64,000 bases of DNA from Octopus vulgaris (lineage: Eukaryota). The translations under genes were made by a program, and so were the position numbers. Numbering within the stretch: position 1 is the stretch's first letter; every line of letters starts with the position of its first letter. The notes beneath the pieces were generated by a model. That model ran no database searches, had not been told where the DNA came from, and worked only from the letters and a program-made list of their open reading frames with translations. Positions 1 through 64,000 of this stretch are shown here, in pieces. The DNA is taken from assembly GCA_951406725.2 (NCBI GenBank), contig OX597843.1, positions 19,344,001 to 19,408,000 of the forward strand. The letters run 5' to 3'.

Positions 1-153
1 CCGAACTGGGCAGCCCCCAAGGGGAATCTAAGCCAAGCGCATTAGATCCCTTGGAAGAAAGCTTCGAATGTATACAACAACAACAAGGGACGGAAAACGA
101 ACGATGTACACGAATAAAAATACAGAATACGTGACAACAATAAGGAAAGCACA

Positions 154-207
<54 letters not shown>

Positions 208-210
<3 letters not shown>

Positions 211-614
211 CGCATGAGTGGCTGTGTGGTAAGTAGCTTGTTTACCAACCACATGGTTCCGGGTTCAGTCCCACTGCGTGGCACCTTGGGCAAGTGTCTT
301 CTACTATAGCCTCGGGCCGACCAAAGCCTTGTGAGTGGATTTGGCAGACGGAAACTGAAAGAAGCCCGTCGTATATATGTATATATATATGCGTGTGTGT
401 ATGTTTGTGTGTCTCTGTTTGTCCCCCAAGCATTGCTTGACAACCGATGCTGGTGTTTTTATGTCCCCGTCACTTAGCGGTTCGGCAAAAGAGACCAATA
501 GAATAAGTACTGGGCTTACAAAAGAATAAGTCCCGAGGTCGAGTTGCTCGATTAAAGGCGGTGCTCCAGCATGGCCGCAGTCAAATGACTGAAACAAGTA
601 AAGAGTAAAAGAGA

Positions 615-615
<1 letters not shown>
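208..615 (+). mobile_element. tRNA-derived SINE family A (octopus-type), full length
   Basis: Head with A/B-box-like motifs (gtggctgtgtggtaag; ggttcagtccc), internal (TA/TG) tract, (gtaaaaga)n tail. About 15 full or partial copies in the window, e.g. 5500-5881 -, 8495-8908 -, 24060-24412 -, 30197-30670 +, 35382-35782 +, 51361-51804 -, 59652-60050 +. Confidence 0.85.
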
Positions 616-658
<43 letters not shown>

Positions 659-794
659 GGCTTCTTCCAGTTTCCTGTCTACCAAATCCACTCACAAGGC
701 CTTGGTCGGTCCAAGGCTATAGTAGAAGACACTTGCCCAAGGTACCACACAGTGGGACTGAACCCGAAACCATGTGGTTGGTAAGCTATCTTCT

Positions 795-1147
795 TACTAT
801 ACAGCCACACCAAGTAACATGGTAGTGGAAGAATGAAGTGGACAGGGCCATCAGGGGAAACAAACAGGCATGGAAGGACACTGGAAGTGTGGTGGTAGCA
901 GGGAACCCAATCAGGGGAGCTAAGAGACAGGTTTACTTAGCGAGAGGGGATAAGAAGAAATTTGCCAATGTTCTGCGTCGTGAGACTTGAAGTGTTTTGA
1001 ATTGCAAGACTGTATGAGAGACAATGCGTTCACATGAATGATGGCTCAATTGCATTTAATGATGCTGCAAAGGGAGACACCACTACGGAAAGGGTGCTAA
1101 ATGAAGAGAATGGATGGGAGGAAGAGAGTCTGCCAAATGTCAACCGA
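795..1147 (+). mobile_element. RTE LINE internal fragment
   Basis: Homologous to 18660-18960 (gaggaagagagtctgccaaatgt; aagaagaaatttgccaatgttctgc). Confidence 0.7.
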
Positions 1148-1332
1148 CTGACGGAAAGTTGGTGAATAAAAGACAGGATGGTCATAGCTGGACAACTGTT
1201 TTATCCTAGGTCTGCTAGATTAGGAGCAACCTAGGGCTAAACATCGAGGGCAAATCAGATAACAACAAGGAAGGACACATTTGATAATGTAGTCCTAGAT
1301 ACACAATGTGTGAAAAAAGATTTTTAATTTAC

Positions 1333-1866
1333 CTTTTTGAAACTTCTGTCCCTTGGTGGTGGTTGTATCTTTCACTGGTTTATTGGCCAAGATATGGAGT
1401 GACACACGGACAATATGACTGGCGTAGACATCGGTGATGAATGTCTCAATGTTGTCATCAAGGAACTCACAGAACTGTAGAAACGATTCCCGTGCTGACG
1501 CCGATCCCTTTTTCGACCCTGCCTTCTTCTTGCACTTCCTCTTTCCACCATCACCATCGTCATCGTCGTCATCACTGACAACGTTGTCTTCTGCGTTACC
1601 CTTGATCTCCTCTTCGTCATGGAGCTCTGCTGGGTCGGCATCGAATGTGGAAGGCAACAGTAGGAGGGTTTTGTGCATGATGTGGCTCGTGCAGCGGTCG
1701 GTGCAGAACTCCATCCGATTCGAGCAGATCATCTGCCACATATAAAACAGGTGCTTTGGTTCAGCATTCTTCAAGAATGTCTCTACATAGTGACTGGCAG
1801 TTTGGTTCTGACACACAGGGACCACCTCCGTCTTCAGCTGGCGGAGAACGTTGAGCAAAAAAATAC
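1333..1866 (-). CDS. NOP9: NOP9-like nucleolar protein 9, coding exon 2 (Pumilio-like repeats)
   Basis: ttttag acceptor and gtaaat donor; 534 nt, in frame with exon 1. IFLLNVLRQL..CQNQTASHYVETFL..CTDRCTSHIM..TDVYASHIVRV is typical of NOP9 PUF repeats. The gene presumably continues left of the window. Confidence 0.8.
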
Positions 1867-3688
1867 CTAAAAAGACAAGATTATTTACAGGATTATACAC
1901 ACACATATCATTTAACATCCGTTTTCCATGCTGGCATGGCTTGGATGGTTTGACAGGGGACCGGCTAGACAGAAGACTGCACCAGACTTGTTGGTCTTTT
2001 GGCTGGATGCCATTCCTAACACCAACCACCTAGCAGAGTAGACCAAGTGTTTTTTTTACATAGCACAAGCACCAGCAAGGCCTGTTTTTGCAGGGTTTTC
2101 ACCCCTGGGTGCCTTTCCAAATGTCAACCATTTTACAGTGTGGACAACACCAACATCAAAATGAAAATCAAATGGAAATTGTAGTTAAGATACCCGTGCC
2201 GGTGACACATAAAATGCACCATCCGAACGTGGCCATAGCCAGCGCCACCTGACTGGCATCTGTGTCGGTGACATGTAAAAGCACCATCCGATTGTGACCG
2301 TTTGCCGGCCTCCTCTGGCCCCTGTGCAGCTGGCACATAAAAAGCACCCACTACACTCACGGAGTGGTTGGCATTAGGAAGGGCATCCAGCTGTAGAAAT
2401 ACTGCCAGATCAGACTGGAGCCTGGTGCAGCCTCCTGGCTTCCCAGACCCCGGTCGAACCATCCAACCCATGCTAGCATGGAAAACAGACGTTAAACAAT
2501 GATGATGATGATATATATGTAGATATATATATATATTTAGAATTCTTTTTCTTTTTTAAATTTTGACCTTGATGCAGAGAAGCTATAACTAATGGTTACA
2601 ATTTTTTGGCACAAGGCCAGTCTGGGGCAATTAGGTTAACCCCAATGCACAACAGGAACTTATTTTAACAACCCTGAAAGTGATGAAAGGCAAAGTTGAC
2701 CCTGGTGGGATCTGAACTCAAACAATGTAAAATGGCTGAAATACTGCAAAGCATTTTGTCTGGGGTGTTGAGGGTTCTGCCAGTTTGTTGCCTTCTACAA
2801 ATAAAAGTGTGAAAATATTGAATTATACCCAAAAAAAAAAAAAAAACAAACTTTGATTTTCCCCATTAAAAGGATTTTTAAAACTCAGTATTGTGACATT
2901 ACTATTTCAAAGCCTTGTGAGTAGATTTGGTAGATGGAAACTGAAAGAAGCCCATCACATATCTATGTGTGCGTTTGTATGTTTGTGTCTGTCCTCTCCA
3001 CCATCGCTTGATAATCGATGTTGGTGGGTTTACGTCCCTGTAACTTAGTGGTTCAGCAAAAGAGACCGATAGAATAAGTAATGGGCTTACAAAGAGTAAG
3101 TCCTGGGGTCAATTTGACTAAAGGCGGTGCTGCAGCATGGCCGCAGTCAAATGACTGAAACAAATAAAAGAATGGAAATCGATCAATGGAAATTGCAGAT
3201 GTGTTACCAGTGCCGGTGGCATGTAAGAGAACCTTCCGTTTCGCGACCGTTGCCAGCCTCGCCTGGCCCTCGTGCCGGTGGCACATAAAAAGCACCATCC
3301 GTTTCGTGGCCGTTTGCCAGCTCTGTCTGGCACCTGTGCGGGTGGCACGTAAAAAGCACCCACTACACTCACGGAGTGGTTGGCATTAGGAAGGGCATCC
3401 AGCCGTAGAAACACTGCCAGATTTGACTGGGCCTGATGCAGCCTTCTGGCTTCACAGACCCCAGTAGAACCATCCAACCCATGCTAACATGGAAAACGGA
3501 CGCTAAACGACGATGATGATGATGATGATATATGTAAAGAATTTGTGTGTGTGTGTGTTCTACAAGATTCCTGGTGTGAAATCCTCTGCTGAAACAGATC
3601 CTTCGGGACAGCCATTTTCCTTTTCTTGCCAGATAAACACACGGATTCTGTGTTCTTTCTTCATTTCAGATTTATTGTTCTTATTTTA

Positions 3689-4006
3689 GGTACTACTAGC
3701 AAACAGCGATCCCGGTGTGCGCACTCGCGCATCCGTGCTAGCGAGTCGTAAGTAGTCGATCCTACAACGACTTGCACCTATGTTTGTATTTCAAGGCTGA
3801 ATCCATATCAAAGAAAATTAAAGAATATTTTTCCAACAAAGTAAATAAAACGCAAAGTAAATAACTTTTAAAAAAAATAAATTATTTTTATAAACAAACT
3901 AAGGTTAGGGTTAGGGTTAAAAAGTCGTTGTAGGATCGACTACGTACGACTAGCTAGCGTGGATGCGTGAGTGTGCGCACTGGGACCACTGTTCGCTACT
4001 ATTACC
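3689..4006. mobile_element. MITE with ~85-bp TIRs, GGTA termini and 9-bp TSD (Merlin-like)
   Basis: TSD cttatttta at 3680-3688 and 4007-4015; TIRs ggtactactagc..gatcctacaacgactt; internal ttagggttagggtta. Confidence 0.8.
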
Positions 4007-6848
4007 CTTATTTTATGTCCATTATCTGGAAATCTTTCTTCACACAGCCATTTTAGTTAATGTTTTTTGTATAGTCTGAAATTGTTGCAGAATTCTTCCA
4101 AGTCATCATCATCATCGTTTAACGTCCGTTCTCCATGCTAGCATGGGTTGGATGGTTCTACTGAGGTCTGTGAAGCCAGAAGGCTTCATCAGGCCCAGTC
4201 AAATCTGGCAGTGTTTCTACGGCTGGATGCCCTTCCTAATGCCAACCACTCCGTGAGTGTAGTGGGTGCTTTTTACGTGCCACCCACACAGGTGCCAGAC
4301 GGAGCTGGCAAACGGCCACAAACGGATGGTGCTTTTTATGTGCCACAGGCACGAGGGCCAGGCGAGGCTGGCAACGGACACGCACGGATGGTGCTTTTTA
4401 TGTGCCACCGGCACGAGGCCAGTCGGGGCGGCGCTGGCAACGGTCGCGAAATGGAAGGTTCTCTTACATGCCACCGGCACTGGTAACACATCTGCAATTT
4501 CCATTGATCGATTTCTAATTATCATACTAGGAGTACAACTGCAAATCTGAATTCCATTTGGATACCTTGGTCTCCTATTGATAAATATATTGCACACCTA
4601 CATACAGAGTGGACTTCATATGGTGGGGAAGGGCAGAATTAGTAACCGGGGCAAAATGAATAACTTCTGATTTCTGATTATTATCTTCCCACCTGTTTGA
4701 AATTATTGCATTGCAAGTAGAGCATCATTTCTAAGAGTAAAAGTTGGTCAATATAGTTATTGTTTAAACTGAGAGAGTCTGAAATATAGTCAGGTGGCAG
4801 GTTCCCTCCACTTTGTCCTCATTGTAATTAAGGCTGCTAAGAAAATACCTGGATAATTTTTGGTGTTTAACAATCAAAATAATCTTTTCTCTGTTGGATT
4901 CCAAATAAATTTTCTTCCCCACACTAATGTCTAATTTGATAACTTTCAAGTTTCCAAAAAATGATGTCTAAAATGGGGTGAAATAATGATTTATTTCAAT
5001 AATTTCTTCTGTTGAGGCTCCATGGTGCAGGTCACGAAGAAGCTAGAGAATATTTTATGTAGTTTTTTTTAGTTGAGTTCATATCATTGACTAGCACATA
5101 AAAAGCACCATTGAAGCGTGACCATTGCCAGAGCTGCCTGACTGGCACCCATGTCGGTGGCACGTAAAAACACCCACTGCGCTCTCAGAGGGATTGGCAT
5201 TAGGAAGGGCATCCAGCTTTGCCAAATCTGATTGGAACCTGGTGCAGCTTCCCAATTCTCTGTCAAACCACCCAACCCATGCCAGGAAGGAAAGCAGACG
5301 TTAAACGACAATGATGATGATGTGTCAATCTCCCCTTCAGCCTCAGTCATCTGACGTAAATATTAAATTGGTTTTTGCATTTCTAAAAGATGGATATTGA
5401 TGTGTGTGGGTGTTTTTTCCTGGAAAACTGAAGTGGCAAATATACTATGGCCTACTCATTTTGCCCCAGTCGAATTTGTCCAGTGAGCAGATTAACTTAC
5501 TTTTACTTTACTCTTTTACTTGTTTCAGTCATTTTGACTGCGGCCATGCTGGAGCACCGCCTTTAATCGAGCAACTCGACCCCGGGACTTATTCTTTTTG
5601 TAAGCCCAGTACTTATTCTATCGGTCTCTTTTGCCGAACCGCTAAGTGACGGGGACGTAAACACACCAGCTTCGGTTGTCAAGCAATGCTAGGGGGTCAA
5701 ACACAGACACACAAACATACATATACATATACACGACAGGCTTCTTTCAGTTTCCGTCTACCAAATCCACTCACAAGGCATTGGTCGGCCCGGGGCTATA
5801 GCAAGATGCCACGCAGTAGGACTGAACCCAGAACCATGTGGTTGGTTAGCAAGCTACTTACCACACAGCCACTCCCGCGCCAAATAAATATTAACTGAAA
5901 GTAAATATGCAAGATTTGGCATTCTTTCGATATAACTCGACAAAATCAAAACACTTCGGGTATTTCCGTGGAAGCAAGTGTCGGTTCGATTCTGTTTCAT
6001 GCTTGGAAATTTGCGGATTTTACACAGACACATGAAACGGGTAAGAACAAATATGCAAGGCTTTGTTTTTCTTCAAGTTTAAAATGAGACATAATTTCGT
6101 TATGTCTATTACTCCACAACCCACGGAAATACCCGAAGCGAAATGCCCCTATCCTGTCGAGTTATATCGAAGGAATGCCCAAGATTTTTCTCAAGTTTCA
6201 AATGCGACCCTGTTTTTGTAATCGTGCTTGTGTGAAATACAAATTCATAAACAAGTACACCCATTTGCTTACGCTCCCGTTTCGATTGACAAGTCAAAAG
6301 TAAATAAGAACTTTTCACGGACCGATCTTTCGGTACAAGTACCATAACTGCCAGTTATAAACCCACGTGGGTTTATTTACATTCCTGAAGAAAAACGAAA
6401 CCCTTCCCCCACATATATGAAAAAAACTTTTCGGTAAGTGACGATCTTCTTCAAATGTAAACAAACAGTAACTGGCAGTTACTTGAACCGAAAGATCGCC
6501 ACTTTTTGGATGTTTGTGAATATTTGATATAAAAAATATGTTTGCTTGTACGCAATAACAATTGTATTAATCTTTTCTACAAGGGTTGGAATTTTGGAGA
6601 GGGGAGGTGCTGGTCGATCACATCGAATCCCCCAGTGCATGACTGGTACTCATTATATCCAAAAGGATAAAAGGCAAAGTCGACTTGGGCGGAATTTGAA
6701 CTTAGATCATTAAAGACGGAAGAAATCCTGGAAGGCATTTTGTCCGGCGTGCTAATGACTCTGCCAGCGCGGCACACGGGTTATGAACCCCCGAAGCACT
6801 TGGACTGCGACCTATTTTATCGACCTCGAAACGATGAAAGGTAAAGTG

Positions 6849-7066
6849 GGTACTACTTAAGAAGAGTGATCCCGGTGCGCGCACTCGCCAGTCGATCCTT
6901 ACTTTGTGCTTTTGTGTTTTATTTACTTTGTTTACGAAAAATTATTTACTTTGTGTTTTATTTACTTGCTTGGTAGTCGTTGTAGGATCGACTAGTCACG
7001 ACTAGCTAGCGTGGATGAGCGAGTACGCGAGTGCGCGCACCGGGACCACTCTTCTTAAGTAGTAAC
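6849..7066. mobile_element. Related Merlin-like MITE inserted in a SINE C copy
   Basis: TIR ggtactacttaagaagagtg / cactcttcttaagtagtaac; TSD ggtaaagtg / ggtgaagtg (one mismatch). Confidence 0.78.
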
Positions 7067-7189
7067 GGTGAAGTGAGCATCGACGAGCACTGAACTCAGA
7101 ATGTTAAGTCGGAAGAAATGCCGTTGACGGTTTTATAAGGATTCTACCAGATTGCAGTTCTTTTGGGGGTTTTACAAACGATTCTGCGA

Positions 7190-7405
7190 GGAGAAGAAGA
7201 AGAAGAAGAAGAAGAAGAAGAAGAAGAAGAAGAAGAAGAAGGAGATAAAGGAAAAAAAGAAGAAGAAGGAGAAGGAGATAAAGGAGAAGAAGAAGAAGAA
7301 GATAAAGGAAAATAAGAAGAAGAAGAAGACGAAGAAGAAGAAGAAGAAAAAGAAGAAGAAGATAAAGGAAAAAAGAAGAAGAAGATAAAGGAAAAAAAGA
7401 AGGAA
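7190..7405. repeat. (GAA)n-rich tract just inside NOP9 intron 1
   Basis: ~215 bp of near-pure purines. Confidence 0.95.
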
Positions 7406-7422
7406 ATGAATGAAGGCCTCAC

Positions 7423-7564
7423 TTTTGTTTTCGGGATCCTGACAGGTTTCCTGTTTGAAATTTTGGTAAGCCCTTTTATAATAGGACATCGTGTCCTCAG
7501 ACAACGACCCTTTCTTGCTCTTATTGCTGGGTTTTTGGTCCTTCATTCGGTGTTTTGGGTTCAT
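7423..7564 (-). CDS. NOP9: NOP9-like nucleolar protein 9, coding exon 1
   Basis: ATG at 7564 (MNPKHRMKDQ...LSEDTMSYYKRAYQNFKQETCQDPENK) resembles the NOP9 N-terminal 'YFRRA' region. GTGAG donor at 7422; 142 nt, phase 1, matching the next exon. Confidence 0.75.
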
Positions 7565-8069
7565 GATGTGAGTAAAACTATTTATAATCAAATAAAGATC
7601 TATTTCCCGTTCTGTTGATGAGGTGCAGCCACAATCGAGTTAAATGGAGAAATAGACATGATGTCTTTATTATTATCAGCTACAGAATGCTATAGAGATA
7701 TATATATATACATATATATAAAGTATGTAGAGATGTGTGTGTAATTATGAAGAGGAACAGATTTCGACATGTGCTCGAATACGAAATTAATGCTAAAATG
7801 TTGTGGCTATATAGATTATATTAGATGCAGCTGTATATGTCTAGCCATAGTTACGAATACCATGGGGGAGGAAAAAAGGCCAAAAAGTGAATATTTAAAT
7901 GAAGAATATGAATTGTTATAGATATATATATTAATAAAGAACTATACATATACTTTTATTTTGAGTTCTATTTTGTTGTTGTTTGAATGACCATTCCCCT
8001 GTGTGTGTGTGTGTGTGTGTACACACACTACACACACGTACACATATATCCATATGTCTGTCTGTCCAC

Positions 8070-8410
<341 letters not shown>

Positions 8411-8702
8411 CCCATTTACTCTGGCCCCTTTTCTATCCCTATCTCTCCCTCTCCACTGCTCATATTACATATCAAGCTGCTACTTTCTGTTCTCTTTTAC
8501 TCTTTTACTTGTTTCAGTCATTTGACTGCGGCCATGCTGGAGCACCGCCTTTAGTCGAGCAAATCGACCCCAGGACTTATTCTTTGTAAGCCAGTACTTA
8601 TTCTAGCAGTCTCTTTTGCCGAACCGCTAAGTGACGGGAACGTAAACACACCAGCACCAGTTGTCAAGCGATGATGGGGGGGGGACAAACACAGACACAC
8701 AA

Positions 8703-8749
<47 letters not shown>

Positions 8750-8914
8750 TATATATACACATATATACGATGGGCTTCTTTCAGTTTCCGTCTACCAAAT
8801 CCACTCACAAGGCTTTGGTCGGCCCAAGGCCAAAGTAGAAGACACTTGCCCAAGGTGCCACGCAGTGGGACTGAACCTGGAACCATGTGGCTGGTAAGCA
8901 AGCTACTTTATTTT

Positions 8915-10200
8915 ATTAAATTTGCCATAAGGGCAGTACATAGAATAAAATAGCTTGCGGGCTGGATACGGACATTAATGACATGAATGATAATGATACA
9001 AGGATGGGAGAAAATGAAAAGTGCCCGCCGACTTTTGCTTCTCTAAAACATTGTTCTTTTTTAAAAAGCCCTGAATGAGGTATGAACCCTCTTACAATTT
9101 CATAATTATTCCACTTTATGGACTAAAAAATCAATTACAATTAAAAACAATTTAATAAGGTGATAAACCAATTACACAAATGAGTCCCTACTCAACTTTC
9201 TTGCCTCCTGCAGACATTCCAGCAGCCGCAAGTTGGGGGCCCATAAACAAGATCTGTACTCTTCCTTTGGGGAGTCCATTATATGATAGAAGTTCCTTTC
9301 TTCCAGTACCAGAGCAGCCACTTGCGGAGGCCACTCTGGAAAACAAGTCAGGTCTCTCAGGTCCCGACTTTTAAAGGAACTTTCTATATAATTCTCTATA
9401 GCCCCTCCCCTGAGAAAGATGATCACATATTCTTCAACATTTCCACTGGGAGAAGCCTTCTTCTTCCCCCTCTCCAGTAGCACATGTCCCACTGAAGGGG
9501 TTTCGGAACATGCCGACGGTGCACCATCAACTGCTGGCGATGCCCCGTTTTTCTCCTTCCCTTTTTCGTTTTGTTTACGACGGCAGGGTGGAGTTCCTCC
9601 ATCATGTTTGGAAGTCCCTCCTTCCCTCCTGCTGCCTCAGAATCCATTGGTGGGCAACCATTGTTGCCCACCTTCTTTCTTTTCTTCCCTTTTGTTTTCA
9701 AGGGGGTCACCTCCTCCTCGACTTTCTCTTCCTCTCCTTCCGTTAGAGACTCAGGAGCCCATCTTGGGGGAACCAGGAGATCTTCTTCTATTAACTGCTC
9801 CAGTACCCTTGCTTGGTTCCTGGAGCAGTTCTTCTTTATGTGACCTGATTCCAGGCACAGGTGGCATCTGGGGTGGGTGGGGGGCGTCCCTCAAGAATCA
9901 CCAGATACCAAGAACCGGCCATCTTTAGGAAATCTGGAAAAACCAGATCTTTGTCTGATTGGGTCCATAGGGTCGAAATTGCTTTTGACCCCACCCAATC
10001 AGCCACAGGAAGCATTTTAACATTTAAGAGCCTGGCCCCACTGCCACCCAGACCCCGGCGGGTAGTGTCCTCTATCCACTCGGGCTCTATTCCGGGTGGC
10101 AGCCCACACAACCAGGCTCTTGTCAATTTCCTTCCACGATATGTGAGAAGAAACAAATTTTTCCCCTTTCAGGGGCTGGCTCACAAAATTCGAGCCTCCT
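8915..10200 (-). mobile_element. Degenerate Tx1/L1-like LINE (ORF1-like remnant)
   Basis: AWLCGLPPGIEPEWI..VILEGRPP resembles L1/Tx1 ORF1 RRM regions; 3' end gcccttatggc..aataaa resembles the 55150-55500 tail. Confidence 0.45.
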
Positions 10201-10589
10201 CAGGGGTATCAAATAGCAACCACACTCGGGAAATTAATGTGCAAGTGGCTGAGTACTCCACAGACACGTGTACCCTTAATGTAGTTCTCATGGAGATTCG
10301 GTGTGACAAGGCTGGCCTCCTTTGAAATACAGGTACAACTCATGTTTGCCAGCTGAGTGGACTGGAGCAAGGACACAGTGTATCACTAGGAATTGAACTC
10401 TTGACCCTATGATCATGGGCCGAATGCCCTAACCACTAAGCCACCTGCCTTCACACAAGGTAAAGTGTTATAGAGAGAAAAAAACTGAAACACAATTGGT
10501 TTCTGCTTGTCTCAACTTCTATTCTGCCCTCCTCTCACAAAAGACAATCATTTGACTGCGGCCATGCTGGAGCACCACCCTTAGATGAA

Positions 10590-10985
10590 CAAATTCTGAG
10601 CGCCTTGTTTCCCTGGGCATGGATTCACTAAAGCTCCGGCGTCTGGCGACGGACTTGGTAAACACCCACAAGGTTATCAACCACCTCACCAACAACAACA
10701 CTGAACACCTTTTTGATCTCCATGTGTCTAACACACGTGGACATGCCTACAAAGTCAGTAAACAACACAGCTCCCATGACTTTCGCAAACATTTTTTCAC
10801 GCTCAGAGGTGCTGAAGCATGGAATAAACTGCCTGCGTCAGTTGTTGACTGCCATGACACTGCATCCTTTAAGGCCCTCATGCTTTCCAAAATCCGTTGA
10901 AACTACACCTGATTATATATATACACTTTAGATGAGTTGTAGTGCACCTGAGCACTGTACACAATTATTATTATTATTATTATTA
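10590..10985 (+). mobile_element. CR1-clade LINE 3' end
   Basis: TRGHAYK..RKHFFTLR..WNKLP motif and (TTA)n tail. Confidence 0.85.
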
Positions 10986-12641
10986 AATCAACCCCCCAGG
11001 ACTTATTCATCATCATCATCACCACCTCCACCATCATCATCATCATCATCATCGTCCTCAAGATCATTACCATCACCATCATCACCATCACCACCACCTC
11101 CATCATCTTCGTCATTTAACATCTGCTTTCCATGCTGGCATGGGTTGGATGGTTTGACCAAGGATGACAAGCAAGAAGGCTGCACCAGACTCTTGTCAGA
11201 TTTGCCATGGTTTTCTATGGCTTGATGCCCTTCCTAATGTCAACCACTCAGAGAGTGTAGTGGGTACTCTTTGTGTGCCAGCATCATGAGTGCCATTTAC
11301 ATGACACTGGCAACAGTCACGGCTACGGTTCCGCTTGGCTTGACCAGTCTTCCAAAGCCAACGTCTCAGTCACTCGTCATCGTTTCTGCAAGAACAGATT
11401 GATTGACAGAAAGGTTTTGGGTGTCTTGGAATTTCATTCACAGATTTACTGAGTCAAACAAGTGGACTCACTCAGTCATCGGTTGACTTCCATCACACAA
11501 ATGTATATTAGGATTCATCTCGTATTATGAGATGGGGTGGTGAAGCATGACCTTTGAATGTTGGGCCTCACTGAGGCGATGACACGTGACCGATACCTTT
11601 GGAGATATGCTGTGTTTGAGAAGACCCGGCAAAACAAGTGAGACCATAACCGTGTGTTATGCCAGTGCTGTATAAGCAGCCCATTGAAGGAGACCCTTAA
11701 ATCATTGGACAATAAACAGCGCTTGCAAAGACCTGTAGAGGCAAGTGAAATCGTTGTGTACTGCCTGAGTGGTACCCATGCCAGTGACACATAAAAAGCA
11801 CCATTCAAACGTTGTTGATGCCAGTTCCACGTGACTGGTCCCATGCCAATGGTATGTAAAAAGCACCCACTACACCTTGGAGTGGTTGGCATTAGGAAGG
11901 ACATCCAGCTGTAGAAACACTGCCAGATTGGATTGGAGCCTGGTGCAGTCTTAATGGCTTGCCAGCCCTCAGTCAAACCACCCAACCCATGCCAGCATGG
12001 AAAGGAGACGTTAAACGATGACAATGATGACGATGATGATGATCTTAGGCAGAGCCATGCTAGTAACTCAAAATACTTAGGTTTTAGAGTAAAATGTGAA
12101 GGCACAAAGCTCAGTGGTGAGAGCATCAGGTTCACAGTTGTGAGGTTGTGAGTTTGATTCCTGGACCGGGCTGTGTGTTGTGTTCTTGAGCAAGACACTT
12201 TATTTCATGTTGCTACAGTTCACTCAGCAGTAGGGGCAATAGGGGAGCGGAAGGGGATGAGGGGAGGGTCGTGGTGCTACTAAGAGCCACAACCACATAC
12301 ACACATGCACACATGCATACAAACACACATATACACATACAAATACAGATGCAAACACATGTGCATATAAGGATTCACATTGTCGAAGAACAGAATGGAC
12401 TAAGTAGAACGGGAGCACACATGAGGAGGGAAAAGGTCGCTGAAGAGGTCACAGATGTGTGACGAAATATTTCTGAACAACGGACATAAGTTAAAATATG
12501 AAGTTAAAATATAAATATAAATAAGTTAAAATATAAACAAGTGAAAAAGGAATATATAATGCATTTGTTTATTTGGCAAAAAAATAAATAAATTACCATC
12601 CCAAAATACAACTATATATACATATATAATCTTATCAAATT

Positions 12642-12688
<47 letters not shown>

Positions 12689-12742
12689 CGGATCTACTTT
12701 TAGCGTTACAGTGACCACATGTGGACTCTCTCTCATTACTTG

Positions 12743-12777
<35 letters not shown>

Positions 12778-12779
12778 GT

Positions 12780-12987
12780 AGGTCCCGGGTTGAGTCGGGG
12801 TTAACCACAGTAAATAAGGTACTCAATACATAGCAGAGTAAATTAATTTATTTTATAGAAGGAGCTTCTACAGGACTAGAACTGTTTCATTCAGAAGAAA
12901 TCATCAGGAAGCTCATGTTGATTTCAGCTTCCTGATGATTTCTTCTGAATGAAACAGTTCTAGTCCTGTAGAAGCTCCTTCTATAAA

Positions 12988-12993
<6 letters not shown>
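12780..12993. mobile_element. Fold-back element (Penelope-like pLTR remnant) with a hammerhead motif
   Basis: 68-bp perfect inverted arms 12846-12913 / 12926-12993 inside (TA)n; sibling copy at 47418-47586. Confidence 0.75.
12926..12976 (+). ncRNA. Minimal type-I hammerhead ribozyme motif
   Basis: agcttc-CUGAUGA-uuucuucugaau-GAAA-cag uucuaguc cug-UA-gaagcu: stem I 6 bp, stem III 4 bp, predicted cut after 12970. The stem II closing pair is U.U (non-canonical). Confidence 0.6.
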
Positions 12994-13028
<35 letters not shown>

Positions 13029-13035
13029 CATATAT

Positions 13036-13350
13036 GAAGGCGCATGGCTCAGTGGTTAGAGCATCAAGCTTATGATCGTGAGGTTGTGAGTTCGATTCCC
13101 GGACTGGGCTGTGTGTTGTGTACTTGAGCAAGACACTTTATTTCACATTGCTCCAATTTTACTCAGCTGTAGAAATGAGTTGTGACGTCACAGGTGCCAA
13201 GCTATATTGGCCCCTTTGCCTTTCCCTTGGATAACACTGGTGGTGTGGAGAAGGGAGGCCAGTATAAAACAACCTTGCCCGGACTTGTGCCTGAGAGGGT
13301 AACTTTCTAGGTGCAATCCTATGGTCTGTGTCATGACTGAAGTGGCTTTC
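13036..13350 (+). mobile_element. tRNA-derived CORE-like SINE (family D)
   Basis: A box tggctcagtgg, B box gttcgattcc, then cttgagcaagacactt CORE-like segment. Partial copies at ~12097-12230, ~30685-30765 and ~54560-54690 (-). Confidence 0.75.
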
Positions 13351-13369
13351 AAATATATACACATATGTA

Positions 13370-14682
13370 TACAAGTAAATTAGTAATGAGTAAATTAGTG
13401 CCATTTTATATTTTTAATTTTGAGTATGCACATTGTTTGTTTTTGGTTTTGTTGACTACACAGTATAGTAGGGTCAGTTGGGCACCGTCTGTGAGAAAAA
13501 CAGCACTATGATGCAATTCACTCTGCCAGAAACTTGGAAACGACATGCTGCACTGTTTGGTATTCATGCTGGAAGCTCCAATATGAACATTCCAGAGTGT
13601 TTGGGTGTCAAATCTGGGGACAGTGCAGAGGATTCTGAAAGAGTTGGATGAGTCTAATGGTGAGTGCAAAGGAGTTTGGAGTGATCCCTATTGATGGCAA
13701 TGTTATGCCTCCATTCATCTTCCCACACAGCCTCAGACTCAACATGGAGGCCTACAGCAAGTGCCTGGAGGAGGTAGTGCTGCTCTGAGTCAAGAGGGTG
13801 GCTGCTGGACCCTATGTCTGGCAACAGGGCTCTGCACCATGCTATGCAAGCAGGAGAACCCAGTCATGGCTCTCAGACAATTTCTGTAACCACACCTCCC
13901 TTAACATCTGACCACCTAACTCCCCAGACTGCAACCCCTTGATTATTATAGTAGGGTGCAGTTGAGCGAGAGACCAACAAAACTCCTTGCAACACCAAAG
14001 ATGAAATGAAGGCAAGGATTATGGCAGCATTTACCAACCTAAACAAGATCATTCGGAAGAGTTGCAGGAGATTCTGAAGTCATCTGGAGGCCATGGTTGA
14101 AGCCAATGGTAATTTTATTGAATAGATTTACTCTTTAATATTTCAAGATATTTCTATGCAATTCTGGTAAATCTATCTGTTAAAACGAGATGTCAGAGTT
14201 ATTTTCATTTTTGTAAAAGCACGTAAAAGCACCATCCGCTCGTGTTTGTTGCCAGCCTCGGCTGGCCCCGTGCCGGTGACACATAAAAGCACCATCCGCT
14301 CGTGTTTGTTGCCAGCCTCGGCTGGCCCCGTGCCGGTGACACATAAAAGCACCATCCGCTCGTGTTTGTTGCCAGCCTCGGCTGGCCCCGTGCTGGTGAC
14401 ACGTAAAAGCACCATCCGTTCGTGGCCGTTGTGCCAGCTCTGTCTGGCACCTGTGCAGGTGGCACCTAAAAAACACCCACTACACTCGCGGAGTGGTTGG
14501 CATTAGGAAGGGCATCCAGCCGTAGAAACACTGCCAAATCTGACTGGGCCTGATGAAGCCTTCCGGCTTCACAGACCCCAGTTAAACCGTCCAACCCATG
14601 CTAGCATGGAAAACGGACGCTAAATGATGATGATGATGATGATGATGTGTAATTTAGACAATTTATTCACTGCATCCTGTAT
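13370..14682 (+). mobile_element. Tc1/mariner-superfamily transposon remnant interrupted by an RTE tail
   Basis: Degenerate QQDSAP and WPPNSPDCNPLDYY motifs; right end ..attcactgcatcctgta. Confidence 0.8.
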
Positions 14683-15123
14683 ATAAATATAATATAACAA
14701 GATTCTGTTAAATAAGGTACACAAACTTGAGGCATACAGAAACTTTTAGATATATACCAGTTTTGGTATAGAATTACTGGCAGAATGATATTTGGGTAAT
14801 GTATGCAGTTAATTGGCCACAACTGACTATACAAACTGATCCTGAACTATTGAGACATGTAGAGTTGATTTAGTAACACAGGCCATAATATACTTCAGAA
14901 CATCTACGAGACTTGTTCTGAAGGAGGCGAATTAAAAATAAATAAGTGACAATCCATTATGGCCATTTCTAATGAATTTTTAAATTGGTTAATGAGACAT
15001 TATATCATTAAAAAAAAAAACCTGTTTTCTTCAAATGAATAACATGAATCTTTCAATCAAAGACATTTAAAATGATTGATCTATATATATAAACATACAT
15101 ATAAACACACACACACACACACA

Positions 15124-15880
15124 TCTCTGTCTGGCAACCGTGTCGGTGGCACGTAAAAGCACCGTCCGTTCGTGGCCGTTTGCCAGCTCTGTCTGGCCCC
15201 GTGTCGGTGGCACGTAAAAGCACCATCCGTTCGTGGCCATTTGCCAGCTCTGTCTGGCCCCGTGTCGGTGGCACGTAAAAGCACCTTCCATTCGTGGCTG
15301 TTTGCCAGCTCTGTCTGGCCCCGTGTCGGTGGCACGTAAAAGCACCGTCCGTTCGTGGCCGTTTGCCAGCTCTGTCTGGCCCCGTGTCGGTGGCACGTAA
15401 AAGCACCGTCCGTTCGTGGCCGTTTGCCAGCTCTGTCTGGCCCCGTGTCGGTGGCACGTAAAAGCACCTTCCGTTCGTGGCCGTTTGCCAGCTCTGTCTG
15501 GCCCCGTGTCGGTGGCACGTAAAAGCACCTTCCGTTCGTGGCCGTTTGCCAGCTCTGTCTGGCCCCGTGTCGGTGGCACGTAAAAGCACCGTCCGTTCGT
15601 GGCCGTTTGCCAGCTCTGTCTGGCCCCGTGTCGGTGGCACGTAAAAGCACCATCCGTTCGTGGCCGTTTGCCAGCTCTGTCTGGCACCTGTGCAGGTGGC
15701 ACGTAAAAAACACCCACTACACTCTCAGAGTGGTTGGCGTTAGGAAGGGCATCCAGCCGTAGAAACACTGCCAGATCTGGCTGGGCCTGATGAAGCCTTC
15801 CAGCTTCACAGACCCCAGTTGACCCATCCAACCCATGCTAGCATGGAAAGCAGACGCTAAATGATGATGATGATGATGAT
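15124..15880 (+). mobile_element. RTE 3'-end insertion with ~9 tandem 61-bp subunits
   Basis: 61-bp period (15186, 15247, ...) then the common tail and (GAT)n. About 20 RTE-tail copies occur in the window, e.g. 2140-2510, 3175-3528, 4103-4515, 14215-14646, 20109-20572, 25085-25610, 38490-39050, 48900-49300, 53760-54033, 55503-55800, 57945-58323. Confidence 0.88.
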
Positions 15881-16222
15881 ATGTTGTTGTTGTTTTTGTC
15901 TCATTTGGTCTAAAGTCGTATGACAACCACCGTTATATATATTTTGTTTATCCATTACTGTTTTCAATTTCGTTTTCGTCTCTCGTATTTACATCCGTCT
16001 CGTGCGTTCACATTCCTGTCTTCTACCAAGAAATCTAATGCTTACAGCTTAGTTTTTTTTCTTGGGGCTGGCCGAGTTGGAGCAAATATCAGAATTGAAC
16101 AGCCGAAATTTGCTATGATGGTTCGGTGTCTGACTGAAGATTGAAGGCTTCGAATGATTTGTCTGTGTTCCGTGTTCGTCCCTTCCTGTATTTCACGTTC
16201 ATTATATATAAAAACATTTATT

Positions 16223-16266
<44 letters not shown>

Positions 16267-16432
16267 TATAGCAGTTGTATACTGTCAACTTAGTGTGACA
16301 GTCTCATAAAGGGAATCACACCACTGCTATTTAGCCCTAGGAAGCATCAACACTTTCTGTCAGCCTTGACAATTTCCTGTGTCCTTATGTTTACAAGGGG
16401 CAGAGAAGCACCCCCACCCAGCTAAACCTCCA

Positions 16433-16474
16433 CCCAGAGACTAGTTTCTGAGTCTTGCTCGTCATCAGTCTGGG
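16433..16474 (-). ncRNA. Minimal type-I hammerhead ribozyme motif
   Basis: cccaga-CUGAUGA-cgagcaagacuca-GAAA-cuag-UC-ucuggg: 6-bp stem I, GAG/CUC stem II, palindromic stem III (ACUAGU), GUC site. Confidence 0.7.
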
Positions 16475-16649
16475 GTAGCCATGGCCTGCTAGCTGAAGAT
16501 GCCTGTCTAGACCTTGTAAACCTATATAATTTCAGTGAAGTAAATTCACTGATCACCAAAAATAGAAATATTAAATTTCTAAATATCTCAGAGAGATATA
16601 AGCAGGGGTGCAACCGTCAACTTAACGTTAAGTTGACAGTATACAATGT

Positions 16650-18960
16650 TCGGACGGTGCTTTTTACGTGCCACCTGCACAGGTATCTTAATTACAATTT
16701 CCATTTGATTTTCATTTTGATGTTGGTGTTGACGTACTTGACTCAATAGGTCTCCTCAAGAACAGCGGGTCACTCTACGATCCAAGGTTAGCACAGCAGG
16801 CCGTCCTGCAAGCCATGGACTCACTTCATTTGTTGGGTCTTCACAGTCACAGCATATCTCAGAGCTCTCGGTCTTTGTCATTTCCTCTGTGAGGCCCAAT
16901 GTGCCACTGGCACGGGTATCACAACTACAATATCCATTTGATTTTTATTTTGATGTTGATGTACTTGACACAATAGGTCTCTTCAAGCATAGCAGGTCAC
17001 CCTGCAAACCAAGTTTAGCACAGCAGGCCGTCCTGCAAGCCATGGACTCACTTCATTTGTTGGGTCTCGGTCTTTCGTCATAGCCTTTGTGAGGCTCAAA
17101 GTACAAAGGTCATGCTTGACCACCTCATCCCATGTCTTCCTGGGTCTACCTCTAACCCAGATTCCTTCAACAGTTTGGGAGTGGCACTTCTTCACACATC
17201 TCTCTTCATCCCTCCGTAGTACATGACCATACCAGCACAAACGTTTCTCCTGCACACTGCATCCAATGTTTCTTATACCCAACATTTCTCTCAGGGCGCT
17301 TACACTCTGTCGTGCATGGACACTGACATTACACATCCAGCGGATCATGCTAGCTTCATTTCTTTCAAGTCTACGCATGTCCTCTGCAGTCACAGCCCAT
17401 GTTTCACTGCTGTGAAGCATGGCAGTTCGCACACATGCATCGTACAATCTACCTTTCACTCAGAGAGAGAGACCCTTTGTTGCCAATAGGGGTAGGAGCT
17501 TTCTGAACTTTGCCCAGGCTATTCGTATTCTAGTGGTGACACTCTCTGAGCATCCACCCCTGCTACTAACTTGGTCACTTAGGTAGCAGAATCTATCAAC
17601 TACTTCTAGTTTCTTCCCCTGGAGTGTGATGGAATCTGTTTTCTGAGTATCTGTGTTGTCTATTGCCCCTGTGCATCTGCCAAACATGAAAGCTATCTTC
17701 TCGGTTAATTTTCCTTTGATATTGCTGCACCTCTTATGTGTCCATAGCTTACACTGGGTACATCTTATGGAGTTTCTACCTACACCTTTTCTGCTGATCG
17801 AGCAGGGCCACCTACATGAAGGGGTGTGTGGGGAGTTTGCCTTCCTACTTACTATAACTTTGGTCTTTGCTACATTGACTCTAAGGCCTTTTGATTCTAA
17901 ACCTAGCTTCCACACACAAAATTTCTTCTCTATTTCCAGTAGTGATTTTGCTTCGAGGGCTAAGTCATCAGCATAGAGGAACTCCCAGGGACAACCCGTT
18001 TTGAATTCCTCTGATATTGCCTGGAAGACTATGATAAATAAAAGGGGACTGAAGGCTGAACCTTGGTGGACCCCTACTTCTACCCGGAATTCTTCACTAT
18101 ATTTGTTGCCAATTCTAACTTTGCTAACGGCCTCTCTGTATAGGGCCTGTACAGCCCTTATTAACCATTCATCAATCTCCAGTTTCTGCATTGCCCACCG
18201 GATAAGGGATCGGGGGACCCTGTCAAAGGCTTTCTCCAAGTCCACGAAAGCTATGTAGAGGGGTTTATCTTTAGTTAGGTATTTCTCCTGCAGTTGTCGA
18301 ACCAGGAATATGGCATCGGTGGTGCTTCTACCCGGCACAAAACCGAACTGCATCTCATCTAAGCAAATTCTCTCCCTAATGAGATGAAACTTCCTCACCT
18401 GATCCAACAGTTTAATACCCCTGTAGTTATTCCTATCTAGAGCATCACCTTTACCCTTGTAACAGTTGACTATGGTGCTGATATGCCAGTCATTGGGTAT
18501 GACTCCATTATGAACTACCTGGTTTACAATGCGGGTGACTAGGCCACAGCCCACACCACCCGATGCTTTAAGCATCTCAGCAGTGATTCCTGTTTTCATA
18601 CCCTTAATTGCTTTATCTATTAGGGATCTGTCTATTCGGATAGCTGGTCCCTCAATTGGGTCAACATTTGGCAGGCTCTCCTCCTCCCATTCCTTCTCCA
18701 CATTCAGCAGTCTTTCATAATGGCTTCTCTAAGCCTCTTTCTTTTCAGAAACATTAAAAGCAAGTGCCCCATCATCCATGCGGATGCATTTCTCTCCTGT
18801 GACATCACAATTTTCTCTCACATATTGACTAGTAATCCGAAATACCTCAGTTCTTTGGTCCTCACGTTGCAGGACATTGGCAAACTTCTTCTTCTCCGCT
18901 TCGCTCTTGGCTATGTATACCTGCCGCCCAACCTCCCTTCTGACTACCTGGTACAGTTCC
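16650..18960 (-). mobile_element. RTE-clade LINE, ORF2 reverse transcriptase, decayed
   Basis: ORF 17460-18701 has NYRGIKLL, QFGFVPGRSTTDAIF, FVDLEKAFD, GVHQGS and YADD; continues after a stop (ETWA, RGRPRKTW). 3' UTR remnants at ~16650-17090. Confidence 0.93.
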
Positions 18961-19216
18961 CTATATATGTATGTATATATATATACAAAAAAAATTAACA
19001 GAATGAGATAAAAATCCGAGGCTGTGAAAGATTTCAGAACATTTATAAATAGGACTTACAGCTGTTTTCGGGATATTTTATACATCCCGTCATCAGAGAC
19101 GGTGTGAGAAGATGGTTAAGCAATAGTTATTCCAGATAAAATATGAAATAGAGAGTGAAGTAGAGGAATGAAAATAGATGTGAGATATGCAGGGATATTG
19201 TATCTTATATATATAT

Positions 19217-19284
<68 letters not shown>

Positions 19285-19371
19285 CGGAGATGTACTCGCA
19301 TAGCAAGTAATTTGATCTGAGATTGTGTGCTGAAACGAAAACAATTGCAGCGTGGAAGGTGTTTATAAGCC

Positions 19372-19756
19372 ACTAGCAGTATCGCCCGGCATTGCTCGTG
19401 TTTGTAAGGGAAATAACTATAAAGCATTTTTAGAGAGTTATAGCCAAAAAATAGCAAAAAAATGGAAAAAAAAATGAGGGTAAATTTTTTTTGAGAGTTA
19501 AAAGGGTCGAGTTGCGTCCCCTAGACAGTCTGTGGTTTGTGTTTCTGATTCTCGACCCCATGTCGAATTTATCGATTTTTTTCAGAACTGGGGGAACTTT
19601 TCAAAATTTTCGCTGCGTTAGTTTTGAATTATGACATTGGGCTATGTGTGTGTCAAGTTTCATCAGAATCGGTTGAAAGCCGTGGTCAGGGTGAGGGTAC
19701 AAGAAAACAGACACACAGAAACACGCACAGACAAACTGCCGTTTATATATAGAGAG

Positions 19757-19757
<1 letters not shown>
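19372..19757 (+). mobile_element. Helitron/Helentron-type non-autonomous element (DINE-1/HINE-like)
   Basis: actagc..cccggc..ttgctcg start; aagtttcatcagaatcgg, acagacacacaga microsatellite and tttatatatagagagat end. Confidence 0.65.
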
Positions 19758-19811
<54 letters not shown>

Positions 19812-19834
19812 TATATATGTGTGTGTGTGTGTGA

Positions 19835-20081
19835 GGAGGCGCGTGGCTTAGTGGTTAGGGTGTCAGCATCATGATCGTAAGATTTTGGTTTCGATTCCTG
19901 GACTGGGCAACGCGTTGTGTTCATGAGTAAAAAACTTCATTTCACTTTGCTCCAGTCCACTCAACTGGCAAAAAGGAGTAACGCTGCACTGGACTGGCGT
20001 CCCATCCAGATGGAGACACATACACCATTGAAACTGGGAAACCAGGCCCATGAGCCTGGCTAGGCTTTAAAAGGGTGCATT
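19835..20081 (+). mobile_element. tRNA-derived SINE with a V-domain-like segment
   Basis: Head/CORE-like part shared with family D, then tggactggcgtcccatccag...gaaactggg, which resembles the V-SINE central domain (from memory, unverified). Confidence 0.6.
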
Positions 20082-20564
20082 TAGTTATATTTTATATATA
20101 TATATATATCATCATCATCATCATCATCATCGTTTAACGTCCGCTTTCCATGCTAGCATGGGTTGGACGGTTCAACTGGAGTCTGGGGAGCCCGAAGGCT
20201 GCACCAGGCCAGTCAGATCTGGCAGTGTTTCTACAGCTGGATGCCCTTCCTAACGCCAACCACTCCGAGAGTGTAGTGGGTGATTTTATGTGCCACCGAC
20301 ACAGGTGCCAGACGAGGCTGGTAGACGGCCACGCTCGGATGGTGTTTTTTATGTGCCACCGACACAGGTGCCAGACGAGGCTGGCAGACGGCCACGCTCG
20401 GATGGTGTTTTTTATGTGCCACCGACACAGGTGCCAGACGAGGCTGGCAGACGGCCACGCTCGGATGGTGTTTTTTATGTGCCACCGACACAGGTGCCAG
20501 ACGAGGCTGGCAGACGGCCACGATTGGATGGTGTTTTTTATGTGCCACCGACACATAAAATCAC

Positions 20565-21025
<461 letters not shown>

Positions 21026-21179
21026 ATGCACGCTAGTATGTGCGCACGCGCGTCGCCTGTGCATGTATGTATTAACGTTAACTGCTGCTGATTTCTTCCC
21101 TCCTCTTCATTTATATTTTTCCTATTTTTATGTTTCTCTCGTCACACAACTTTTTTCCTCTTATTTACTTTCCTTTTAA

Positions 21180-21452
21180 CTTTTTTTCTTTCTTCTCCCT
21201 CGAAATACGAAACAACCACCGACACAAACGGCTAATTCAACGTCTGGCTCTACACGACGCACGCACGCACACACACATGTCTTCACTCGAGCTCCACTCA
21301 CACTCAGAGAGAGCAGCGCAACCCGTCATGGTTATCTGAGACTCAAGGACAGTCTGGCTTCTTCTGTGAAACATCGACGAACATCACAGAGAGAGAGAGA
21401 GAGAGAGGCTGTCGGATCGTCCTCCCGGTAGCACACAACCCGGCATACACAC
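21180..21452 (+). promoter_or_regulatory. Probable promoter/5' UTR of the AFG3L2-like gene
   Basis: Unique, CpG-containing sequence directly upstream of the putative start codon, between large microsatellite blocks. No TSS data. Confidence 0.35.
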
Positions 21453-21542
21453 ATGGTTTACCCTTACATTGGTCTCTTACCTGGTCGTCTCGCCGCCCTT
21501 ACCAGGAGGGTCTCACTCCAGTCCGTCTCCTCCGGTCGCAAG
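21453..21542 (+). CDS. AFG3L2: AFG3L2-like m-AAA protease, probable coding exon 1 (mitochondrial targeting peptide-like)
   Basis: ATG...MVYPYIGLLPGRLAALTRRVSLQSVSSGRK is Arg/Ser/Leu-rich with no acidic residues. AG|GTCAGT donor, phase 0 fits the exon at 39424; CpG-richer unique context. Confidence 0.6.
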
Positions 21543-21762
21543 GTCAGTCGATCCTTTTTCCTCTCGATTTTCCTCTCGGTTTTTCCGGGGCTTTCGGGGG
21601 TGGAATTTTGTAGGTTTCTCTTTTGGGGATCTCTGAGTCTGTGTAGAAGTGCTTGTGTGTTTAGGAGGATCTCTCATATTGCTGCATGGGTATATGTATT
21701 ATATTAATGTATATACCCATACATGTGTGTATACACACACACACACACACACACATATATAC

Positions 21763-21844
<82 letters not shown>

Positions 21845-21934
21845 TATACACACACACACATATATATATATGTATATATACATATATATATACACGTATA
21901 TATATATATATAATATATATATATATATATACAC

Positions 21935-22007
<73 letters not shown>

Positions 22008-22784
22008 GTACTGTACGTTTTGTATAATGTTTGTTTATAATGCGTGTCTATAATATATCTTTCAAAGGGATATACGTTTGTGTATAAATGTATGTTGGTA
22101 GGTGTTTGTGTGTATATATATATATATATATATATTTGTGTACGTAAATGCGTATGTATATACTTGTATATGTGTATATATGTTATACGTAATGTACATA
22201 TGTATGTTTGTTCATTATGCATATATATATAAATGCATGTGTCGATATATATGTTCGTGTGTGTATATTTGGGTATGTATATATATATATATATATCAAT
22301 ATACGTATATATATATACATACATATATACATCATGTATATGTGTGCACGTGTGTGTGTGTGTGTATGTATATATGTTTATATAATCCGTTTGTGTGAGT
22401 TTGTGTATATATATATATATATATAGACATATACACCCAAGTATGCCCTCTGTGTGTAATCAGAGGCATGCCTAATTGTATATATAACACCTTATATACA
22501 CTCAGGGTTGCAATTATATTAATGTTTCTCTTAATCTTTACAAGGAAAAAGTTTGACTGACTTTGAACTTTCGGCTTGCTAAAAGCAGCAGCCAAATTAC
22601 CCTCAGAATTAGTCACAATAATAATAATGATGCAACACATACGGACTGTACAGTCATCGATTTACAAAAAGATTAATAAAACGGGATGGGCACAGCTGGA
22701 ATGCCGTGCCCTCAGGGCCATTCTATTGTAGCAGAATATAGCTGAGTCTCAACCACTTGACCTCTGATATAACTGACCACTGAC

Positions 22785-22890
<106 letters not shown>

Positions 22891-23072
22891 TATATATATC
22901 CTTGATCGATCTCTCTCAATTTGTGTATATAAATATATATATATATATAATACATATATATATATCCTTGATCGATCTCTCTCAATTTGTGTATATATAT
23001 ATATAGATATATAGATATATATATAAATCCTCTTTAAGGGATGTCAGCATCCAAGTTCTTTTTCTCACACAC

Positions 23073-23103
<31 letters not shown>

Positions 23104-25052
23104 TATAGAGAGAGGGAGTGTGAGTGAGTGAATGGTGTATAATTACATCTCTACCTGTGTATGTGTGTCTATATATATATATATATCTGGACGCAGGCAT
23201 GGTCGAGTGGTAAAAAAGTTCGTTTCACAAGAAACATCGGGTTCGGTCCCACTTCGCGGTACCCCGTGGAAAAAAAATTATTTTTCTTTTTATAATCCCG
23301 GACCAATCCAGGTTCTTTTGAATGAAATTAGGTAGATGGAAACTGTGTGGAAGCCTCTTTGTTCCGGTCTCGTCACACAGGTATTGTCTGAGGACTACTC
23401 AGCCAGTAAGTAGAGTTATACTATGAACCACTGGAATATTCATCGTCGAAGCTGACGGAGATCCTCCAACTTCTGTCTATATAGACGGCTTTTGCTGTTT
23501 TCTATATATATGAAGGTCCACGCGCGAGATATAGATAAATGATTAGATGAGTATAGCAGAGTGCCCCTACGTGGCCACTTTGTTTGCTAGAAATAGATCC
23601 TAAATGTCCCTCAGTCTAATTCACCCTTTATTATCTTTGAAAGGGGAACGGCACCTGTATGACAGACTCCTTACACAATCACTTCGTCCTCTAAAAATAG
23701 CCCTTAAATACCTTAATTCACCCTCTAACGTCATTGAGAATGGAAGGACACTTGTGGAAGCCACTTAATTAAACTCACTCTCTACCGTCTTTGAAAGTGG
23801 AAGGACACTTGTGTCATAGTCACCACCACCACCACCATCCCATGCAGTTACTTCGTTTGCTAGAAATCGCCCCTAAATCTACCTCATTTTAATTCACCTA
23901 CTTCTTTCTTTGCGGGTGTATATCTTCGATAATAGAATGCAACAGGAATGAATGGTTCTAACGGTGTAGCTTATGTAATGTGTCCATGCACACTCGTTAT
24001 ATAAGCTCATGGTGTACTAAAAGAACGTGTGTGTGTGTGTGTGTGTGTGAATAATATACTCTTTTACTCTTTCACTTGTTTCAGTCATTTGACTGCGGCC
24101 ATGCTGGAGCACCACCTTTTAGTACTTATTCTATCGGTCTCTTTTTGCCGAACCGCTAAGTGACGGGGACCTAAACACACCAGCATCGGTTGTCAAGCGA
24201 TGCTAGGGGGACAAACACAGACACACAAAACCACATACACACACACATATATATACATATATACGACAGGCTTCTTTCAGTTTCCGTCTACCAAATCCAC
24301 TCACAAGGCATTGGTCGGCCCAGGGCTATAGCAGAAGACACTTGCCCAAGATGCCACGCAGTGGGACTGAACCTGCAACTGTGTGGTTGGTTAGCAAGCT
24401 ACTTACCACACAAATATTTATACGTAAAATCTGTGTTTTACTTGTTTCTCTCAGACTGCGCCCATGCTGGGGCACCGCCTTGAACTTTTGGTCGAATGAA
24501 TCGACCTCAGTACTTATTTTTTAAAAGCCTGGTACTTATTCCATCGGTCTCTTTTACCAAACCGCTAAGTTACGGTTGTCAAGTGGTAAAGGGTGGGGGG
24601 GGGACAAACACAATCACACACACACAATATATATATACGACGGGCTTCTTTCAAGTTTCCGCCTACCAAATCACAATTTTTTTTCAAAAATTTCTAATTT
24701 CATCTTGTAGTTACATTTTGTGTATTTGTGCAAATCCACCAAAATTTAATTTCTCTTTATTTTCATATTAAATTCCGATATAATCGCATTCTACACAATC
24801 TGTAAGATGTTTTTAGAAAATTTCACTAAGAAACTAACCCATTTTTCTCAATGTCGTGAGGAAACAAATCCGAATCGTGTGCATGTTCCGAAACTCCACA
24901 CCCCACCCTCGGAAAAAATATTTTTATCACTTTTCTGATATAATGGGAATCTACACCATCTGAAGCAAATTTGTTGAATATTACATTTACAAATATCCGT
25001 TTTCCTAAAAGTTATGAGGAAACAAAGTTGGGGGCACACATGTGGAGGTATG

Positions 25053-25086
<34 letters not shown>

Positions 25087-25633
25087 TCATCATCATCATC
25101 ATCATCGTTTAACGTCCGCTTTCCATGCTAGCATGGGTTGGACGGTTCAGCTGGGGTCTGGGGAGCCCGAAGGCTGCACCAGGCCAGTCAGATCTGGCAG
25201 TGTTTCTACAGCTGGATGCCCTTCCTAACGCCAACCACTCTGAGAGTGTAGTGGGTGATTTTATGTGCCACCGACACAGGTGCCAGACGAGGCTGGCGAA
25301 CGGCCACGATCGGATGGTGTTTGTTACATGCCCACAACACGGAGGCCAGTCGATGCAGTACTGGCTACGGCCATGTTCGGATGGTTTTCTTATGTGCCAC
25401 CGGCACTGGTACCACAAAGATACAAATTCCATTGATGTTCATCTATTTTGATTTGGTTTGATTTTCACTTGCCTCAACAGGTCTTCACAAGTGTCCCAAG
25501 AAAGAAGGTATGCACAGGTGGACTGACTACATCCCAGGTAGGGGCCACGGGTTATGGCCTCACTAGTCTTGCCGGGTCTACTCACGCACAGCATACTTCC
25601 ATAGGTCTCATATATATATATATATATATATAC

Positions 25634-25670
<37 letters not shown>

Positions 25671-26056
25671 ACAAAAGCTGTTCGATTCACTTCAACATTT
25701 AAGTTTAATTTGTCAAAATTTTTCATAACTTTAAGACCGTGACCTGTTCACTGACAAAAATCCATGCACCACGGATTATTGTCAGCGAACAGGTTGATCT
25801 CAGATCAAATCACTTGCTATGTAAGTACATCTCCATAATATATATATATGCATATTTCTATAAATAGGGATAAGATTGTTATTTAAATACCGATCTTATC
25901 AGGTGGCCAGCATGGGGGAATAAAAACCTTCAAAGGTAATCATTATTATTAAAATTATAATTTAGGGTATCTAAGAGATACCTCCACGCTGGAAATATCA
26001 GCCAAAACTTGAATCTGAATACAAATATTAGTATTTATGTACTGCATATATTCCAC

Positions 26057-26556
26057 GTATGAGATGGCTTGAGCATGTTAGCTGTATGAAAGATGGCAGA
26101 ATCCCCAAGGACATACTCTACGGAGAGCTTGCTAGGGGTACTAGGTCTGTGGGTAGACCATTCTTCCGTTACAAGGATGTTTGCAAAAGGGACATGAAGG
26201 CCTGCAACATCAATATTAGCGGTTGGGAGGCAGTTGCCGGCAACCGTGGAAAATGGCGACGTACAGTAAAAGAGGGAATACAAAGGAGTGACAGAGAGAG
26301 AGAGGAGAAATGGAAAGAAAGGAAGAGACGTAAACAAGAGACTATGGCACTACAACCAGCCAGGAACAGTCTTCGCTACATTTGCGGTACCTGCCGGAGG
26401 GAGTGTTTGTCCAGGATAGGACTACACAGCCACAGCAGGAGATGTATCAGGACATGAAATGTAAAAGCCGAACTAGACTACACAAAAAAAACAAAAAAAC
26501 AAAACATGCGCAACTCCATTGTCTCCCAAGACAGAAAGGATGCCAATACAATATAT
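26057..26556 (+). mobile_element. RTE-BovB-like LINE 3' fragment with 11-bp TSD
   Basis: RWLEHV..GRIPKDILYGEL..RYKDVCKRDMK plus C-terminal CxxC..SRIGLHSH zinc finger; TSD atatattccac at 26046-26056 and 26557-26567. Confidence 0.88.
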
Positions 26557-26774
26557 ATATATTCCACTGCTGAGGCAAAGCATTTCTTATGCAGTCAGAA
26601 ATCCGGGGTTTGGAATTATCCCGTAACTTTTTTGCTAGTTTATTTTTGTCTTCTCTCCTGGTACTGTATGAACTTTTAATGTGGTTTTAAAATCAAGTTT
26701 TGGCTGCTATTTCAAGCGTGGTTTTATCTCTTAGATACCCTAAATTATAATTTTAATAATATATATAATATATA

Positions 26775-27170
26775 GGCGCAGGAGTGGCTGTGTGGTAAGT
26801 AGCTTGCTAACCAACCACATGGTTCCGGGTTCAGTCCCACTGCGTGGCACCTTGGGTAAGTGTCTTCTGCTATAGCCCTGGGCCGACCAATGCCTTGTGA
26901 GTGGATTTGGTAGACGGAAACTGAAAGAAGCCTGTCGTATATATATATATATGCGTGTGTGTTTGTGTGTCTGTGTTTGTCCTCCTAGCATTGCTTGACA
27001 ACCGATTTTGGTGTGTTTACGTCCCCGTCACTTAGCGGTTCGGCAAAAGAGACCGATAGAATAAGTACTGGGCTTACAAAGAATAAGTCCCGGGGTCGAT
27101 TTGCTCGACTAAAGGCGGTGCTCCAGCATGGCCGCAGTCAAATGACTGAAACAATTAAAAGAAAAAAAGA
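26775..27170 (+). mobile_element. SINE family A copy (left arm of an inverted pair)
   Basis: Near-identical to 208-615. Confidence 0.9.
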
Positions 27171-27179
27171 AAGAATATA

Positions 27180-27582
27180 CTCTTTTACTCTTTTACTTGT
27201 TTCAGTCATTTGACTGCGGCCATGCTGGAGCACCACCTTTAGTCGAGCAAATCGACCCCGGGACTTTATCTTTGTAAGCCCAGTACTTATTCTATCGGTC
27301 TCTTTTGCTGAACCGCTAAGTGACGGGGACGTAAACACGCCAGCATCGGTTGTCAAGTGATGTTGCGGGGACAAACACAGACACACAAACATATACACAC
27401 ACATACATATACATATATATACGACGGGCTTCTTTCAGTTTCCGTCTACCAAATCCACTCACAAGGCATTGGTCGGCCCGAAGCTATAGTAGAAGACACT
27501 TGCCCGAGGTGCCACGCAGTGGGACTGAACCCGGAACCATGTGATTGGTTAGCAAGCTACTTACCACACAGCCACTCCTGCG

Positions 27583-27584
<2 letters not shown>
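27180..27584 (-). mobile_element. SINE family A copy (right arm of an inverted pair)
   Basis: Reverse complement of family A, tail-to-tail with the preceding copy. Confidence 0.9.
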
Positions 27585-28256
<672 letters not shown>

Positions 28257-28495
28257 GAGCTGACTTTGATTATAAAAGATTATAGAGTATAACTACCCAA
28301 TTGTGACTCCCCCCCCACACACACACTTCACATACTGTATATTATGGTTGTATCAAACTTTGATGTTGAAAATTAAAATTGAAGAATTTTTTTAATTTTT
28401 AAAAATTCCCCTGAAAATGTGGTTTTGCATCGTACATCCTCGGCTAGAAAAGAAACTCAATATTCTGGAAAAATTGTGTCAGTCTGTATGTATGG

Positions 28496-29391
28496 GTGGA
28501 GGCGCAATGGCCCAGTGGTTAGGGCAGCGGATTCGCGGTCGTAGGATCGCGGTTTCGATTCCCAGACCGGGCGTTGTGAGTATTTATTGAGCGAAAACAC
28601 CTAAAGCCCCACGAGGCTCCGGCAGGGATGGTGGTGATCCCTGCTGTACTCTTTCACCACAACTTTCTCTCACTCTTACTTCCTGTTTCTGTTGTACCTG
28701 TATTTCAAGGGGCCGGCCTTGTCACTCTCTGTGTCACGCTGAATATCCCCGAGAACTACGTTAAGGGTACACGTGTCTGTGGAGTGCTCAGCCACTTACA
28801 CGTTAATTTCACGATCAGGCTGTTCCGTTGATCGGATCAACCGGAACCCTCGTCGTCGGAACCAACGGAGTGCTCCTGCAGGGATGGTGGTGATCCCTGC
28901 TGTACTCTTTCACCACAACTTTCTCTCACTCTTACTTCCTGTTTCTGTTGTACTTGTATTTCAAAGGGCCGGCCTTGTCACTCTCTGTGTCACGCTGAAT
29001 ATCCCCGAGAACTACGTTAAGGGTACACGTGTCTGTGGAGTGCTCAGCCACTTACACGTTAATTTCACGATCAGGCTGTTCGGTTGATCGGATCAACCGG
29101 AACCCTCGTCGTCAGAACCAACGGAGTGCTCCTGCAGGGGATGGTGGTGATCCCTGCTGTACTCTTTCACCACAACTTTCTCTCACTCTTACTTCCTGTT
29201 TCTGTTGTACCTGTATTTCAAAGGGCCGGCCTTGTCACTCTCTGTGTCACGCTGAATATCCCCGAGAACTACGTTAAGGGTACACGTGTCTGTGGAGTGC
29301 TCAGCCACTTACACGTTAATTTCACGATCAGGCTGTTCCGTTGATCGGATCAACCGGAACCCTCGTCGTCGGAACCAACGGAGTGCTTCCA
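28496..29391 (+). mobile_element. tRNA-derived SINE (family E): one head plus three tandem 256-bp bodies
   Basis: Head 28496-28622 (tggcccagtgg, gtttcgattcc); bodies start at 28623, 28879 and 29135. Related body at ~10220-10340 (-). Confidence 0.85.
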
Positions 29392-29592
29392 TGTATGTAT
29401 GGTCCACAGCCACCAATGTTGTTTTGCTTTTTGATGTTTTCACCTTAAATTCCAACAAAACTAAGATAGACCATTCAAAAGGTATTCCTAATGCCAACCA
29501 CGCCACGAGTGTAGTGGGTGCTTTTTACGTGCCACCTGCACAGGTGCCAGGGGAGTCTGGCATCAACCACGATCGGTTGGTGCTTTTAACGT

Positions 29593-29950
29593 GATGACAA
29601 AATGTCTGTGTGTGTGTGTGTAACCTTTATACAAATCGACAATTTTTCAGTTAGAGGGCTCGCACTTTCTATGGTCATTCAAAACCGCCCAAGGGTGGTC
29701 GTACACATCTTTACATTTCCCCAGTCACCCCACAAAGCTATTAAAAAATCAATAGAAGTGACTTTTTTGTGGAATTTTCTATCCAAAACCCTATCAAAAT
29801 GCCCGAAACTTGATACGCCAATTGAATGCCAGCTAGCTGTATGTGATTGGTCGGAGATTTGGACAGTACTCGTGTGTATGTGCGCATGCACGCAGCTGTA
29901 TATGCATGCACTAGCACTATGACTCGGCAACACCGGGTCATAGTGCTAGT
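29593..29950 (+). mobile_element. Helitron-like element ending in a hairpin and CTAGT (copy 1)
   Basis: Terminal palindrome actagcactatgactcgg-caaca-ccgggtcatagtgctagt. Confidence 0.6.
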
Positions 29951-30383
29951 ATATTTGTAGAAAATTTCATTGGAAAATGCCCAGATTATTTGAAGCTATG
30001 ACAAGAGAAAGACATTGGATGGTTGTTTAGCATTTATTAAGAAATGGAAATAATGAACACATACTCTTTGTGTGTGTGTGTACTTATACACACACACACA
30101 CACACACGCACACACAATGATGAGTTAGCTGGCCAAAACTTTGAAGTCACTGTCAACAACATTCTTTTGAAAGAATTTTATATATATATATATATAGGGG
30201 CAGGAGTGGCTGTGTGGTAAGTAGCTTGTTTACCAACCACATGGTTCCGGGTTCAGTCCCACTGCAAGGCACCTTGTATAACTACACAATTGTGACTGGG
30301 CAAGTGTCTTCTGCTATAGCCTCGGGCCGACCAAAGCCTTGTGAGTGGATTTGGTAGATGGAAACTGAAAGAAGCCCATCGTA

Positions 30384-30429
<46 letters not shown>

Positions 30430-30761
30430 CGTGTATGTTTCTGTGTCTGTGTTTGTCCCAGTCAACATCGCTTGACAACTGATGCTGGTGTGTTTATGTC
30501 CCCGTCACTTAGCGGTTCAGCAAAAGAGACCGATAGAATAAGTACTGAGTTTACAAAGAATAAGTCCCGAGCTTACAAAGAATAAGTCCCGGGGTCGAGT
30601 TGCTCGATTAAAGACGGTGCTCCAGCATGGCCGCAGTCAAATGACTGAATCAAGTAAAAGAGTAAAGGGAGTATATATACTGAAGGTCCATGGCTCAGTG
30701 GTTAGAATGTGGGCTCACAATCATGAGGTGATAAGTTCAATTCCTAGACTTGGCGGTGCAT

Positions 30762-30796
<35 letters not shown>

Positions 30797-31037
30797 CATC
30801 ATCATCATCATCATTTAACGTCCGTTTTCCGCGCTAGCACGGGTTGGACGGTTCGACCAGGGTCTGGGAAGCCAGGGGCTGCACCAGGCTCCAGTCTGAT
30901 CTGGCAGTGTTTCTACAGCTTGATGCCCTTCCTAACGACAACCACTCCGATAGTGTAGAGGGTGCTTTTTACGTGCCACAGACACAGGTGCCAGGGGAGT
31001 CTGGCATCGAACACGATCGGTTGGTGCTTTTAACATG

Positions 31038-31402
31038 ATGACAAAATGTCTGTGTGTGTGTGTGTGTGTGTGTATCCTTTATACAAATCCACAATTTTTC
31101 AGTTAGAAGGCTCACACTTTCTATGGTCATTCAAAACCGTCCAAGGGTGGTCGTGCACATCTTTACATTTCCCCAGTCACCCCACAAAGCTATTAAAAAA
31201 TCAATAGAAGTGACTTTTTTGTGGAATTTTCTATCCAAAACCCTATCAAAATGCCCGAAACTTGATACGCCAATTGAATGCCAGCTAGCTGTATGTGATT
31301 GGTCAGAGATTTGGACGGTACTCGTGTGTATGTGCGCACACACGCAGCTGTATATGCATGCACTAGCACTATGACTCGGCAACACCGGGTCATAGTGCTA
31401 GT
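31038..31402 (+). mobile_element. Helitron-like element (copy 2)
   Basis: Near-identical to 29593-29950, offset ~1452 bp. Confidence 0.6.
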
Positions 31403-31499
31403 ATATATATATATACATGTCTTTTTCATATTTTTAATTACCTCAAAGTTAAAAACTAACTAATATAATTATCTATGTAGGCCATCCCTCAGGATGCTC

Positions 31500-34260
31500 G
31501 TCAGTAGGGGTTTTGGTTGTACATACTAAAGGAGTTCATCTAACGAGGAATATTAGGGTCGCATCCATTGTCTTGTATTCAAGGTCCTCTGCATGACATC
31601 CTGTTTTGTTGAAGGGTCTTCTCTAGATACCTCCAAACATTTTCGGCCACTTTCATTTCCTCCATGGGCCTCAACATCCTCAAATCATTCCTCACTACCT
31701 CATCCCATGTCTTCCTCGTGGGTCTCCCTCTTCCACAGGTACCATCCACTTTCAGTGACAGCTACTTCTCTATTTAGCTCTCTTCACTCGTACGCATCAC
31801 ATGTCCAAACCAACGCATCCTTCGCTCCTGTCTACTGCATTTAATCCTTCTTATGCCTAACTTTTCTCTCAACACAGTCATGCTTTGTCAGCCATGCACA
31901 CTTGTGCTGCAAATCCAACGGAACATTCTACCTTCATCCCTCTCCAGCCTCCACGTGTCCTTTGCAGCCTATCTGACACAGGCATCATATAGTCTCCCTT
32001 TCACTCTGAGACAGAATCCTTTTGCTGCCAACAGTGGTTATAGTTCTTTGAAACTCTTCCGCCCTATTCTTATTCTAGAAGCAATACTTTCAGAGCATCC
32101 ACCACCATTACTAATTTGGTCACCTAAATAGCAGAAACTATCCCCTACCTCGAAAAAGCCTCCTGGACATTTGAGAGGTTTTAAGTCCCTCGAGTTCATA
32201 CTACTTACTGTTCTTGTGCACCTGCAACACACACAAAGCAACCTTATCTGACAACTTTGCTATAATTCCACTGCATTTATTCTGCATCCATAGCACACAC
32301 ATGGTGCAGCAAATGGAATTATATCCTACACCTTTCCTACATGTTGAACAGGGCCATTTATCAGCTGGAATGAGAGTCTTATCTCCTTTCATCCTAACAG
32401 CTTTAATCTTAGCTAAGTTAACTTTAAGGTCCTTTGATTCCAGCTTTTGCTTCCAAACCCGGAACGTCTCCAATTCTGCTTCAGATTCTGCAATACGAAC
32501 AAGATCTTCAGCATATAGTAGTTCCCATTGGTATCCAGTTTTGAATTCCTCTGTTATGGCCTGCAGAACTATGATGAATAAGAGTGATCCCTGATCCCTA
32601 GTGGACTCCAACTTGTATGTTGAATTCATCATTGTATTCTAGGCTAACCCTCACCTTACTGACTACTTTGCTGTACATGGTTTGAACCTCTCTAACAAGC
32701 CACTTCTCTACTCCTAGCTTCCTTAGAGACCACCAAATAAGATAGCAGGGAACCCTGTTGAAAGCTTTTTCCAGGTCGACAAAGGCTAAGCAGAATGGCT
32801 TAATTTTGGCCACATGCTTTTCTTGCAACTGTCTCACTATGAAGATGGCATTTGTAGGCATCCCTCTTCCCAGCTACAAAACCAAACTGCATCTCATCGA
32901 GTTCAATTCTATCCCAACCTGCTCCAGCAGTTTGATACTTCTGTAGTGGTTTCTATCTAAGGCATCACCTTTACCCTTGTAGCAGCTGACTATAACACTG
33001 CTACACCAGTCTCTGCCGATGATGCCTTCCTCAATAACCTGATTAATTATGCAAATGACTAGGCTGTATCTCTCACCCCCTCATATTTTAATCATCTCAG
33101 CAGCAGTTTTTCCCAATGGTCCAGGACCTTTCCCAGTTTTCACTTTCTTAATTGCCTTATCTATTCTACTACTCTCAACTCTGATGGTTGCTCCCTCTGT
33201 TGGTTCCATATTTGAAAGACTCTTCTTCTCCCAACTGTTCTCCACATTTAACAACTTTCCATTATGGCATCTCCACACATCTTTCTTCTCTGAGTCTCTA
33301 AGTGCAAGCATACCATCATCCATTCGCACACTTTTACCACCCACCACATCTCTATTCTCTTTGATACACTGATTTCCAATCCTGAAACACCTTACAACCT
33401 CTCATCCTCACACTGTAGAACATTTGCAATTCTCTTGCGTTCTGCTTTTCCTTTTGCTATGTAAACCTGTCCCCTGCATCCCTTCTGGCTCCCTCATATA
33501 ATTCTCTGCTATTCCTTTTGCTATGTAAACCTGTCCCCTGCCTCCCTTCTGGCTCCCTCATATAATTCTCTGCTATTCCTTTTGCTATGTAAACCTGTCC
33601 CCTGCCTCCCTTTTGGCTCCCACATATAATTCTCTGCTATTCCTTTTGCTATGTAAACCTGTCCCCTGCATCCCTTCTGGCTCCCTCATATAATTCTCTG
33701 CTATTCCTTTTGCTATGTAAACCTGTCCCCTGCCTCCCTTCTGGCTCCCACATATAATTCTCTGCTATTCCTTTTGCTATGTAAACCTGTCCCCTGCATC
33801 CCTTCTGGCTCCCTCATATAATTCTCTGCTATTCCTTTTGCTATGTAAACCTGTCCCCTGCCTCCCTTCTGGCTCCCTCATATAATTCTCTGCTATTCCT
33901 TTTGCTATGTAAACCTGTCCCCTGCATCCCTTCTGGCTCCCTCATATAATTCTCTGCTATTCCTTTTGCTATGTAAACCTGTCCCCTGCATCCCTTCTGG
34001 CTCCCTCATATCATTCTCTGCTTTTCCTTTTGCTATGTAAACCTGTCCCCTGCCTCCCTTCTGGCTCCCTCATATAATTCTCTGCTTCCACCATTTTCCC
34101 AGTCTTTCTGTCTCTTTGCTTTTATAGAGCTGTCCACCTCCTTGTTTCACCACCAAGTCACCAATTGGCCTGGCTGGGACTTTGCACCAGCCACAGATTT
34201 GGTCAGCAGCACCCAGTAAATTGTCCAGCACGAACTTCCAGTTGTCTCTTCCTCCTCCTC
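31500..34260 (-). mobile_element. Older RTE LINE copy with frameshifts and an internal 64-bp tandem array
   Basis: Fragments with AIFIVRQLQEK, FVDLEKAF, YAED and FCYLGD; homologous to 16650-18960. Confidence 0.88.
33440..34086. repeat. 64-bp tandem repeat x~10 inside an RTE LINE
   Basis: Unit ttccttttgctatgtaaacctgtcccctgc(a/c)tcccttctggctccctcatataattctctgcta. Confidence 0.95.
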
Positions 34261-34369
34261 CCATCAGAGACTTCTTATATTTGTATATATATATATTGTG
34301 CCGAGGAATATGACATATTTCATATGACCAATGAAGGTACTCCCCTCCTTACACTAAGCTCATAAATAC

Positions 34370-34700
34370 TTCTACCTCCCAGAGTTGCTCTACCCCCCAG
34401 GGTTGCTCTACCCCCCAGGGTTGCTCTACCCCCCAGGGTTGCTCTACCCCCCAGGGTTGCTCTACCTCCCAGGGTTGCTCTACCCCCCAGGGTTGCTCTA
34501 CCTCCCAGGGTTGCTCTACCCCTCAGGGTTGCTCTACCCCCCAGGGTTGCTCTACCTCCCAGGGTTGCTCTACCTCCCAGGGTTGCTCTACCCCCCAGGG
34601 TTGCTCTACCTCCCAGGGTTGCTCTACCTCCCAGGGTTGCTCTACCCCCCAGGGTTGCTCTACCCCCCAGGGTTGCTCTACCTCCCAGGGTTGCTCTACC
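34370..34700. repeat. 18-bp minisatellite x~18
   Basis: Unit ctctacc(c/t)cccagggttg. Confidence 0.95.
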
Positions 34701-36934
34701 ATCAGTGTAAGATATTGTCCTAAAAAATATCTTACATTGCCTGGAATTTGGGGGAAGTGGGCAAGTCAATTACATCGACCCCCAGTGCTAAACTGGTACT
34801 TAATTTATTGACCCAGAAAGGATGAAGAGCAAATTTGACCCAAGCGGAAATTGAACTCAGACCACAGCAGCAGATGAAATATCACTAAGCACTTTACCCG
34901 ACATGCTAGCGATTCTGGCAGCTGACCACCTCAAAAATAATAATAATAATAATAATAATTAGGATAATGAATGATTTGCCAAACGTTTGACTTATCCTCG
35001 TTAAATCTGTTGTGATGACGGATGAACTGAGAAAATGTTCAAAGACATTACAAAGAATTATTTAATCCGAAATAGATTTCCCAAGCCACAGCTGCTGAAG
35101 TTGTTGCTATAGCAACAGCAGAGGCCGTAGTCATAGCAATTGCTGTACACCATGCTGGGAACATCTTCAGTGGAATTGGTGGCCGTTCTCGTCATTCTAT
35201 TTGACAGCAGCTGCAATAAAAAAAAAGAGACGGAAAAATGTGCTGAGGATATAAATAAGCATGACTGGGCAGCTAAGCAGCTTACTTGGCAGCCATGGGC
35301 TTATGGGTTCAGTTCCAGTGAGTGGCATGTTGGGAAAGTGCCTTCTGCTATAGCCTAGGATGTACGCACACACATACATATGGCGCAGGAGTGGCTGTGT
35401 GGTAAGTAGCTTGCTAACCAACCACATGGTTCCGGGTTCAGTCCCACTGTGTGGCATCTTGGGCAGGTGTCTTCTGCTATAGCCCCGGGCCGACCAAAGC
35501 CTTCTGAGTGGATTTGGTAGAGGGAAACTGAAAGAAGCCTGTCGTATATATGTATATATATGTATGCGTGTGTGTGTTTGTGTGTTTGTCCCCCTAGCAT
35601 TGCTTGACAACCGATGCTGGTGTGTTTACGTCCCCGTCACTTAGCGGTTCGGCTAAAAGACACCGATAGAATAAGTACTGGGCTTACAAAGATAAAGTCC
35701 CGGGGTCGATTTGCTCGACTAAAGGCGGTGCCCCAGCATGGCCGCAGTCAAATGACTGAAACAAGTAAAAGAGTAAAAGAGTATATATCTATGTATGTAT
35801 ATGCACCAGAGTTTTTATGCATAATTCAGAGATGCTACAATTTTATACCTCGCAACTTTGGGAATCACAGCCCAGTCACTCATCAACAAAATTTTCACCT
35901 GCAAAAAGGTGTGCGACACAGTTTATTTATATACATATATACATATGCGTCTTTGAGTCTGTTAGTTCCACCACCACCACCACTTAACAACCAGTGATGG
36001 TTTGTTTAGATCCCTGTAACTTAACAGTTCAGCTGTGAGACCGGTAGCATAAGCCCCAGGCTTGAAAATAAGTGCTGTGGGTCGATACATTCGATTAATG
36101 ATTCATCAAGGCATTGCCCCAGCATGGCCACAGTCTGATGACTGAAACAGGCAAAAGATAAAAAATGAGGCTGACCGAATCCTGAGAATTCCAGGTAAAA
36201 TGTTTGGTGGTATTTCATCTGGATTTTACGTTCAGAGTTCAAATTCCGTCCTGGTCAACTTTACCTTTCATCCTTTAGGGATCAATAAAATAAATACCAG
36301 CTGTGTACTGGGGTCATTGTATTTGACTTTGCCCCTCCCCAGCACTTGCTGGTCTTGTGCCAAAATTTGAAACCAATATATATATATATATAAATATATA
36401 TATATGTGGTAAGAAGCTTGCTTTCCAACCACATGGTTCCAGGTTCAGTCCCACTACGTGGCACCTTGGGCAAGTGTCTTCTACTTTAGCCTTAGGTCGA
36501 CCAAAGCCTTGTCAGTGGATTTGATTGACAGAATCTTGAAGAAGCTTGTCAAGCGTATAAATGTGTGTGTGTGTGTATTTCTCTCCCATCACCACTTGAC
36601 AACTGGTGTTGGTGTGTTTACATCCCTGTAACTTAGCAGCTCAACAAGAGAGACCAATTGAGTATGTGCCAGGCTTAGCAAAAAAAATTAAGTACTGGAG
36701 TCAGTTCATTTGACTGAAAATTCCTCAAGGCCATGCTGCAGCATGGCCGCTAGTGAAAGTTACAAGATGCAAGATACATGCATGTATATGCATATACGTT
36801 TCCGTTGAATTAATTACTGAAATCGGGGCACCTCGTTAGGTCGGAATAATATACACACACAACAATCATCATCATCGTTTAACGTCCGTTCTCCATGCTA
36901 GCAGACATTAAACGATGATGATGATGATGATGTA

Positions 36935-37300
36935 AATATCAAAGTTGGTGTTTTGTAGACAATTAGACCCAACTACGGGACGACTGCCAACATCTGTGTG
37001 GACACGTGGGAGGAAACAGCTGCTGACCCCTCTGCCTGGCGTCGGACAGTGAGGAAAGGCGTTTCCATGGCTGAGGAAAGGAGAGCACAGCTGTGGTCGG
37101 ACAGGCGGGACAGGAGGAGGACAACTGCAGCAACACCCCACACGTACCCATCGATGTTCGTGTGCAGCAACTGTACCAGGGACTGCCACTCTAGAATTGG
37201 ACTGTTCAGTCACAGCAGACGCTGCTCATCATCAAAGTAGGCCCCACCCTTGGCGCGACCCATTGTCTATCAAGACAGACGGGAAAGAGAGTGAGAGACC
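36935..37300 (+). mobile_element. RTE-BovB-like LINE 3' fragment
   Basis: WEETAADPSAWRR..CSNCTRDCHSRIGLFSHSRRC; 3' cattgtctatcaagacaga stem resembles the 26057 copy. Confidence 0.8.
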
Positions 37301-37391
37301 CAACTGATTGAAGAAATCTGCTCTTGGGCCATTCAGACAGGTACATTATGGTAAATACATGGTCCGTAATATTTATGATGGGCAGATCCTG

Positions 37392-38352
37392 CAACAGGTG
37401 AATGCTAAATTTTTTATATATTCAGGCTGGGATTGGTCAGTTGTTTTTAATCTTGCATTTTTAAACATTGTTTGTTTTTGATTTTGTTGACTACACATTT
37501 TGGTAGGGTCAGGTACCATCTGTGACAAAAACAGCACCATACTGCTTGGCATTCATGCCAGAAGCTCCAGTATGGACGTTTCAGTGTTTGGGTGTTAGTT
37601 AGTTAATTTGGCTCAAAAGCAAATAGCAAGGCCATGTAGGGGGACATAAGTACAGGGTGGTGTTCATGTAAAGAGTTCAGGCCAGTTGAGGTCGAGGGAG
37701 GCTTTGAACAAAGCGGTCGTCGGCATCTTCACCATCTCGTCTGGCAGCTTGTTCCACGGATCAGCAACAGGTGTAATGAGAATGGTAAGAATCAAGCATC
37801 CAGTTAGCGTCGTGGTGTTTAGAGTGATCATTAGTGATGACAACATTGTGCTTCTGTTCATCTTCCCACCCAGCCTCACACTCAACACGGAGGCCTACAT
37901 CAAGTGCTTGGAGGAGGTAGTGCTGCTCTGAGTCAAGACGGTGGCTGCTGGAAGACCCTATGTCAGGCAACAGGACTCTGCACCCTGCCACACAAGCAGG
38001 AGAACCTAGTCATGGCTGTCAGGCAATTTCTGTGACCACATCACCCCTAACATCTGGCCACCTAACTCCCCAGACTGCAACCCCCCCTTTATTATGTGTG
38101 TGTGTGTGGGGGGGGGCAGTTGAGTGAGAGACCAACAAAATTCCTTGTGACTCCAAAGATGAACTAAAGGCAAGGATTATTACAGCATTCACCAACTTGA
38201 ATAAGGAGATCGTCCAAAAGAATTGCAGGAGATTCCAAAGTCATCTGGTGGCCGTGGTCGAAGCCAAAGGCGATTTTATTGAATAAATTTACTCTTTAGT
38301 ATTTAAAACAATTATGTAATTTAGACGACAATATATTCACCGCACCCTGTAT
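37392..38352 (+). mobile_element. Second copy of the same Tc1/mariner remnant
   Basis: caggactctgcacc (QDSAP), tggccacctaactccccagactgcaaccc (WPPNSPDCNP); end attcaccgcaccctgta. Confidence 0.8.
37595..37772 (-). mobile_element. CR1-like 3' end inserted in a Tc1/mariner remnant
   Basis: PWNKLPDEMV..FKASLD; (CTAA)n tail. Confidence 0.7.
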
Positions 38353-39423
38353 ATACATACATACATATAATATAGCAAAAAAACACAACAAATGAAGATT
38401 TTACAAAACCATAATAAACAGAAAATTTGTCGCTAATTCTTCATCAGTCAACATCCAAAAGATCTTTACAATGTTGTGCCTTTAATGTTGATCATCATCA
38501 TCATCGTTCAATGTCCGTTCTCCATGCTAGCATGGACGGTTCGACCGGGGATCAGGGAAGCCAGAAGGCTGCATCAGGCTCCAGTCTGATCTGGCAGTGT
38601 TTCTACAGCTGGATGCCCTTCCTAACGCCAACCACTCCGAGAGTGTAGTGGGTGCTTTTTACATGCCACCTGCACAGGTGCCAGGCGAGGCTGGCATCGG
38701 CCACGGTCGGATTGGTGCATTTTACGTGCCACTGGCACAGATGCCAGTCGGGGCGGCACTGGCATCGGCCACAATTCAGATGGTGCTTTTTACATGCCAC
38801 CAGCACAGAAGCCAGTTGGGGCGACGCTGGCATCGGCCACGATTCGGATAGCGCTTTTTATGTACTACCGGCACGGAAGCCAGTCTAGGCGGCGCTGGCA
38901 TCGGCCACCTTCAGATGGTGCTTTTTACGTGCCACCGGCACAGGGATCGCAACTGCAGTTTCCATTGATTTTGATGTCGGTGTACTTGACTCAATGGATC
39001 TCCTCAAGCAAAGGGTCGAAATGGTGTTTCTTCACTTGCCACCTGCACAGGAGTCAGTTGATGATGTTAAGTTTTGGTGGCGCCAACGGTGAAAAGCTAC
39101 TGGAGACAGCTAATAAGTGTACAGGACAATGACAGAAACAAAGGCAACAAAATAAAGCCGTGGAATCTGGAGACAGACAGATCTGGAGCTACACAAAAGG
39201 AGAATGGAAATGTCCTGTGGGACTGGAGACGAGAGGAGGACAGAAATTGGGATAAAAAGAAAGAATTAAAGTATTACGGAGAGAAAGAGAGTGGGACGAA
39301 GGCAAAAGAGAAGGAATCAGAAATGGACGTCGCACAAACAATATTCCAAGAATATTTTACGAATGAGTGCATTTGCGTGTCTATATATGTACATAAGTGT
39401 TTCTATAATTTCTTGTATTGCAG

Positions 39424-39607
39424 ATGTCACATATATACCTCACCTCCAAACACATAGCAGCCCCTCCACGGTCTTTGTGGTCTCTCCTTAAGGATTGGGC
39501 CCTGCTACGTAACAGCAATGTACCAAAAGGGTTTGAGAAATATTTCCCTGGTGCCAAGAAGACCCCAGAACCCAAAGGAACTTCAGCGAGTGGTTCCAAA
39601 CCGAAAG
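39424..39607 (+). CDS. AFG3L2: AFG3L2-like exon 2
   Basis: ttgcag acceptor, gtaagg donor; contains VPKGFEKYFP, the conserved AFG3L2 PPKGFEKYFP motif. Confidence 0.85.
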
Positions 39608-39674
39608 GTAAGGGGTTTAAAAAATTTTTTTTTTGACTTTTGTTTTGTATGGAAGAGGAGGAGGTGTCCTCTTT

Positions 39675-40150
39675 CTCTTAAACTCTTTCTTCTTCCTCCT
39701 CCTCCTCCTCCTCTTCTCTCCTTTCATTTTTTCCTTCTGCCAGCTCTCCTCCTCCTTTTCTTCTTTCCCCTCAGCCTTTTTCTCTCTTCCTCCCTCCTCT
39801 TCCACTCCCTTCCCTCTTCTCTCTCCTCACCCTTCTTCCTTCATCACTCTCCTCCTCCCCTCAGCCTTTTTCTCTCTTCCTCCCTCCTCTTCCACTCCCT
39901 TCCCTCTTCTCCTCTCTCCTCACCCTTCCCCCTCAGCCTTTTTCTCTCTTCCTCCCTCCTCTTCCACTCCCTTCCCTCTTCTCTCTCCTCACCCTTCTTC
40001 CTTCATCACTCTCCTCCTCCCCTCAGCCTTTTTCTCTCTTCCTCCCTCCTCTTCCACTCCCTTCCCTCTTCTCTCTCCTCATCCTTCTTCCTTCATCACT
40101 CTCCTTCCCCCTCAGCCTTCTCCTCCTCTTTCATCTTCGTCATTTGTCTC
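39675..40150. repeat. Polypyrimidine minisatellite filling AFG3L2 intron 2
   Basis: Repeated ccctcagcctttttctctcttcctccctcctcttccactcccttccctcttctc units. Confidence 0.85.
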
Positions 40151-40187
40151 TCTCTCTCACCATTGTTATTTTCTTCCCCACCACCAG

Positions 40188-40275
40188 AAACCCGCAAGAT
40201 GCCTCCCCCACCATTCAAACCATCCGGAAGCTCAGCAGGCGACAAAAAGATGGAGTTCTCATTCAGTTTCAGCAA
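40188..40275 (+). CDS. AFG3L2: AFG3L2-like exon 3
   Basis: ccaccag acceptor, gtaagt donor; phase 1 to 2 links both neighbours; ETRKMPPPPFKPSGSSAGDKKMEFSFSFS. Confidence 0.75.
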
Positions 40276-40374
40276 GTAAGTCCCTTGTTGACATTTAACA
40301 TCAAATTTATTTTCACCAGTGGTGGTCATTAGTCTTGATTGTCACCATCACCTCACACACATTTTAGGTATTTA

Positions 40375-41545
40375 TTTCTTCTAACTGTGGCCATCCTGTC
40401 TTTCATACAGGCATAGTGTATCTAGGACTCTATTATCTAATGTGTCTTTCCTTATTGTTTAGCCCCAGGTCAGTCTTGATCCAGACTTATATGATTGAAG
40501 ATGTTCCAGCTGTGGCCATCCAGTCTTTCATTCAGGCATAGTGTATCTAGGACTGCATTATCTGTGTCTTTCCTTGTTAGACTTGTTTAGCCCCCAGGTC
40601 AGCCCTGATCCAATAGACCTATGGCCAAAGATGTTCCAGCTGTGACCATCCTGTCTTTTATTCTGACATAGCGTATCTAGGACTACATTATCTAATGTGT
40701 CTTTTACAATCTCTCGAACAAGCCTCAAATTGTGTAGGTCTTTACCTCAATGAGGCCAAGACTGAATACATAAACAAGTGTCTGTCCAACAGTGATTGCA
40801 TCATCCATACTCTCAACAATGTGCCCTTAAATATGGTTTCTGATTACAAATATCTTGGGTCATACATATCATCATCTGGAAAAGACTTTCTAACTAGAAA
40901 GGGTATGGCCTGGTCAGCCTGAAATGATATGCATAAGATCTGGTCATCAAATCTAAGTAGAGACTTCAAACTTGAAATCTTCAAAGCCACAGTCGAACCA
41001 ATTCTACTATATGGCTTAGAAACCTGGACGTTATCAAAGAAGCTTGAGAGGCGGTTGGATGGAACCTACACCCGCCTCCTTATGAGAGCTCAAAATCTCT
41101 CGTGGAAGCGTCATCCAACCAAAATGCAAATATATGGGAAACTACCACCTGTGTCATCTCTTGTGAAAGGTAGGAGAGTCCAGTTTGCTGGACATTGTTG
41201 TAGAGCTGAAAACGAGGCAATTTCTACTCTTCTCCTCTGGAAGCCATCTGCTCGCGATACAGAGGGCGCACACTCTCCTACCCTGATGTAATCTCCAGGG
41301 ATACAGGCATCCAGCAACAGGACCTCCGTAATACCATGATGGACCGTGAAGTCTGGCGTAGAATGGTAAATTCCATTGTCTCGACCACGGTCGAACAATA
41401 ATGATGAATGTGTCCTTCCTCATTGTTTAGCCCCAGGTCAGTGTTTATCCAGTAGAACTGTAATTAAGGGTGTTCCAGCTGTGACCATCCTGTCTTTTAT
41501 TCAGACATAATGCATCTAGGACTACATTATCTAATGTGTCCTTTG
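40375..41545. repeat. ~115-bp tandem repeat (3 units plus 1 after the LINE insertion)
   Basis: gtttagccccaggtcag..gatgttccagctgtg(g/a)ccatcc..gtatctaggact..attatctaatgtgtc; dispersed relatives at ~1170-1305 (-) and 60355-60540. Confidence 0.8.
40704..41406 (+). mobile_element. LINE (RTE-like) 3' fragment inserted in a ~115-bp tandem repeat
   Basis: GLYLNEAKTEY, YKYLGSYI, ILLYGLETW, FAGHC; (ATG)n tail; flanked by the probable TSD aatgtgtc(t/c)t. Confidence 0.85.
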
Positions 41546-43351
41546 TTTTGAGCTCAGAACATAAAGAAACTGCAAGAAACGTCACAAAACATTTTCTCTG
41601 GTGTATTAACTAATCTGCCCTCTTGCCATCTTTAACCCTTCAGTCAAGATATCCGGCCAAGGTAATTTCCTTGTTTTATGTTCAAAATGACCAGATCTGA
41701 CTTCTCACACCTACCCTACAATGTCATTCTGAAAATGCAGCAATCACATTATCAAAATCTGAAAGCTACAAATTAATGCCTAATTAATTTAAAACTGTGA
41801 ACGAGGGAGCATAACATTTAATCTGATTGCTAAAGGATTAATAAAGATAGTTTCTAATCTTTGGTGTAAATCCAGCAATTTCTGCTGGAGAGTGGGGTGG
41901 AGTGGTGAGTCATTTACATCAACCCTAGAGCTTGTGTTTTATATATCATGAACCAGGTGGCTGTGCCAGGCTCCACTCTGCCAGATCAGATTGCAGCCAT
42001 CTGGTTCGCCAGTCCTCAGTCGAATCGTCCAACCCATGCTAGCATGGAAAGCAGACGTTAAACGATGATGAAGATTGACTTTGGTGAGATTTGAGCTTAA
42101 AATGTAAAGAGCTGGGTTATATGTTGCAAAGCAATCTTTGCAGTGCTCTAACAATTCTGCCAGCTTCCCACTTGAATATTCTGCTCAATACCACAGGTTT
42201 GCTTGTCACTTGCTTCACCATAACCCTTTGAGCATGTTCCTTAGTCATTGATGATATGTGCATCCCTGATGACAAATGCCCCGATGCAGTACCCAGGCAG
42301 TGGCTCTCGTGGCCTCTGAGCTTAACGGATTGGAAGTGTTATCATGTGTGTTGAATTGTCTTGGTATAAAAAGATTGGCTACAGCAAATATTCTACTGAA
42401 TATCACAGATTTGCTCTAACCAGTTAAGCATATCCTTTGGTGACTGACGATATGTGCATCTCTGATCACGAGCAGAGGTTGTCAGGGAGCATCATAGCCA
42501 TGTGTTGCAAGGAATTCTTTGGGGTTTGAATAATTCACATCTGGAAACATGGGTGTTTCGTTCAACATCCTTCAACAAGCCTTATTCAGGGACCTTTTGA
42601 GCAGGTTGGGCTACTTTACCTGAAAAGAATTCTAACTAGGTCCCACCTGCAAGGTCATGTGCTGTTTATCTTGGTACGAGACACCATGTTTGTATATTTG
42701 TACTCCAGCATCACTTTGATGGCATGCAGTGCTCCCTCTCTCTCAATAATAATAATAATAATTCTTAGTAATTATTGGCACAAGGCCAATAACTTGAGAA
42801 GAACAGAAGTGAATTACATCAACCCCAGTATTTGACTGGTACTTCATTGACCCCGAAAGAATGAAAGGCAAAGTCAGCCTCAGAATTTAAACCTCAGAAT
42901 GTGAAGAATTACAAGGAATGTAAAAAGCATTTTGTTTGACGCACTCAAAATTTTACCTTGATAATAGTAAAATATCCATTATACAAAAGGCACAAAACCA
43001 GAAATGTTTTGTGGAGGAGTGTAGGGGATGATATTGACCCTAGCCCTCAGCTGGTATTTAGACAAAGTTGATTCCAGAGGGTTTTGAACCCAGAACATGA
43101 AGATGGACAAAATACTTTGCAGTATTTTGTAAAGTGTGCTAAGCTTATCCCCTTAATGATAATAATAACGGTTTCAAATTTTGGGGAAAGGGTTAAGTCA
43201 GTTATATTGACCCCAGTACTCAACTGATACTTATTTTCTTGACCCCCAAGGGGATGAAAGGCAAAGTTGACCTCACCAGAATTTGAACTCAAAACATAAA
43301 TTCAAACGAAATGCCTCAAAGTATTTTGCACATCATGCTAATTGTTTTGTC

Positions 43352-43384
<33 letters not shown>

Positions 43385-43388
<4 letters not shown>

Positions 43389-43743
43389 CAAGAGCACTCA
43401 GAGAGCACAAACCTCTGCCATGGCAACACCACAATTAGCCAGAGATTTTTTTTTTTTCAAATGAGAATATCTGAAATAAACACAATTACCCTCTCAAACA
43501 AGAATACTCAAAATGAACCCAACTGCTCTCAAAAATTAAGAAAAACTGGTAAAAATAATCCAAAATCTTTGTCCGGTACCGGATTGATCCCAAAATCTAA
43601 TCAGTTTGTGCCAGTCACAAGGCCAAACATCCCTGACAGTTTCATCTGAATCCATCCAGCAGTTCTTGAGATATCTTGTTTACAGACAAACAAACTAACA
43701 ACTAAAAACAATATTTTCACCTTAGCAAAGGCGGAGGTAATAA
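43385..43743 (+). mobile_element. Helentron-associated (HINE-like) element
   Basis: acaagagcactcagagagc..acctctgcc start and ..ggcggaggtaataa end (short subterminal inverted repeat); acagacaaacaaac tract. Confidence 0.55.
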
Positions 43744-43960
43744 AAGTTTCGAATTTTGCCACATGGCCTGGAATTTCGGGATGAGGGGTATAAGTTAATT
43801 ACATTAGTCCCAGTGCGTAACTGGTACTTAATTCATCAACCCCAGAAGGATGAAAGGCAAAGTCAACCTCGGTGGAACTTGAACTCAGAACACAAAGATG
43901 GATAAAATGCTGCTAACGATTTTGCCATCTTGCTGCCTTGAGAATTTATGAGGTCTCATC

Positions 43961-43992
<32 letters not shown>

Positions 43993-44326
43993 GGCCTGCA
44001 ATTTGGTGGGAGGGGACTAGTTGATTACATTGATCCCAGTATTTCACTGGTGCTTAATTTATTGACCCCGAACGGATGAAAGGCAAAGTCGACCTTGGCA
44101 GAATTTGAACTCGGAACATGGCTGAGCATTTTGCCCGGTGTGCTAATAATTCTGTCCGTTCACTTCCATAGAGATAATGATAAGAATACTACTACTAATA
44201 ATACTACTACTAATAATAATAATAATTTATGGACCCCAATTTCAAGAGAAGAACATTTTTTGAATACATCGACTTTGGTACTTGACTGGTTCTTTATTTC
44301 AGTCGTGGATTTAGATCTCTGCTAAT

Positions 44327-44461
<135 letters not shown>

Positions 44462-44511
44462 GTTTTGTCTTCTTTACTAATTAATGTTTTCCACACTTCT
44501 CTGTTTTCCAG

Positions 44512-44674
44512 AAGCAATCGTGGCCCCTTTATGGATCCCAATGACCCCAACAGTCGTATCCTCCTCGGAGTACTCACTGGTGTTGGTCTAGTCAGTTTGG
44601 TCGGTCTCTACCAAACCCAGTATCGGGAGATTACATGGAAGGAATTCCTCTCAAACTATTTAACACGCCAAACG
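44512..44674 (+). CDS. AFG3L2: AFG3L2-like exon 4 (TM1)
   Basis: ttccag acceptor, gtgagt donor; hydrophobic TM segment followed by YREITWKEFLSNYL (conserved FtsH-ext/AFG3L2 motif). Confidence 0.92.
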
Positions 44675-46455
44675 GTGAGTGGAGCAAACGAGTGGGTGGG
44701 TTCTTTGCCTTTGATTGTTTTTAATGTTTTCTTTTAATATAAAACTTCATTATATACAATAGGGTGCAATATTAGATTAAAGCAGCAATCTGTGTATCAA
44801 ATTTAATGTAAATCATCATCCTCATCAGCATTTAACATACGTTCTCCATGCTGGCATAGGTTTTGACAGTTTGACTGGTGGTGGCCAGCTGGAGAGCTGC
44901 TTGGGCTCCATCTGTCTATTTTGGCCTGGTTTTTGTGGCTGGATGCCCAACACCAACCAATTTACAGAGTGTACAGGGTGCTTTGATGGGCACTGGCTCC
45001 CACAAACCCACAAGACTAGAATGTCTCAGCCAAGAAAGGGATATCTGACTGGTTTTTAATTTTACCATCATTTTACGTCTGCTTTCCATGCTGGCATGGG
45101 TTGGAGGAATTGTCACAGACTGAATCACCTCCCCCGTTGGGCATCCCAGAGGCTGGTGCTTTCCTATGTCATTTGGCTTGGTGTCTGAGTCTGGATGTAG
45201 TGCTTTGCTCGTGGACCCAGTATGCTGCCTGGACCAGGAACTGAACCCACAACTTCTTTTGATCACACGGCCAAGACCAGCACCCCACCCCACTAGCCAC
45301 TGAGCCCTATGTCTTCATTCCTCTCACTGTTGGAATAACTTAGACAACTGCCATAAACTACTTTATCCCTGGTCAGTAACTGACCACCTGTGAATCTATA
45401 TTGCAGGTGAGCATTACACACACATCTTTGATCAGTTTTCTTACCTGTTCACTCCCCAATGTACCAAAACCAGTGACTTGAACTCTTTGTATTTCTTCTC
45501 TCAGCCTGTTCCATCAGTGAGACAACAGCCACTCACCATCATCATCATCATCACCATTAGAAAACAGCAGAATCCTGGTTTAAAACACCCCCATATAACA
45601 ACTCATAACTTTTTTTATTTTTTGAAATTTTCAGAAAATTTTTTGAAAATTTGTGTTCTACCCACAGGAATTTGTAGACTTTTCTCAAAACCTTCCTCCC
45701 TACTCATAAATCCTAAAATGTTCATTCTTTGTTGAAATCAGTTTAAACTAATCTGATAATCTGACTTTTTTGCATGAATCACAGTAATGGATCATTGTTT
45801 TATTTAATGGGGAGAAAAATATTGAAAAACATCGATACATGTCAGTCACAAAGAAACGATGAAGGTACCAGGTAGTCGTGGGATGTGCTAAAAGCAACAG
45901 CTAAATTGCCCTTAAATCCTATAAAAAAATTTTTCTTTTTTTCATAATTGTATGAATTAACATGTGTGAAACACAAATTCATAAAAGTTTTCTGAAACTT
46001 CCAAAAATTAAAAAAAAAGCTACATGGGGGTGGTTATATGGGGTGGATTCTGCCAAAAGAATCCCTTACTTTGGGAACAGGTGTAGGTTGGTGATAAAAA
46101 AGGCATTCAGTTACCTCCTGTCTAAACCATGCGACCTTGGAAAAGCATAAAAGATGAACAATTTTCTTACATTCTCTCATCTGACATTTACCACCCACCA
46201 TTTAGATATTTGTGTGTGTTACAGTGCCCCCTATGTGAAATAGCTTTGCAAATTTAATGATAACACAACCCCCTCCTACACATAAGACATTTGTATGGAC
46301 AAGTGCCCTCTTTGTTAAATTAATAAAGATTAGGACTTGTATAATGAAATCCTATTGAACCTTGCTGTAATCATTGGTCATGTTTTCTCCTCCTTCACAA
46401 CCCTGACCCTCCTACGCACAACACATGGTTTAGTGCCTTCTATAATGAAACTATA

Positions 46456-46686
46456 GGCGGTGAGCTGGCAGAAACGTTAGCATGCCGGGCGAAATGCGTA
46501 GCCGTATTTCGTCCGCCGTTACGTTGTGAGTTCAAATTCCGCTGAGGTCGACTTTGCCTTTCATCCTTTCGGGGTCGAAAAATAAAGTACCAGTTATGCA
46601 CTGGGGTCGATGTAATCGACTTAATCCCTTTGTCTGTCCTTGTTTGTCCCCTCTATGTTTAGCCCCTTGTGGGCAGTAAAGAAATA
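46456..46686 (+). mobile_element. SINE family C, full length, with a perfect 15-bp TSD
   Basis: tataatgaaactata at 46441-46455 and 46687-46701; tRNA-like head (gagctggcagaa; gttcaaattcc). Many degenerate copies, e.g. ~2600-2800, 6580-6770, 34740-34930, 42780-44160, 57283-57930, and 59568-60192 (split by SINE A). Confidence 0.88.
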
Positions 46687-46870
46687 TATAATGAAACTAT
46701 ATCAGACCTTGCTTCCTTCATCATCATCATCATTTAACGTCCATCTTCCCTGAGTCATATTTTATACTCTTTGCTATGATAATCCCCTCCTATACATCAT
46801 ATTAGACATTTGTTTGGACTTTTCTCCTACTTTAATATTCATCTTTTGTTCTTGTTTCCTTCTCTGCCAG

Positions 46871-46945
46871 GTTGAGAAACTAGAAGTAGTAAACAAGAAG
46901 TGGGTTCGAGTGAAGCTGATGCCAGGTTCACAAGTGGACAGTTCT
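46871..46945 (+). CDS. AFG3L2: AFG3L2-like exon 5
   Basis: tgccag acceptor, gtaagt donor; VEKLEVVNKKWVRVKL is conserved. Confidence 0.92.
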
Positions 46946-46959
46946 GTAAGTAGGAAGAT

Positions 46960-46999
<40 letters not shown>

Positions 47000-47359
47000 C
47001 AAAACAGGAGATTGAAAAAAAAATAGGTGTTTGTATTTACTCACCATTACACGTGTTTCATTTGCTAATAGGAATTACAAAATTGAACGTGTAAGACATT
47101 TCTGATTAAAAATTCTTCAGACAGAATTTCTGATAGATATCTTACTCGTTTCTTCTACATGTACAATTTTGTAATTCCTTGCAAATGGAACATGTGTAAT
47201 TGTGAGAAAATAATACTAAAGCTTTTTTTCCACTCTCTTGTTTTCATATAAAATTACTCTGCAAATGGTATTTCTCTGTATTTTTTAACTCTTATGCATA
47301 CCTCACAAATATACCATACAGATTTGGAGTATGTAGATAGGGTAACCCTATCTACATAC

Positions 47360-47419
<60 letters not shown>

Positions 47420-47770
47420 TCTCGGGTTGAGTCGGGGTTAACCACAGTAAATAAGGTACTCAATACATAGCAGAGTAAATTAAATTATTTTATAGAAGGA
47501 GCTTCTACAGGACTAGAACTGTTTCATTCATATCAAGATTTGAATGAAACAGTTCTAGTCCTGTAGAAACTCCCTCTATAAAATAAAAAAATATATATAT
47601 ATATATATATATATATACCGGAGTAAACACATAAATGTGAAACAAGGTGGAAAAAGAGTACTCAAATACCAGTGGTAGAGTAATATGCTTTATTTTAAGC
47701 AGCAGAAAATTCAACAAAATCTGTTACTCTGAGTTTCTCGTTGCCGTTCATCAGACAGTTTTTGCTAAAA

Positions 47771-47808
47771 CTGTCTGATGAACGGCAACGAGAAACTCAG
47801 AGTAACAG
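47771..47808 (+). ncRNA. Minimal type-I hammerhead motif within a 75-bp perfect hairpin
   Basis: cugu-CUGAUGA-acggcaacga-GAAA-cucagag-UA-acag; near-palindromic stem III, GUA site at 47802-47804. Confidence 0.6.
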
Positions 47809-47840
47809 ATTTTGTTGAATTTTCTGCTGCTTAAAATAAA

Positions 47841-47889
<49 letters not shown>

Positions 47890-47896
<7 letters not shown>

Positions 47897-48131
47897 GGTG
47901 CATAATTATTGCAGCATTTTTTCAACAAATTTTATTCAACAAAAACATGTAACCAAAACATCTTTAAATGATTGTTCCGGAGCAGATTCACAATTTACTC
48001 CAATTACTGCTTCCAATTTGCTTGGCTGACGGTCAGACTATCGTTTAAAGATGTTTTTGTTAAATATTGTTATTGTTTTTGTTGAATAAAATTTGTTGAA
48101 AAAAAGCTGCAATAATTCTGCCCCAACCCAA
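47890..48131. mobile_element. Mariner-like MITE with long TIRs
   Basis: ttggattggtgcataattattgcagc..aaattttattcaacaaaaac vs gtttttgttgaataaaattt..gctgcaataattctgccccaacccaa; left end in a TA tract. Confidence 0.75.
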
Positions 48132-48234
48132 TCTGTCGTCCTTCCTTCCTTTCTCAAAACATTCAGCTGTGATTTAAGTGGGGTTAAACACCTATGCTTC
48201 CCCTTCTATTACTGTTGTTGTTGTTATGTTGCAG

Positions 48235-48359
48235 AGTATCATATGGTTCAACATCGGCAGTGTGGAGGCTTTTGAACGGAACCTAGAGAATGCCCAACTC
48301 GAGATGAACATTGAACCAGCAAACTTTGTTAATGTAGTTTATAGAAGCGAGACAGAGCT
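48235..48359 (+). CDS. AFG3L2: AFG3L2-like exon 6
   Basis: ttgcag acceptor, gtgagt donor; WFNIGSVEAFERNLENAQLEMNIEP is a hallmark AFG3L2 motif. Confidence 0.95.
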
Positions 48360-49619
48360 GTGAGTTATCTGCCCCTGATTCCGGGGCAACTTCTATTTTT
48401 TCACGAATTTTTTCCCCTCCCCCTCTTCCTCCATGCACAATTTCCAGACAACCCCTACTTCTGTAATATCTTTGTTACCAAAGACACGCAGTGGGGGGGG
48501 GGGGAGAAAAAAAACTTCATTTTCATCAAATCTTCATCATTTGTCATTTAATTTCAAATTTTGGCACAAGGCCAGCAATTTCAGGGCAGTGCGTAAGTTG
48601 ATTACATCGATCCCCAGAACTCAGCTGCTACTTACTTTTTCAACCCTGAAAGGACAAAACGCTAAGTTGACCTCTGTGAAATTTGAACTGGGAACAGACG
48701 GATGAAATGGGGCCAGGCATTTCACTCTGTCTGCTAACAATTCTGCCGGCTCACTGCCCTTTGGTCATCGTCATTTAACGTTCGACCCTTCCTAATGCCA
48801 ACCACTCCATAGAGTATACTGGGTGCTTCTTATGTGGCACAAGCACCAGTATCAAGTCTGCTTTGGTGGACGGGTCAAGACTGTAAAAATTTTTCAACAT
48901 CAGTTGCCAGCTCTGTCTGGCCCCCGTGTTGGTGGCACGTAAAAGCACCATCCGTTCGTGTCCGTTGCCAGCCTCGCCTGGCCCCCGTGCCGGTGACACG
49001 TAAAAGCACCATCCGTTTCGTGGCCGTTTGCCAGATCTGTCTGGCCCCGTGTTGGTGACACGTAAAAAGCACCATCCGTTCGTGGCCGTTTGCCAGCTCT
49101 GTCTGGCACCTGTGTGCAGGTGGCACGTAAAAAGCACCCACTACACTCACGGAGTGGTTGGCGTTAGGAAAGGCATCCAGCTGTAGAAACATCGCCAGAT
49201 AAGACTGGGCCTGATGAAGCCTTCCAGCTTCACAGACCCCAGTTGAACCGTCCAACCCATGCTAGCATGGAGAACGGACGTTAAACGATGATGATGATGA
49301 TGAGTAAGTACCAGGTTTAAAGATAAATACTGGGGAATTGATTCATTTCACTGAAGCCATTGAAGGCAGTGCCCCAGCATGGCCACAGTCTAAAATATCA
49401 GGTGACAGAATAAAATTCCCAATATACTGGAGAAGGGCAATGAGCTGTAGAAAGCATGTCAAATCAGACTGGAGTCTGGTGCAGCCTCCCAGCTTGCCAG
49501 CCCTGGTCAAACTGTCCAACCCATGCCTGCATGGACAATGGATGCTAAATGAGGATGATGATGATGATGATGATGGGGGCTAATACATCAAACATTGACG
49601 TTTCCCTCTTTAAATTCTA

Positions 49620-49960
49620 GCTGTGGTGCAGGGGACATGTGTTGCACATACCCGACACCAAACAGGTCTTTGGTGAACTAGCAATTAGCTGTCGGTCACC
49701 CGGTTGGCCAAAGGGGAGACACAAAGCCCCTCCCAAGACAACCTTGAACAGTCTGTTTGGGGACATCTTGATCTCTAAGGTGCAGAGCTGTGTATCCTGG
49801 AGGCAGAGAACTCCGCATCAGCTGTGGATGGAGAAGCTAAAGAAAGACCCCCATCGGCTCCTGGCTCTCTTGTTGGAACCACAGATTTCATGCCAAAATT
49901 GGCCCAATGAGCCACCAAGCCCCACAAACCATAAAGCAGATGTCCTGGTCATCTTCAGGG
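49620..49960 (+). mobile_element. Degenerate RTE-BovB-like fragment
   Basis: GHVLHIPDT-KQVFGEL..RSPGWPKGRHK resembles the RTE thumb region. Confidence 0.55.
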
Positions 49961-50345
49961 ATATGAAGGGCCAAAGTCTTTGGTATGTCTGTCTGTTTGT
50001 CACATTCCACCTACTTTCTCATCTTCTCCCTCTTTCTACTCCCATCCCTACCATATCCCCACTTCCCACTAATTTAACGACTTCCGCCATTAGCTCCCCT
50101 TCCTCATTAATTACGTACTACCACCACAACCATTACTGCTAATAGTAGTACTACTACTACTACTACTGTTACCACTACAACTAGAGCTACCACCATCATC
50201 ACTGCTTCTACTACTGTTAATGCAACTGTCACACACCCAACTACCACCTCAAATACAACAATGACTTCTACCACAACCATTATCACCAGTTTCACCATCA
50301 CCACCACTACTACTACTACACCTACTGCATTTTCCTCTCCTGCAG

Positions 50346-50433
50346 GTCATCTGTAGCCTACTCTGCCCTCAACATAATTCTGCCCATTGCAATATTGGTG
50401 TGGATTATCAGAAGATCTTCGAACTTACTTCAG
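50346..50433 (+). CDS. AFG3L2: AFG3L2-like exon 7 (TM2); missed by the ORF track
   Basis: ctgcag acceptor, gtaggt donor; phase 2 to 0; SSVAYSALNIILPIAILVWIIRRSSNLLQ fits the second TM helix. Confidence 0.85.
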
Positions 50434-50469
50434 GTAGGTAATCCTTCTGCTCTCCCCTCGTCACTAATT

Positions 50470-51580
50470 AACCCCTAATTAACCCTTAATTATTCGCATC
50501 GTTTTCAATTAATTCTGCATTATTATCTTGTGGCTTTTAGAGTTTGTTGAAGAAACTCTATTTTTAGAATGATGTTGTAGGGTTGGTTTAAGAGGCCAGA
50601 TCAGGCCATTTTTGACATAATACAGGGAGACTATTTTGGCTGGATTTGGCCAGATTACAGGCTAAAGAATTAAATTAATCCTGCATTATCTCGTAGCTTT
50701 CAAGTTTTGATGATACGGTTATTTTTAGAATGGCATTGTAGCGTAAGTATGAGAGGCTGGATAGGGTCAGTTTAAAAGCTAAAGGGTTAACTTTTCAGCT
50801 TTCGGATTATTCTGTCAATAGTAATCCTTATTTAACGTACATTATTTTGAATTAATCCTGCATTACCTCGTACCTTTGAGATTTTAAAGATATGATTGTA
50901 CATTTTTAGAATGAAATTGTAGGGAAGATAAGATCTGGCTAGTCTAAACCTAAAACATGTAAACTATTTGGGGTGGATATGGCTGGATTAAGTACTAAAG
51001 AGTTAATCCATTAGCATTTAGATTGCTGTATCAAATGTAATGCTTGTTCTTTTTTTCACTTTTAAATTAATCCTGCATTACCTCATATCTTTGAGATTTC
51101 GAAGATGAGGTCAGATCTGGCTAAATATTTTGGCTGGACATGGTCAGTTTAAATGCTAAGCAGTTAATCCTTTAGCCTTTAGATTGTTCTGTCAAAAGTA
51201 ATGTCTAATTCACATTGATTTGAATTAATCAGGCATTATCTCGTAGTTTTGAGATTTCGATAATGTAATTGTTTAGTTTTAGAATGACACTGTAGTGTAG
51301 GTGTGAGAGGCAGGATCTGGCCAGTTCTGAACATAAAACAGAATATTTGGGTTGGATATATCTTTTATCTTTTATCTTTTACTTGTTTCAGTCATTTGAC
51401 TGCTACCATGCTGGAGCACCGCCTTTAATCGAGCAACTCGACCCCGGGACTTATTCTTTGTAAGCCCAGTACTTATTTTATCGGTCTCTTTTGCCGAACC
51501 GCTAAGTGACGGGGACATAAACACACCAGCATCGGTTATCAAGCAATGCTAGGGGGACAAACACAGACACACACACACAT

Positions 51581-51639
<59 letters not shown>

Positions 51640-52065
51640 TACGACGGGCTTCTTTCAGTTTCCGTCTACCAAATCCACTCACAAGGCATTGGTCGGCCCG
51701 GGGCTATAGCAGAAGACACTTGCCCAAGATACCACGCAGTGGGACTGAACCCGGAACCATGTGGTTGGTTAGCAAGCTACTTACCACACAGCCACTCCTG
51801 CGCCTATGGTCAGATATGGTCAGATTAAAGGCTTAACCCATTAGCATACAGATTATCCTGTCAAATGCAATGCTTATTTGTATTGTTTTGAATTAATCCG
51901 GCATTATCCTCATAGCTTTGAGATTTCAATGATGTGATTGTTTATTTTCAGAATGACATTGTAGGATAGGTGTGAGAGATCAGATCTGACTGGTGTGAAC
52001 ATAAATCTTAAGGGAGCTTATTTTGGTTGGATATGGGGGCTGTTTTAAATACTAAAGGGTTTTCT
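50470..52065. mobile_element. Head-to-tail cluster of ~6-7 diverged TTAA-flanked (piggyBac-like) MITEs, one split by SINE A
   Basis: Repeated ttaacc(c)tttagca.. / ..tgctaaagggttaa ends with a shared body; reverse copy at ~41630-41845. Confidence 0.7.
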
Positions 52066-52834
52066 TTTTTTTTTCTTTTTATTTGTTTGTCATTTGACTG
52101 TGGCCATGCTGGAGCACCACCATTTTGTCAAACAAGTCAACCCCAGGACTTATTCTTTGTAAGCCTAGTACTTATTCTATCAGTCTCTTTTGCTGAACCG
52201 CTAAGTTATGGGGACGTAAACACATGATCGGTTCTCAAACGATGTGGGGGAGGACTAACATATGCATACACGCATACAATGGGCTTCTTTCAGTTTCCAT
52301 CTACCAAATCCACTCACAAGACTTTGGTCAGCCCGAGGCTAAACTAGAAGACACTTTCCCAAGGTTCCACATGATGGGACTGAACCTGGAACCCTGTGGT
52401 CCATAAGCAAGCTACTTACCACACAGCTACTCCTGATGATTCTTTTATTTACCACCGGGGAATTATATGAAGGGGGCATAACAAGGAGAGTTTACAATTT
52501 GTATAGGGGTTTGCATGAAAGATAAGGTTAAATGTTGTGCTGGACACCCCCAGGTAAGAAGTGGACTGGTCCACTACGAATAAATAATGGACTGAAACAA
52601 TCAGTAGTGGTGGTTGGCGAAGGTAGACCTACCAGTTCCGTAGAGATGACGAAATACGTCAAAATCATGGGACATACCAGTAAGAGAAGGAGGGTGAAAT
52701 AAGATAATGCATGAATGATGCAGTCATCTTGCTACAGGAGAAATTCCAACTAGGACCAATCGAGGAAATGTACAGATCCAGGGTTACCCTCACCATCAAC
52801 AGTATGAGCCCTTGATCAACTGTTGTTCTCTCAT

Positions 52835-53390
52835 CTTACATAAGAGAGTTGGGTGTGATTTGAGGAAGATTTGGCTGCTATTTCTACCAAGTTTAGCTAC
52901 TATGTAGAGGTTTCCCTCATTGGCTCATATACATACATGGCAGTAGGGTGTGATTTGAGGGAGATCTGGCTGCTATTTCTACCAGGCCTAGCTACCATGT
53001 AGAGGTCTCCCTCATTGGCTCACACATACATAAGAGAGTAGGGTGTGATTTGAGGGAGATTCGGCTGCTATTTCTGCCAGGCCTAGCTACCATGTAGAGG
53101 TCTCTCTTATTGGCTCATACATATATACATAGATAAGAGAGTAGGGTGTGATTTGAGGGAGATTTGGCTGCTATTTCTACCAGGTCTAGCTACCATGTAG
53201 AGGTCTCCCTCATTGGCTCATACATACATATATACATACATAAGAGAGTAGGGTGTGATTTGAGGGAGATTTGGTTGCTATTTCTACCAGCTGTAGCTAC
53301 CATGTAGAGGTCTCCCTCATTGGCTCATGCATACATACAAAACAGTAGCATGTGATTTGAGGGAAATTTTGCTGCTATTTCTAGTAAATT
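52835..53390. repeat. ~90-105-bp tandem repeat x~6
   Basis: gtagggtgtgatttgagggagatttggctgctatttctaccagg..cattggctcatac; degenerate relatives at 60570-61110 and, reversed, at 23570-23900. Confidence 0.9.
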
Positions 53391-53464
53391 GCCCTCATGT
53401 AACTGTAACAGATATTGTTATCTTTGTTGTTTTTTGTTTTTTTTCTCTCCCTTCCTTAATACAG

Positions 53465-53562
53465 GGTGGCCGTTCTGGAGGTCGTGGTGGTGCCGGAGGG
53501 ATGTTTGGTTTCGGACAAACAACAGCCAAGATTATAAAAGATGACATTGGTGTACAATTCAA
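53465..53562 (+). CDS. AFG3L2: AFG3L2-like exon 8 (Gly-rich linker before the AAA domain)
   Basis: tacag acceptor, gtatgt donor; GGRSGGRGGAGGMFGFGQTTAKIIKDDIGVQFK precedes the DVAGC motif. I did not find the next exon in the window. Confidence 0.92.
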
Positions 53563-53577
53563 GTATGTGCTTTTTGA

Positions 53578-53579
<2 letters not shown>

Positions 53580-53609
<30 letters not shown>

Positions 53610-54360
53610 AATTATTGTGTCTAATGGTCAGGTGCAACTCATCAAAGGTGCATGTACAGAACATAGAATTATGTAAAAAGTCAGGAGTCATGATATATAT
53701 GTGTGCATGTGTATGGAGGGTTTGGGATATCAGGTGCAGTGTTGGCGAATTTCTGGAAGCGTGTTTGCTGGCCCCGTGCCGGTGACACGTAAAAGCACCA
53801 TCCGTTCATGGCCGTTGTGCCAGCTCTGTCTGGCACCTGTGCAGGTGGCACGTAAAAAACACCCACTACACTCGCGGAGTGGTTGGCGTTAGGAAGGGCA
53901 TCCAGCCGTAGAAACACTGCCAAATCTGACTGGGCCTGATGAAGCCTTCCAGCTTCACAGACCCCAGTTGACCTGTCCAACCCATGCTAGCATGGAAAAC
54001 GGACGCTAAATGATGATGATGATGATGATGATGTGGAGGTCTTAAAGGATACAATGTCTCAGCAGCTAACAACTGATGCAGGTAGTTTGTTCCATGCTTC
54101 AGTAACTCTGAGTGTGAAAAAATGCCTTTGAAAGTCATGGGAGCTGTGCTGTTTTCTGACTTTGTAGGCGTGCCCACATGTGTTGGACACATGAAGCTCA
54201 AAAAGGTGCTCAAGGTGGTTGTTGGCACGATGGTTAATAATTTTATGGGTGTTTACCAAGTCAGTTGCCAGACATTGGAACTTCAATGCATCCATGCCCA
54301 GGGAAGCGAGGCGTTCAGAGTATGGTAGATGCCTGATGGAGGGGATTCGCTTGGTTGCAC
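53580..54360 (-). mobile_element. CR1 LINE 3' end interrupted by an RTE tail (53760-54033)
   Basis: YSERLASLG..FFTLRVTEAWNKLP; (TTA)n tail lies ~20 nt from the AFG3L2 exon 8 donor. Confidence 0.82.
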
Positions 54361-55149
54361 ATCTCAAGTCCTGCTGAGGTCACCTTTGCTTTTCATCCTC
54401 AAAAGATGAATACAAGTCAAGTAGCAATGGGTTGGGGCACCATACGACCACCACATGATTGGTCCACATTAATCCCTAAGGAGCATAGGGCTGGTTTTCC
54501 AGTTCTGGCATATATATATATATATTCCTGGAAGGGACGCAGGTCTGTTGCACAATTTCTCATTTTTAACTGTGTAGAATGGAGCAATGTGAAATGAAGT
54601 GTTCTGCTCAAGAACATCACCTAGCCTAGGGATTGAAACCACAGTCCTACAATCATCAGTCCAATCCCTAACCTCGAGGCCATGAGCCTCCACTTCCTGC
54701 AACACCATCCACCAAGGAATTTGTGGTCATCTGCCTAAATGATAATAATATTGCATGCCACTGGTATCTGCCATGGCTCAGAAGACCCATCAAGCCAAGC
54801 AAAATCGCAATCATGGCATTTAGGATGGTCATCTGGCCATAGAGAACATACCAAATCAGACGGGAGTTTGGTCCTGCCTTCCAGCTCGCTAACCCTGGTC
54901 AAACCAACCAATCCATTGCCAGCCCTTTCTACTAAAGGCACAAATCCTGGAATTTTGGAGAAGTGGGTAAGTCGATTACATTGACCCCAGTACATAACTG
55001 GTACTTAATTTATCAACTCCAAAAGGATGAAAGGCAAAGTCAACCTTGGTGGAATTTGAACAAAATACCGCTAAGCATTTCATCTGGCAGCTAACGATTC
55101 TGCCAGTTCGCCACTTTAATAATAATAATGATTATTATTGTTATTAGGA

Positions 55150-55500
55150 AATTTGAAGTTGAGGGTGGAGAGGGAGGTGTTGAAAGGTGGGTGAATGTAG
55201 GAAGAAGGCCCTGTGTGAAAGGACAAATTCTGAGAAATAAAAGAAGGGCCCTTGCCCTGTCACTCATGAACCCATGGGTTTTGTGGGTTTTCCCACAAGG
55301 ACCTGAAAGCACCTCCCCTATTGGGAGTTTTTATTTGTTTAATTTACTTGTTTTTTTATTGTTAAAAAGCCGTAAAACCCATTGTATCGTCTCGTTTTTG
55401 TTTTTTATGTTGTTGCATGTCATTTAATGTTCTTTTATGTGAGCCCTTGTGGCTAATAAAATAATTAATTATTATTAATTAATTATATAATTAATTATTA
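55150..55500 (+). mobile_element. Tx1/L1-like LINE 3' end
   Basis: VERWVNV..G end of ORF, T-rich 3' UTR, gagcccttgtggctaataaa tail. Confidence 0.5.
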
Positions 55501-56302
55501 TTAAAAGCACCATCCGTTCGTGTCCGTTGCCAGCCTCGCCTGGCCCCCGTGCCGGTGACACGTAAAAGCACCATCCGTTTCATGGCCGTTTGCCAGCTCT
55601 GTCTGGCACCTGTGCGGGTGGCACGTAAAAAGCACCCACTACACTCACGGAGTGGTTGGCGTTAGGAAGGGCATCCAGCCGTAGAAACACTGCCAGATCT
55701 GACTGGGCCTGATGAAGCCTTCCAGCTTCACAGACCCCAGTTGAACCGTCCAACCCATGCTAGCATGGAAAACGGACGCTAAATGATGATGATGATGATG
55801 ATTATTGCTATTATAATAAGGACTGTGAGTGGGCAGAATTCTTAAGAGAATTGAAAAAAAGCCATTCGTGCCACACCTGGTGGTATATGTTCTGAGCTCA
55901 AATCCCACTGATTTCAGCTTTGTCTGTCATCCTCTGGGGTTGATAAAAAAAAAAAAACAGAAAGTACCAGTTCAACACTGGGATCAGTGTAAGCCCCCCC
56001 TCACCCGCTTCATGTTAGACTTTATGCTTAGAGTAGAAAGGACCACTATTTTATTTATTATTATTATTAAGGTGGTGAGCTGGTAGAATCGTTTGCACCC
56101 CAGGAAAAATGCTTAGCAGTATTTCGTTTGTCCTTACATTCCGGGTTCAAATTCCACTGAAGTCAACTTTGCTTAGTACCCTTTCAGGGCCAGTTGAGCA
56201 CTAGGTTCAATATAATTTACTTGCCCACTCCCTCAAAACTACTGGACTTGTATCCAAATTTCAAACCATCATCATCATTATTATTATTATTATTATTATT
56301 AA

Positions 56303-57278
56303 CCCTTTCGTTACCGTATTTATTTTGAGATGCTCTGTGTTTCTTTCAATTACTTTAAATATAACAAAGAATTTAGTAAAATAACTTAGTTATCATTCAG
56401 CTAGTATTAGGAACATAAATTGTGACTAAGGTTTGGTGGAAGATTTTAATTCAGAACTTTTGAAAACAAGACATTTGTACTAAGGAGCCAGAGCTGGCTT
56501 CAGCCAGGTTGGTATCAAAAGGGTTAAGAATTATTTCTCTATTATATATCTTAACCATTTTGTTACCATATTTCTGTTGAGATGCTCTGTGTTTCTTTCA
56601 ATTACTTTAAATATAACAAAGAATTTAGTAAAATAACTTAGTTATCATTCAGCTAGTATTAGGAACATAAATTGTGACTAAGGTTTGGTGGAAGATTTTA
56701 ATTCAGAACTTTTGAAAACAAGACATTTGTACTAAGGAACCAGAGCTGGCTTCAGCCAGGTTGGTATCAAAAGGTTAAGAATTATTTCTCTATTATATAT
56801 CTTAACCATTTTGTTACCATATTTCTGTTGAGATGCTCTGTGTTTCTTTCAATTACTTTAAATATAACAAAGAATTTAGTAAAATAACTTAGTTATCATT
56901 CAGCTAGTATTAGGAACATAAATTGTGACTAAGGTTTGGTGGAAGATTTTAATTCAGAACTTTTGAAAACAAGACATTTGTACTAAGGAGCCAGAGCTGG
57001 CTTCAGCCAGGTTGGTATCAAAAGGGTTAAGAATTATTTCTCTATTATATATCTTAACCATTTTGTTACCATATTTCTGTTGAGATGCTCTGTGTTTCTT
57101 TCAATTACTTTAAATATAACAAAGAATTTAGTAAAATAACTTAGTTATCATTCAGCTAGTATTAGGAACATAAATTGTGACTAAGGTTTGGTGGAAGATT
57201 TTAATTCAGAACTTTTGAAAACAAGACATTTGTACTAAGGAGCCAGAGGTGGTTTCAGTCGGGTTGGTCACGAAAGGG
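56303..57278. mobile_element. Tandem array of four piggyBac-like MITEs (~252-bp period)
   Basis: TTAA-ccctttcgttacc ... ggtcacgaaaggg-TTAA; units near-identical. Confidence 0.85.
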
Positions 57279-60200
57279 TTAAAGGTGGCCAGCTGGCAAA
57301 ATCGTTAGCATGCTGGGCAAAATGCTTGGCAGTATTTTGTCTGTGGCTATATTCTGTGTTCAAATTCCACCAAGCTTGACTTTGCCTTTTGTCCTTTCGT
57401 GGTCGATAAAATAAGTACCAGTTGAACACTGGGAGTTGATTTAACCAACTCATCCCCTCCCCCGAAATTGCTGCCCTTGTGGCAAAATTTGAAACCATTA
57501 TTATTATTATTATTATCAAGGCAGCGAGCTGACAGAATTGTTTGCTTAGTGGCATACGTCTGTCTTCGTAGTCAAATTCCACCAAGGCCAATTTCACTTT
57601 TCAACCTTTCAGAGTTGATAAATTAAGTACCAGTGGTACACTGGGGTTGATGTAAGCAACTAATCCCCTCCCCCAAAATTTCAGGCCTTGTGCCTTGAGT
57701 AGAAAAGATTATTATCATCATCATCATCATCATCAAGGTGGCTGGCTGACAGACTCATTTGCATGCCAGGCTCCTTAGTGGTATTTTGCCTGCCTTTATA
57801 TTCTGAGTTCAAATTCCCCTGAGGTCAACTATCTAATCCTTCTGGGGTCAATAAATTAAGTACCAATGAAACACTGGGGTTGATGTAATCAATTTATCCC
57901 CTTTGCCAAATTTAAAGCCTTGTGTCCATCGTAGAGAGGATTGAAATCGATCAATGGAAATTGCAGATGTGTTACCAGTGCCGGTGGCATGTAAGAGAAC
58001 TTTCCGTTTCGCGACCGTTCCCAGCACCGCCCTGTTTCGTGTCCGTTGCCAGCCTCGCCTGGCCCTCGTGCCGGTGGCACATAAAAAGCACCATCCGTTC
58101 GTGGCCGTTTGCCAGCTCTGTCTGGCACCAGTGCGGGTGGCATGTAAAAAGCACCCACTACACTCACGGAGTGGTTGGCGTTAGGAAGGGCATCCAGCCA
58201 TAGAAACACTGCCAGATTTGACTGGGCCTGATGGAGCCTTCTGGCTTCACAGACCCCAGTAGAACCGTCCAACCCATGCTAGCATGGAAAACGGACGCTA
58301 AACGATGATGATGATGATGATGAAGGTAGCAAACTAGCAGAATTGTTGCCAGACAAAATGCCAAGGAGCATTCTGAGTTCAATAACTTGGATAAATTATC
58401 CCATTAGCACCCCTGGTCCTTTTTTGGGGGGCCAGGAAGATAATCCATCATATTTCTGTAGCGTCTGTATTTTTCTAATATATTTTTAGTTGGTCACCAA
58501 GACTGGAGTCTTTTAGCAGAAAGAATTAATGTTAAGAAAATTGTAGTTGTGGCTGATGCCAGTGCTGCCTGCCTGGCTGGCTCCCGTGCTGGTGGCACGC
58601 AATAAGCACCATGCATGGATCGTTGCCAGTGCCACCTGACTGGCTCCCTGTACCAGTGGCCCATAAAAAGCACCATTCCAACGTGGTCGATGCCAGCCTT
58701 CTTGCTCCGACTGGCTCCTGTGCTGCTGGCACCCACTACACTCTCAGAGTGGTTGGCATTAGGAAGGGCATCCAGCGGTAGAAACTCTGCCAGATTAGAT
58801 TGGAGCCCGGTACAGCCTACTGGCTTGCCAGTCCCAAGTCAAACTGCCCAACCCATGCCAGCATGGAAAACGGACGTTAAACGATGATGACGTGAGCTGA
58901 CAAAAGCACCAAACAAAATTCTCAACAGCACCTCTTTGGGTGCATTAGATCCAGAGTTCAAATTCTGCCGAGACCAACTTTGCCTGTTCTCTTTTAAGGG
59001 TCAATAAAATTAAGTAGCAGCCAGGTGATAAGGCTGATGTTACTATTACTACTACTATAGTTCCTTATTTAGGCACAGGGCCAGAAATTTTATGGGTAGG
59101 GGCTTACATCAACCTCATTACGTGACTGGTATTTTATCAGTCCTGAACGGATGAAAGACAAAAGTCGACCTCAGTGAGATAAATTAGAATGTTATGGAAG
59201 ACACTCTAAGCACAAACCTTAACTTGCTTGTGAGTGACTTAGGGCCGAAAAAGGCTAGTTGGGGAGGGGTTCACCTTGACTGCAAATCAAGGAGCAAAGT
59301 CGTCCTTCAGGTGGTTTGGTTCAGTGCCCGCTTTGACATCGGTCCAGTAATTCCAGGATCTATGGAGTTCTCCATACACGGTCATATATCTTAGAGATTT
59401 CTTGCAGATCGAGCGACCGCATCAGCGGAGAACTTTGTGCTTGGTTGTAAAATACCTGGGATGATTTCAAATTAGATTTTGGAAGAAAATAGCATTGGTT
59501 CAAGTTGTGGGGTTTTCAGCGTTAATCCATATAAAGAGGTAAAATTAGGGGTTATGAATAATTATGTATTTCTTTATTGCCCACTGGAGGCTAAACAAAA
59601 GGGACACACAAGAACAGACAAAAAGATTAAGTCAATTATATCAACCCCAGTGCGCAGGAGTGGCTGTGTGGTAAGAAGCTTGTTTACCAACCACATGGTT
59701 CCGGGTTCAGTCCCACTGCGTGGCACCTTGGACAAGTGTCTTCTACTATAGCCTCGTGCCAACCAAAGCCTTGTGAGTGGATTTGGTAGACGGAAACTGA
59801 AAGAAGCCTGTCGTATATATGTATATATATATGTATGCGTGTGTGTTTGTGTGTCTGTGTTTGTCCCCCTAGCATTGCTTGACAACCGATGCTGGTGTGT
59901 TTATGTTCCCGTTACTTAGCGGTTCAGCAAAAAAGACAGATAGAATAAGTACCGGGCTTACAAAAGAATAAGTCCCAGGGTCGAGTTGCTCGATTAAAGG
60001 CGGTGCTCCAGCATGGCTGCAGTCAAATGACTGAAACAAGTAAAAGAGAGTAACTGGTACTTATTTAATCGACCCAGAAAGGATGAAAGGCAATGTCGAC
60101 CTTGGCGGAATTTGAACTCAGAACGTAGCAGCAGACGAAATACCGCTAAGCATTTCGCCCAGCGCGCTAACCATTCGGCCAGCTCGCCGCCCTCAAATAC

Positions 60201-61328
60201 TAAAAACTAGAAAAGTCGAGAGGTTTTCAAGATTTAGATACGCCAACATTTTCACAAAGTTACCTCCCTTAGTTTTAAGGCCGGACTAACTGGTTACCTC
60301 CCTTGATTTTGAGGTGATGAATAATTTAACTGACCTTTGGAGGTCAGTTGCTGCTGTTTAGCCCCAGGCCAACACTGATCCTGTTGTAATCCAATTTGTT
60401 TTATATTTTGACTTAGTGCATCTGGGATTACATTGTATGACCTTACTTTTAGTTTGTTTTTTTTTTTAGCCCAGGGTCACTCCTAACCTAGCAGGCACTA
60501 TAATCAAAGATGTTCCAGCCATGACTGTCTCGTCTAACTAAGGACTCAAATACCAAATATATACCTTTTTTAGCATGCTAGAATGTCATTTGAGGGAGAT
60601 TTTAGTTGCTATTTTTAACACAGGCTTTTTCTTACCTTTCAGTCATAGTCCACCTTGGACCTCACTATCAAATGTCTTATTTAAGAGAGTAGATTATTTC
60701 AAGGAGAATTTGGTTTCTATCTCTAGCATAGCTTGCTACCCAGTAGAGGTTTCTCATTTTCTCAAGAGTTTACCTTGGATTACATTATCTAGTGTGCTCT
60801 TATTTAAGAAGGTAGTCAGTTATTAAAAAAAGTATTAGCTGTTGTTTCTAGAATAGAGAGTGACTACATAGGGGCTGTATATATTCCTGGCACAGTCCAC
60901 CTTAGAAACAATCCCCTGTGTATCATTTTTAACAGATCTGTACAGTGTGATTTGAGGGAGAATTGGCTGTTATTTCTAACATAGCATGTTCCTATATAGG
61001 AGCTTCTTATTCCCATGACACAGTCCACCTTGGAAACAATAATCCCAAATATCTCATTTTCCACAAATCTATACAGTGTCATTCGAGGGAAGAATTGGCT
61101 GCTGTTTCTAGCATGTGTGTGTGCATGGATGTATGTATGTATATTCTTTTACTTGTTTCAGTCTTTGACTGCGGCCATGCTGGAGCACCGCATTTAGTCG
61201 AGCAAATCGACCCCAGGACTTATTCTTTGTAAGCCCGGTACTTATTCTATCGGTCTCTTTTGCCGGACCGCTAAGTTACGGGGACGTAAGCACACCAGCA
61301 TCGGTTGTCAAGCGATGTTGGGGGACAG

Positions 61329-61390
<62 letters not shown>

Positions 61391-61625
61391 CCGATCGTGA
61401 CCGATGCCGGACCCCCCGGCCCCTGTGCAGGTGGCACGTAAAAAGCACCCAATCCACTCACGGAGTGGTTGGCATTAGGAAGGGCATCCAGCCGTAGAAA
61501 CTCTGCCAAAATCAGACTGGAGCCTGGAGCGGCCCCTGACTTCCCAGACCCCGGTCGAACCGTCCAACCCGTGCTAGCGCGGAAAACGGACGTTAAACAA
61601 TGATGATGATATATATATATATATA

Positions 61626-62940
61626 TCATCATCATTGTTTAGCGTCTGCTTTCCATGGGTTGGACGGTTCAACTGGGGTTTGGGAAGCCAGAAGGCTGCA
61701 CCAAGCCCAGTCTGATCTGGTAGCGTTTCTACAGCTGGATGCACGGAAGCCAGGCGAAGCTAGCAATGGCTATGATCAGATGGTGTTTTTTGACGTGCCA
61801 CTGGAACAGGTGGCCAGTCGGGCAGCGCTGGCTACGGCCACGTTTGGATGGTTCCCTTACGTGCCACTGGCACTGGTTTCACAACTACAAATTCCATTGA
61901 AGTTGATCGATTTTGATTTTGATTTTCACTTGCCTCAACAGGTCTTCACAAGTAGAGTTTCGTGTTGGGAAGGTATGCATAGGTGGGCTTACTACGTCCC
62001 AGGTAGAGGCCACGGGTTATGGCCTCACTTGTCCTGCCGGGTCTTCTCACGCACAGCATACTTATCAAAGGTCTCGGTCTCTGGTCATTTCCTTGGTGAG
62101 ACTTAAAGATCGGAGGTTGTGCTTCACCACCTCGTCCCAGGTTTTCCTGGGTCCACCTCTTCCACAGGTTCCCTTAACACTAGGGTGTGGCACTTTTTCA
62201 CACAACTATCTTCATCCATTCTCACCACATGACCATACCAGCGCAGTCTTCTCTCTTGCACACCACAACTGATGCTTCTTAGGTCCAACATTTCTCTCAA
62301 GGTACTTACACTCTATCGAGTATGAATACTGACATTACACATCCATCGGATCATACCGGTTTCATTCCTTGCGAGCTTACGCATATCCTCAGCAGTCACA
62401 GCCCATGTTTCACTGCCATGTAGCATGGCTGTTCGTACACACGCATCATACAGTCTGCCTTTTATTCTGAGCAAGAGGCCTTTTATCACCAGCAGAAGTA
62501 AAAGCTCTCTGAACTTTGCCCAAGCTATTCTTACTCTAGCAGTTACACTTTCAGCACACCCGCCCCCGCTACTGACTTGGTCACCTAGGTAACAGAAGCT
62601 ATCAACAATTTCTAGTTTTTCTCCCTGAAAAGTGGCGGAAGTTGGTCTCTGTGCATTTTCAGTGTTTATTGCTCCTGAGCGTCTGCCACATACAAAAACT
62701 ATCTTCCCAGTTAGCCTTCCTTTGACATTGCTGCACTTCTTATATGTCCATAGCTTACACTTGGTGCATCTTATAGAGTTTCTACCTACGCCTTTTCTAT
62801 AGATCGAGCAGGGCCATCTGTGGTTTGTCTACCTTCCTACTTAGTAGGACTTTGGTTTTAGCTAGATTGACTCTAAGGCCCTTCGATCGCTAATCCTTGC
62901 TTCCACACCTGAAACTTCTCCAGTTCTGATAATGACTCAG
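61626..62940 (-). mobile_element. 5'-truncated RTE LINE including the complete 3' UTR and (GAT)n tail
   Basis: The ORF2 C-terminal half is contiguous with the abundant aggaagggcatccag...gacgttaaacgatgatgat-type repeat, showing that this repeat is the LINE 3' end. Confidence 0.88.
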
Positions 62941-63149
62941 CAATATATATATATCTATATATATAAAACTCAACTTGTGTGTCTGTGTGTTTAACTTCCC
63001 GGCACATCTCCTCCTAGCCAACAAATTGTAGAACCACCAAAAATGGGTCACTTAAATTTTAGGCGAATGAAAATTGAACTGCGCTATTTCTGTTCCGAAA
63101 TTCATCTTGCAAGTGCAAAAATCGATAATGTGTTTGTTTAGGCCTTATC

Positions 63150-64000
63150 CCATGGTGGGGGGGTGGGGATTACAACATTACAACCGTGTTTCGTGGTCTG
63201 CTACCACAACAGCTCCTTTATAGGATCCAGTTAACTCAAGACATCATCAGGAGGAACCACGTCTTGTTTCGGCCCCTACTCCTCTACAGTTTTGACGTGG
63301 CGGGACCCCTCCTTTTGGAGGTGTCTTCAGCTCTGGTGTTGGGTACATGTCTTCGTTCTTCTTTTCCCTGGCCTCTTCGATGTATCGTCAGCTGGTGACT
63401 GACTGTCTTGTCAAATTTCTCTCTTTAAATACCTGCCACATAGCCCCAGCTACTTGTCACATGACACTGTCTCACCTTAACTGACTAGAGAAGGCGCGTA
63501 GTTTTAGCCCGCGCTTTTTCTAAACGACCATCACCATCACCTGTCAGTCAGCGAAGCTGATTCAGTCAGCCAGTCTCACCTATTGATGTTATTTCCCGTC
63601 GGTTTGTTTATGATTTTCAAGCCATTTTCGGTCTTCCCGCTTCAGCCATATATAGAAGCTGGCTTTTTCGACCGCCTCCTGTACTCTCCTTATTAGTCCA
63701 CGCAGCTCGGGGCTAGAAACAACAAATCTTCTTTTGAAAAGCGTTGTCATTTTCCTTTCAATGAAGCCTCTAGCCCCCACTGCCAGGTGATAATATTCGA
63801 CATTCCATCCCTGTTCTCTGCATTCTTCGATTAGCTTTTCATACCTCCTCACCTTTCGTTCCTCGGCATTGCCGATGTTCTCTTCCCAAGGTACTGTCAG
63901 TTCTAGTAAAATTCCCATTCCCCGGTCTCTGTTCCATAGAACTAAGTCCGGTCTTTTTGTTGCTTTTATTAGTGGAAATACTACTTGTCTTTCCAAGTCC
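63150..64000 (-). mobile_element. RLE-type non-LTR retrotransposon (HERO/R2-group): ORF C-terminus and 3' UTR
   Basis: ORF 63589-63996 has KRPDLVLW..LLELTVPWEEN..EERKVRRY..VGARGF, a restriction-like endonuclease. It runs off the window edge. Confidence 0.85.

What the first reader, a model, noticed from the sequence alone, without database searches (positions are those of the whole stretch)
16275..16646. 372-bp element with 18-bp terminal inverted repeats, a 22-bp palindrome and the best-formed hammerhead in the window
Seen: ttgtatactgtcaactta (16275-16292) vs taagttgacagtatacaa (16629-16646); perfect palindrome gtcaacttaacgttaagttgac (16616-16637). The minus strand at 16433-16474 gives cccaga-CUGAUGA-c-gag-caaga-cuc-a-GAAA-cuag-UC-ucuggg, with a canonical core, GUC triplet and self-complementary stem III. 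There is no convincing coding capacity. Inference: a non-autonomous ribozyme-bearing retroelement (retrozyme-like or Penelope pLTR derivative) that may be uncatalogued in cephalopods.
Basis: partly seen in the sequence, partly recalled or inferred. Interest (0 to 1): 0.72.

Follow-up and report, generated by a model that had tools for sequence, protein, structure and literature searches.

The report
Octopus retrozyme with Penelope insertion footprint
This is a worn copy of a protein-free repeat of about 355 bases, present many hundreds of times in what is likely an octopus genome; it carries a predicted self-cutting hammerhead RNA motif and was likely pasted in by a Penelope-type retrotransposon enzyme, and its apparent terminal inverted repeats and palindrome are a fold-back scar of this one insertion, not family ends.

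Summary
The strings are real but the anatomy differs. The unit is a ~355-bp, 43% GC, non-coding monomer that also occurs in head-to-tail tandems; 263 exact hammerhead-pattern matches genome-wide versus 0 control. The 18-bp IR and 22-bp palindrome are not TIRs: they are a 22-bp inverted copy of the element's own 3' end, clipped by a neighbouring repeat. Across 165 loci, 72 have head-to-head arms and 0 tail-to-tail; 3' ends fall at two sites ~55-60 nt apart; 40 of 43 scorable two-armed inserts use one site per arm; 32 have TSD-like repeats (mode 12 bp; control 0-5). This is the Penelope-like (PLE) footprint. The type-I hammerhead has a palindromic helix III (UA or AU subfamilies), so it likely needs a dimer; this solo copy likely cannot cut in cis. 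Monomers fold strongly as circles (z -4 to -9); 5' ends do not pile up at the cut. No autonomous partner, cleavage or circular RNA was shown. Verdict: a new family of a known class (metazoan non-LTR retrozymes). This scan has reported similar families and the same two-start footprint on other DNA.

The parts
16267..16626 (-). Direct arm: about one ~355-bp unit. It starts at the fold-back (family position ~326), has a ~19-bp deletion near 16613, and ends at 3' site 1 (...ACAACTGCT, last identifiable base ~16270) in (TA)n.
   Evidence: 89% to a natural monomer over 16610-16266; alignment; 93% to the family majority
16433..16474 (-). Type-I hammerhead motif with palindromic helix III (ACUAGU); predicted cut between 16439 and 16438; predicted to need a dimer
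   Evidence: double-hammerhead fold -22.6 versus cofold MFE -24.0 kcal/mol
16386..16526 (-). Long imperfect hairpin (~45 bp) that extends stem I, with the hammerhead at its tip
16625..16646 (+). Inverted arm: 22 bp of the element's 3' end. Its outer part (the last ~8 bp to site 1 and, by the family rule, likely the tail) is missing.
   Evidence: 100% to monomer 326-347; no further piece found in the window
16616..16637 (.). 22-bp palindrome: the head-to-head fold-back junction of the two arms, centred on TTAACGTTAA
   Evidence: same kind of junction described for PLEs in PMC3846280 (passages)
16225..16270 (.). (TA)n tract at the 3' end, shared with the neighbouring repeat
   Evidence: family 3' flanks are AT-rich or microsatellite
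16647..16720 (.). Unrelated repeat fragment that clips the inverted arm (not part of the element)
   Evidence: 90% match to window 2156-2228

Best explanation
This is one decayed, solo copy of a ~355-bp non-coding hammerhead-bearing repeat (a metazoan non-LTR retrozyme) that was likely pasted in by the reverse transcriptase/GIY-YIG protein of an unidentified Penelope-like element. Shown from sequence: unit size, tandems, two fixed 3' ends ~55-60 nt apart, random 5' truncation, head-to-head arms, ~12-bp duplications, AT-rich targets. Inferred mechanism: (1) tandem copies are transcribed; (2) two hammerheads pair through the palindromic helix III and cut out monomers, which a host ligase likely circularises (about 50% likely, by analogy with mussel and axolotl); (3) a PLE protein, likely a dimer, nicks both strands of AT-rich DNA ~12 nt apart and primes cDNA from both nicks, one at RNA site 1 and one at site 2; (4) the two growing cDNAs meet by microhomology or fold-back, giving either a partial tandem or a head-to-head pair with the tail on one end only. 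In this copy the join at TTAACGTTAA made the palindrome, and a later rearrangement likely clipped the inverted arm. With one hammerhead and a 2-nt helix-III loop, this copy would not self-cleave in cis.
For: Family: 2578 first-look candidates, 40 scored, on many contigs; 263 and 288 exact matches of two patterns versus 0 control; capture-recapture lower bounds ~470 hammerhead-bearing copies and ~1070 3' segments. Unit 350-355 bp in three natural tandems. 3' ends: site 1 63, site 2 32, other 17 of 112 loci; sharp at base level. Arms: 72 head-to-head, 0 tail-to-tail of 165 loci; of those 72, 43 have both outer ends at a defined site, and 40 of the 43 are site1+site2 (p 3e-9 against 50:50); 29 have at least one undefined end. 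TSD-like words >=9 nt in 32 of 165 loci, mode 12, versus 0-5 in 30 shuffles. Two arms of one insert are more alike (92.9%) than between inserts (89.5%) in 44 of 51. Helix III stays palindromic across a double change: UA 82, AU 33, other 2 of 117 (partly pattern-selected). Circular monomer folds z -3.95, -8.89, -6.16, -7.18, -6.81. Long stem: compensatory classes at three pairs (GC42/AU18, CG57/UA10, AU72/GC5 of 83); 68 double-change cells versus 25.5 shuffled. 5' ends: 2 of 96 within 5 nt of the cut, 60 of 96 pass it, so the template was uncut or re-ligated. Intact RT+GIY-YIG PLEs exist in this genome. Literature: tail, inverted 5'-truncated copy, palindromic junction and 8-10-bp TSD in PLEs (PMC3846280, PMC8557442 passages); two adjacent internal RT starts, both-strand cleavage and extension, predicted dimer (PMC11167929); 350-390-bp mollusc retrozymes expressed as circles (PMC7229834).
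Against: No partner found: no DNA similarity between the monomer and 46 GIY-YIG loci or 30 loci of a second PLE family, and no PLE ORF joined to any copy examined. No cleavage or circle shown. Rfam misses the motif, and neither MFE nor RNAalifold recovers the hammerhead fold. Stem II has 0 of 3 covarying pairs. The structure was drawn by me from these sequences, counts sequences rather than events, and one slid control had more double-change pairs (20 versus 14). Core conservation (4 of 384 changes versus 2.7% background, P~0.03) is weak and not CpG-controlled. Only 2 of 112 loci scored as about two or more units. This copy has no TSD and no tail. In PMC11167929 hammerhead cleavage was dispensable for insertion in vitro; in 10.64898/2026.07.22.740005 only 1 of 9 tested dimers cleaved.
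Confidence: 0.8

Rival explanations
1. Same element and same PLE enzyme, but the template is an uncut linear read-through or multimeric transcript; the hammerhead is a PLE inheritance not needed for copying, and no circle is involved.
For: 5' ends ignore the cut site; most inserts are about one unit or less and true multimers are rare; catalytic mutants still insert in vitro and no reads ended at the cut in Anolis (PMC11167929).
Against: The helix III palindrome is kept through a double change; strong fold of the closed monomer; inserts longer than one unit plus tail in 26 of 112 loci; circles shown for a similar-sized mussel repeat (PMC7229834).
Confidence: 0.35
2. The copies are only truncated or solo pLTRs of an autonomous PLE that I failed to sample.
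For: Same footprint as PLE ends; only part of the family and the top 150 hits of each protein search were examined.
Against: The sequence closes on itself: the tail runs straight into the next unit in 31 of 102 tail-bearing segments, there is a pure trimer (L003), and no shared ORF-bearing upstream flank was seen in 52 loci tested all-against-all or by tblastn on 112 loci and 96 segments.
Confidence: 0.1
3. A SINE-like repeat mobilised by a LINE, not a PLE.
For: LINEs make TSDs of this size and 5' truncations and inversions (general knowledge); a LINE RT fragment lies 0.8 kb away.
Against: No poly(A) or simple-repeat 3' end; two internal 3' ends in a sequence that continues; one site per arm in 40 of 43, which twin priming on a 3' tail does not predict.
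Confidence: 0.04
4. A MITE or DNA transposon bounded by 18-bp TIRs that happens to hold a hammerhead-like string.
For: Perfect 18-bp IR in this copy.
Against: Inverted arms vary from ~20 to over 400 bp and are present in under half of loci; they are copies of the 3' end, never tail-to-tail; tandems and 5' truncation are present.
Confidence: 0.01

Closest known systems
Metazoan non-LTR retrozymes (Cervera & de la Pena 2020, PMC7229834, passages and parts 2-4 of 6 read, supplement unreadable; Li, Clavereau & Pollet 2026, 10.64898/2026.07.22.740005, parts 1-3 of 5 read)
   Same: Non-coding 150-450-bp tandem-capable unit, GC under 45%, one type-I hammerhead per unit, short palindromic helix III, TSD longer than 4 bp, strongly self-paired predicted circle, PLEs in the same genome; mussel units are 350-390 bp.
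   Different: Different sequence; mostly dispersed single or partial copies; extra A before GAAA; expression, cleavage and circles untested here. The parts I read do not describe tails, head-to-head arms or two 3' sites for retrozymes.
EN+ Penelope-like element insertions (Adineta Pen2a_Av, PMC3846280 passages; PMC8557442 passages, section 11 and supplement rows; Anolis PAc, PMC11167929 parts 1-2 of 4)
   Same: 5' truncation, partial tandems, inverted 5' copy with palindromic junction, optional tail on one end, TSD, AT-rich or (TA)n targets, 3' ends downstream of a hammerhead.
   Different: No ORF; tail ~55-60 bp rather than 30-40 bp; TSD mode 12 rather than 8-10 bp; partner unknown.
Minimal and variant PLE hammerheads (Cervera & de la Pena 2014, PMC4209133, parts 1-2 of 4 and one supplement file)
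   Same: Extra base between A9 and G10.1, G10.1-C11.1 pair, palindromic helix III with a 2-nt insertion (as in D. virilis), dimer requirement.
   Different: Stem II is short (3 bp) rather than 6-8 bp, stem I is 6 bp plus a long extension, and there is an additional A before GAAA that I did not see in the text read.
Non-autonomous Chlamys elements such as MRC1 (PMC8557442, passage)
   Same: Non-coding PLE-mobilised units with pLTR-like partial tandems and head-to-tail copies.
   Different: Those share 3' sequence with a known autonomous family; none was found here. They belong to a clade reported to lack canonical hammerheads.

Membership tests
Metazoan non-LTR retrozyme | Short non-coding unit (150-450 bp), GC below ~45-50% | tested here: met
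   350-355 bp, GC 0.43, longest ORF 51 aa
Metazoan non-LTR retrozyme | Type-I hammerhead in each unit | tested here: met
   Motif and conserved core in each unit of natural tandems; variant stem II; no Rfam hit
Metazoan non-LTR retrozyme | Head-to-tail tandem organisation with two or more hammerheads | tested here: met
   Met for the family (L003/L014 trimer, L028, L154, L056), rare; not met by the window copy
Metazoan non-LTR retrozyme | No LTR/PBS/PPT; TSD longer than 4 bp when present | tested here: met
   TSD-like repeats, mode 12 bp, in 32 of 165 loci; PBS and PPT not searched specifically
Metazoan non-LTR retrozyme | Self-cleavage of the RNA | not testable with these tools
   Only energy evaluation of a double hammerhead
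Metazoan non-LTR retrozyme | Expression as linear and circular monomers | tested here: inconclusive
   Only assembled contigs of runs guessed to be RNA were available; the circle is predicted by folding only
PLE-type insertion | 5' truncation and partial tandems | tested here: met
PLE-type insertion | Inverted 5'-truncated copy, head-to-head | tested here: met
   72 versus 0 of 165 loci; present in the window copy
PLE-type insertion | Optional tail on one end (two RT start sites) | tested here: met
   40 of 43; not visible in the clipped window copy
Autonomous PLE | RT + GIY-YIG ORF | tested here: not met
Derivative of a named PLE pLTR | Sequence similarity to the pLTR of an autonomous family | tested here: inconclusive
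   None among 76 PLE loci of a few families; most families unsampled; four short motifs absent from the PMC8557442 supplement
MITE / TIR transposon | Constant TIRs at both ends of all copies | tested here: not met

The most novel reading that the evidence does not exclude
A cephalopod viroid-like circular RNA of ~355 nt is copied into the genome by a dimeric PLE protein that primes both strands of a 12-nt staggered cut at once, from two fixed sites on the RNA. The strict one-site-per-arm rule (40 of 43) would be in vivo evidence for simultaneous two-strand priming and for PLE mobilisation of retrozymes, and the N...A-closed, 3-bp stem II would be an active hammerhead variant.
Probability: 0.35. 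Interest if true: 0.6.

Novelty: new member of a known kind. Interest (0 to 1): 0.33.

Why it matters
That PLE enzymes mobilise animal retrozymes is proposed from co-occurrence and pLTR similarity (PMC7229834; 10.64898/2026.07.22.740005) but not shown. Here the insertion footprint itself (tail, head-to-head arms, 12-bp duplication, one start site per arm) points to a PLE enzyme without needing sequence homology, and it gives exact RNA sites to test with the published in vitro PLE assay. The locus itself is an ordinary decayed copy; the class is known, and this scan has noted similar families several times.

Tried and rejected
TIR/MITE reading: rejected. Rfam: no hammerhead in the window at E<=1 or in 16300-16620 at E<=10. 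Partner search: Pfam GIY-YIG scan (150 of 6136 candidates scored) and a second PLE family (150 of 14860); no similarity to the monomer. PLE protein hits near copies (L025, L051, L161, L172, L199, L264, L278) were not joined to the element: L025, L051 and L161 were read and are separate decayed PLEs; the rest were judged from tblastn coordinates only. A relaxed hammerhead pattern (660 matches versus 17 control) gave older unrelated motifs without PLE ORF hits in 13 loci. Hydra-clade proteins were not searched. Cleaved linear monomer as the RT template: rejected, 2 of 96 5' ends at the cut. RNA: no RNA holder listed on record; contigs of runs guessed to be RNA cover family sequence but cannot show strand, ends or circles, and the best contig is another copy, not this locus. 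Missing remainder of the inverted arm: not found in the window. Lunse et al. (small PLE hammerhead variants) is not held, title only seen; it and the unreadable PMC7229834 supplement may bear on whether the extra-A variant or a cephalopod example is already in print. Sampling limits: L001-L030 are best DNA hits; the other loci come from the first 100 listed exact-pattern matches (contigs 1-6), which favours conserved copies; 8 duplicate loci were dropped for the 112 set, 17 more for the 165 set; 4 of 100 listed 3' matches and 3 hammerhead-match loci were not fetched.

Full report
Observation. The IR, palindrome and hammerhead strings are exactly as written. Rfam gives no hammerhead hit, and the 42-nt motif alone does not fold better than shuffles (z -0.56), though the 121-nt context does (z -2.1).

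Family. A DNA search of the 2.8-Gb own genome gave 2578 first-look candidates; the 40 scored gave 88 matches, and no other copy matches query positions 1-32 as a 5' terminus. Two exact patterns match 263 and 288 times versus 0 for controls. Capture-recapture gives lower bounds of ~470 hammerhead-bearing copies and ~1070 3' segments. The 32 best copies average 91.5% pairwise identity; the window copy is 93% to the majority. Natural tandems give a unit of 350-355 bp, GC 43%, longest ORF 51 aa. Family sequence is covered by contigs of runs under three organism labels (A, C, D). The host is likely an octopus; no call names it.

Ends. In 112 distinct loci the 3' end lies at site 1 (after ...CAACT(G/A)CTCTA) in 63, at site 2 (after ...AATATTTCTA, ~55-60 nt further into the next unit) in 32, and elsewhere in 17. 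5' ends are scattered. In 165 loci, 72 have a head-to-head inverted arm and none is tail-to-tail. Of the 72, 43 have both outer ends at a defined site: 40 are site1+site2, 2 site2+site2, 1 site1+site1 (p 3e-9). I ran this cross-table after reading an earlier scan note (e1-8807022). Flanking direct repeats of 9 nt or more occur in 32 of 165 loci, mode 12, against 0-5 in shuffled pairings; the immediate flanks are 73% AT versus 63% further away. PMC3846280 and PMC8557442 (passages) describe this architecture for PLEs, including palindromes at the inverted junction. PMC11167929 shows a PLE protein that cuts and extends both strands and starts at two adjacent internal RNA sites that define the tail.

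The window copy. On the minus strand it is a 22-bp inverted arm (16646-16625), the fold-back palindrome, then about one unit ending at site 1 in (TA)n. The inverted arm lacks even the last 8 bp before site 1 and abuts a fragment of another repeat, so the 18-bp 'TIR' and 372-bp length are accidents of clipping. By the family rule the lost part likely carried the tail. No TSD survives.

Ribozyme. The core is CUGAUGA / GAAA / UC with stem I of 6 bp. The window copy has C-G where most copies have U-A at the outer stem I pair (pair 73-115). Helix III is AC-UA-GU or AC-AU-GU (82 and 33 of 117, linked to subfamily markers): a two-base change that keeps the palindrome, probably one or a few events. 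A 2-nt loop cannot close in a monomer; the double hammerhead evaluates at -22.6 kcal/mol, 1.4 above the cofold minimum. The extra base after A9 and the palindromic helix III match PLE-type hammerheads (PMC4209133). The extra A before GAAA was part of my relaxed pattern and recurs in older unrelated motifs with different stem II sequences (660 versus 17 control). U at the base after A9 (33) outnumbers the opposite-strand CpG change (12), which may reflect a restored 4-bp stem II. The hammerhead sits on a ~45-bp extension of stem I with three compensatory classes; caveats are that I drew the structure, RNAalifold did not recover the hammerhead, and stem II does not covary. Five natural monomers fold as circles at z -4 to -9.

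Template. Only 2 of 96 3'-selected segments start within 5 nt of the cut and 60 pass it, so reverse transcription used uncut or re-ligated RNA. The data cannot separate a circle from a linear multimer.

Partner. The genome holds several RT+GIY-YIG families, one with many intact 781-aa ORFs, but none sampled shares sequence with the monomer, and no copy is joined to an ORF. The PLE link rests on the footprint.

Comparison and novelty. It works like, and meets the sequence-testable criteria of, metazoan non-LTR retrozymes (PMC7229834; 10.64898/2026.07.22.740005), with cleavage and circles untested. It is not an autonomous PLE and not a MITE. Five literature searches showed no description of this family; cephalopod hammerheads are mentioned in PMC6962438 and the PMC8557442 supplement. 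Earlier scan notes list no look-alike of this sequence but describe several similar octopus families and the same footprint. Verdict: new member of a known kind, interest 0.33.

Noticed in passing
window 15880-16225 (+): 3' end of a second, very young repeat (98-99% identity, 2052 candidates, ~723-bp tandem unit, 5'-truncated copies ending in (TA)n, no PLE protein hit) converging on the same TA tract. It holds a CTGAAGA...GAAT string that does not fit a standard hammerhead; permuted forms were not tested.
   Followed up: partly
L200, L189, L208, L259, L299, L060, just upstream of the hammerhead (monomer ~126-137): The same foreign LINE-like 3' end (ends near AATAAA) is joined at one spot in 6 of 155 hammerhead copies (five linked by blast, L060 by eye); in L200 it is a short insert with a ~15-bp duplication. 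This suggests a site-specific hyperparasite (lead from e1-9843625).
   Followed up: partly
monomer positions 137-145: 5' ends pile up here (11 of 96; 2 are the LINE junction and 1 looks like an alignment break). Possible transcription start or RT stall in the long stem; untested.
   Followed up: partly
L091-L098 (e.g. L094:68-1504 and 1426-3768): Very young RT+GIY-YIG PLE family (781-aa ORF, ~4.7-kb unit) with an overlapping upstream ORF of up to 479 aa in another frame; no hammerhead found by my patterns.
   Followed up: partly
L107-L136: Abundant PLE family (14860 candidates) ending in (TA)n, with a conserved minimal hammerhead-like motif whose core reads CUGUUGA instead of CUGANGA.
   Followed up: no
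L283, L284, L286, L287, L291, L293, L297, L302, L304, L306/L307, L309: Older, unrelated hammerhead motifs with a palindromic helix III and an A before GAAA; L306/L307 lie 317 bp apart.
   Followed up: partly
window 1298-2029 (-) and 17463-18728 (-): NOP9-like PUF domain exon, and a reverse transcriptase fragment with no tblastn hit to the PLE protein tested, likely a LINE.
   Followed up: no
run X1 laid on L014 (loose end at 1577): One contig end shows about five A-to-G differences in 30 letters against the family, possibly editing of double-stranded repeat RNA; single contig, and the run is only guessed to be RNA.
   Followed up: no
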